From Epiperipatus broadwayi (taxonomy: Eukaryota; Animalia; Onychophora), in NCBI GenBank assembly GCA_028023455.1, contig JAQFVV010000009.1, forward strand, positions 9,920,001 through 9,984,000: DNA of 64,000 bases, written 5' to 3'. Shown one piece after another: positions 1 to 64,000 of the stretch; positions within the stretch are counted from its first letter, which is position 1; every line of letters begins with the position of its first letter. Made by a program: the position numbers and the translations under genes. The notes beneath the pieces are model-generated. The model worked only from the letters and a program-made list of their open reading frames with translations. It was not told the origin of the DNA and made no database searches.

Positions 1-3000
1 TATACTTAATGTCCATGTATCAAATTTATTAATGACCTCATTTATTAAATATCTTTTTTTCTGATACTAGATGCACCTTTCTTTTACAACTAAATAATTT
101 TTACTAAAATTATTACATTCAAACTTAATTTTATTATTAGCTCAATCTATTATAAAAAATAGCATAAACATCTCTGAATCATTTGTTTCTTTTAATGAAT
201 AAATCAAAGAATAAAAAAGAACAAAAAATTAAAATGCAAAATAAGTTTTATTTATGGAAATTTTATATTGAATGTTTATTTTCAGTTTGCAGCAAAATTA
301 GCAGTTATACTTCTTTTAAATGTCAGAAACTTTTCAATTATAATAATAATTATGCAAGTTATTTATAATTTTTTCTTATTCAATAATATCAATTTTTATT
401 TTCTTTTTTCTTAACCCATTGCAACTTACTTTAAACTTCTATCTTATTTTTTGTGTTCATCTGAGAGCTCTTATAATATTGAAAAATTGAAGCCTTATTT
501 GCAAAAGCAATCACATGACTTTAGTAATCTTTCAATGATATTTAAACTTTTTGCTTTTCATTTTCATCTATAAAATATTTTTCTTAAAAACTGCTAAAAA
601 GTATGGAGAGAATGACTGCACTACACAAAAGAACTGTTCCGTTTTGATGAACATAGTACTGTATTGTCTTTAGGGAAAAAATATAAAAACATAAATAAAT
701 TACTTGTCATAATTTTAATCATTGTTTTAATCTTTGAAAATAGTTACACAGTGCAGACTAACTAAGTTTTGATTCTTTCTAAAACTGAATATACTGCGTT
801 GTCATTAAAGAATTTCTCCTAGTTTTTTCTAGTTAAGAAATTTATAATAATTAAAAAAAGATCATAATTTGTATATAAATAAATAAGGTCCTATATAATA
901 GCAAAATACTCAAAATACTTTTCAGATATAGTTAAGCTTTTACATAGTGTTCATATACTGGAAACAAATATCTTTTTAATCCATGAGATATATCATTAAT
1001 AATAAAGTTTCATCCTTCTGTCAATTTTAAGCAAAAAATATTCTTGCTTGAGTAGTTATAGTCATGCAAGAATACTGTCAGTAAAGTATATATGACTAAG
1101 CCATTAAGAATACTTAATCCTCATCATTAGTCTTTGCCAATGATTTTCATGTATCCTTTACTAATATTACAAAATCTTACATTCAGGATTTCTCATTTAC
1201 ACAATTATATATAGTTAATGCTTTTTGATCTTTACTGAATACAGTCATTATCCTTGAAACTACCTATTTTGAAACATTAAGTATTTATTGTTTTAGGGCA
1301 ATTATGAATTGACCAATCAAGTATCAATTTAATCTTAGTTAAACCCAAGACTCCTTTTACAAACTTACAAATCTATTATCTTCCTATCATATATGTTTTA
1401 CCCTTTTCTTAAGTTTTTATTTTAAAAATAAAGAAAAACATATTCCCATTATTTTGTCTATTATATATAAATTCAAGCACATACAGTTAAAAATATTTTG
1501 AAAATTGACACCTTCTACATTAGCTACAACATTCTGGCATATCAAAATGCCATTAAATCATTTTGCAAGTGATAAGCAAATTAAAATAATTTATATCTTT
1601 AAGAATGTGTATAAATTCTTAGCAATAAAAAAAAGTCCTTAAGAATTAATTCAGCAATATAAAATTATGCCATTTAACAGTTTGTCAAAAGTTGGCTTTG
1701 CTGAAATATGTATTAATTAATTACATTAATAGTTATTTCTTATTATTATTATATACATCGTTCCAACATTCAGTGACAATAGCCACATTAGATGACCAAA
1801 TAATAAATTTAAGATAAACACAAAACAAATTAAAAGAGAATTGCAAAAATCTTTTGGAGAGATTTATTTAAGTTACTAACATTTCATATATATATAAATG
1901 CATAAAATTATTATTAAAACCAGAAATAAAGATAGCTACAAGAAAAAATAAAGCAATTCAAGTGTTAATTAATGAAACAACAACAAAAAGCTTAGGATCT
2001 TGTTTTTTTTTTTTAAAAAAAGATCTTGATAGTAAATTACTATAATCAACTAAAAATTCATATTCAGTTTTGTCTTTGTGATAATTCTTTATTTTTGTTA
2101 ATGCTCATTTTGATCCAACAAAAAAGTTTTACTTTTCATTAAGAAGAAAAGTTCATTTATTTCCCATTTTGTACAACAGAAACTATAAAATCTAAAATTA
2201 TATATTTTATATTATTAATTTGGAAAAATTATTGTTACTAATAAATTAAATTTGATAAATAATTCTAAATACATGATTATTGTTATCAGTTGCAGTCAAA
2301 GCAAACTTGTCTACCAGCAATTATAGAATATTCTATTAATAACATTGGACAAAAAGTAACACACTACCAATAATGATGATGATTAATTGCCGTAGCTTGT
2401 TTATAGTCTCCTATTGCAAATGATTTCATTATAGTAGTTATTGTTTGTGCCCTAAAATTCAAATCTAGTGACCTTTCAATTTTTCAAATATATCCCCCAT
2501 CTGCCACAATGGATCTTTATATGAAGATTCATCACAATCACCATCAATTTATACACACTATTTATGGTCTGTAGAAAAAAATTAAGAATTTTTTTTTTAA
2601 AACATCTGACATTTAAAAAAGGACTATTTTGTAAATTTGATATCATAAAATAATAACTTTATGAAAATTACATCATTTGAGAATAGAATGTGGCATTCAT
2701 ACTAAAAAATACAATAAAGTAAAGAATTTATTCATTATACAGCATAATTATGTTTTGATTATAGTTAAAATATGATTATTGTATTATATTTATTTAATTT
2801 TCAACTAGTATCCTTGCAATACAATTAGAGCTGTTATTTATGATATATCCATAATAAAAAAGACTTTCACTGTTAATGGTTAAAAAGAAAAAAAAATTGC
2901 AAGTTTCATTCAGTATAACAATACTTAATCAAAAACACATTTTGATCGCATACAATCACAAAATGCATTAATAATATCTTTTAAAATATATACATCATTA

Positions 3001-3168
3001 GCTAATATATATATATACTCAATCAATATTGGATTCATCTATAGCAAAAATGCTGCCATTATAATTCTGAATTATCTTGGATTAAAAAAAAAAAGAGAGA
3101 ATATAATTTCATGTATTATACAGTTAACAATCAATATGATCAAAAATTATTAAACATAAGTTGAAAAT

Positions 3169-3545
3169 ACTTACTTGCTCAATTTTTAATCAGTAATCTC
3201 AATTTATTTCAGACATATTCAAGATAATGGTTATTTTAGCAAAAAATAATAATAATAATAATAATACAAATTTCATTCAGTACAAAACTAAAAATAAATT
3301 TTGACAATAAATAATAAAGTATATTAATATTAAAAGTAGCTAAAATATATTCACATCAATTTTGGATTAATTTTTATAAAGAATTCTGTCAATGAAATCT
3401 AAATTATTTTCAGTTAAAAAATTGATTTTATGCACTATCAATTTTATATGATCAAATGTTACTAAATATAAATTACAAATATTAGTTACTTACTCAATTT
3501 TAAATTAATAATCTCAAATTCTTTCTGACACATTCAAGATAATGG
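3169..3545. repeat. ~60-bp direct duplication (3169-3230 and 3488-3545)
   Basis: Both copies read ACTTAC..CAATTTT..TAATCTCAA..TTTC.GACA..TTCAAGATAATGG. Each begins with a minus-strand GTAAGT-like motif, but no clean reading frame was found. Confidence 0.6.
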
Positions 3546-4413
3546 CAGCTTTTATCACAAGTATAAAATAATATAATATTGACAAAAAAAAAAAAAATTA
3601 ATCATTTGTGTTATTAAAACTATAGCAATCAACTCTATATTTCTTTACATAATTTTTATTCAATTATAACTTCATTTATATAAAATAAATAAATGAGAAA
3701 ATCATTGCTTGGGGAAAAAAAAATAAGTACTGCAAAAAAAAAAAAAAAATTCAAGTTTTATTGGTTAGATATTACAAAAAAAAAAAAAACATAATAAAAA
3801 AAATGCATTTTAAATTGGACATCATGTTAATATTTTTTTCTACATGCTTTATTTTAATTTAATAAATAATGATTCAGGAAATATTATTCTTTGTCTAGAT
3901 AAAATTAAAAAATGATGGACCATCAATAAAAAATTGTCTTTTTTTAATATATATTAAAAAAATAAATTATAGTTACTGAAATGTTTTATGTGGTATACCT
4001 ACCTATAAGTTAATACCCCCCCCCCACCCTTTTTAAAAAAAAAAAATCAGCGTTTTATATATTTTGAATTTATGATAACAAATTAAATTTTTTTGCCATT
4101 AAAAATCATTATAATTGCTTGTTTTATATGTAAGATTTTTAATTTATGAGGACCAATTGACTGTGCTATTTAGAATAAACCTATATAAGAATTCCCAAGC
4201 AAGCTTATATTTTTTTTTCAGATAGTTACCAATAGCAAGCTAGAGAATCATCTAACAACAATCAATAAATAGGTATTAAATTACCTTAATAAGAGAAGCA
4301 ATTTATAATTCTCTGATTCATTCTAAAACTAAATTACTATGTAGTCATTAAGAATTTATTGAGATTTTTTTCCCCCATTAAGGAGTAAAAATTTTTACTG
4401 ACCTGTTTTTAAA

Positions 4414-4689
4414 CAAAAATAATTACTTCTTCAACTACAGTTGGGATTTTAATATTTAACTTAAAATAAATGTGTGAAATGTCCAGAAATTAATTAATTC
4501 AATCCAGAGTTATAAAAAATAGTGTTTGAATTAATTAATTTCTAGACATCCCACACATTTATTTCAAGTTAGATAATTAAAAAAACAAAAACAGTTGTAG
4601 TTGAAACAATTCTTTTTTAACAAAAAAATTTGTATTTGGCTATTTTTTACAATTATTTTAATTCAAAATTTAAAACAGAAATTAAAACT
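4414..4689. mobile_element. Foldback/MITE-like non-autonomous element, copy A
   Basis: Internal ~70-bp inverted arms (about 4432-4503 and 4526-4603). A closely similar copy lies at 15226-15482. Confidence 0.7.
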
Positions 4690-6437
4690 ACTGCAGGCTG
4701 AATACCATTTTAATGGGATCCTTGTTCTGATTAGAAAATTTTATGAATTTGAACAAAATCACTCAAATAATTATAGAAATAAAATGCTTTAAAAAATGTT
4801 TCTGTACTTATTACTTTAAAATAGATTAGTTATTAGATGATTCACATCATTATTTTTATATTAACATTTTTTTTCAGGATAAACATTTTCTAAAAAATTG
4901 TAAACTTTTTGATTTTATATTTCATATACAGTTGAAAATCAATAACCAAATTTATCTGATTTTATAACAATTTTTTTAATAAATAAATTTCTCTATAAAA
5001 AATTGTAGTCTGTGAATATGTTTCTTGCATCATGAGATATATATAAAAGTGATTGGATATTAAAGAGATTACTGGGTTTATTTTTCTGTTGGCATTTGTT
5101 TTGAGGATAAACAACAAAGAATTGCTAACATTTTACCTTTAAATATGTAGATGAAATTCAATGCTTATTGTTAGTATTTTTTGCAAAGCTAATTCAACTT
5201 TTTTATAAATGAATACTAAGAAAATTGTAATCTTTATGTACATTTTTGCTATGCTATGATAGCTGATCTTATAATTACATATTAAAAAACTAATGCATGG
5301 AATTTTTTTATTGAATCTTTACTTCCATCTTGAATTATTTTAATTAAAATGAAAAAACAATAAATTTACATTACCAGTTTTTTTTATATTCAAACTAATG
5401 ACAAAAGGATGTACCTTTCTATATTAATATTTCTCTATTTTCTATGCATATACTTTCTTAAGGGAATATAATTGCTTTTAAAAATGTGATTACAAATAAA
5501 AATATTATTATTGCTTTCAATTGGCATATCTTTATTAATTAAAATAATAAAATGATAAATAAACTTAAAATTCTTCTATTATTTAATATTCTAACTCAAC
5601 TTCTTTTTAGATCTCTCTCTATTTAATTATGTTTTCAAGATAATTTTGAATTTATGATTTAAAAAAATTATAAAATAGGATTCATTAATTAAAGTTTATA
5701 ATGTAATTTTAAAATTGAGATGCTAGAATAATTAATGTTAGAGGATAGCAAATAATAGCAAAATTTTACCAACAATAATCGAATGTTTATCACTACTCTG
5801 TTGCATTTTTCCCCATATAAAAATTTGTTTATGAAATAAAAATGTAAATTGGCAATGTAAATTGGTCATCATTATTGGCTTTCACATATATTCTCAATGG
5901 AGTATAGAAAATATTAGATAAATTTTTTACTTGAGACTAAAAAAAACTGAAATAATTTTTTTAATATAGTGAACTGTTTTTAATTAAAAATTAAAATTAG
6001 AAGAATTAAGATTGCTTCATTAGTAAAAATAATTTTCCATCATTTTAATAAACTGTTTAAAATTTTTTCTAATTAATTTATTAAATTATAAAAAAATTTA
6101 TGATTTTATTAAATGCAGTAATACAATTTATTTAAAGAATATATTTAAAGAATAAGCTAATGATAATTTTTAACTGTAAATTGTTTAATAATATTAAATT
6201 TTAAAATATTTATGTATTTTTTCACATCTGTGTAACTGCTGTGCCAAGGTAGACATCTATTTTCAAATATAATGAGATCTTTTATAATTTTTATTAGCAA
6301 ATATATTTTATTAGCAAGTATATTTTAAAGCAAAATTAATTGATAATATAAATATATAAACACATAATTATTACTATCCTTATAATATATATATAAAGTT
6401 AATCCCAGAGCATAACGCTATACTGAAATAAATATAC

Positions 6438-6489
6438 AAATATTAATGAAATCACCCACATGGCTATCCATGTGGGTGACTTAATATTT
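6438..6489. repeat. GC-rich perfect 12-bp hairpin TCACCCACATGG-ctat-CCATGTGGGTGA, extended by AAATATTAA/TTAATATTT
   Basis: Direct inspection: arms 6452-6463 and 6468-6479. Confidence 0.8.
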
Positions 6490-7199
6490 ATATATAAAGT
6501 TATATAAATAAAATATATTACAAAGATTATTTATAACTTAGATATAGAATTATATTCTCCAATCTTATAAATGTAATTTGTTTTATTTAAAGATGAGAAT
6601 AAAAAGTTTTATGCATGACAGCATAATTACAAAACTGATCTATTTAAACATCTGCAAAAAATAAATATTCTAAATAAATTTTCTGTGATATATATACATG
6701 TACATACACAGGTGTGAGTTGATATATATTCTTCACCAACATAATGAACAATCACACTATTTATTACTGGAAATAATCTATCATGGTCTGCTTTTTTTTT
6801 TTGTAATTTATATTTATTTAAAAAAAGATTCAGCAGGCTTAATATGTTTATACTTTTGTACATTCCATCATTTGTATAAAAGTTTCTTATATCATATCAA
6901 ACACAAAACCTTGGACCACTGTGGTTATGCTGCTCATTTATAACCAATTTCATGCAAATTGTTATTTTGATCAATCAAATAATAAATACAATAGAATCAA
7001 AATTCCAATCCGAAAAGGAAAAGATCAAGTAAAAATGTCTGTGTAATTTTATAAAAAGATAGTAAGATATTCTGGAAAAACCAATTTTCTCTAGTTAAAA
7101 TTACTAACTTGTCAGCTTAGATGAATAGTAATTTTAACTAGATAAAGTTGGTTTTTATGAAATATCTTAATAACTTTTTACAAAATTGTGCAGACATTG

Positions 7200-7900
7200 T
7201 TACTAGGCCTTTTTTGTAATGATCTAATTCTGATTCTATTGTATACTTAAAATTAGTAATTTGTCTAAGTTGATATTTCTCACAAACCTTATTTTTTCTA
7301 TGCTCCAGACATAACCATAAGTTATTTCTTCTAATTTGAAAACCTTCCCAAATATTTCCTTTAAACTAAGCATATTTTCCAATAATCTTGCTGCAGGAAA
7401 TTATTTTAAAGTACAATAATAACATTGTATGTCATATTCTTAATGCCAAGGAAGTAAATGGTAATGGCAAAGTACAAGTAACAATTTCTAAAAATAATGA
7501 CTAACAAAATGAAACATAAAGACTTTGTCAAAATATTTTAAATTTATTTAACAATAATTACATTAAACACTTCAAATCAAATGGTAATAAAAAACAGGAA
7601 ATAGTAATTTTGATTGGACTTAACCTTAAAAAACTTTAAATGGTGTCTATGTCACAATCTACTCCCTATCTCTGGAGCTTTCACAGTTCATGTTGCTGTT
7701 TCTTTTATCATTATATCTCCCAAATATTTAAACCTTTCATAATATAAATAGTAGTATATCATTGATGATCTTTTTTGTCTCAATTTATCATTACAAATAT
7801 CAGATCTTCACTTGCAGCTTTATGAATGAATTTGCAATCAATTGATGATTCAGCATCAATTTGCATTAAGTAAACCATTGTTTCATCATTAAAATGTTTT
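7200..7900 (-). pseudogene. Heavily decayed non-LTR (RTE-like) reverse transcriptase remnant
   Basis: Minus-strand fragments ERFKYLG (RT subdomain 7-like) and KEIFG (C-terminal-like); many stops; boundaries approximate. Confidence 0.3.
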
Positions 7901-9219
7901 TCTTATATACTACATTTACACAAAAAAGTCAGTACTTTTTTAAAAAATTATTACTAATAATATGCTTTGTAAAATTAAATTCATTAGTTGTCACCTTTTT
8001 TTTTTCCAATTTTAAGATTTTTTTTTAAATCAAATTTTTAATATTCATTATGTATTTTGAATTATGAGATAATTTAGGAAACAATTGAGTGTGCTAGCCA
8101 AGATAAAACTGTACATTTAAGCAACAACAAAATTAATTAATAAAAAAGTAGAACACTGTTTAGTTTTTAATGCATATATAAAATGAGAGCAAAGTTGAAC
8201 AGTTATTTTATATATATATAAATGATACAAATATTTTAAAATTTACATATAGAAATTAGGATAACAATTTTTTTTTAAGTTTTATACTATAGAGAAAAAG
8301 TACATTATTTATGAACATTGTAATGAAAACTGAAGTTTTAAAAGAAAAGAGCTAATTAAACAAAATTTAATTCAAATTAATATTAATATTAGGGATATTT
8401 TTAAAAATATATAACCTATTTTTTTTTAAAAAATAAAGTTATCACATTTCATGTTGAGTTTTCTCACAAATGAAAATTGAAATACTAAAGAGAAGGAATA
8501 TTAAATTATTACTATAAAGTTTACCATGATTGTTGCCAGATTAACAAAATAGGTATTTACACTAAATGTAATTATTTTATGATTGATAGCAGAAGCAAAT
8601 AAGAATTACAATGAGAACTACAAAATTAAAATTTTGTTTAATAAATTTTTTTCAGATAATGGTTAGGAGAAGCAGTGGATTTTAAAATAACATTTGGCAG
8701 CATCTTATCTTAAGTAGGAAAACTAATCTTACATTTAACCAAATATATTAACAGTCATCTTCCATTTTTTTTATTTGTAATGAATCCCATTCAATTTGGA
8801 TATCCAATATTTGCATCTTTTAGTAAAACATGTACCTATTTTTCAAATCAATGGTCTCTTCAACTTTTCTTCTAACTTCATAAAGTCTGACAATGACAAA
8901 TATTTCATTTAATATCACTGATTTCTCTTTTTAATTCATGAAATCTTTTCACCCAATAAGGATCTTCAGTTGTAAGCAACTAAATAAAAAACACTATTGT
9001 ATGACAGATTTAAACTTGTTAATCCAGTGCTAACTGATGACTTTACAGTCCTTCTGAGACATAAGCCCATAATTTATTTTTGTCTATCATGACTAAAAAT
9101 ATAAAAAGATCATTCACATAAACAGGCAAAAAACTCTCCATATAGTAGTGCCACTTTGTGCTAACCAGAGTAATCAATGGATGCCAGAAGGCTTGTGCAT
9201 AAAATCCCCATCTAGACTC

Positions 9220-9278
9220 ATCCAATATCCTCAGACTAGTTTCTGGCTTGTGGCCTTCGTCAGTGAAGAGCCTTGGAT
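9220..9278 (-). ncRNA. Type I hammerhead ribozyme motif, copy 1
   Basis: Minus strand: ATCCAA-GGCT-CTTCA CTGACGA AGGC-CACAA-GCCA GAAA CTAG TC TGAGG-ATA-TTGGAT. Core CUGANGA/GAAA/GUC present; stem I and a palindromic CTAG stem III can form. Confidence 0.85.
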
Positions 9279-9741
9279 CTGAGAGTACTGCACCTAGATC
9301 TTAGGATCTAAAGCAATCCTCCAACAGCCATCTTTTATCTCCACTTCACTACAAAACTATGAGAATGAAATTAAAAACACAATAATATTTTCAATCTAAG
9401 CTCAATAGCTTATATAGTCATATGGGTCTGAACTCATTTCAGCACCCATACATTTTGGTGACTTTGGCTCTTTAACTACCATAGTCACCATTATCCTATT
9501 AGGCAGGATTGGTGTTAAACCACTAAACATCACATGATCACTATCTCATGCTAGCACATAACTGTTAGTAAATAGGCAAAAACTCTCCATATAGTAGTGC
9601 CACTTTGTGCTAAGCAGAATAATCAATGGATGTCAGAAGGCTTGTGCATAAAATCCCTCATAGTTTTGTAGTGAAGTGGAGATAAAAGGGGGCTACTGGA
9701 GAGTTGCATTAGATCCTAAGATCTAGGTGCAGTGCTTTCAG

Positions 9742-9800
9742 ATCCAAGGCTTCTAACTGACGAAGGTCACAAGCCAGAAACTAGTCTGGGTATATTAGAT
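9742..9800 (+). ncRNA. Type I hammerhead ribozyme motif, copy 2 (proximal stem I degenerate)
   Basis: CTGACGA 9757-9763, AGGTCACAAGCCA, GAAA 9777-9780, CTAGTC 9781-9786. Proximal stem I (TCTAA/TGGGT) pairs poorly. Confidence 0.7.
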
Positions 9801-10185
9801 GAGTAGGCACTAGATAGGGATTTTATGCACAAGCCTTCTGGCATCCATTGATTACTCTGGTTAGCTCAAAGTGGCACTACTATATGGAGAGTTTTTGCCT
9901 GTTTAGTAACAGTTATGTGCTAGCATGAGATGGTGATCATGTGATGTTTAGTGGTTTAACACCAATCCTGCGTAACAGGATAATGGTGGCTATGGTTGTA
10001 AAGAGCCAAAGACACCAAAATGTATGGGTGCTGAATTGAGTTCAGACCCATATGACTATATAAGCTATTGAGCTTAGATTGAAAATATTGTGTTTTCATT
10101 CTCATAGTTTTGTAGTGAAGTGGAGATAAAAGGTGGCTGCTAGAGGGTGGCATTAGATCCTAAGATCTAGGTGCAGTGCTCTCAT

Positions 10186-10244
10186 ATCCAAGGTTCCTCA
10201 CTGACGAAGGCCACAAGCCAGAAACTAGTCTGGGGTTATTGGAT
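10186..10244 (+). ncRNA. Type I hammerhead ribozyme motif, copy 3 (best preserved); predicted cleavage after C10230
   Basis: ATCCAA-GGTT-CCTCA CTGACGA(10201-10207) AGGC-CACAA-GCCA GAAA(10221-10224) CTAG TC TGGGG-TTA-TTGGAT. Confidence 0.88.
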
Positions 10245-11409
10245 GAGTAGGCACTAGATAGGGATTTTATGCAAAAGCCTTCTGGCATCCATTGATTACT
10301 CTGGTTAGCACAAAGTGGCACTACTATATGGAGAGTTTTTGCCTGTTTACTAACAGTTATGTGCTAGCATGAGATGGTGATCATGTGATGTTCAGTGGTT
10401 TAATCATTCACATAGTTATCCTGCCTTCAAAATTACCAATTCATATCTCAATTAAGATTTATAATATATCTGAGAAGAAAGGCAATATTTTTGTCTTGGC
10501 TTCAAACAGAAAGATAAAAAACAGTAAACGAACAATTCTGGCTAATGCATATTGGTGAATAGATCATTCATATGTTTGTTTGCTAAATGAATAATCACAC
10601 ATATAAAGAAATTTCAATATTAAAATTAAAACGTGAATATTTTCATAAGTAAATATTTCATATTAAATGTTGGCATCAAACATTATTTTGATAATAAGAA
10701 AAGTGTTTTTAAGATAAATTTATTAATATAAACAATATTATACATTATACTGCCATTCCATTTCAATTATACATTATGAAATTATAAGTAATTAGTTGGC
10801 AAAACAACCTCATGAAACAATTTGTACAAATAGCTAAACCAGTTTAATACTGGATCATGAGAGATAATCTAATGCATTCAAATATAGTTTAAACCATTTT
10901 TTAAAAATCCTTTTTTTAATATATTACTTTTCTTACTTTCAAAGATTAAAAAAAGCAGCAGGGTATTCAAATTGATCAGAAGAAGAGAAAAAATATAAAG
11001 ATTGTTCTCTGATTGCATAAATATATGTTTAATATTAACAGAATTTATCATTTAATGTCATCTTTATTTTTATATTATTAATGTTTTCATTGCTGATAAC
11101 TGTTTACATATGATTTTTAAAAGGATGGTGATTTTTTATTTATTTTAAAAAAACTATTTCTAATAATATAGCAATTAGATATTTGAATATATTTTTATTT
11201 GCAAACACTAATATAATCTCTTCATCAATGCACTGATTTTAGATGGTTTAAAATATAATATTTACTAATAATGTATATAAAAAATATTTTCTAAATTTTT
11301 CTGTTTATGATAAATGAATATTAAGAAATAATGAATATAATATTCCTCCACACTTTTATTTAATTTGATGAATAATGGACTAAAAAGCAAACAAACAATA
11401 AAAAATTAT

Positions 11410-11595
11410 ATTTTGGTAGTTAAATATAACTTTAAATAAAAGCATGGGACATTCATAAATTAATTAATTCATTGAATTACTTAATTTATGATGTCCCACA
11501 TTTTTATTTGAAGTTATATATAAAAAACCACAATGAATTAAATAATTTATGAACATCTCACACTTTTATTTAAAGTTACATATAACAACCAAAAT
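11410..11595. mobile_element. Foldback/MITE-like element with ~65-bp terminal inverted repeats, related to copies at 4414 and 15226
   Basis: ATTTTGGTAGTTAAATATAACTTTAAATAAAAG... pairs with ...CTTTTATTTAAAGTTACATATAACAACCAAAAT; a third partial arm lies internally. Confidence 0.65.
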
Positions 11596-12399
11596 TATGG
11601 TTCAAGAAAAAAAAGTTGTTTTGTGAGTGTGTGCTTGTATTACTCATCAAATTAAAAAAAAAAAACATTTAAAAAAAATTTTTTTTTATATGTATTATTT
11701 TTTAATATTCAAATCTATTCCTAAATCACTTACTTCAATTTTTCAAAATGACTTGTCATAAAAAAAAAAAAAAAGATATTCTTATTCAATTTAAAAAATT
11801 AGAATGTAAACAGTGTTATCATTTTTTCTAGTATTTAAAAAATTAAATTTGCTAGCATTAAAATTCAGTTCTAAGATCATTGCATTTATAAAAACAGCAG
11901 TTTAAAAAAGTGTATTTCACATAAACAATAAAGAGAAATTAAGATTTCATGCTTCATGACTTTTTCCCCATTTTAATAAACTGTAAACACTTTTTAGCAC
12001 AAGTCATAAATTGGAATGAAAGTACATTTTTAAAAATAAAGTACTATCATTCGAAACTTACTAAATCAATTTCAATGTGGTTTGAAATGCAGCCCACTAA
12101 CACTGTAGACTAGATGGTTTTAAAATATTGCACTGTTATATTGCATCACTTAAATTTTTCTAAATCCTTTTTAAGAAATTACTTTTTCACATAAACATAA
12201 AAGCTATTCCTATTCAAATATAAAAATAAAAAAGGTGAATCTTAAAAAATGATTACTTGGTAATAGTTTACAAATAGGTTACAAGATTTTTGTTTTTCAT
12301 GAAGGCAGAAGTTTAAAATTAAGATTTCTTCTTTATTTATTTTTGTCTTTGTTTTTAAAATCATGCTATCTATTATGCATGACTCGAAACTTACCAAAC

Positions 12400-13250
12400 C
12401 AATTTGCAATGCAGTTTGAACTACTGCCAGTTACCATTGTTAGGCTGGTCAAATCGGAAATATTTGGATTGTCATTAAAAACAAACATAATGTGTACAAG
12501 TAAATTATTTGGTAAAGATAGGTTAAAAATCAATAAAAGATTCAACCTAAATAAACAAAAGTTTTGAATTAAATAAAAACATTTCAAAATAAATATTATT
12601 ATCACTGCAAAATGAAGATCTCTGAGATAAATACTATTTCTGCCTTCCATAGTTTCTCCAGATTAATCTAGAGAAGTTCTTTATTTCATTCATCTATCTC
12701 ATTTATCGGATAAAGTTTAGAATTTTAGTTTTTCATAACTTCGAATATGTTTAGTTTAGCTTTATTTTACAGACATAATATCAATTTCTTGTCTGACCTA
12801 TATATTTCATTTACAATCTCTACTTTGCTAAATGACACATCTCTCCATACCATACTAAGCGATTTGTAGTATCCATATTCTTAATTAAACGTTGAGTTTC
12901 AAATACATTAAGAAATACTGATATAACATTTATTTTCAATTATACAGATATAATTTCTTTTTATATCATTAATTCTACTTTTAAATACATCTATTATATT
13001 TTCATATGTATTCATAATTTGATCTGCTTACTTTTTCTAATTTGTTAAAATCTGCAATTTTTTTTTTTTTTTAGCTATTTAATGTCATTTTAATCTTTTT
13101 AATATTTATTCTTTATCCTATTTTCATGCTTTCAGGGTAGTATAATCTATTCTATACTATTATACATTTTTATATTATATTTACTTAAGCAGACTATATT
13201 TTCTTGATATCAAAATAGTTTAAAACATTGGCTGAATACAAAAAAAAAAA
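12400..13250 (-). pseudogene. Decayed non-LTR RT remnant
   Basis: Minus-strand fragments resemble VRQG and the L.FADDI region (DLHFAVIII); very degenerate. Confidence 0.3.
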
Positions 13251-13919
13251 ATCTCTAATTATAAACATTTTTGCAGTAGTAAAACTTGTTGTATTAAAAT
13301 CTTCTAATCAGTGATATGTTTGAGAACATATGAAAAATAAGTATACATAAATAAAACATCTAATTGTAGAAATTATGCTTTTTTATTTTTAAAGAATGGG
13401 ATAAAACTGAAATTTTGACTAAAGTGATGAGATGATTAGGATGTTATAAAATATGTATATATGCAAATATCTTATTCCAAATAGTGTATATATAATCAAG
13501 CTATATATATCTCAATAACTTACTTGCATTTTACAACTTTTCTACAGTTCAATGAAAAAATATTGTTAACTAATGATTATGAATTTTAGAGCAAAATTAA
13601 TGCTCAAGCTAACTTATAAAAAATAATTAAAAATTTTTCCAATTTAATTTTGTTTTCATAAAAAAACTGTACATACAATCTTAATATTATTATATGAACA
13701 TTAAAATGCAAAGTAGATATTAAAACAAAAATTCAAATATTTGGTTGTAGAATTAGAAAAACATAAGTATAACTGACATTAACTTAATGATTGAAGAACT
13801 TTACTATTATCTAATTATCATTAGACAAATGATGGTATCAGCACATGTATGACATCAATATTTTCTCATCAATAAATGAGAACTATCTCATATTATAATC
13901 AAGCTAAGAAATATTAGAT

Positions 13920-14588
13920 GGGAGACTGAGAATCGGCTGCTCTGGAGCTGCAAAAAAATGCAGCTCTCTTATATTGAATATATATATAAATTTTATTAAA
14001 AATTTAATATATTATAAAATAATATACTAATATACAATTTGTAACTAATTATATTATAATTTAATTAATATAATTAATATAAATGTGTATAAATTATTGT
14101 GACAATTGCAAGTGGTTTAAATTTAAAATAGTGTACCACTCATTGTTTTCTTCAATAAATTATGTGAAAAGTAAACATAGAAGCGAACTGATTGATTCAA
14201 CATCTGAAAACTTTATTATTACTAAAATGCATGAAATTTACTTCAAATTTGAACAAGTTGGCCGAAAACATAATAGTTCAAAAGTCACATTAGTAAATTT
14301 GAATATTGGCATTGTATATTCATATTTATATAAATGATTTTTCCACTGATAAATTTATAATGCAAACTTATTATATTTACTGGAAATTTAAAAAAAAAAA
14401 ATTGTAATTTACCCACAAAAATATTGTATGCAAGCTTAAGCGTTGTTTGAAACTTATATATGTATAGTTAAGTTATTAAATTTATAAATAATGAATGAAA
14501 TTGATTTCAAGTTGCAGCTCCCAAAATTTTAATTTAATCATGTTTTTGTCAAAATGGCTTTGTGACTCAAAAATGTTCCCGATCCCTG
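13920..14588. mobile_element. hAT (Buster/SPIN-like) non-autonomous element
   Basis: Right end GTTCCCGATCCCTG and subterminal GCAGCTC/GGCT motifs at both ends. 8-bp direct repeat TATTAGAT (13912-13919, 14589-14596) fits the nnnTAnnn TSD. Left TIR is degenerate. Confidence 0.65.
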
Positions 14589-15225
14589 TATTAGATCATT
14601 AATTAGCTGGGTTGATTACCTAAAAAAAATAATAATGAACTTGTTTAAAAAAACTGAATTAAAAAAATAACATGATATATAAATCCATTAACTATTGTAT
14701 TATAAGATTCTCATGAAATATGAAAGTATAAAGGTCAGCATCAATAAATATGTGACATCTCCATTACAAATGAACAGAAATATATATGAGTTACTATACT
14801 TCAAATATTCATCACTGATAAGAATCTTGGAATAAAAGGAATTATTATTAAAAATATTATATGACAGTTTTCACAAAAACAATGTAATTCTAATTGTAGC
14901 AGTAGCAAAAGAAAGGCAATTGATTCCCCACAATTAACAAAACTATCCTAAATTTATTATCTTTTGCAGAGAAGGCTTATATGAAAATGTTTTAATGTTA
15001 ATTTAATGTCAGAAGTTCTAACAATTAAAAATATTTGTTAATTACTCTATTACAATTCTGAGGAAATATGAGAAATATTTGAATAAACAAAAAGCCAAAA
15101 TATATAAATGCCAAAAATGATACATGTAACTTTGTCAAAAAAATATAAGTACCATCAATAGAAAATAATATATTTATAAAAATATTTTATAATAAACACT
15201 TTTATTTTATTGTAGTCTAGAAAGT

Positions 15226-15482
15226 CAAAAATAATTACTTCTTCAACCACAGTTGGCATTTTAATATTTAACTTAAAATAAAATATGAGATGTCCAGAAA
15301 TTAATTAATTCAATCCAGGGTTATAAAAAATAGTGTTTGAATTAATTAATTTCTAGACGCTCCACGCATTTATTTCAAGTTAAATAATTAAAAAAAAAAT
15401 TGTAGTTGAAACAATTCTTTTTTGGTATTTGGATATTTTTTACAATTATTTTAATTCAAAATTTAAAACCGAGATTAAAATT
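15226..15482. mobile_element. Foldback/MITE-like non-autonomous element, copy B
   Basis: Colinear and highly similar to 4414-4689, including the internal inverted arms. Confidence 0.7.
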
Positions 15483-16531
15483 ACATCACATTCTGTTTAA
15501 TTCTTGAAAGAAAAATCATGTGCATTAAAGATTATTTATAATCAAAGTATTTCTAAAAAATCAATTTTTACAATCAAAATAAAATAAAAATTCATACAGA
15601 TTTTTTTTTTTTTAAAAGAAAACTTTTCCAACCATGAGAAATCAAGATTTGCTTTTATTTGTTTTAAATAATCAGTAAAGCTTTTTAAATATATATATAT
15701 ATATATTGCTCTCTTGAATGCTTCACTGAAAACTTATTGAACTGATATCAATGTATTTAAAATGAGGCCTGCCAACAGCTCTATAGTAGTCCAATGAAGA
15801 CATTATCCTGAAATATTGTCATATTGCATTATCATCAATTTCTAGACATACAAAATTTGAAGGCATTTCAAAATTTTACCTAAACGACTAATAAACAATA
15901 TAGAGTTTCTAACTTAAATAAAAATATTTAAAAATAATCTAAAGACAATACTAAACGAAATCAATTTCATAAAAAGTACAAATACAAAGAATAGTTACTT
16001 TGAAACACAATACTATGAAAATTTTTATTTTTTAAAATACTTTTGATAAAGCATCATAAAGTCACAAGAATATATATAAAAATTAGAATTTCTTAGTATA
16101 TTCTCTAATAAAAAAATTGAATGGTTAAAAAGTTAGGTCAAAACATGTTCATCTGAATGCTATGAAAATATTTAAGATATACTGATTCTCAATAGTGCAT
16201 AACATATAAAACTAAATTATTTGTAATTTTATGCTAAAACTTTAGGTTGAAAACAAAAGCTTGTCATCATGAGATAACAAAAAAAAAAAACCATGTTCAA
16301 AGATTATAATTTCCATAGTGGGTTTGTTTCTTTTTTTAAAAAACACGAATTGTTAAAATTCAGAATCAGGTATCAAACATGCTGTGTATAAAACACATTG
16401 ATTCATAACTGTGTATATGATATATAAAAGCAAAAAAGATTGATCTGTTTGGCAAAGTTTTCTATTTTATGCTAAATATTTATCATCAAAACGTCAAAAT
16501 TAAAAATGGTAAAACAATTAATATTCAACTA

Positions 16532-18022
16532 TTTTTTTTATCAAAAACGTTTATTGCCAATGTGTATAATGATTAATTAAAAAACAATTAAAAAAATTCG
16601 TACATATAATTTTGGAAATTATTTGAATTCAGATAGGGTAAAGTCTAATTTTGCTCTGAGCTGTGTCAATCAATGTTCATCTGTCCAGCCTATGAGTGTT
16701 TCCAGGTTCTGATAGAGAATTTTCAAGCTGGTCATTATAAAGATGTTTAATTAACAAGTTATATTTGATTTTGCTGAGTCAATCAATTTAACTATTGTGT
16801 TTCTTCATCCTAGATCTAGTTCATGTGCAATGTCAAACTCACTAGTTCGAGGTTTTAGAGGCTCGTAATGATCGATTTGAATCACATTTTGCTGTAAATT
16901 AGGAGTACCAGTCAACTAGGGTATGGATGCTTATTCCTTTTAAGTTGATGCTTTGAAATTGAACAGGTCCCATGTTGATTCAAAAATGTACTGGTGAACA
17001 ATACACTGGTCTTTTTCTCTTATTTTACTGAGTTTTTTAGGAAGATCTGGGCATAAATAATTCTGCTCTCGTTAAACATTAATTCACATTTAGTTAGCCA
17101 GATCCCGTACATCAGAAAAGCAACACAATGGACTATTGTGTATCCCCCTTCTGAAATAACATGCATTAGTAAGTCAATGAAAGATTGCTTATAGTGAAAT
17201 ATTGACCGTATTGTGGTTCTGCAGCCATGCAATGCTTCACATTTTTCAATGAGATGCATGGTTGACTCATCTTCTCTTTTGCATAAGAGGCATATGGGGT
17301 CTAGATTTTTGGAACCCCCTGTATGTAACCAAAAAATAGTTGGTGGGAAGGTCATCCATATTAATCTTGATTACAAAATCGAAAAACTTAGGTTCCATGT
17401 ACCACCAGATTTGTGATCTTGAGCTATGTATTCTTTGATACTGGAATATTATTTATTAACTGGTATGTGTCCTAGTATGAGGTCTTCCCAGGTTTTGGCT
17501 GCAAAGCAAGTGTCATTAATTCCTTTACAATGTTATTTAGCCAGTTTTTCTCAAGTAGTGGTGGTATACTATAGGAATTATTATGTTGGATGTCCTAATC
17601 TGCAGGCAGAGGCTGCTTAATTTTGTTAAGAGATTAAATGAACATTAGATTCTTATTGTTTGGATAGAGTGCAGCAATAATCCATTGAACTTTGTGTGCA
17701 ATTGCATTTTTTAAGGCTGATGGCTACTGTTTTCCCTTTCCAAAAAAGGTGAGGACAGAAGGAGTTTATTTTGGTGATGAATCTGTTAGTGAATTTGCTA
17801 AATAGCTGAAAGTAGGCAATCCTGGGGAACACCAGCATGTTCATAAGTGATGTCTTGGCTTGTTGACCCCTTCCAGTAAGTTTTCTTGGATTACTTTTCT
17901 TCTGGCAGTTGGGGAAAGGAATATAGGGGGGATTCTCCCTTGAAGTAGGTCTCACATTTACCCTTGATAAATCGGCAGTTTGGAGGCTATTACTTCACAG
18001 ATCTCAGCACCACCCCCCAAAA
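16532..18022 (-). mobile_element. 5'-truncated L1/Tx1-like LINE (end of RT, C-terminal zinc finger, 3'UTR, polyA)
   Basis: Minus ORF fragments 17653-17955 and 17020-17355 (CLLCKREDESTMHLIEKC). AATAAA plus A8 at about 16532-16555. 12-bp TSD AATATTCAACTA (16520-16531, 18023-18034). Confidence 0.85.
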
Positions 18023-18489
18023 AATATTCAACTACTTTTACTTAAACCTTCATGGTGTAGCAAAAGTATGTGCTTAAAGAGTAAAATTGCTCTTTTATGA
18101 AAGAGTTAAATTGTTAAAAAATATCAGTTTGTCAGTTGTTAATTCTTAGCTGTGTATAAAGCATAAAAAATAAAAAGTTTCAATACTAAACATTTATCCT
18201 CAAAATGTTAACAGAAAAACAATAAATCATTTATTATCAAGTCCCCTTTTATGTTAAGATCACAATTTGTGAAATAGCATATAAAATGACACAACTTTTA
18301 TTATTGAATTTTCTGCCTTACATACAATGTAACATTTATTCATGATCAATCATGAATTTAAATTTATTTTTATTTAATTAATTCTGTTTAAATAATATTC
18401 ACTAATAAATTATATTTAATACCATTTAAATTTAATTAATACTTGTTAATTTTTCTTCAATTAATTTTTTTGAATTAACAAATAAAGAA

Positions 18490-20575
18490 TATTTTTATGA
18501 GCATTTATTCTTTTGTAAATAAAAGATTAAGATTCAAGATTGGTTTACGTAATTACTTCCTGTTTGGATCTAATAAAAAAATGTCAAAAAAAAAGATACT
18601 TGAAAATCCCAAACAGCATAAAATAAAACCAGTGAGACAAAAAAGTCTACTTTTATAGACAAAAAAAAAAAAGAGGAAAGGATACATTCTAAAATCAATA
18701 ATGAATTTACAACCTAATCCCCATCCCCACCACACTTTTGCAATCTAATATTATACACTAATATAAAAACACTACATATATACAAAATAGATTAAATCAT
18801 AGCTGTGGAAAAAATTTGTTGTTGTTGTTCCAAGAAATTTTATTTAACATACCTATGTAATTACATTTATACAGGAAAACAAATTGTTCAATAGTTATAT
18901 TACAGGAAGATAAATTGTTCAATAGTTATATGACTTGTACTTGAAAACAGATGTCTCTATAAATGTTAGTGGGAAAGACTGTCATCTTGGATGACAGTTT
19001 GAGTGTTTGATGGAGCTATTTGTGCTAATAAAGTTGCATGTTCTTGGGTCATTGCATAATTTGCTTCTGGAAAGTTATGGGTATGTATGTCTGAAAGCTG
19101 GACCATATTCCGCTGCATGCACTTAATTCTGGAGGAGTGTCTTGGATGTAAACAAGAACTTATCCCATTATGAAGTCAGTGCAGGGAGCGCAAACAGCAT
19201 CCAGGTCTCAGTGAATGCAGAATGTGATGACAGGCTTTCATCTCGTTTTTTGATTCTGGTTAAGGTTTTGATGAAATGTTGTAATGCATCTATGTCACTT
19301 CCATCAAACACTATCATGCACCGGACTACCAGATGGAATATGTTAGAAATGTGGAAAGCCTAATCCACAAGGTTTTGGTGCCAAGGCGCGTGAATGGAGG
19401 TAATCATTTGGTAGCTGATTTTGGATTTGGCTTGAATGAGATAACAAATGTGCTGAAGTAGGACAACATTTATGATATGATCAAAAGTTTCAGAACACGC
19501 TACAGAGTTGACAGTAGGGATCGATATTTTTGAAACCTCTTTTATGGACCAGGAACCACTTTGTGGGAAGTGCATCAAGGTTTATCTTGATAATGAAATC
19601 AAGAAATTTAGGTTCAAGATTCCAAAACTTGAATTGAGATATTATCTTTTTGTTTGTTGTGTTTAGATTGGATGCTGGACCATTTGTGTGTTGGTGTTGA
19701 AGTTTATATATATCCCAATACTTTATTTTGGATGCATATATGCTTGCCATGGAGTTGGTGCAGTTGTGGAAGTGTGAAATTATGTAAGAGAGCCAATCCT
19801 GTCAGTGGGATTTACAGGCATTGTTATTTGAAAATTTTCAATTGCTTCAACTAGTTTGTAAATAAGGTTATGTGTTTTTTGCAGTAGGAATGTCTCAGGA
19901 GAGTGTAGTGACATTCCATTGAGGAAGTGAGGGCGACGCATGCCCTCAAGACTGATGGCGACTGTCTTATGATTCCAGAAGAGTTTGGAACACATAGAGT
20001 TAACTTTGTTGAGGAAGCACTTCGTCAGTTTTACAACTGGAAGATAGTAGCAGATTTTGGGGAAAAGGACCATGTTTAGTAGGGTCACTTTTCCATAAAG
20101 GGATAGGTAGACCTTGGAAAGAGATGTGAGTTTGTTTGCAGCTTGGAGCAGTTCTTTTTGTATATGTTTGGTGATTTATGAAAGGGTATCCCAAGGAAGC
20201 TCTGTGGTTGGCCCAAGAAGTTGGTTGATATCTTTTCCCCAGTTGCAATTTTCCAAGCAGTTGACTTCAGGAGGTTGAACTCAAGTTTGTATTGAGTTGT
20301 ATAATTTTCAAGAATTTTATTAAGGGGAACAAGATATTTTTGTGAGGGCAAGATAACACAAATGTCATCCATATATGCAAAGAGACCAATTTCTTTCTTC
20401 AGTCTGGGAACATAAATGCCTGGAAGTTGCTTTTCAATTTGAAGCAGGAGGGGATTGATATAGGCTATGAAAAGTATTGCGCTTAAAGGGGATCCCTGTG
20501 GTATAGAGAGCGTTGTTTGGTTAGAATTGTAGTTTATTGGAATTTCTGTTTAATTTATAATTGCTAACATAGCAT
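18490..20575 (-). mobile_element. 5'-truncated, frameshifted L1/Tx1-like LINE ORF2 (RT core to zinc finger) plus 3'UTR
   Basis: Minus-strand IPQGSPLSAILF (~20480-20500), AYMDDICV (~20370), DPYCQLC...FDHI..C. Homologous to the 48353-49786 ORF. Ends approximate; no TSD found. Confidence 0.85.
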
Positions 20576-23500
20576 TAGGCAGTGTTTAATTTCTAATACA
20601 TAGAAAATAGACATAAGCAGCAATTTATTTCAGATTATAAAGATCACTTGCAGATTTAGTTTGTAGTAATAAAACAAATTTACAATATTTAAAATTTATA
20701 TTTTAAAAATATGAAAGGGGCAGGATAAAGTTTTTAAAAAAAGTAGAACTAATAATACTTTAGAATACTATTTGATAGCAGATCTTCAGTGATTTCTAAT
20801 CTACATCTAGAAGAATAAAAAAATGATACCCTTATTAAAATTTTGATTTAAAGCATGCATTAATATTTTAGAATTAAAAAATAATTAAGTTAGGAAAATT
20901 ATGTTAAACTTTTTGTCTAAAAGCAATTTTAGATATCAAGATAAAAATATGATTCAGCATATATAATATCTTGATTATATTATTATTAGGCACTGTCTAG
21001 TACAGCTGGTCTAGTAGATGCTGAGTACTGATGATTATATGAATAGCATTTTAAAAGAATGAACTATTATTTAATTTTTCAGACTTCTAAAATAACACCT
21101 TTTTTTATTAAATGACAGAACCAATAGAATCCACTCATCTAGTTGATGGTCATGTTTTTAATTTTTTTTCAATGACTAACTTTTATATTCGTGATGTAAT
21201 AGAAAAATACCATAACAAATGGTAAACTGTTTCAACTTAATAATAAAAACTACATACCGTTTTCAGTAATGAGTCCTGATGATTTAATATTAGAATGTAA
21301 TATTGAAAGCATGACTTCAAATTAATAATAATATAAAAAAAATTATAACAAACAATGGCAAGTTAATAATGATATTTTTTTTCTTCTTTTATCAACCAGC
21401 CTCCCTTTACATGCAATTCATTTACATAACAAATATAGAATGAAGATCCATACATAATTAAAATACATAATTTCTGATAATAATAAATATATTTATAATC
21501 TATACACTGCAGTACTGTTTTACAAATAAAGATGAAATTTATTTATCATGCAAAAAAATAAGTATTGCAATACAGAGATGAAAGAGTTTCATATGAACAA
21601 AAGAATCTATTTCTAATTCAGTATCAATAAGTGGGAAGAGAGTTTCGAAATTATGCTATATAACTAAATAATTACCATTAGCAGTATTTCTGAAACTGAA
21701 CAATTTCAGAACCACCCATTATCAGTCATATTTATCAGCAATATTTATAAATAGATTGAAAACATCAATAATATAACTCTAGCAGATATAAAGTCATATC
21801 AAAAAATAGCGATTAGCTTGGGCAGAATATTTTTATTAACTACTGTTATACTAAATTCTTAATGATGTGTGGGCTATCTTTTTTATATTAACACCCACGA
21901 TTTATTCGCCAAAGAAATTTAATAAAAAAATAATATACCCAAAAATTAAATAAAATTTAAATATTTATTATTAAAATAAAATTACAGAAAAAAAAAAGGT
22001 TAAATAAATATTAATATAAAAATAACATTGTGATTGATCAGTAGATTGTGATCGCCAGATTACCCAATGCTTTCACTGCAATATGGGAAAAATAGAGTTT
22101 AATCATTTTATAAATTCAGTTTACTATATCAATATTCTATTTCAAGGAATTAACAATTAAAGATATATATATATATGATCTATAAATCTATTCAAAATAA
22201 ATTCAATATTTATAGTAAAAATCTGTTCCCTTCTCCCCCCTTTTAAAAGAAAATAAATCAGAACGGCATAATTTTATGTGAAAATTTGTTTTCGAGAAAA
22301 CGAATAAAGATCTAATAAGAAATGCATGAGTATAAAAGCTATAAAACAAATCTAAGTTAAAAACTGAAAGAGGTGAATCCTTTAACTTATTTATAAACTG
22401 AAAACCATTTTAAACATCCTGATAAAATTTATTATCATTCAATAAAATATCAAGTTTTCTAAAATATTATAATTTAAACAAATAACTGTTGTTTTTTTTT
22501 TTTAAAGCAGTTTTTACACTACAAAACAGGAATGAATCTCTAGAAGAAAATATTAATTTACAAAGAAATTATAAATGATTTCTAAAAAACAATTAAGTAA
22601 ACATCATACCAGAAATTTAATAGTAATTGTTTTATTCAGAAAGAAAACATGTTGTATTTTAATAATCTTAATGTTTTAACTAGCGAATTATTAATTTTGA
22701 AAATACACAGATTCATAAATTAATTTTTTTTCTAACATGTAAGCTATAATAATATTGCCAATCATGAAGCTAACCAGATTTATTTAAGTAGTCAATGTAA
22801 GCAATTCATTTTTAAGTTTATGTTGTAGCTCTAAATATTGAGATTTTAAAAAATATATTAGGAATAGTGTCAAACTATCATCAATGATGATCAAGCATTA
22901 TAATAATAATTGAAATATTTGCTAAACTGAATTTCAATCTTTGGAACTACCAGCTTTCAAGTCCATTACTTTAACATGAGCAACTAAGCAGGCATTTGTT
23001 AACACTAGATTGCAATGCTTCCTAATAATAATCTACCTTCAGGTTGAGAACTTAATAATATATTTGATACAATGCAAATCCTAATAAATATTTTTTAATT
23101 AGAAAATTAGGTACTTTTGTAGAAGATGTATGATGGAAGTTAGCCACCTACATTTATTTTAATTATCCACTTATAGAGATGTCAAAAAAAATCTTGCAAA
23201 CAATATGAATGACTGTAAGATATTGTATTTAATATTATTTTTTTAAGGATTCTAAAAAACAAAAGAAAATACACAAAACTACAAACGATTGTAATGAAAG
23301 AAAATGTAATATAAAGTGGATCAAAGAAAGTATAATAAGAATGTTTTACAAATGGGAGTCCTTCATATTGGCAGGCACAAATCCTTAATAGAGTGCATCA
23401 TTGCCACAAATGCAACTTCATATATATATAGTTGGTGCAACATAAATTCTGCTAAATAGAAATCAACGTGCTGTCTCACAGTTCCCTGTGCTTTTTGTTT

Positions 23501-26500
23501 ATTCTGTCATAGGAAGATCCAAATTTTAATCATTTTCACACACAAAAAAAACAAGTAATGTAAAAGCTCAAAAATAATATTACACTAAACATAATAAAAC
23601 ACCATCAAATAATGACAACATGTTTAAGTTTACATGCTGTTGTGAAATGGAATTTATAAGCCATTTAGTGCTATTTTTTAAACGTAACAGTAACTTATAA
23701 ATTCATTTTCTCAATATTGTTTAATTTTAATAACTAACACATTTGTTACAATATTTTTGAGAAAATAAATATAAACAAATAGTTAAGGCTCCCGAAAATT
23801 GATAACTAAGACAAACACAGGTGACAAACTTTTGTCATACAAAAGCACCAAAAATGAGTATAAAAGAACTTTGATTAAATATATACCCCCCCCCCCCTTT
23901 GGAAAATTTTAGATTAAAAAGGTATTTTAAATGGAAAGTTAAATTGCTACAAAAAGAGAGAGAGAGGGGGGGGGAGTGTTATTTTAACTGCCATATAGCA
24001 ACTTTCTATTTAAATCATTGATAGATTTATCTGTAAAGGTTAAAATTTTCATGTGCAAAAAAATATTCCTAAAGCAATTTATTTTCTTTTAATAAATGTG
24101 ATTTAAGATGCAGGTAGATTATCATGAATCCAATACAACTAATGCAAAAATTTATTATCTAGACAAAACAGTTAAGATTTATTGTTTTAATTTACAGTTA
24201 AATACATTGTTTTGCTAATATAAATATAACCATATTTTGGATTTTGAAGTGTTATATTATTATATCAACAGTATATTTCAATATAAACAAACTATAGATA
24301 GTAAAATTAATATTTATTTATATTTTCAGCAGAGTTTAGGTTTATAATGAGGAGGGAAAAATTTGTTGAAACCTAAAAAATTCATAAATAAAAAAAAAAA
24401 AATCCTGGAATCTGTATTATAAATTTTTAAGTACCAAATGTCAATTTTGGTGTTAATAACAAATTCATTAATCAAAATTAATATTTTAACGAATACAAAT
24501 TGATAGGAAAAAATATAAATTGCAAAAATGCTACTGATTTTCTTTGATAAATATTGATAATTGACATTCAAGTTTAATATTTCTTTTTAGCAGATTTCTG
24601 AGAATGTTTTCTATCTTTGAATATAATAGGAAAATCTATGAAAATACATTAACTACAGAGGGATTTTATTTTCAACAAGATTACTTTCACAAATGATTAT
24701 TACATATGAGTGATCAGTCATTTTCTATATTAGAAATTATGCATGTTAATTTTACATAATAAACATTAAATTAAACATAGCTTGACTCACATATATAAAT
24801 AAAAGAAGTAATCATTCTCTCTCAGTCTATGAATTAAAATTACTCTAAATATTGAACAATGGATTAAGAATAAAATAAATCGATCTATTCTTAGAACTCT
24901 GATGTTTTAACATTGTTGGTATTCCAGAATGAAATTAATATATTAGCCAGCTGAAATTTAGCACTTAATAAGTATCTCTCTGTTAATGATTTTGATTATA
25001 TTAATTAAATAAAACTTAATATGTAAACATTAAATTAAATATAGATCAATATATATATATAATTAAAGGGAATAAATCACCCTCCTTTTGTTTACATTTT
25101 AACTCTAACTCTGTAAGTAGCTGGAATGTTGCTTTTTTTATTTTACTTAAAAACACAACATAGACTTTTTCTATCAGATTTGAAATTTAAAAATTTTTGT
25201 TCATAACACTCATTTCTCTAATAATTCTATTATTTATTTTGTCATAGTTGTAAAAATATTTTTTTTTTATTAGCATGCAATTTAGAAAAAAAACTTGACA
25301 TTAAAGCTACCTTAAATAGTTTATTGCAGAGAAAAAGCCTCTCCCCACCATTCCACAACAGAGGATGAGTGAAAATAAAAACCTTACTTAAAAGGCTAAC
25401 CAAATGCTGTTTTATGAAAACTTTTATGGCTCCTACTTGTTTTACTTACTAAGAATAGCTAATACCCATTTACTGATCAACAATTAATTGAATATAATCC
25501 CAGATGTGGACATAGCATAGGAATAAACTAACCAGCACATCATAGATATTACTGGCTATTTGATGACACATCAAAATAAAATGATTACACTTAAAAAGGA
25601 TATGGTCATATATTTTAAGCACCACAATTGAATGACCCATAAAGTTATTCTATCCATACCAATGTCTTTATTTCATAATACACTAAAAATAAATTGATTC
25701 TCTCTATTATAATGCAAATATATTCAGTTCTGAGATCATATTAGTAGTACCAGTCGGAGTTGTATGTTCGTTTAACATAACTCAAAATCTGATCACCAGT
25801 ACCTCAAATCCATTCATGCCCAAAATACATGTCAGGAGCAATCATGAATTCTACATACCAGTCTTTAGACATCCAACTTATGAGCAACATTTCCGATGAT
25901 AACAGATGAATTTTCATCAGATCTGACCCATAGACACAGCGGAGAAAACAGAGAAACTCTAAATAAAACATGACATCATGGCAAAACCTCTCATTCAATT
26001 ATAAGTGATTATGAGACCATGATATAGCACACATATATAGACTGATGATCATTTACATAATACATAATTAGATTTCACAACCTAGCCATAACCATTCATA
26101 AGTGGAATAATTGTAGAAAGTGGAATGAACACTGCAATGACTCTAACAACTAGATGAATTTATAATGTAGTTTAATAACAACAACAATAATAATGATTAC
26201 ATGGAGGTATTATTTTCAGCTTTGCACATTGATTCCCTGTCTGACATGATAAATAGATGAACATGTATGTACAATTGGTTAACAGGTCTTATTTACACTT
26301 GGATACCTATATATATATATATTCTTTAAATGTTAATACTCAGGTGTGGTTATTAATATGCCAATAATGATAGACTTAAATAGTAACACAACCATTAAAA
26401 GTAGCACGGTTGCCTAGGAAAGTGATATAAGTAAATGTATGAACCACCTATAATACTCAAAAAGAGTAAAACCTGATTATTTACAATATACTGGGCCCAT

Positions 26501-27614
26501 GCTTGTACAGTATTATTATCCTCAAGACCGCCCTCTACCCATAGTTACATATCTGTTGGAGTTTTGTTCAAGATTTTACAAAATGAAAAGCTTAATAAAA
26601 TTATCTATTGTTGATAAAGCAACATTTACATTTTTTTTATTAATAGATTCAATAAGTTGACAAATCAATAATTCGGGAGCTTGACCATCAGGTTATAACA
26701 TGCATGGGAAGTGTTCATTTGAAATGAGCGAGAAAAGGTTGACAGTCATTTGTTTTTTTTATTGTTATAATAAATGACAATACTGCATTACTAAGGATTA
26801 CATGTTCAGTAATAATCATAACATTACATCTTACAGAGATTCCTAGGCTTATATTAAAATCTAAACATGATAGCAGTGGCAGCATAATGGTAAATCTATG
26901 ATTTCAACCCAACTTTGAGTTGCAAAAGAGTACTTCATCATTATAGAAAAAGTGAGTCAATTATCCATGTCTTTAGTGGAATCAGCTTTATTGAAGATGG
27001 CATTCAGGGAGCTGCAATGGGCCGGTTGTCCCAAGGTCATCCCATGCAGAGCTTCCACTACTTTTGACTATATGTTCCAGAGTCAACTTGTATCCTATTT
27101 CTGAAATTAAATGAGAAGAGGTGGTGGGTTTGAAATCTGACATACCCACATGACAAAGCAAGTTTTAAATAAGAAAGAAAAACCTATGCTGGCAATGCTT
27201 AAAACTGAAAGTCAATAACTACATTATTTGAATTAATACCTATACTGTGAGAATATCAACCATAATGGTATGATGATTTACTGGACTTGCATTAACACAC
27301 GGGCTCCATTAACATAATATTAAATCTAGATTAAAATAGCGAAAACATTAAATGCTAAGCCCCCACCCCCTCCATCATATATAACTTCCACACACATTAA
27401 ACATAAGTAGAACAGTACCCGTAGGTATATGTTGACAGCGAAATAATAAATATATTAATTATGTAGTTTCATTTAGTATATATCAAAAAATGATCAAATT
27501 TTAAATTAAAACTTGTTCATAATGTTGTCTTTGCAACGTAATATATTAAAAATAATTCAATTAAAAATTATTTAATAAGATAACTTTTTAAATAATATTC
27601 TGTTTAATAAACCT

Positions 27615-27658
27615 CACCAACCCGGATTTCGCTTCTATATTGGAGCCTTATCAAGATG
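27615..27658 (-). ncRNA. Minimal hammerhead variant (U3-A8 core), left arm
   Basis: Minus: CATC TTGATAA GGCTCCAATATAGAAGC GAAA TCCGGG TT GGTG. Confidence 0.6.
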
Positions 27659-27923
27659 TAAATACACAAACTTATATTATAATTCTATTTTACAGCAACT
27701 CCATCTACAGGCTTCATTTTACATTACAATATTAAACCTAAAATAATATATTTCCTATTCATTACATACATAATTCCTATTCATTACATACATATTATGT
27801 ATAATTATTTATGTATGTAATGAATAGGAAATATATTATTTTAGGTTTAATATTGTAATGTAAAATGAAGCCTGTAGATGGAGTTGCTGTAAAATAGAAT
27901 TATAATATAAGTTTGTGTATTTA

Positions 27924-27967
27924 CATCTTGATAAGGCTCCAATATAGAAGCGAAATCCGGGTTGATG
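27924..27967 (+). ncRNA. Minimal hammerhead variant (U3-A8 core), right arm
   Basis: CATC TTGATAA G-GCTCC-AATATA-GAAGC GAAA TCCGGG TT GATG. Stem I CATC/GATG, stem II GCT/AGC, self-complementary ATCCGGGT stem III. Confidence 0.65.
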
Positions 27968-28040
27968 AGGTTTATTAAACAGAATATTATTTAAAAAGTT
28001 ATCTTATTAAATAATTTTTAATTGAATTATTTTTAATATA

Positions 28041-28268
28041 TTTCATTTAGTATATATGTTAAGATCCAATGGTCACCACCCCATTAGGGATCCATAATGT
28101 TTATTTATTATTTCACTGTCAAAGCATACCTATGGCACTGTTCTACCTGTAGATATGCTTTGACAGTGAAATAATAAATATAATAAACATTATGGATCCC
28201 TGATGGGGTGGTGACTATTGGATCTTAACATATATACTAAATGAAACTACATAATTAATATATTTATT
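28041..28268. repeat. Second long hairpin (~80-bp arms, ~25-nt loop) whose outer left arm continues at 27445-27483
   Basis: GTTAAGATCCAATGGTCACCACCCCATTAGGGATCCATAATG... pairs with ...CATTATGGATCCCTGATGGGGTGGTGACTATTGGATCTTAAC. 28247-28268 is the reverse complement of 27445-27466. Confidence 0.8.
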
Positions 28269-30426
28269 CACATTAATATTTATGAAGGTAGCGCTTTTTG
28301 GCAAGAATGATTGGCCCGTAAAACCAAAATTAAAATCCCTGCCCCCAACCTGGCAAGCATTTGTACTTAAAATAAAGAAAGAGTAATTGATTACTACACC
28401 CTTTAATGGCAAGTGGCTAAACTATAGCCGACATACTCATGAGGTTGGGTTTGATTGGCATATTATTTTCATTTTAGAATACATATAAGAATACAAAAAA
28501 ATATCAAATTGCAAAAAATAAAACCACACCAAGGTAAACAAGTAATTTACATTATGAGGCATGAAAGAGAATCACATGCTATTCAAGAGTTTATAGAGAG
28601 TCGTAAAAAAAATATATAGAAATAAATAATAAAAAAAGTACAATTAAAAGTGCAAATCGCTGGGGTTTTTGATACTAGCCTTAGATAGCAAATTACATTT
28701 TATAGTTTACAGACAGAATTACATTTAAGATGTAGTTGAGAAGCAAGTAAAGAAAATTTAGAAAGTCTTTGATGGCGGCATTAACTTATTACCTTTTGAT
28801 CTGGTGAAATCCCAGTAAACTTGGTGAATTCATGTTCTGGCAATGCAATCCATTTTAGGGCACAAGTGTGTTCCATTTATTGCATGGCAGGTAGCTTTCC
28901 TTAACTATTCACTCCTTCCATGTAATTGAAGCAGTTCACTGGTTCATGAGTATCAAATTCTTTGCAGGGAGATGACTTTGGAGCGGCCGGAGGAAGATAC
29001 ATTTCTTCCCTCTACTCGGATAGCATCATATTGATATTTTGAGTGGTAAAGACTATGTTGGCCATTAGTTCAAAATAAAACGTGGATTGATTCACGCATT
29101 AAAATTTAGGCCTATTTATACTCCATCTTGTTGTTTTCAGAAATGCTTTTAACAAACTCACCTGAGGCACTGCAAATACAGCTAACCTTGTATGATTGTG
29201 GCCAGGAAATGTGCTTTTGTTTTCTTAGTAAAAGAAGATGCTAACAAGCTGATAAATTCTCAAATGTATTGTTCCAAATTTATTTCTAGTTTTAGAAACA
29301 GATTTTAAACAGATAAATTTTCCATTAATGGTTTATAAAATGAATTTACAGAAATAACATAACTTTATCAATCTGACTAATGGATTGCTGCATGTTTAAT
29401 TACTCTTAAGTGCTTTCAAGAACTTTCGACACAGATTGCATCACATTTTACAGCCATTATATAGGTACATACATTAAGATTAATGTATAAAAGAATGGAA
29501 ACATTAAACATTTGATAATAAAAAAATATTAACAGTGTAATATTTATTTTGATATTACACTCCCTCACCTGCTGCATATATATACCTCAGTGCACATACA
29601 TGGGCACTTGACTATAACCGTATTACTTAATAATTATTTTTATTAATTTAAATATTCATAGATACTTCTTTAAATTTAATATGTAAAAAAAAAAAAATTT
29701 AGGTGAGATGAGTTGTATGTATCTACATGGAGGGCAGGGTTTAAACCCTGTCTGGTGGTGAGATATTTTTTTCTTAATATAAGACTTTTTATTTTCAGTG
29801 ACTTTGATTACACACACGTACACACAAACATTTACTTCCCTTGTAACTTCTTTATTGCTTTTTAATTTTGGCTTGTTTTTTTTTGTTAGCAATTGCTACT
29901 GTATCTTCATTCAACCATTTTGATTTCCCTAATTGTTCAATCATAATCGAACCTTTCCCAGATTTATTTTAATTATTTCTTTCACTTGCATCTACATCTT
30001 TTTCATTAGTAATTATATCTGAACCTTCAAACTGATTTCTGATGTTCACATATGTTGTCTACATTATATCTAAAACACAGGATTTATAGTTCTTTGTCAG
30101 CTTGAATTCCAAGTTTACATGAGTCATTAATGATACATTAATTACACTTTTCTCATACATTTTCACTATTAAAATTGAAAATTTCCACTATAAAGTGTTA
30201 AGTATGTAATTTGGTTCATGTGAAATTCACCCAGTGATGCCCATATATAAAATCTATTATTGGGTTGTTTGAAAAAAATTACAGCAAATTTCCTTATTTG
30301 CTAACTTTTGGTTTAAATTATATCTTGTCTACAAATTTTGTTGATTTCTATCTGTATTTTACAGTAAACATTTCACTTTTTGCTTGACAGTTAAGGCATA
30401 AATTTGCATCCACACAAATAAACTAG

Positions 30427-30700
30427 TATCAAATGATTATTCACTTTATTATATTCAATGATAGTAGCTTACAATATCTTTCTTAATAATGGAATACTGT
30501 TTTTTTTTTTAATGTTATAATCTAAATAACTGACCTCTTCTCACCTAAAAGACACCAAACCTATTATATCAAATAATCATTTACTTTATTGTATTCAATC
30601 ATAGTTCTTTACAATATCTTCCTTAATAATAGAACACTATTTTAAATTATTATTGTTTATGATCGAAATAACAGACCTCCTCACTTAAAGATCACCAAAT
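30427..30700. repeat. Diverged tandem duplication, ~140-bp unit x2
   Basis: TATCAAAT.AT.ATT.ACTTTATT.TATTCAAT.ATAGT...GACCTC..CTCAC.TAAA..CACCAAA recurs at 30427 and 30567. Confidence 0.7.
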
Positions 30701-32299
30701 GTATTAGCTTCTAAGATAATAACATGATCCTTTTCATTTTAATATGTCGAAGTTTTTTTGGTTTATATTCCACAAATTCCAGATTCAAGCAAACGAAAAT
30801 AAATCAAATCAGGATTAAAAGAAAAGTATATAAAGATTGTACATTACATATACATGAATTCAATCTAGATTTTAAAAAAAAAAAAAAAATAACTGGATTA
30901 TATTTGAAAAAAACAACAACTGCATTTTAAAGTTCTAAATTTAAGTGTATAAAAAATTTTCAAATCAAAATCAAGATGGGCTAGAGATGTTGTTAGAAGA
31001 GATGATAGCAAAAGACAACTAACATCCAAAACAGAAGATATTGAACAACAAAGACTGAAAAAGGGCTTATATGTGATGTGAATGGATAGGGTAAGCAAAT
31101 TTGAAGAAGTCATGTTGAAAAAAGAAGTTATGGATTAAAAAATATATTCTGAATATCAAATTATCATGCAATAGATCTATAATGATTAAATTGTATTAGT
31201 AGAACAGCAATCATTGCAAAATTATCACTGATATTTATTTATCACTTGACATTATTTCTAATTATTTCATCTTGTCTTTGGTTGGTCAACTACATATATA
31301 TATATAGTTAGAAAAAAAGTGATAATAATTGTTAATCGCAATAGTAGTTTTTCCTTTTTGGCAAGTTGAGATAAATTTTTAAATTACTTATCATTACATA
31401 GAATAAAAATCTAAAAAAAAAAATCTTAATTATTGCATTCCACTAATCATCTCTCATTGAAAATAACATTTAACATTTTCATTTTAAAAGTTAAATTAAA
31501 ATATAAGTAAATAAATAATATGAATACTGTACACAGTATAAATATAAATAATCTAAATTAAGCTGCATAAATATTTTTCAACATAATTTCATACCAGATG
31601 CTGCTTTTTAAAATAAATATTTTATTATAATTCTGATGAAAGAAAAACTGTTAATTAACTTAATATTAAAATACTATATTAATATTTACAATATAAAGTG
31701 AAGGCAATCCTCTCTGTTTGAATTCATATATAAGATAAATTCAGGGTACAGTAATTAGGATATGACTGTAGACAATTCATCTAGTTATTTAATGTCATAT
31801 GTCTAAATGTGCTACCACAACCAATGGTGAAGCTAATTACAAGTTGTAGCATTAATTGGCTGAGCATCTTTGAGAAGTTTTACCTTCTCATAATCATAGC
31901 AAATGGGTTTGTGAGCACGTGGAAAATGTATGAGACAAATATTTAATTATATGCAAAGTGGATTAGAAAGTCCATTTTTTGGAGAGGGAAAAAGCATGCT
32001 TCCTTTCGGTTTATAACGTAAGTGTTGTTAGCTATAAGCCATGCTCTTCTTTTATTTTACATTTAGTCATGGTGTTCAATGCATGCAATGGAAGCAGAAG
32101 ACCATTCAAACAGATGGTCGGTGGATCTTTGGTCTTTTCCCTCTTCAAAAAATGGATGTTTTTTTAATCAAGAACTTTATTACACATTTTTTAAATTTAG
32201 TTATACAAAACAATGAATAAATACATTGTTCTAATCTATGTTAATCAGGTCCCATGTTGTCTCCTGTAGGCAAACTGTGGTGCAATTCACTCATCCCTG

Positions 32300-35200
32300 T
32301 CCCTCGTCCTTAGTTTGTGTATAAGAGTTCGCCAAAGATCAGTGACAGACGGATTATACAGCATTTCGCAATGGGCAAGCCAGTAATTATTGCCAAAAAG
32401 GTGACACTCCTCACCACTGCAAATTCACCATCAGCAATGCCAGCCATGAGTGTGGGGATTAAAGATTGTTTCAAATTATATACTGATTGGATCAGGCTTC
32501 TATATCCTTGCAATACTAGACATTGGTTGAAGTTGTAATTGTGTCATTCTCCCTGTGACACAGTGGGCAAGCCGAGTGGGTCCAGGGAATAGAATCCCCT
32601 GCGGGCCACAAAAAAATAGCACATGGGAAAGGCATCTAGGTTGAGCTTGAGAAGAAAGTCAAAGAACTTCGGTTCTAGATTCCAGAGTTTGAAATGTTTT
32701 ATTAAAAGAATGATTAGTAATGTTAAGACTCAATGGAATGGGAGAGGTAGAATTGTTAATGAGCTGATAAGTCTCCCAATACTTGATCTTAATGGAGTTT
32801 GATTGAAGTGGGGGAGTAGTTATTTTGGAAATGTTCGCAACCATTACAACTAGCCAGTGGGATTGATCAGATTCTGCTTGTGGAAATAATATTCCTAACA
32901 TGCATATTAAGTTGTAGGTTGTAGGAGCATTGAAACTGAAGACAAGGCAGCGAGGAAGTGATAGCCTGTTCCATTTGGAGTGCCTCTGTGTGTTTCGGAG
33001 ACTATTGGCAATGGTCTACTCTTTCACAATAACCACATGCACCGAGAAGTTTATATTGCCAATGAATTGTAAATTTTATGAAAGGCATAAAGTAAGCTAT
33101 CTTGGGAAGACCAGCATATAGTGAAGTATATAACTTTAATAGAAATTGGTGATCTTGCTCACAGATGTGAGTATGGAGTTCTGAACAGCCTTCCTTATAG
33201 CTAAAGGTAGAGACTGATTGATAGCTCGAGGAATTTTTCGAGGCTTTGCAGAAAATGGTGAAGATATGGGCTTCCCTGAGAACAGTCTCCATGTTGTGGA
33301 TTTATTTAAATAAATAAGAGCCCTGATTCTAAGGAAAAGCTTGTCATAATTTCAAATAATTTGGGGATAAATTTCTGACAGGTCATCCATGTAGGATGTG
33401 CGTGATATTTTTATTAATACTGGGGATATACAATCCAGGAATACTCTGCTCAATTATCTTCAAGGATGGATTAATGTAAATAATGAAAAGCAGGGCACTT
33501 AGAGGGAAGCCCTGTGGAATGGACTTAGTTGGTTTGAATAAATGATTTTCCCATTTAGAGAGATGGCAATTTCTCGGTTGTTAAGTAGGTTTGCTATTAT
33601 GTTAATTATACTGTAGGTATTTCGAATTCGCCAAGAAGATGGATGAGCTGGGTGATCTTAACTGCATCAAAAGTCTTAGTAATGTCCAGTTGCACAACCC
33701 CGGGTTTTGATCTTCTGTTGACTCTGGCATGATCCACAATGATCTTGAAAGAGACTCACTGCCTCTGCAGTGGACGATCCCTTCTTGGCAAACTGGAACT
33801 GAGAGTTGTTTAGCAGAACCTTATCCTGAATTTCATCCTTAAAGGTCAATTACTTTGACCTTTAAGGGTGTCATTGAGATGGGCTTCAAATTCTCAAGTG
33901 GTGATTGAAAAATGAACTTCTTGAGAAATGAGACCATTCTAATAGGATAAAGACCCTCGATTTCAAGGGGGTCTGATAGAGAGAAGGTCTATCATTCAAT
34001 GTATAATTGGGATTGTGAACCAATCAAGTTGATGAAGGATAAATTTGGAAATAGCATGGAGACCTGGGTGTATTCGATCCGAAATTAATGCGATTTTTGC
34101 TTTTATGTCAATTTCAGTTATGTCGTGATCCGAAATGAGCAGATCATAGAGGTCGGCTTGAGAAGATTGATGTGAAGCATTGGTAAGTTTCACCTTACAG
34201 TAAATAAAAATCTGGTTGATCATATTGCTGCCTGTAAAAGTGTTATTTCCGATTTTAATAGCTGAATGTGTATTAGGTTTGTCACAATAATCAAGCGCCC
34301 ATCTAATGTATCCTTTGGAGAAGTTATGGGGCCTACTTAGATATAATTTAGACTTCTTGATAGCCAAGTAATCCGTTATAATCTGGTGGGCACCTACATG
34401 TTGTTGCTTCAGGCTGATAATTGCGACCAAGTTTACAAAGTGCCATTGATTGATTCTATCTTCTGCAGCTGAGCAATTGGACCTTTGTTCCTCCGGATGT
34501 AGAAGGCTATTAATGAATTTAGGATATTTGTGTAGGCAAACCACACTTCAGCCGGGCTGACTGAGAGCTAAGATTTCTATCTTTTTAAAGTAAATGTAGG
34601 CTTCTAAAATTATTGCTTCTGGCACTGCCAATTTAAGCAGAATTCTGGTGGTCGACCTCATGTATGCACAGAGTTGTGGGGACATGTATATTGATGAACA
34701 TACTGGTAAAGCATGATCATCAGAAAAAGGCACAGGTTGCAATGCTGGGTCTATTATAAAATGGAGGTCAGGCGAGTAATATCGTACATCTATTGAGTAA
34801 CATATTGCCTTGTGTAAAATGAACAGGCATTTGCAGAAAGAAACCCTGTGCACATATCAGTGTGGTATTTAATAGATAGATGGATTTAGAATTGAACTGA
34901 TTATAAGATGTGCTGAAGCCCCCAAACATGATAGTGGAGTATAGGTTAGAGTTTAAAGCAAGATTAATTTGCTGAATTAAGGTAAGCGTAAGTGTGCACT
35001 CTCTTTTTGGGTAAGATTAATTTGCTGAATTAAGGTAAGCGTAAGTGTGCAGTCTCTTTTTAGGTAGAGGAAAATAATATTCAGCTTTAATTTTGATCAT
35101 CAGGGTTACAAACAAGAGATTTGTATTTAAGATGATTATATTATATGATTGGAAAGGTGATTTGACAGAGATAAAGATAGCCACACTGATGACAGAGGGA

Positions 35201-35370
35201 TGGTTTGAACTCAAATGGTGAAAAGATCCAAGTTTTTGGAGTTGTGAAATTATATCTGGATTGGAATTTGTGTGTAGTTTAGTTTCTGTGAAGCAAATAA
35301 TGTGTGGGGAATATTGCCTAATCCTGCTAGAATTGAGGCTCTGGACATTTACTCAGTAAATTTCAGTTCA
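32300..35370 (-). pseudogene. LINE ORF2 (APE endonuclease, reverse transcriptase, C-terminal CCHC-like finger), frameshifted
   Basis: VNVQSLN and ICFTETK (~35360-35280), SDDH (~34720), QLDITKTFDAV (~33680), IPQGFPLS (~33510), SYMDDL (~33390), CPLCHREND..H...C (~32560). Confidence 0.85.
34960..35065. repeat. 53-bp tandem duplication inside the LINE endonuclease region
   Basis: AAGATTAATTTGCTGAATTAAGGTAAGCGTAAGTGTGCA.TCTCTTTTT.GGTA occurs twice. Confidence 0.9.
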
Positions 35371-35479
35371 TTTAATTCCAAGAATAAGCCACCTACAGCA
35401 CATAACAATTTAAGGGATGAGCAAAAGATCAGAAGTAGCTCAGAGCCAGGTAAGTCGATTCCTTATTTGATTTTCATTG

Positions 35480-37450
35480 TCTTGTCATGATAACTCAGAC
35501 CCATCTCTTTCTATCTTGTCCAAGGTTAGACCAGCATAAGGCTTATCAGTTATTTCAAGCTTCTTTGATTGGTTGTGATTTATAGGGTCAGTTTGCATAA
35601 GCATGTCATCAGTCCTCTCTTCAACCACACCAATGACCTGTGAGGACTGTGGCATCACTATGTCATCCTCTTGTACATTGACTTTCATCTTCTTTCCCTT
35701 CCCTTTTATGCTTGGCGACTCATTACCTGATGAGCTTTTATTTGATTCATCAGCCTTCTGCATCTGTTGATTGAACAAGAAGTCTCTAGAATTTCTGCCA
35801 GCTCTCTTGGCCTTCCTTTTGCTCTGGACCCGAAATGCTGGTAAAGATTCAGTTAAAATAGAGTGTGATTTTGGATCCAGACTACTACTTCTGTAAGATT
35901 GAATTGATAACTCAGCAGTCTGCTAGAAAAGCTGAAGCAAAGTGCAATTAGGTTGGTTGAGTATTTGGCTTTACATTAAAATTAGTATTAGACAGTCTGC
36001 TTTGTATGGTTAAAGGATACACAGCATCATTTTTCTCATCTTGCAATGAAGGCATATTCTCGAGGGACAGTCTCTGACCAAGTGAGCTCTAAGATTGCAG
36101 TAAACACTGTGGTGGAATGCCCCAAAATGGGATTAGTGGAACAGATTCCGTGCAGTGTATAATAGGGATGGCAGTAAGGGATGTGTCCTTATTAAGGGTA
36201 ATTGAGAATAGTGCAGAGTTGGTATAAACTGAAATATCTACTCTCTTTTCCAAAATATACTGAAAGTTGGATACAGACCTATAAGGTTTTAGGAATTTCT
36301 GGAGGTCATTCTGATTAAAATGTAAGTAGCAGTTGCGAATATGCCTGGCTAAAATCACCGGCCAATTCATATCAACGATGCAGACTATCTTATTGTCAAT
36401 GAATTTAATGGCATTCTGAATAATTAGCTTCTGGATGGAATCATGATACTTGACTATTAGATATCGATTATTTGGATGATTTAACAATTTATAGATGTGT
36501 ATCCAGTGTTTCTTTGCCATAATTTCCCTATATAATTCTTCTATGGGGAAGTTAAAAAGGTCCTTGTGTTGATTGGTGACTGATAGTATTAATGGTTTAC
36601 ACTGGTAGAGTTCAAGAATGATCTATGTAGCTGCGTCAGTATTGTGGCCTTAAATTCAGCTGCAATATTGCTTATTGTTGTTTGGTTCAGGCTGGAAAAT
36701 GTAATATGTCCTTCAGCAGCCTCTCTCTGAACAGAAACTGCTACATCTTCTTCAAAAATGTTAAAAATGTCTGGGTTGTCTTGAGAATTAGTCATGTTTT
36801 GAAAATTAGGCTTACTAATTTCTTTTTGTAGTACATTTACATATGAGATTTTGTTGATTCTATCATTATTAGATAGGGCATGAAAGACCAAAGGGGCAGA
36901 TTTATTAAAGCGTTCATCACTATTTAAAAGTATACTTGATGGGGTTATTTTTGTTGTTATTACACAAAACGTTTTTGGAATTTTTATCACTATCATAAGT
37001 TAATTCAGGGAATTCATCTAACTTAACGATCTCATCAGTCAGTTCAAGACAACTTGTATATGAAATGATTATCCATCTGCAGTATATTTTCATTGTTTGA
37101 CACTTTGATTATAAAAGTTGGTGCTACTGGCTATTTCTTCTTCTTAACTTGGGCCATAGCAAATTTCTTAGCGCTATAATGATTTCATATTAATTTCTTG
37201 ATTTCTAACAATCCTTCTGGGATCCACATTTTTAGTGGTATGCATTATCAGAGAGTTGATCAACATTTATGTGTAAATTTTCATTCATTGCATTAAGTAA
37301 TTTGGTTGACTTACCTTTTTTCCTTTGAGAATCTCTTGGCTGCTTGGAAATGAAAATGGCTTCTTCATTCGCTATTGATTTATCCAACTTGGAATTTGTA
37401 TTGCTAAGAAACCTGTCTTCAGATTCTTAGCTGCTTTCATCCTTTCAAAT
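35480..37450 (-). pseudogene. LINE ORF1 (gag-like), disrupted
   Basis: Consecutive minus ORF pieces 36589-36996, 36089-36520 and 35485-35778. A frameshifted CX2CX4HX4C knuckle (C..CNLRAHLVRDC) lies at about 36064-36108. Confidence 0.7.
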
Positions 37451-38959
37451 TAGGAAGAAAATGATGTAATAAACAAAACCTTCTGGTTTTTGGGGGGAAA
37501 TTTTTCAAATTTTTTGTTAAACTAGCAATTAAGTTAGAAATTAGCAGAACTTTTCAGTCTTGCGCCTTTTAGTGACTACAAAAAAATGGACTTTCTAATC
37601 CACTTTGCATACATTTTAATATTTGTCTCATACATATTCCACCATGCTCACATAATCAAAAGTGCTCAGTCAATTAATACTACAATTTGCACTTAGCTTG
37701 ACTATTGCCTGCATTTTAGCACATTTAAATAGTCAGTATATATATATATATAGTCAGTAAATGAATACCTAGCTATTCTTTGCTGGAAAATAAAAGTACT
37801 GATAATCAAGATCGATCAAACAAAAGACAATGCCCTTATCATTAAAAAAAAAAGACCTGAATACAAGCAATGTTTACAATTCAGCTTATGTTAATCATTA
37901 ATTTCTTATCTTTAATCATTAAAACTTGTAATCTCATGAAGTCATAAGATAACTATTGAAAATCAATTACTAACCTAAGTGAGATAAATTTTATTGGTGA
38001 CAAAAAGCTATAAGAGAAACTTAGCACCTCCCATAATAAATTTGTTTTGTTTTTTTATATTAAATCACAAGGTTAGAAAAAAAAAACTACTAGGAATCAA
38101 TAAATATGCCTTACTGTAGTGTTTTAACACCATTTTTAAGATGATAACTGTTAATATAATGAAAGAATATATGGGCAGTTGCATATTAAAATATGATGAA
38201 TATGAAAAAAATTACTGAAGCAACATCTAATTGTTAAGAAACTTATTTATTTTCCTCTACTAAAATCAAATAGTGAATGAAAAAATAAGTTATTCCAGAT
38301 AAAATTTACATTTTAAAACTTGAGAAAAATACTGTACTAAAATCAGTCAAAAATGAGGATTCTTTTTTTTAGCACATCTTATAAAAGGATAGATCTATTA
38401 TTTGATGGCAATAAGGACTTGTTTGTATGCAAAAAGTCTTAAATAATGCACTGTTCCTTCTTGTGTTTTTTTCACAGAGAAATAATGAAAATAAATCTTT
38501 ACCCCAATTTAGTGAAGAATTGTCCTCACTACACAATTCATAGTAAAGCAAGATCATATAAAAAGCAAGGATTACAATAGCTTTCTATAGGGCCAAATTT
38601 AGCTCATTCCTGCAGATAAAAATTATGACATAAATGTATAAAACAACTTAACCTAGCATATATAGTAATTTTTAAAAACTTTAATGTACAATATATGCAA
38701 GTGTAAACTGTACTATTGTGTATTATTCAGAAATGTACTTAAAAGACGTATGTAAGGAAGATAATACAAGTTAAATCTATGTAAAAAGAATTAAAAAAAA
38801 TATTTAACTTAATTATTTCTTAAAATCCATCCATTCAGCACTTACCATCTAGTATATCTGAGTCATCAGTGGTTTATTCTAAAGGCCTATCAATGCTTTT
38901 AAAATTTTAATGATCTTTTTTTTTTTTTTTTTGGAAATTCGCCAGTGTTAATGGCGGAG

Positions 38960-39340
38960 GATCTCTAGTAAAAAAGTTTAGTTTCATGTTTTACTTGCTT
39001 CTTTGGTTATCTTTTCATACATGTTGTATTATAAGGTCTTATTCATTGACTTAAGGCATTTTTATGTTTGATAGAATATTCTAAGTCAGGTCAAATTCTT
39101 TAAAAATACTTTTCATGACTTTTCTATGGGCATATTGATTTTTCTTCATTGTCTTCCTTTTCTTCATCCAGTTGCATTAATTTCTGTTAATTAATTCTTT
39201 CATGTGTAACTACAAAAACTCTTCAATGTTGTCGTCATCAATTTCTTATCAGCATCTTTATCCAAAGTCTCAACAAAATACTGCATTAACTGTTGAAATT
39301 GGTACATCTTGAAGATTACAATGATTTTTTGATCCATATG
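38960..39340 (-). pseudogene. Possible pogo/Tigger-like transposase C-terminal remnant
   Basis: Acidic low-complexity fragments on the minus strand (DDNIEEF, DEEKEDNEEK); multiple stops. Confidence 0.25.
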
Positions 39341-42300
39341 TTGAAAAAGTGATGTGTTGGTGTTTGGTAGTATTATTTTCTGCTATTTTTCCAGTTGAAA
39401 ATGTATATAGTTGTAAACTGTTAAAAAAATTATATCATTATAAAAAAAAAGTTTGGTTTCACTGTGCAACATACAAAAAAAAAAAAAAAGGACTAAAAAA
39501 AATTAGAGTAAGCCTGCAGTTGACAATTTTTTCTTCTGCAAAATTGTTAATTATTGTGCTAAAGAAAAAAAAACATACTGAAGTTTCATTCTTCTTAAAT
39601 TCATAGTTTTATATTATTTAAGTGAAATTATTTAAAATTAAAAAAGCAATGTTAGTAATATGTCATTAAGTGTACTGTTGTGATCCTAAAGATGGGAGCA
39701 AATTTATAGAATTGCTCATTACCATACCTAATTATGCAATTAACTTTGAAAAAAAAAAAAAAAAATTCTAACATATTAAAAAAAAAAACCCCCGAATGTA
39801 TCTAATGTTTGCATATTGTAATAAATAATTTAGGACATCTTTTTTACAGTATGTATTATACAGACTTAAATAAACAGTATTTTATATACAAAGATGCTAC
39901 CTAAGATAGCATGGGAGGTTACATTTTTTTACACACGGTAGCTATTTTTTTGAAATGACCTCACAATTTTTTGAATAATACACTGCATTATAATGGCAGA
40001 AATAAAAGTCATTTAAATAAAAATTAAAAGCATGAAACTTCTTCAATTTATTTGTACTGCATTTTCGTCATATAAAATTTATTATTAAATACATATGATG
40101 AAATCACTTTCCATTTGTTTAAAAATCAAAAATACATTTACGATAATAAGCATTTTGATTTGACTGAAATTTATGATAATAAGCAGTCATGATTAAACTG
40201 AAATTAGCATTCATAAAAATGTTAATTTAAAATTGGTTGAACAAAAATGAATTATTAATAATATATGGCCAAAATTTATTTTTAGTTTTAGGCTAAATGA
40301 AATTTGTATTTTTATTAGATACTATAATTTCTTAAAAATCTAAGTTTAGATTTAGTAACTGAATATTTCAGCTAATATAGTACAGTTCACAATTTAAGAT
40401 AATTATTGATTATACAGTGTATGACCAAACCTTATTTTTAGTTTTACATAGAATGAAATTTAATTTCTTTTTTCAGCACTGTATTTTTTTTACATTTTTG
40501 ATAATGCCTCCTTTGGCATGGATATCTTTGAAACACATTATAATATTATGATTTACAATTAAGCAAATACTGTACTGTATAGTAAATGATATTTTATACT
40601 TGTATTTAGTGACTTTGATTACATAATGTTTGAATCTTTTTTTTTTCTCAAAATAATTTACAATTATGGTAATTAAATTTTACCATTACTGTACAATGAT
40701 CATAATTTTTGATGCAAGCAAAATGTCATTCATAAGAATTTTTAATCTATAAAAGTAATTGAATCTATAGTTTTTTACCTAATGTAATCATTTAAAAAAT
40801 ATTAATACATTTGATTGTTGTAACTCATCAATATGGGCTTTTGATTACTTATTGTACTGAATTAAGCATTTTTTATTTTTGGTTTTGTAGTTATTAAACT
40901 TTAAATATGTCATTAATTAATGTATTGATTGTTTTGCAAAGACTGTGGATGAAAATTAAAGTTCTGTACATTAAGCTATCTTACAAGATGGCCACCAAAA
41001 AAATTCAATTATTTTTTTTTGCTATTGTTTTAGTGAATTAATCAATCTGTTGTAAATAATAAAAAAATGGGAATACAAATTGATGATGATAATTATGGTG
41101 AATCTTTATATAAAAGTCCCATGCTAAGTGAGGTAAAGGTACATTATCAAGTTAGACAACTTCCAATTAGTGATGATTTTCTATTTTCTTTATATAATAT
41201 CAATAATTGTTTTCTTTTGAAAAACAATCCCACTTTGAGAGCTAAATATTTCAACAATGTAAGTACAGAATATTATTTTTCTCTTACCAGTTTTATCAAA
41301 AAAATTTCTCTTATTAGTTATGTAAAAAAAATTAGTATCAGTGTTAGAATATTATGATAACAATCGAAGAAGGGCAGATATGAAATACTTTTATAATACT
41401 GCATGTTTTATTATTCTATTGAAAAACTAGGGGGAAAATATTGTTAAGATAGGTATATAATAACCTAATGCCTGTGTTTATTGATCAATGATTCTGAATA
41501 TGGATATAAATGGAGGACATATGGATATAAATGGGGCACACTTAAGGAGAAAAAATGCTTATACTCATGGTCTGTATCTGGAATGAATATATGCTGTACG
41601 TTAAAGTTAATTTGATAATCTATGGATTGTGTTTATAAGTTTAGTTTGGACTAACTGATCTGAATCCAATAAGATGGAGTGGAGGGCCTCTTAATATTTT
41701 GAATGACTTCAGATAGACATTATTTAGTTAGATATGTAGTTACCAGTTAATTAAAAAAAAACAATGAGAATGCTTAAGTATATAATATGAAAAGTAAAAT
41801 GCACAAATACCTTTCAAATTGAAGAATTTCAAAGATGCCATTATTTGGCATTGGATGGTACTATTTAAAATGGATCTGATATTTATCAATAATGAGGCAA
41901 TTGAAAAAATACAAAGCTTACATGTTTGTCTTTACATAGTTTAATAAATATGAAACAAACCCAGTATTCAAAAAGATTTCTCAGAATAGCATATTATCTC
42001 CCACTTAAGTGATAATGTTTATATTAGTTTTAATATTGACATTTAATCTGAGTTATGCTTTATATTGAGATACTTTTGAGAACATTTTATCAGTTTATGA
42101 ATTTTTTTTTTTTTACATCCATGTATTTATAAAGCATTTTAAAGTTTATTCAGTTTCTTTGGGCATCTTTTTCGGCCACAATTAAACATAGTCATTTTCT
42201 TCCTGAACATTTGATTCTAGGGCAGATACTCTAATTTCATCACTAATCTTGAGGACTGCAGAGAAATCTGTGAAGGCACCATAGCATTTAGTCAATCATG

Positions 42301-42499
42301 AATAAAAATGTATGAGTTGTTATAATTAGGATTCATGATGTAACTCTCTAGAATATCATTCTGAGTTGTCACTGACCCCTTGAAATTAACTTGACACACA
42401 CTCAGTGAAACTTAAAAAAACAGTTGTTAGTATATGGCAGCACATCACAGTGATACAATATACTATTAAATGGTTTTGCCATTAAATATCTCAAGCAAT

Positions 42500-43620
42500 T
42501 AATCTTATTTTTTAAGCGACACAGTATAGAAAAATATAAGAACATAGTGCATGATAAATCATTGGTAGCTTTTTAAATCCAAGTTTCATACCAAGAGGAA
42601 GCTGAAAATTTTAATGGCACATTGGCATTCAGAATAATATTTAAACCCTAATAGAAGAATTGTATCTTTAAAAACATTACAATTATTTCATAATTTAACT
42701 TGATTAGAACACACATTATTTTTCTGATGACAGTAAATCTGAAATCCTTGAATACAAACAACTATAAACTATCATTTTCAAGAAAAAGAAATTCAAATAC
42801 AACCTTGTCATCAATGAAGACATTCAAAGAATCAAGTTATAAAAGTCTAATAAATAAAAATTCACCTGTCTTGATATCAATGGAAATAATAATTAAAAAT
42901 AAATAGAGAGCCTTCCAATATAAGCATATAACCAAAAGCATTTTCCTGTAGAAACTGAGATTTAATATAAATGGTTAGAAGTTATTTCTCTGTGGACTTT
43001 TAGATTTAAACTATAAGTACATTATTATGTATTATGGCTGGTGAATAACAATTTATAATTCTGATCCAATACAAGGTAGCTTCAAGGTCAACTTCATTAA
43101 TAGGAATAGACAAAAATATTGTTTTTATAAATAGACAAAAATAAAAACTAGAATTAAAAAAAAATAACTTTTTAAGTTATTTAAAATATTTTTCATTATA
43201 TGAAAGAATATTAATATTAAAATTATCACTCAGATGGATACCAAAAGTGCAATATTTACTTCAGTTTGCATTAAAGAGGAGTCTCTGTAAATAATGGACC
43301 AGAATTATTTTAGGATTACAGTAATTTGTTTGAAACTGATACAAAATAAAAATACATCAGATTGCAAAATATTGAAATGTCTTGCAACATTAGTGGCAGA
43401 TTCAAGAACTAAAGGATATTGCTTTTCAGCTTGGTCAATTAAATTGATTGTATTCAATCACCTATTTGGGTGCTCAAAAGTCACACAATTTCTTGAACAA
43501 ATAATTTTGAATATTATTTATTACTGTCCTGACTGGAAACAATATTTAAAAAAGTTTTTTCAGAATTTTCCAGGCTGTGACTATCTTTTGGTGGGTCTAG
43601 AAACTTTATAAAATGGATTT
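42500..43620 (+). pseudogene. Possible decayed I/Nimb-clade LINE (RNase H-like and C-terminal C..H..CP fragments)
   Basis: FSDDSKS-like fragment at ~42720 and ...IILNIIYYCPDW at ~43500; very degenerate. Confidence 0.25.
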
Positions 43621-43942
43621 TCAAAAAACCATTTACGTATAATATTGTATCAACACAATAATAAATGCAGATTAAATATTTTATTATATACATTAAGATA
43701 CAAAGTTTATTAATATTTCATTAATTATATTATTACAAAACAGTTATGAATTCTTAATTATCTACACATAAATCAGCCTATATTGTGTAAGCAGAAGATT
43801 CAGGAATGGGTTGCCTATGCTAATTAGTTATTAAGAATCATGGTTGAAAAATATTTACATTAAGCTTCAGTTGCTACTATTTTGCTATGGAAGATCTGCT
43901 ATTTACTGAATTTTGTAAATCCTTACTTGGCAATAAAAATAT

Positions 43943-44010
43943 CCGCCTGCTTGTCCACCCACCCACCTGTCTGCCCGCCTACCTACTTACCAACCAATCA
44001 GCCAGCCAGC
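43943..44010. repeat. Degenerate tetranucleotide microsatellite (CCTG/CCCA/CCTA/CCAA/CCAG)
   Basis: Direct inspection. Confidence 0.8.
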
Positions 44011-45230
44011 ATGAGTGCGTGATGCATTTAGAAATGGCACTAACTATTTATTAGAACTTGTATCATACAGAAATCGTATCCTTCCAATTTCACTTTTTTA
44101 TTGGAGAGCTTGCATTTGACAAGTTAACCATAATTCTCTGGAATTGATTAGGTGTTTAATACAATGAATCCATTTCTGGCATGTTAATCAATGATTTTTC
44201 TAAATTTATTTTGCCAATGGTGATTTTTATTGAAACAAAATTCATAAGCTGAGCAATCCACTGTACAAATAATTATGGCTATTGCTTAAATCAAAATCAC
44301 ACATACATTTAAAGATTATTAATTTCATGTATAACATTAAAATATTAAATATTTCAAGAAAGATTTTTAAGAATAAATCATATAAAAACAAATATAATTT
44401 TTCTACTTGTATATAATTTTTTTAGCAATTAATGAAAAAAATAAATGAATATATTAATTGAATTTTAAAAAGATGATAAAATGCTTCTTTGTATAATCAC
44501 AATCAAAAATTCAAGCTATTATATTGCATGTGCTTGCTTTCAATTATGTATTTAAGATGCAAGAGTTATTAATAACTTAAGCTAAATATAAATGTTTTAA
44601 AACCCAGAAAATTTAAATTTTTTCTCACAAAATAATTTTTATATATATATATAATCAATTTATTTTCATTTAAATAACCATTTGTGGAATTTAAAAACCT
44701 TTTTTTTTTAAAAAAAAAAAAAAAATCAAAATTGAAAGAAATATTACCAAGAGACTTTATGAAATGCTTAATCAACAACTATGATATTATTAAATAATAA
44801 TGATAAATTTGAATGTCTGTGCATAACAGATAATACATGGTATCTGATTTAGATGTAAACATACTTTCTTGTTTTGAAATTGTTATTAAACAAAAACATG
44901 CTAATTTCAAAAGCTATATCCAACTTTTTATGATTTTTTTGCCTAATATTTTCATTTCAGATAAAACTAATTCAGTGATTTTCAGTGAAAGTAAAACATC
45001 ACAAAAATTGAAAAATTAGACCAACATGGAAAGAATGCTGTAAAACTAAATAAAAACCAGAAAACAATAGCCCATCACAATGGTATTATCTCCAATAAAA
45101 TATTAATAAAATTTAGCAATTTGTTTTTGATTATATTTTAATACAAATGGAGATATATTGCAAAAATAAAATCTAATGATATTTTTAGTGAAAGCTTCTA
45201 TAAAAAGATTATTTTTAAAAAATTAATACT

Positions 45231-45960
45231 ATCATCATTTTCAACCATTATAGAGTGAATGCATCTTCTGGAGTTATTCCAATAAATCCAATCTATAACT
45301 TCAAATCACTGCAATATACATCAATCTCATCTGTGATCTCTTTGTACATCTCTTAAAAATAATTTAGGATCCAATTTAGTGCTATAGCTCTTCACCTATT
45401 GTCATGATTTCTAACCAATGTATCCAAGTAAAATCTATTTGTCTTTTAATTATCTTAGTCATCCATTTGTTATTTCACTTTTGATCTTTTCTCACTAATC
45501 TTAACATACATCTCATTAATCTTCAATTTGTGGTTAGTAAATCTATATGATTTTTCTATTAAAATGGTTATCTCTAATATGCAAAATCCATTCAAGTTAA
45601 TCTTATTATTAATTTCAACTATTAATTTCTTTATAATTGTTAACATGATCAATCTCTATTTTTTTTTTTTTTTAGTATTTATCTTTACTCCTCCTTTTAT
45701 GCTTTCAATTGATAGAAATGACATTTGCAGAAGCTCATAAGCATTATTTGTAAAAATAATCATTTCTTTTTATATTTCACATTTTAACCATAAAATATTT
45801 CCCAAAACAACCATTATAAACTTTGAAGCTATATAATGTTAATCTTAGTATCAATATGAAATCTAATCACTGTTGTTGCATTTTGATACATATTATTCAG
45901 AATTTGATAATAGTCCTATTTGTAAGTCATGATATTATAGCAAAAATGTTTAGAGTCAAG
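45231..45960 (-). mobile_element. Decayed 5'-truncated RTE-clade LINE
   Basis: Minus-strand LNNMYQNATTVIR matches LKNIYKNATATIR of the 55-kb element. It has an RTE-like C-terminal W..P segment and a GATGAT tail at about 45231-45237. Confidence 0.55.
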
Positions 45961-46978
45961 TTTAATACATGCAGCAACTTCTAACAATTGGTCACTTCCA
46001 TAAACTTTCTTTAATATTTTTGGATATAACCTATTCTGATATAATCACTTTAAAATTAAAGTCATTTTCAGAGTTAGCCAGAGCCCAGAATTTTTTGAGG
46101 TGATTACTAAATATTTTAATAAATATCACACACACCCATATATATATATATGTGTGTGAAAGACCGATAGCTTTGTAATTTCTAGTAACCTGATTTTCCT
46201 TAAATATCAATATCAACCATTATATTCATCTAGTTATATAGAATATTCTTTTTAAATATTTTGGATATAACTTTGCCAAAAGAAATTATTGTAACAATAA
46301 TTCCATCATTGTTAAGAATTTTTTAATTTATCATAGATTTAATTGTGTACTACCTCATGTAGATTTCATAACATTACAATTATATTAACAAAAATGGTTT
46401 GTTAAATCCTCTTTTCTTCTTTTTACAGAAATGACTTTATTTCTAGAACTAAGATCATATTTATATCTTTAAAATTCTTATTATTTTATATAGCCTTTTC
46501 TATTTCCGGTTATATTTCAGTAAGTCATCATTAACACTTTTATGTACTATTTTACAGAATTTCATAAAATTCAGATTATTTACATTTAATAAATACATTG
46601 ATTTGTTTCAATAGAAAATATATTGAATAAATGAAAGGTTTTTTTATTTTATTTCAACCATCTAGCTGATTTATTCAGTTTCTTATTACTTTTCCAAGTA
46701 AGAACTATTTTCAACGTATTTTATTCAGGTATTTATTTCTAGCAGTTGTGTATCAACTATAATTATTGTCCTCCGAAATAGCTTGCCACTTTAAAGCTTT
46801 GCATTTTCTTGTATTATACATTTTAATAAATGATGACCACTTCCTGCACTGCCATAGTGATGGCAGCAACAGACCCAAGAATAAGAAATTTATGGATTAA
46901 TTCCAATTGAAGCAAACAATAACAACCACAAAATATGATGGTAGAGTTCTCAATCAAATAAAAATGCTGGATTCACCC

Positions 46979-47045
46979 TATCATTTTGTTGAAACTACAT
47001 AATAAAAACTTATCATTTTGTTGAAACTACATAATAAAAACTTAT
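46979..47045. repeat. 32-bp exact tandem duplication
   Basis: TATCATTTTGTTGAAACTACATAATAAAAACT x2. Confidence 0.9.
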
Positions 47046-48352
47046 TGGTTGAACATATTAATAAAGCCTTTTATAGTTTTAATGCATATTTTTAGTTTAC
47101 AAAATTTAATCCAACTCTTTTGCAGTTTCATTTAAATGCTTTCATATCCATTTATCACAAAATGGTAATATTGTTTCTATTAATTTAGGAAATGAGATGA
47201 ATTGATGGATCACTTCAAATAATTTGATTGGTTGATCACAAAGAATATGCATTGTAGATATGAAATATGTAGAAAGATTGAAATGATGAAATGCACCTTT
47301 TATGAAAAGTAACATTTACTAATATCAAAATCTCTAAATTTGGAATTACAAAAAAAATTTGATCAATGGCTTTATATAGTAATGAGATATAGATTGTTTC
47401 ATTTGCTGATATTAGAAGCATTTGAGATAATCGTCAGAGAAGAATAAAAAAAATTAGCTGCACTGAAAGTCAAATGCTGAGCTCCTAAAATATGGATAGC
47501 CAAGAGCTAAATTGAGAAATTGCAAAGAATGAAAATTTTCTAAAACCCAAGAGGTTAATGAAAGAGGGGGTGGGAGAAAAAAATCAATGGTAAAAACTCA
47601 ACATAGCCATGTTCCACTTTTGCCAATCAGAACTGTATATGGATGTAGATGTTCTGGCTTGTTGGATTGAAAAAAGAAGCTGAAAACCAATTCAGTTTTC
47701 ATATCAAAAGATTGTACCAGTCTCTAAATTTAGTAATTGTTCCATGTCCATTTCTTATGATTTTTCTCACAAACACACAAAAAAAAATCATAATGTGCAG
47801 TCCGAGTACAATGCCTCATTAATGCCCCTACCAAATTTATCATACTTTAATCTTTTGAATATTTTCTAATTCTAATATAAAAATTTCTTATAGCTATTTC
47901 AAAATGTTGATTTTGTCTTTTCAAAAGAATTCTGTATATCTGCATAAAATATCTCTACATTTTTATGAAAATGAGAAGTTGTTGGGACATAAAATTGCAT
48001 GACTGTATCTGTATTTGACACCTTCCAGTAAGTTAAATAATTAATACTATATGTATTTAATATCATTATCAATAATTTACAATTAACTTTAAATAGTTTA
48101 AATTTTCAAAATTTAAAGCACACGTTCACTTTTTCAAATAAATTGTTTCTTCATCTTTCTTAAAAACAGTTTCAATTTCCAATATTTGTGCCATTATAGT
48201 AAAGTACACCCATTTTTTTTCACATCACTTTTTCATTTTTCTTTAAATTTAAAAATTCAACAAAATATTCCCATTTATGCAAATTTCATTTAAAATTAAG
48301 TCATCATTAAATGACAATTTGAAAATTCTTAGTAACCTCTTTCTGTTAGCTA

Positions 48353-49786
48353 ATGATGCCTTGGCTGATGATTTTAGTCTCCCCCGACCTGTCTATTCCT
48401 CAAGGATCTCCATTGAGTGCCATCCTTTTTATATACTATCTCAACCCCCTATTGAGAGATATAGAAATCTCATTCACCGGAGTATTCATTCCTCACATCA
48501 AAAAATCCTTCAAGTTGTTTGCATATATGGATGATGTCCTCGTAATACTACCATCTCAAAAACATCTCCCAACACTCTACAAGATTTTGGATAAATTTGC
48601 CCGTGATTCACAACTCAAATTTAACCCCAACAAATCTTCATCTTGGAAAATCCTATCGGGAAAGAAAGTCTCATCTAGATTTCTAGCTGAGCCCCAGGAC
48701 TTTCTTGGCTTCCCTATCTCCATGTCTCAAATAGCCATGTCAAAAAAACTACAGAACTCCTTAATCAACTCCACATCCCAGATTATTCAATCCCTTTCCA
48801 GGGTGTATCTCTCCATACAGGGAAAAGTAGCGCTACTGAACATGAAAGTCATGTCCAAGATTGCATACTACCTCCCCATCATGACAGCAACAAAAGCCTT
48901 TACCAAAAAAATCAATAGTCTATGTGCTAAACTCTTTTGGAAAAACAGTACGTCTATAAGCATGACAAGGATGCAATACCATCGCAAATCTAATGGGATG
49001 TCCTTTCACTCCATCCCCTCAATTATCTTTCAAAAATCTCACACATTAATTCATAACCTCTTACAAAAACATGATTCCTTCAATATTTCAGAGGCCGTTC
49101 AACCGATGAACAGACCTCCTCCTCAAAAATGCTGGCTAGACCAGGTTCTCCAGCTTCTCAATCAATTTACATCTAATTTACAAAATCCATATAATACAAA
49201 AATCACCATCTGGGAAGCCCACCATAAAATCAACCCTGAAATCAACACAATGTTACCAATGCTTGGCATCACTAATCATAGAATTACTTCAATATTCAAG
49301 TTCTTAGCATTAGAGCCTAAATTTTTAAACTACCTAGTAAAAGTAAATCTGGGAGCCATGCATACCAACTGGTTCCTCCACCACAAGAGATTTCTTAACA
49401 ACATTGACCCTATCTGCCCAATCTGCAAGAGGCATAATGAGACATTTGACCACATAATTCGCTCATGTACCGGACTTAGTAGTATCAAATTTTTAATTTT
49501 CCAAAATAGTAAAACTGATATTTACAGAATCCTCTCGCTAAAAGAATCTCTACAAAGTAAACAATTTCCAATTATAAGAATGTCAGTATTTCTCACCCAC
49601 TCTATCTGGAATGTGAGATGCAAATTAGTATTCACAAATCCTCCACCAGACCCAAACAGTCTATTCATTTCTCTCTTAAACAAAATCAAAAATAAAGACA
49701 TGATCCCTTCCTCCAAATTTTTATTTGAAGAAACCTGGAATCTATTCCAAATTCCAAAGCCCAATACATTTCCAAATAGCTTATGA
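48353..49786 (+). CDS. Uninterrupted 477-aa C-terminal part of L1/Tx1-like ORF2 (RT subdomains 4-7 plus zinc finger) in a 5'-truncated LINE copy (~48345-49950)
   Basis: IPQGSPLSAILF, FAYMDDV, CPICKRHNETFDHIIRSC; TGA stop; AATAAA near 49934. The initial Met is probably not a true start. Confidence 0.88.
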   Translation: MMPWLMILVSPDLSIPQGSPLSAILFIYYLNPLLRDIEISFTGVFIPHIKKSFKLFAYMDDVLVILPSQKHLPTLYKILDKFARDSQLKFNPNKSSSWKILSGKKVSSRFLAEPQDFLGFPISMSQIAMSKKLQNSLINSTSQIIQSLSRVYLSIQGKVALLNMKVMSKIAYYLPIMTATKAFTKKINSLCAKLFWKNSTSISMTRMQYHRKSNGMSFHSIPSIIFQKSHTLIHNLLQKHDSFNISEAVQPMNRPPPQKCWLDQVLQLLNQFTSNLQNPYNTKITIWEAHHKINPEINTMLPMLGITNHRITSIFKFLALEPKFLNYLVKVNLGAMHTNWFLHHKRFLNNIDPICPICKRHNETFDHIIRSCTGLSSIKFLIFQNSKTDIYRILSLKESLQSKQFPIIRMSVFLTHSIWNVRCKLVFTNPPPDPNSLFISLLNKIKNKDMIPSSKFLFEETWNLFQIPKPNTFPNSL

Positions 49787-52700
49787 CAACAATCTATAAA
49801 CCACAGGATTTATTCCATACCCTGGATTAATATTTTCATAAATCATCGACTACCAACCCAGTAGTGACATTATAGACTCTTTTTTTGTCAATGTACTATA
49901 AAAAATTAATGTATTAAAAAACCAATATTCTCCCTAAATAAAATTCTTTTAAAACTAAAAATAGGGGACAATTTTTTGTTGTGAACTAAACTACTATATA
50001 TATTTTAAGCTTTTTTCTGTTTTTTTGTTTGTCTTTCAAACCAAGTCAAATTGCTTATCATAGGTAATTAATCAAAGATGCCTATAATTAAAGCAGATCA
50101 TTAAAATAAATAATAGCTGATCTAGTATCACATTTAAATAGCTAGAAAAATTATATAGAGAAGAGTCTTGATAATTTCAAGTTTGAATAGTGCAAAAATA
50201 CTGGCTGCTGAAATAGTTTAATGTAAACATATTTTTTTACAGAATAAGACCAATAAATAAAATATTGGTCTTAGTTTGGGGAAATGTTTTGGCACTACAA
50301 TCTGAAGTACTTTGGTTAATCACCTCTTTATTTCAAGGCCATTTAAATTATTATTTTTTCTCTTTCAAATGTAAAATAAATAAGTTAAAAGATGCCCTTT
50401 TTTAATATTTACTAATCATCAAAAATGGAGAGAGATTTAATTCATTATCCTGCTTTTACATATATTTAAATAAATCAATGATATAATATAAAATATCTTT
50501 ATATAACAGAAATATTATTTTTTGCTCTTTTCAATATGTTTCAACTAATTTGCAATTATGACTAAGTATGTAATGATATATATAGTTTGCAAATGTGTAG
50601 AATATTTATTAAAGATTTATTAAAATATAAGAATTTTTTTAATTCTTCATTGATTTCACACTTCTTGTAATAGAGATCATTTTACTAGATATAAAAATAT
50701 TTTTTTAGCACTACTTTAAAATCTATCTTAGAACAAGATGACATTTTTTTTTTCTAATAAAGGGAGGACACTGATTTTATTAGAACAGAGAAATGCTCAC
50801 TTAGTTGAGAAGACTTCATCAATGTTATTTATATGTTTAAACAATCAGTTTGTTAATAACTTAATTATCTAACAATTCAAATAATTAAATAATTAATTTA
50901 AAATAAAAATACTACTAATAAATTCCATTTTTTCAGTAGAGAAATATCAGTTTAAAAGTGATATAAAACTTAGAGGAATGTGTTATTCTAAAATGGATAT
51001 TTATGGATCATAATTCTTATAAAGGTTGATTCAAAAATTATGAAGGGATTTTTGACAATACACTAACTTTTTAAATTAATAAGGAAAAAATAATAGTAAT
51101 GACAATATTTCATGACTTAAATCATCCTGCAAAAAAAATCATCAGCTAATTTTTGACATTATTATTTTGGAACTATCTTATTCCTATCTTTGTCTTACTA
51201 ATTACAGCTCTATCTTACTTATTAAATTATTTTGATGTGGTTTAGTGACAGAGTCAGCAGGTAAAGACTTTTGGATCCAAACTCAACCTAACATTTCTGG
51301 CTTTTGCATACTATATAACCTCCCAAGTGATTAACAATTCAACTATTACTTATTACACAATTTAACACATGATAGTTAAAAATTCAAATATGAAATGACT
51401 CTGGATTAAAATCAATCTGTCAATTCTGATGATTAAATGTCATCACAAGTAATCAACCATTCAATTATTTATTAAACTATTATCTCATTCTTCTCATGTA
51501 AGTATGTGACAATATTTATCCTGTTATTTCAACTTCAAATATTATTTTTTATTATTTTAATGCCATTATTGGAAATCTCCCTATATGACAATTATCAGTA
51601 TCTTGCTATCTCTATATATCTTTTATTTATAGTCTTAGAGAATTTATAATAGCAAACATGATTTACAACCCTTGAATGGATTCCCAATGGGGGGTGGTGT
51701 GTGCCTCAGTTTAGTCAATCACTTGAAAAACATTGGTGTAGAACATCGTATGACCTCATGAGAAACAACTACATTAAAAAAAATATAAGGATTACTGCAA
51801 TATATACAAATTCTGTTTCCCAATCTAGTCAGGGTAAAAATATAGTATTACTATTTAGTGTTTATTAATTATTTAAGCTTAAATACATAGCTCTGAAAGA
51901 GAACAAATAGAAATAAATAAACAGTGGAGTTGTGATATTCAATGTTTAGTTTCAAGTGTTTCTAACATCTATTATGTATAGCAGTTAATAGCTCACACTT
52001 TATTTATAGATCTTGTTTATAATAAAATACCTATTGCTTATTATACTGTACCATGGGTATACAGTATTTTCCCCAACACACACACACATATATATACAAA
52101 ATTGATGGAGTATTTTACATATGTAATATCCATATACAAATTATGACTATAGTATAAATAAATTTAAGAAATAATAATAATCAGTTTTTAATTCATATGT
52201 TCATTCATTCACTCAAAAAAAAAAACCCTAAAGAAGTATATATAATGGTTAAAACCAGTCAACACTTAGACAGACTCAATATCAATAACAATCTCAAACT
52301 GTTGTCAAGGCAACCTTTTTTTAACATTATATATTAACGTAAGACTTTAAACTGTATGATTGCTGTCCATCTGAAGCCACTGATATATCAAAACAATTCC
52401 GTTTCACCGTTATTACTCTAAACAATATATATATTTTAATTCTATTGAAACAATAGCAGGCTCATTATTAGATGACACTACAACAACCTCCTACATGCAA
52501 TGAATGATTTAGTCACCATTTCAGTTTTTCAGCTAAAATCACATGAAGACTTTGAAATTTCTGTTGCAATATAAGACTATCTACATAAAAGTATTACTGA
52601 TTCATATCTTCTATTCATAAATTCAATGCCTTTCAGCTTTTAGCAAAAAAATTGTCTTTTATCATGCTTACAACCCTAATAATTTCACAAGCACAGCAAC

Positions 52701-55006
52701 GGAATTTGCTGGCCCATTTTGGAATGTTATTCCATTACTTAAATTTTTTTTATATTCTTTATAAATTCTCTCAAATTTTAAAGGGCTTCTAGTTTTATGC
52801 TTAGAAAACATTTTATTAAACAAAATACTATAATATATGAAACTTTTGGAAAAAAAATATGAATGCAAAAACAAGTGCTTCTAACTTATTTAACAGGAAA
52901 AAATCATGGTTAATAAACAAGATCATTTAAGTCTAAGATTTCAACATTTAAGAATATTACATTTACTGAGAGCACTCCAATATTAAAAATGGTGGCTGCC
53001 ATACTGCATACTGATTCATAAATATTTACAAATTTTAAATGCTTTTATTTTTTATTTGCATTTTTTTTTTTTTTGGAAAACATATAATTCAAGTAGTGTA
53101 TATTGATACAGCACAGTTTCATTATCCTATAACTCTGAATAATATTTAAAGAGATTAATTTACATCTTTGTTTTATCAAACACTATAATTTTGGGTCAGC
53201 AATAAGTTTTGCAAATTATCTATTACATTTTAAAAAATATATGATATAAATAGCACTTTAATATGACTTACTATAAAAACTATAAACAGAATTGCTAATT
53301 AGCACAGAAACATGAAGTGCTGTTAAATTTTGTCAAGTATTTATGAACATTTTCTGTCAGAAGACAGTGGAGTAAATAGGTGATAATGCAGAAATCAATT
53401 GATAACATTTGATTGCCATCTCTTTATCACTTCAATATTTACAGCTATATCATAATTGTAATGCTTTGACTAGTTTAATCTATTAGAAAAAGGCTGGTCT
53501 TAAGAACTAAGGATTCCTGACTTGTTCATAATTGAAAAGCATAATTTACCCTACTATTTGTTCTCTTGACAACAGTTTAGTCTTGTGATTATTATTATAA
53601 ACTTGAATGCATCTTTATTGCTTTCTTAACAATGATAGGTTTATTTCAGTATAATGTCCAATATACAGTTCTTAAAGAGACCAATTTGTCATCCCTGTTC
53701 CAAATTAAGATGTTTAAAGCCAACTGGAAGCCTGGATAGTTTCAAGTGCAAATAAAATGTTTAAATGATCGTTTTCTTTAAAGTTTAAAGTAGTAACAAA
53801 ATTCTTCAAAGTCAGACAACGGTCTAAACATGTTCAATTATTTTTTTCTAAATGTATTTTTAAAAAAATATAAAATCTTTTTTTTCTTTAAAGTTATTTT
53901 TTCAAAAACAATTACAAATGCAATAAAAGCAGACAGGAAATAATAATTTCAGTTAAGATTCAGAAGGAAAGAAAAATGTACAGCCATCAATTAAAATTAA
54001 GTAAAAAAAATTAAAAGTATTTTTTAATGTATCAATTAAAATGACAATAACAGAAAAAGTAAAAACCAAAGAAAATGATTTTTAAATTAAAATTATTGCT
54101 AAGAGACTGATTGGAATCAAACAACATATTTATATATTGGAATAAAAACCTGATACACCATTAATAAAACAAATAAAGATAGCAATCTAGTAATTATTTG
54201 GCTTCATATGCACTTGATAGAGATGAAACATTCAATCTTCTCAAAATATATTTTTATATCAATTTTTAATAAAATTTATTTATACCATTAACTAATTTAA
54301 ATAATAAAGATAAATTGAATTACTTTTTAAAGAATAATCTTTTTAAAAAACAACAAGAACAGATATTTTTAAAGCATTTCCTCTTTTTTATTGTTAAAAT
54401 TATTTGAGTGTTTGTTCAAACATAAAACTGTCTAATCCAAAAAGAAACAGAAAGCAAGGATTCCAAGATAACAGTATTCAATCTATATACAGATCAACAT
54501 ATAAGCATATAGGTACATATAAAATCACAATAAAAAGATGAGTCTGTTAATATATGCAACACTCATGAGCGCATATATTTGCATTTAATAAATGTTTAAT
54601 AAAATATATACATTTGTAAAATCGTTTGTTATTAAAAATAAATAAGGATAAAATTTATAAATGCTGATATTTAATAATATGTATAAACGTCAGTATTAGT
54701 TCTACTCAGTGGTAGATTCAACATCCACAAGTCAAAAATAAACTGGTCAATGTTTTGTTTTTTTCTTGTTAAAAAATATGAAAATAATATTTAGAAAACT
54801 AACCTGAAATTAATATATTTAGCAAACAAATAATGATCTAAAAACAATTATTTTTTATAAATGTAATAAATATAAACATTCTAGAAGAAATTAAAATGCT
54901 ATTCAATCTCCTGCCTTTGAGGAATTTAATTTTTTTATGGATTTGCATTTGGCCTATAACTAAAGTATTACTTACTTTTATGGTTTAACTTCATGTATTA
55001 AATATA

Positions 55007-57056
55007 CACCATCAATCTCCTCAATGTTACTCTTCCATTTTTCTATTTATAATGAATCCTACTTCACTTGTATTTCCAATAATGAATTTAAATTAGAACT
55101 TACAAATCAGTTTCAAGTATTAGTAGATTTTGAACATGATTCAGATTTGAATGACATTAATAGGAAAATAACTGATTCACTTTTAAAAACTGCAACAAAG
55201 ATAGCTGGTAGAAAAAAGCAGCAATTGACCAATAAAATTTCTACTGAGACTAGAGAATTTATGAAGAAAAGAAGGAATATGAGGATATACAACAATGATG
55301 CATTAAAAAAGATTGAATTTCTCGAATTTTGTAAAATGGTGCGGAAAAGTTAAAAATGATATAAGAAAATATAATTGTGAACTAGCAAGGAAAGCTGTAG
55401 AAGAGAATAAAAGTCTAAAGAGTGTAAAACAACATTTTGGTATTGGTAGGAAATTTATATCTGCAATAAGAAAAAAAGATGGCATTATTACTAAAAAGAG
55501 AGATGACATCATGAAATGTGCAGAAGACTTCTATCAAGAATTATATAGTAGTAAAAAACAAGTGCCTCCTATACCTATTATATCTTCCGAATTGTCCAGA
55601 ATTTTGAATGAAGAAGTGAGACATGCAATTAAATTTATGAAGAAAGGGAAGACTCCAGGTAATGATGGAATTATAACTGACATATTAAAAGAAGCAGGTA
55701 AAGAAATAGAATTTTTTTTTTAGCAAAGTTATATACCAAATGACTAAATGATAAAGATGTACCAGATGATTGGAAGAATGCAGTATTAATATTAATATTT
55801 AAAAAAGGTGATAAAGAAGATATTAGAAATTACAGACCTATCAGTCTTTTATCAGTTTTGTACAAAATTTTTACTAAGATAATTACAACTCATCTACAGA
55901 AAACACTGGATTTCCACCAACCAAGAGAACAAGCTGGATTTAAAAGTCGTTTTAGTATAGTAGATCATATCCAGGTATTGAGAGAAGTTATAGAAAAAAC
56001 AAATGAATATGAGTTGCCATTATGCTTAGGATTTGTAGATTATGAAAAGGCATTTGATTCTATAAACATTTCTTCAGTGATTAAAGCATTGGATCATCAA
56101 GGTGTAGATCCAAGATATTGTCATGTTTTAAAGAATATTTATAAAAATGCAACAGCAACAATTAGATAGTGTAGGAAAATCAACATTAAAAAGGGTGTAA
56201 GACAGGGTGATTCCATATCTCCAAAACTTTTTTCCAGCAGTGCTGCAAGAAGCATTTTGTGGATTAAAATGGGAAACTAAAGGAATGAAAGTAAATGGAG
56301 ATTATTTAAGTCATTTAGATTTTGCAGATGATATAGTTGTTTTGGAAAATAATGTTTTAGAGCTACAGGAAATGTTGCAGGAGTTATCAGATGAAAGTAG
56401 GACTAAAGATAAATGTTAAAAAGACTAAAGTAATGATTAATAGATTTTCTCAAAATATGAAAATAAAGATTGATTATGATGAGTTAGAAAACGTTAACAG
56501 TTACAAATACCTTTGTCAGATTATTAATACAGATGGAAACATAATGGATGAAATTAATCATAGAATTAAACTTGGTTGGAGTGCTTTTGGTAGAAATAAC
56601 TTGACCCTAAAAGAAAATATGCCTATGTGTTTTGCCAGGTCTTACTTATGGATCTGAGACTTGGACACTTAATAGAAGAGCAATACAGAGACTTCAGACC
56701 ACTCAAAGAAGTATGGAAAGATGCATGTTGGGAGTAACAAGAAGAGATCAAAAATGAAAAGTATGGGTAAGAGAACAAACAGGTGTTACTGACCTCATTG
56801 AAAAAATTAAAAGACTGAAGTGAGTTGGGCTGGACATATTGCTAGAAGAGATGATAATGGATGGACAATTGAAATTTTAAACTGGATTCCAAGAGATTGT
56901 AAAAGACCCAGAAAGAGACCACATGTGAGATGGATGGATGAAATAATAAAGTGTGCAGGGGTGGTGTGCAGAAGAGAAGCTAAAGATAAAAAAAGATGGA
57001 GTGAACTTGGAGAGACCTTCATCCTGCAGTGGATTGATAATGGTTGTTGATGATGA
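55007..57056 (+). mobile_element. RTE-clade LINE, 5'-truncated with a short 5' inversion; ORF frameshifted
   Basis: KTPGNDGI, YRPISLL, PREQAGF, VDYEKAFDSI, GVRQGD, FADDIV, WAGHIAR, QWIDNG. (GAT)n tail. 11-bp direct repeat TATTAAATATA (54996-55006, 57057-57067). Confidence 0.92.
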
Positions 57057-59979
57057 TATTAAATATAACTTTTCACCTGTGTGGCTTTATATGTTATCTA
57101 CATGGAGAATCATATCTTTTAGATTAAATGTTTTACTCTGTAATTTAATTTCTTTCCAAATGTTTACATTTATATTAACTGGAAATATTTGATTTTTAAT
57201 ATTACTACTAAGTTTCTAAATATATTAATTTCAGATTTGAATTTTTAAATAAATTGCATTATCTTCACGTTTTCAAATATCTTACATGATCTTCTTTTTA
57301 TTATCATGGGGGGGGGGGGTGAAGAAAAAATGTACCATCAATTAGTTATTCATGTGTACTTTGTATTTAAATGGCATCTAAAAATTTTCATCAAAAATAT
57401 TTAATTACTGCATGTTTTGATTGTTTAGAATATATAGTATATTGTTTATCTTTTATTTATGTTCAAATATACTACAAGTAAATCTTTGCAAAATATTTAT
57501 AATAATATCTTTGATTCTATAAGGGTATAATTACTCTGAATGTTCACTGCAAATTGATTTTATTAAATAAGTCACAAAATAAAAGAAGTGAGATTTACAA
57601 TAACTTCAAAAAATTATCATAATTAATAATTAAAATCATTTCCATTATTATAAAGGGAAAAATAAACACTGGTGAAAATAATGGATTTAAGCAATAAAAG
57701 TTTCCAATTTAATTCCAACTAAGGATTTTGATCAGTTAAAATGGAACTATATTTGCTTAAAATAAAACTATATTTGCATTTAGCTAAGCCAAGGAACATA
57801 TGAAAAAAAAAAAATTTTTATTACCATATAGATGGCATATTTTGCAATTTAATGATATTAGAAGATATTCATTAAAGATTACAACATAGCATTGAATATT
57901 GAGATGCTGGAGTAAGTTGTGTTAAGAGATACACTAATCAGAATAATCAAATGCTATTATTATCAGTTCTTAGTTTTCTATTACCTAGTTATCTCATCTG
58001 ATCTTCAAAGAATTTTGCATGCATACATAATAGGTACACATACATGTATGAGTTTGTCAGTTGCTAAAATACTTTCAACAGCTTTAACACATTTTAAAAA
58101 GATTACTCAGCTCCTTTAAAAAAATATCACTATCAACTTATTTCTTTCATTAAAAAAAAAAAAAAATGAACAAAATATTTTCTTACAGTGACTTCAAGCA
58201 AAAAGAAAAAAATGTCCTCAGCATGAACTCTTCAATCATTTACTATTTTCATTATGTCACAAAAAAAATTAAAAAAAAAACAAAACTGTACAATTCAGAC
58301 AATATTAAATATTCATTACCTATAATTCTAATCTCAATTAAAAATAGATAAAGTTTTAAATATTAAAGAATAAAATTAAGTGATAAGCATATCTATAATT
58401 AAAAAATGAAATTTGAAATATAAAAAAAAATATCAAGGGAACTGCAATTAGAGAGACTATTAATAAGAAATTCAATTTTGAAACTGAAATGCGAATCAAC
58501 TTTTATTACAAAAAAAAAAAAAATGTAAAAACAAAAAATAACGAATGATAATACACAATATTTAACAATAAACTAAACTTATATCTATTATAGATGTGCC
58601 AGCATACAAATAAAATAATTCATTAATTAAAATAACCAAATGGTTTATACAGGAGTTCATAAGAAGTTCAAGCATTAGAAATGACATAAGGATCACTATC
58701 CATAAACCTTAAGCTTCAAAGTCTACTACTATTACTGCATTAAACTGCACAGAGCATTTCATTTATTTATAACTACAATATATATAGTTATCCTTGTAAT
58801 AACTATCTTTTTTTTTTTATTCCAGTAATCACATTATTTTTATTCCAAAAATAATAATTATTTCTATTTTCAAACGGAATCAAAATCCGTTATGTTTTGA
58901 CTATTGCAATCAATGTAGTGATTGTTTTTTCTTCCATTGATTAAGAAGATTAGAGCTTAACAGACTGAAAAGCGTTCAACAACATTCAATTTTTACTGTA
59001 TTAAAAACATGCTTGAATATAAAGCAAATCTATCAATCAATTACTAAATATAAATTATTATTTTAAATTTTTAATGATTGCCATGGAAGTATTTTTAAAG
59101 TTTATTAAGTAGTTGGGCTACTTCATTGCATATTTATTCAATATCATCCATCTATTTATAATCATACTGTCATCACTGTGTTTCATCACTGTGTTATTGG
59201 CTGCATATGTGACTATATAACCATTTTTACCATGCATCTTTTACTTCTTTTAGTAATTAGTTGGATTTCATGGTCCTAAGCAGAAGGATCTGTAGTACTT
59301 TTTATTTTTATAAATTGTGACTTAACTTCGAGTGGGTCAATGATTACTGCCAAGAATATTTGTTGCAATGTTTATTACATATGTTCAAAGTTTATTTTTC
59401 ACAATTATGACAAATTCTCAGCCAGAAAATCTAATACTAAAAAAAAAAAACTTTTTTTTTATATATATGTAAATTCTTTATGATAACTAGTATTAACCGA
59501 TGATGTTTTTTTTTTTTAAAGAATGGACAGTATTAATCTACTTATACTTTGTCATATTTAAAAATCAAATAATTAATAATTTTAAGAAAATACAGCAGTT
59601 ATCTTAAATTTTATTTTATGGCAAAGAGAAAAATTTTTTTTAAATGTATCTGATAATTTATTTACATAACATTATATGAATCAAAAAATAGTATACTGCA
59701 TATTTACAATTGTTCAGAAATTTTTAAAATTTATGATTGACTATTTAAGTAATTAATTTTAACTTTTTATAATATTTAAAATTCCACAATTTTTTAAAAA
59801 TATAAATCTACTTTTTTACCTTATCTAAGTATTCTCTATCACATATAAAGTTAAAAAAAAAAATCAGTGAACTATTTATATAGAAGCTATTCCATAATTT
59901 TAATTACATGACAAATATAACACAAACCTGGTCTAACCTCCATCATTCCCATACACCTATTGAAACAGTAAGATTCGTA

Positions 59980-62450
59980 TTCGAATCTTAAGTTTCACCT
60001 TTTCTGTCGTCTCTCACTGACCGGTCTATCCCACCCAAATTTAAACTTTTGGTATTGAGTTGTGTGTGTAACAATATTAAAAATGTATAAATATATGTAG
60101 AATTCAACATAAACACGCACACATTTCGATCTCAAATTAAAGGCAATAAATACGGATAAAGTAATATAATTTAGATTTCTTTAGCTAAACAAAATTTTGT
60201 GTAATATTAATCATTTATTTTGAATTTATAAAGTTCGTATTTATTGTTTAGTTTAAATTTCGTTAAATAATAATTCTAACAAAATCTGATGCAATAATTA
60301 ATTAAAGTTAAAATAATTTTATTCCCTTTTGTCTTTGAAAATTTAAAAGCATCGGTCAGTGATAGATAATAAATTAATTATAGAGAAATTCGAAAAAAAT
60401 GTAATTAACGAATGTAAAAGAAAAAAACAAACAAACAATAGCACAGCAGATTTCTTTCTAATTAAAACCAGCAAAAGCATTGATTATCCTGAGGGCAAGA
60501 TAAATAAAACCTAAAAATATCTCAACAGAAAAATTAAAAGATCAAGATAAAAAAAAAAGGAGGCCATCTTGGACTTGCTGGAGACTTTCACTTGAACTTT
60601 AGCTTTGCTCTCGAGTGGAGAGTCTAAAATATATTGATATTGCCAAGGTATGACCGAGTAAGCACCGAGATTATTCTCCATCGGGAGATGGCCCACCGTA
60701 TGCCGAACTCCACATTGCCCATCGTAAAAACACCATAATGATCTGCTACCTGAAATAGACAAGAAAGCCGCTGCTGTTAAAATCAATAAAATGCCAAAGA
60801 CAAGAAAGAAAACTGCTAATCACGAACAATCTACTATTAAACAAATGGAAGAAAACATCTTATCAAACAGGTACCTGTGTGTGTATTCCAAATTATAGAG
60901 TACTCTAGTAATAATAAGCTATAGCTCATCTCCTACTATTTGTCTGACGTCTAAATGTTAAAATTGTAATTTTGTGAAACTAAAATTTGAGAATTAATGT
61001 AATCTGTAAATTTCTCGCTTAATCTAGCTTACTCCCTCTATCCTTCTTAGGTGTGTATTTCTCAAATCTACACTTTATTTATAATTATTATTGAAATATT
61101 ACCTTCTCATAATTGTCTTAGTTTTATATCTAAATCTATAATCGCTTGAACATTGAATGCGTGTCAAATTGTCATTAATATTTGCTTTATAAATAACTTA
61201 AATTTCATGTAAATACGATGAGCATTCAAAGAATCAGTTATTGTAATGCAGGGTCTACTACTTCGTAATAGCTGGCATACTCGCTGTAATAGTTCCCCTT
61301 TTAGATATTTTTGATTATTAAATTGTAATGAATAATTACGGAAATTTCATTTCTTTGAGAGTCACCAATTTTCTTTTAGTCAATGTTGATAATGGGGGGC
61401 CGAGTTTGAAATCTAGTTAAATATTACCATAATCTTTTAGATCTTATACATGTGTTACGTTTTGAAGCCACGATGACTTATTCCACGCCGTGAATACTCC
61501 GGATTCTATAGGGTTGAATTAACCCCAGTCGTCCTACACAAGTGGACATGATAATGTTCCCGTAGGGCTTGACGACCGTCACGCAGCCAGCTGGCAAATT
61601 GCGACACGGACCGCTTGTCCCTGGTTATGCTCATGTGACACCTTACCTCTTCGGGTCGAGGCAGAGACCAACCCGAAACCCTTATAAACTTATTCACGGC
61701 ATTGCAGTTTCAGTGCTGCCATTTTATATCGTCCTTCTAAAGCGTACCACGTGTTCCTTTCTTTAGTTTATCATTCTCTATATCACTCCGTCTTGGCATT
61801 ATCTTCATCATCCACTCTTAAATAAATGTTTGCCTTTAGTCGTAAAATAAATATTTTTATTAAATAAATATATGTCCGCCGCTACTGATGACTCTTGCAG
61901 TGCAAAGTATAAATTCCCTACAGCACGTATTAGAAATACTCCCTCGAGAACCTTAGGTAGCTAGATTACGCCTTCATAGAAATGAATGCTCTTTATAAAT
62001 AAATGTATTTTATATATAATAAAATTGTCAATTAACTATTGAAACTCTGAATATAAAATATGATTAATAACATTAATAATGTTTTTTTTTATTAAATACA
62101 TAAATAATTTTAACTATACGTCTGTAGTTAAGTTTTCATTTATTCGATGCCCATTATACATATTTCCTCGATTATATATGTTAATTAATATTCGTTTGAT
62201 TGTTGGCCAACTCGGAAACAAAACCATGAATCTCGTGCATCTCCCTGACCACCGTGCCTAAAGAAGTGTTTACTTATGTCACATCAGAGGCGTTATTCCG
62301 TAGATTGTATTGTGGAACCGATAAACTATGTTCGAACTCGGTACCACGGGTGGCTTCGCTACTCGATGGTGCTGCTGTTCTGTGTAGTGGTCGAATTCTG
62401 CACTATGTTAACGAGATACACGTGTTTTGACTGTTACACTATGGTTATCT
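59980..62450. promoter_or_regulatory. CpG-retaining island-like region, candidate (possibly bidirectional) promoter
   Basis: CpG is visibly far more frequent than in the rest of the window (roughly 20 or more in 61401-61800 vs a handful in 1-2000 by manual count). YY1-like GCCATCTTG at 60563-60571. Confidence 0.5.
60791..60870 (+). CDS. Candidate first coding exon MPKTRKKTANHEQSTIKQMEENILSN(R) of an unidentified gene
   Basis: AAAATG start context, 80-nt open frame ending in CAG|GTACCT donor, inside the CpG-rich region. No downstream exon identified. Confidence 0.45.
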
Positions 62451-62531
62451 AAAATCTCACTTTTTAAGATGTTTTTAACAAACTGGTAATGTATATTGTA
62501 TTATCTTGAAAAAATGGTTCTTTAAATTGTT

Positions 62532-63300
62532 TACAGAATGATATAGTCAAAAATTATCTGCACTCCCATTGTAGTTTTGAATGTTAGGTCAATTCAAATG
62601 TGACTGATATGTGAGAAATGATGGTTGCCCCACATTCAATGATTAATTTTTTTGTGGTCTGACTTTGTGTATAATATGGAGAAATTATTTTGCCACAAAG
62701 TGTGTAAATGGCAGAATATAGAATGGAAACATCCTCGACTACTAACAAAAAAAAAACCTTCAAAAATCAACCCATCAACTGGAAAATTGATGCTTAGTTT
62801 TCTGGGATTCTTAAGGACTAGTATTAGAACATTATTAGGAAAAGATTCAATAATCAGTAGTGCTCTTTACAATAAATGATCACTGAAGAGCTGAAGCCTA
62901 AAATGTGAACAAACTGCAGATGACTGTTATTCAAGGGCATTGTGAAGGACATCATACATTCGCACATTACTGCACACCCTATTGATATTCTGTAAAAACT
63001 TACATTTTGTGGTGTTGGTAAAGTCCTGATCTTGCCCCAACCAGATTATCACCTTTTTGATCCCTAAAAGAAGCTTTATGGGGATGAAGATTCATGTCTG
63101 ATGAAGAAGAAAGACACCAGTGCATTCGTGACTCATAACTCAGCCTAAAATATTTTTTTAATGAGAGAATAGAAAAGCTTATTAATAAATGGACAATTTA
63201 TTAAAAAGCAGGGATATTATGCCAAAAAATGATGCATGACTTTTCTGAAAGTTGATCTACAACCAGAGTGCAGATAATTTGACTTATCCTCCTTTATGTA
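62532..63300 (+). mobile_element. Internally deleted, decayed mariner transposon
   Basis: Inverted repeats AGTCAAAAATTATCTGCACTC (62545-62565) and GAGTGCAGATAATTTGACT (63266-63284). Transposase fragments EWKHP, STGKLML, SPDLAP.DYHLF, SDEE. Confidence 0.85.
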
Positions 63301-63601
63301 CATGTAAACATCATTCACATTTTTTAAAAACAGTACATAAATGATTTACATATTCTGTATAAGTATCAGCATAAATAAGTATTCAGTTTTTTATGTTTAA
63401 GCTTTAAAGCACTTGAAAACTTTCTGGTTTTGAATGAAATATACATATGCATTGTCAAGAGTTGATTAATAAACTTTAAAAACATTGTGTGGTAAATCTG
63501 ATTTAATATTATACACATTAAATGGAAGGATTAATCAACATATTTATTGAGTTTATTAAAATCAGAACTAAGTCATTTATTTAATAATATTTATCATGAA
63601 A

Positions 63602-64000
63602 AAATAGGCAAAACTCTCTCCATACAGTAGTGCCACTCAAAGCAAGACAGAGTAATTAATGGATGCCAGAAGGCTTGTGCGTAAAATCCCTATCTAGTGC
63701 CTACTCATCCACTATCCCCAGACAAGTTTCTGGCTTGTAGCCTTCGTCAGTAAGGAGCCTTGGATTTGATAGCATTGCACCTAGATCTTAAGATCTAATG
63801 CAACCCTCCAGCAGCCACCTTTTATCTCTACATAACTATAGAACTATGAGAATAAAATTGAAAACATACAAATACTTTCAATCTAAGCTCAATAGCTAAT
63901 GCCTAATAGGAAGGTGGCTGTGATTATAAAAGAACCAAAGACATTAAAATGTATAGGTGCTGAACTGAATTCAGACCCATATGACTATATAAAGCTATTG
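63602..64000. mobile_element. Second retrozyme-like insertion (sense on minus to ~63897, then inverted; runs off the window)
   Basis: Homologous to the 9121-10402 unit over ~295 bp, followed by an inverted segment from 63901. Confidence 0.85.
63707..63765 (-). ncRNA. Type I hammerhead motif, copy 4 (stem III palindrome mutated CTAG to CTTG)
   Basis: Minus: ATCCAAGGCTCCTTA CTGACGA AGGC-TACAA-GCCA GAAA CTTG TC TGGGGATAGTGGAT. Confidence 0.75.

Follow-up and report, generated by a model that had tools for sequence, protein, structure and literature searches.

How did nearly three copies of a short, hammerhead-bearing unit come to lie between two copies of a perfect direct repeat, and did they arrive together? 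The question is raised by positions 9109–10414 of a 64-kb stretch of Epiperipatus broadwayi DNA (hereafter the window, meaning the whole of the stretch analysed). A sequence-only reading had described the locus as a head-to-tail retrozyme multimer, inserted as one event between target-site duplications. The anatomy of the insertion, its recurrence in the genome and its likeness to known elements are considered in turn below, followed by the explanations that compete to account for them.

Anatomy of the insertion

The boundaries and the composition of the insertion were much as had been described. The 12-bp direct repeat ATCATTCACATA is perfect (9109–9120 and 10403–10414, the pair being 100% identical), with the final 2 nt (TA) of the left copy and the initial A of the right copy assignable equally to the ends of the element. 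The 1282 bp of insertion amount to ~2.9 unit-equivalents of a repeat unit 444–449 bp in length, bearing out the claim of about 2.9 copies of a ~445-bp unit, and the longest ORF is only 65 aa, as befits a sequence that had been called non-coding.

It is in the layout that the earlier description failed. TRF reported no tandem array at 9109–10414, which was the first sign that a head-to-tail arrangement had been misread; the insertion consists, rather, of two opposed arms placed head to head, with two differing fixed outer ends. Arm A, delimited by inverted-repeat matches and by alignment to the unit, occupies the minus strand at 9121–9658 and holds ~1.2 units (in the sense direction, unit 160–444 and then 1–249). 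At 9121 it finishes in an outer (3′) end without a tail, the sharp ‘A end’ of the family, ...GAGAGTTTTTGCCTGTTTA, at unit position ~249. Arm B, recognised from a direct-repeat match (94%) and alignment to the unit, runs along the plus strand at 9657–10402, holds ~1.68 units (unit 1–444 and then 1–303) and finishes at unit position ~303 in the family ‘B end’, ...GTGATGTTCAGTGGTTTAA. A one-sided ‘tail’ (unit 250–303; 10350–10402, plus strand) is present on this outer end and absent from that of arm A. The arms overlap by 2 nt at the inner, head-to-head junction (9657–9658), a CT microhomology at which arm A ends at unit 160 and arm B begins at unit 1. With unit 160 set against unit 1, the junction is not the centre of a symmetric palindrome.

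Identity among the units of the insertion is 89–98% (94% within the plus arm), and by this measure of divergence the copy is old; it is probably dead. Left and right flank belong, in colinear order, to a single older repeat, paralogues of which run uninterrupted across the insertion site. There was no separate target duplication around the inner arm of the window insertion, and no rare family variant was common to its two arms. For want of such a shared variant, the single-event origin of this particular copy rests on its duplication together with the pattern seen in the family.

A dispersed family with two fixed ends

A dispersed, non-coding family of type I hammerhead repeats had been postulated from the one locus, and the 5.6-Gb genome does hold such a family, with 3422 candidates on first look. 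Thirty family loci, of which 25 were fully contained, were sampled by best match to the full unit, and a sample so chosen is not unbiased. Both arms were present in 23/25 fully contained loci, and a direct repeat of 7–15 bp surrounded the entire composite in 20/25. Copies lacking target-site duplications had been named as the finding that would tell against retrotransposition; most of the sampled loci do have the duplication, and its recurrence around the composite, with the continuity of the flanks in paralogues, upholds the claim of one TSD-flanked event.

Insertions contained 1–6 units, with one motif per unit, and the units within one locus belonged to a single subfamily. Inner junctions and arm lengths varied at each locus, the arms being unequal. 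The outer ends followed a strict rule: in all 23 two-arm loci, one end lay at unit 230–260 and the other at 288–307, never two alike, a pairing expected with a probability of 0.5^23 = 1e-7 if end types were combined at random. In rounded terms, the two positions are ~249 and ~288–303. The one-sided tail measured ~40–55 nt across the family. The arm bearing it may be very short (38–300 bp in seven loci), whereas the other arm was always at least 538 bp (Wilcoxon p = 0.012).

Rare family variants were common to both arms at several loci (five at L007, five at L010, four at L016 and four at L026), indicating one template per insertion. The inner junctions are asymmetric, as exemplified by unit 160 against unit 1, which excludes both a snap-back and an artefact of palindromic origin. 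Inspection of the sampled loci by eye revealed no convincing cluster of inner 5′ ends at the predicted cleavage site (unit 130/131). The family was found at very high word depth in four runs, represented by Logan contigs of unrecorded molecule type that come without end or strand information. In organisms A, B and E, very high depth was seen for the family but not for the flanks, again in Logan contigs, none of them on record as RNA.

The hammerhead motif

Three hammerheads had been reported in the insertion. All three cores are present, CUGACGA ... GAAA ... GUC being intact in each; however, because the arms are opposed, one of the three is on the minus strand (9263–9234), and the middle one is without helix I pairing. 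The motif of arm A (9234–9263, minus strand; supported by descriptor match, fold and alignment) has a helix I of 6 bp, a helix II of 3 bp plus A.A, and a helix III made up of A-U and the palindromic loop CUAG, with a predicted cut after base 9234 on the minus strand. That of the first plus unit (9757–9786) retains an intact core (9757–9763; C17 at 9786) and fails the descriptor; its helix I has decayed, with unit positions 96, 99, 135 and 141 privately changed, and a C-to-U change in helix II makes a G-U pair. The motif of the second plus unit (10201–10230) combines an intact core with a helix I of 5 bp, and for this right-hand copy the cut predicted after C10230 had been placed at the right position. 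Descent of the middle unit from another subfamily was considered and rejected: in other copies the four minor variants that it carries occur without linkage, and so look like private or recurrent mutations.

Across 103 family copies, each core position was 89–100% conserved, with N7 divided between T and C at 54/46, and the common family polymorphisms within the motif were confined to N7, position 10.1 and loop 1. Helix I of the motif comprises 6 bp and, beyond an internal loop, another 5 bp. A structural descriptor demanding at least 5 bp in helix I and at least 3 bp in helix II gave three matches in the 64-kb window (two in this insertion and one in a second family copy at 63721–63750) and 0 in 200 Markov-simulated windows. 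An unconstrained MFE fold of 10180–10250 recovered helices I and II, and the predicted fold of the cut-to-cut unit RNA is compact (−146.8 kcal/mol, z = −4.3).

A search of Rfam, suggested along with the sequence-only reading, returned no hammerhead at the motif sites, neither in the whole window at gathering score nor, at E≤10, in stretches of 1751 nt and 81 nt; a further five loci of the family, searched at E≤10, likewise matched no hammerhead (RF00163 or clan). A weak Hammerhead_HH10 match in the AT-rich left flank (8922–9000) reached 24 bits, where the gathering score is 75, and was taken as chance. A string search of the literature with the hammerhead sequence also gave no match. On the strength of its conserved core and helices, the motif is classified, as a prediction from sequence, as a type I hammerhead with helix I open.

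In having a helix I of 6 bp plus an internal loop and a helix II of ~4 pairs, it resembles the hammerheads of amphibian satellite 2 and of the axolotl retrozymes (HHR_Amex1/2) and canonical metazoan type I hammerheads (PMC4209133, PMC7229834), and in HHR_Amex2, too, the basal pair of helix II is mismatched, as U.U (PMC4209133, PMC7229834). Helix III, with one base pair and a palindromic loop, is of the dimer type: as in dimer-type hammerheads, a single A-U is capped by the palindromic tetraloop CUAG, giving an ACUAGU that could pair between two copies. With helix III so reduced and palindromic, the hammerhead would need a partner copy. The family differs from dimer-type hammerheads at 10.1–11.1 (unit positions 108/120), where 82% of copies have A.A and 18% have U-A in place of the usually conserved G10.1-C11.1 pair, and in leaving Rfam Hammerhead_1 unmatched; its cleavage is a predicted one.

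Resemblance to retrozymes and Penelope-like elements

Metazoan non-LTR retrozymes (Cervera and de la Pena 2020, PMC7229834; PMC7761336) are the nearest counterpart of the unit itself. Like them, the family has a non-coding, AT-rich unit of a few hundred nt, within the range of 170–450 nt, with one type I hammerhead motif per unit; its copies are dispersed, comprise more than one unit without LTRs, and have target duplications >4 bp and a predicted compact RNA fold. The arrangement is another matter. Published retrozymes are tandem repeats (PMC7229834, PMC7761336), whereas the standard insertion of this family is a two-arm foldback, and a text search of PMC7229834 and PMC7761336 found inverted arms, fixed ends and tail unmentioned in their text. 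Published retrozyme families are, in addition, defined by abundant unit-length RNA, both linear and circular; the present family is likened to them on the structure of its genomic copies.

For the arrangement, the counterpart is found among Penelope-like elements (PLEs), whose insertion footprint was reportedly described by Evgen'ev and Arkhipova in 2005. PLE insertions show partial tandems, an adjacent inverted 5′-truncated copy and a 30–40-bp tail at one end (Craig et al. 2021, PMC8557442). The insertions of the family likewise display a partial tandem, an adjacent inverted 5′-truncated copy and a tail at one end only; in both, the target duplications are variable and the repeated portion contains a hammerhead. 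The tail of the family, at ~40–55 nt, is longer than that published for PLEs (PMC8557442), and the unit differs from a PLE in being only ~445 nt long, without an RT or GIY-YIG ORF.

An autonomous PLE at L063, in the same genome, bears this footprint as well. The element, whose 875-aa ORF contains a match to GIY-YIG endonuclease, has a partial tandem (pLTR), an 11-bp duplication and an inverted arm that alone carries a tail, 55 nt in length. Its 3′ region, examined by eye, contains an apparent minimal hammerhead with a swapped core pair, and thus of a type differing from the family motif with its canonical C3-G8. A partner was sought by BLAST and with an nhmmer profile of 42 units against 38 GIY-YIG/PLE loci. 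Within these loci the unit matched only neighbouring family copies and nothing at the PLE 3′ ends, a further difference from PLEs being that it has no sequence in common with the 38 sampled, although 38 loci are a small PLE sample against the >10,000 GIY-YIG candidates in the genome.

Origin of the insertion

The recurring footprint, and its presence in the L063 PLE, are best read as the mark of a non-autonomous retrozyme that entered in a single event through reverse transcription of the PLE type. The insertion is probably that of a non-coding ~445-nt hammerhead non-LTR retrozyme, made in trans by the TPRT machinery of a PLE. The recurrence of one structure with variable details also bears on the other ways in which such a locus might have formed.

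One of these is that a LINE reverse transcriptase copied the element RNA, with the inverted arm produced by L1-style twin priming. In that process, reportedly set out by Ostertag and Kazazian in 2001, two cDNAs are primed from both nicked strands and joined at a microhomology, leaving an inverted 5′ part within one duplication. The likeness to the family extends to the priming of two cDNAs at one target, the microhomology join and the single target duplication, which is of similar length; microhomology is present at the inner junction and at the insertion ends, and the window contains a LINE-type RT fragment (an ORF with RVT_1 and zf-RVT at 48353–49786). However, both ends of the insertion lack poly(A) and simple-repeat tails, and both arms in the family can exceed unit length. 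Each two-arm insertion combines the two fixed types of outer end (23/23), whereas the second primer of twin priming anneals at variable internal sites. The footprint of the L063 PLE, inclusive of its ~55-nt one-sided tail, also favours a PLE, and a LINE origin is improbable.

The original notion of a head-to-tail multimer, made as rolling-circle cDNA of a circular RNA and inserted in one step, could be kept if the inversion were a later rearrangement of the DNA. Partial tandems within each arm and the real 12-bp duplication around the composite would agree with this, and the model published for retrozymes invokes rolling-circle copying of circRNA (PMC7229834, PMC7761336). Yet a later inversion would not recur at 23/25 independent loci with one same pair of outer ends, and both outer ends are sense 3′ ends, a result that inversion of a head-to-tail array cannot give while the duplication stays; the explanation is very unlikely to be correct. 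Nor is much probability left for an origin at the level of DNA or by artefact, whether as a foldback/TIR DNA transposon, as one independent insertion nested within another, as a satellite palindrome or as a chimera of the assembly. Long inverted arms do look like foldback elements, and long-read assemblies do contain palindromic chimeras. Cut-and-paste copies, though, would have one structure, whereas here arm lengths and inner junctions differ from locus to locus and the arms are unequal; the termini are asymmetric (unit 249 vs 303), and the duplications measure anything between 7 and 15 bp. A chimera is at odds with junctions that are not symmetric palindrome centres and with window arms that differ by 2–11%. 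Nesting is opposed by an inner arm with no duplication of its own, and the rare variants common to both arms link the two at several loci.

For the course of a PLE-mediated insertion, we infer an RNA template, an order of priming, ribozyme activity and a responsible PLE. Staggered nicks ~12 bp apart would give rise to the duplication ATCATTCACATA, and each nick would prime one cDNA on element RNA longer than one unit, which may be multimeric or circular. One cDNA would begin at unit ~249; the other would begin at ~303, which lies ~50 nt downstream of the first start, and so leave the one-sided tail. Both would extend inward, over 1.2 and 1.7 units, and their joining at the 2-nt microhomology would create the head-to-head arms. 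The hammerhead, for its part, would release unit-length RNAs from multimeric transcripts, its cut falling 119 nt upstream of the A end. A tentative generalisation from the strict pairing of the two end types (23/23), which may well prove wrong, is that PLE integration starts two cDNAs at two defined template positions ~50 nt apart on circular or multimeric RNA, the tail being the interval between the starts.

Significance

The family is a clean further example of a known footprint and no new class of element. PLEs have been proposed as mobilisers of non-LTR retrozymes from co-occurrence and from similarity to PLE terminal repeats (PMC7761336; bioRxiv 10.64898/2026.07.22.740005). What the family of E. 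broadwayi adds is a different kind of evidence for PLE dependence of animal retrozymes, namely a full integration footprint, shared with an autonomous PLE from the same genome. It offers, besides, a small, high-copy substrate for studying the origin of the inverted arms and the one-sided tail, which are called unexplained in the PLE literature. Were the two-start reading true, this 445-nt family would be a minimal natural substrate with all the cis signals for PLE integration, and would provide the footprint proof that PLEs mobilise animal retrozymes, lacking in PMC7229834 and PMC7761336; the PLE ‘tail’ would then be explained simply as the spacing between two cDNA starts.

Layout of the insertion

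The insertion occupies 9121–10402 (1282 bp) and is flanked on both sides by perfect 12-bp copies of ATCATTCACATA, at 9109–9120 and 10403–10414, confirming the target duplication reported in the sequence-only reading. It is composed of a unit of ~444–449 bp whose non-coding character is likewise borne out, the longest ORF in the block being 65 aa. The orientation, taken to be that of a single head-to-tail multimer, had been misread: 2.9 head-to-tail copies are ruled out by the opposed orientations of two arms and by the fact that Tandem Repeats Finder reported no array at 9109–10414. Repeat finder, alignment of pieces and profile search agreed on a minus-strand arm at 9121–9658 (in the sense direction, unit positions 160–444, then 1–249) and a plus-strand arm at 9657–10402 (unit positions 1–444, then 1–303). 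Their junction is head to head, at 9657/9658, with a 2-nt overlap, so that in the sense direction each outer end is a 3′ end; along the unit, the plus arm extends ~54 nt beyond the point reached by the minus arm.

The window is AT-rich (GC 22–38% across 4-kb bins). The left flank (8758–9107) and right flank (10403–10600) come from a single dispersed repeat of greater age, for which a first look gave ~1800 (left) and ~990 (right) candidates at 72–78% identity. Once the block and one 12-mer copy are removed, the flanks are colinear, at ~75% identity, with paralogues (L071–L073) that run unbroken across the insertion site, where the alignment near the 12-mer is too diverged for the exact target to show. 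Units within the insertion are 89–98% alike, differences between them are mostly private and the arms share no family-rare variant; the insertion is thus fairly old.

The family across the genome

A first look at the 5.6-Gb genome gave 3422 candidates for the unit, which was mapped on 30 loci; counts are based on the 25 lying wholly inside the fetched sequence. Both orientations were present in 23/25 loci, and all 23 two-arm loci had one outer end at unit 230–260 (mostly exactly 249, ...GCCTGTTTA) and the other at unit 288–307 (...GTTTAGTGGTTTAA). Pairs of same-type ends were found in 0/23 two-arm loci (1e-7 if pairing were random). A direct repeat of 7–15 bp, most commonly 12–13 bp, surrounded the whole composite in 20/25 loci, frequently overlapping the element end by 1–7 nt. 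The arm ending at ~249 was at least 538 bp long at every locus, and the arm carrying the one-sided tail was as short as 38 bp.

Snap-back hairpins, palindromic chimeras of assembly and cut-and-paste foldback transposons are all excluded by the inner junctions, which were asymmetric and different at every locus. At several loci both arms had in common variants otherwise rare in the family, and units within one locus belonged to one subfamily, so both arms derive from a single template source.

The family recurs with the same layout at 63600–64000, in a second insertion that runs past the window end; the outer end of its minus arm (63600–63850, then 63860–63900) is at unit ~249, and its plus arm starts at 63900. 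Elsewhere, locus L067 carries a miniature two-arm insertion of this family (127–353), whose arms measure just 129 and 102 bp and whose outer ends, at unit ~295 and ~259, are of the two usual types, as well as an older, 69% identical relative (1626–1801).

The hammerhead motif

Each unit contains CUGACGA ... GAAA ... GUC. Helix I has 6 bp followed, beyond an internal loop, by another 5 bp; helix II is GGC/GCC closed by A.A; and helix III is a single A-U pair with CUAG as its palindromic loop. This architecture is shared with the ‘canonical metazoan type I’ hammerhead, a design thought to act as a dimer (PMC4209133; PMC7229834). A search of the window with a structural descriptor of the motif gave three hits (10201–10230, plus strand; 9263–9234, minus strand; and, in a further family copy, 63750–63721, minus strand), versus none in 200 simulated windows. 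The three hammerheads originally described in the block are real as cores, although one copy is on the minus strand and the middle one (core 9757–9763) has lost helix I pairing. In the second insertion, the helix III loop is CUUG, which is not palindromic. Unit RNA from one predicted cut to the next (9787–10230) has a compact predicted fold (−146.8 kcal/mol, z = −4.3).

The Rfam search put forward as a check on the motif left it unrecognised at every threshold and search size tried; the G10.1–C11.1 pair usual in hammerheads is missing from it. A weak Rfam match to Hammerhead_HH10 in the AT-rich flank (8922–9000, minus strand; E=0.048, 24.4 bits where the gathering score is 75) has most core letters mismatched and is probably due to chance.

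Among 103 family copies the core was 89–100% conserved, and common polymorphisms within the motif were confined to loop 1, N7 (a free position, T/C 54/46) and position 10.1 (A 82%, T 18%, the facing A being invariant). Since variation among copies is mostly neutral decay, this pattern only weakly suggests that the family's source copies retained the motif.

In four sequencing runs (contigs of unknown molecule type) the family was at very high depth in three organisms, with depth peaking around the hammerhead. Summed word depth over the hammerhead and ~60 nt after it was several-fold above the rest of the unit in 4/4 runs (organisms A, B and E), the raised stretches being 9136–9253, 9785–9843 and 10198–10256. 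This module is either common to other families or better conserved.

Penelope-like elements and the mode of insertion

More than 10,000 GIY-YIG candidates were found in the genome, some within open frames of 800–901 aa. Four loci (L061–L064) are Penelope-like elements (PLEs) with open frames of 871–901 aa; L061 and L063 are 97% alike, and L062 represents a diverged family. The autonomous copy at L063 (2220–7087; G000:C135:332219–337086; 875-aa ORF) has an inverted arm (2220–2806), a partial tandem repeat or pLTR (2807–3936, repeated at 5951–7087), a 55-nt tail extension on the inverted arm only and an 11-bp target duplication, TAATAAATCAA. Some 300 nt downstream of its ORF lies UUGAAAA ... GACUAU/AUAGUC ... 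GAAAC, which, judged by eye, resembles a minimal hammerhead having a U3–A8 core. The window also carries a LINE-type reverse transcriptase fragment (48353–49786, plus strand; 477-aa ORF, RVT_1 E=4e-16, zf-RVT weak).

Mobilisation of animal retrozymes by PLEs has been proposed from their co-occurrence and from the resemblance of retrozymes to PLE terminal repeats (PMC7761336; bioRxiv 10.64898/2026.07.22.740005); a text search of the papers making this proposal found no mention of retrozymes with a tail, fixed ends or inverted arms. No sequence was common to the unit and 38 sampled PLE loci, among which a partner PLE was not found. The layout of L063 matches the published PLE footprint, which comprises partial tandems, an adjacent inverted 5′-truncated copy and a 30–40-bp tail at one end (PMC8557442), and the short hammerhead family has the same footprint as both L063 and published PLEs. 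Insertion of a retrozyme as one event, as first proposed, holds, but the event is a PLE-style two-arm insertion rather than that of a head-to-tail multimer, and the window insertion belongs to an already known kind of element.
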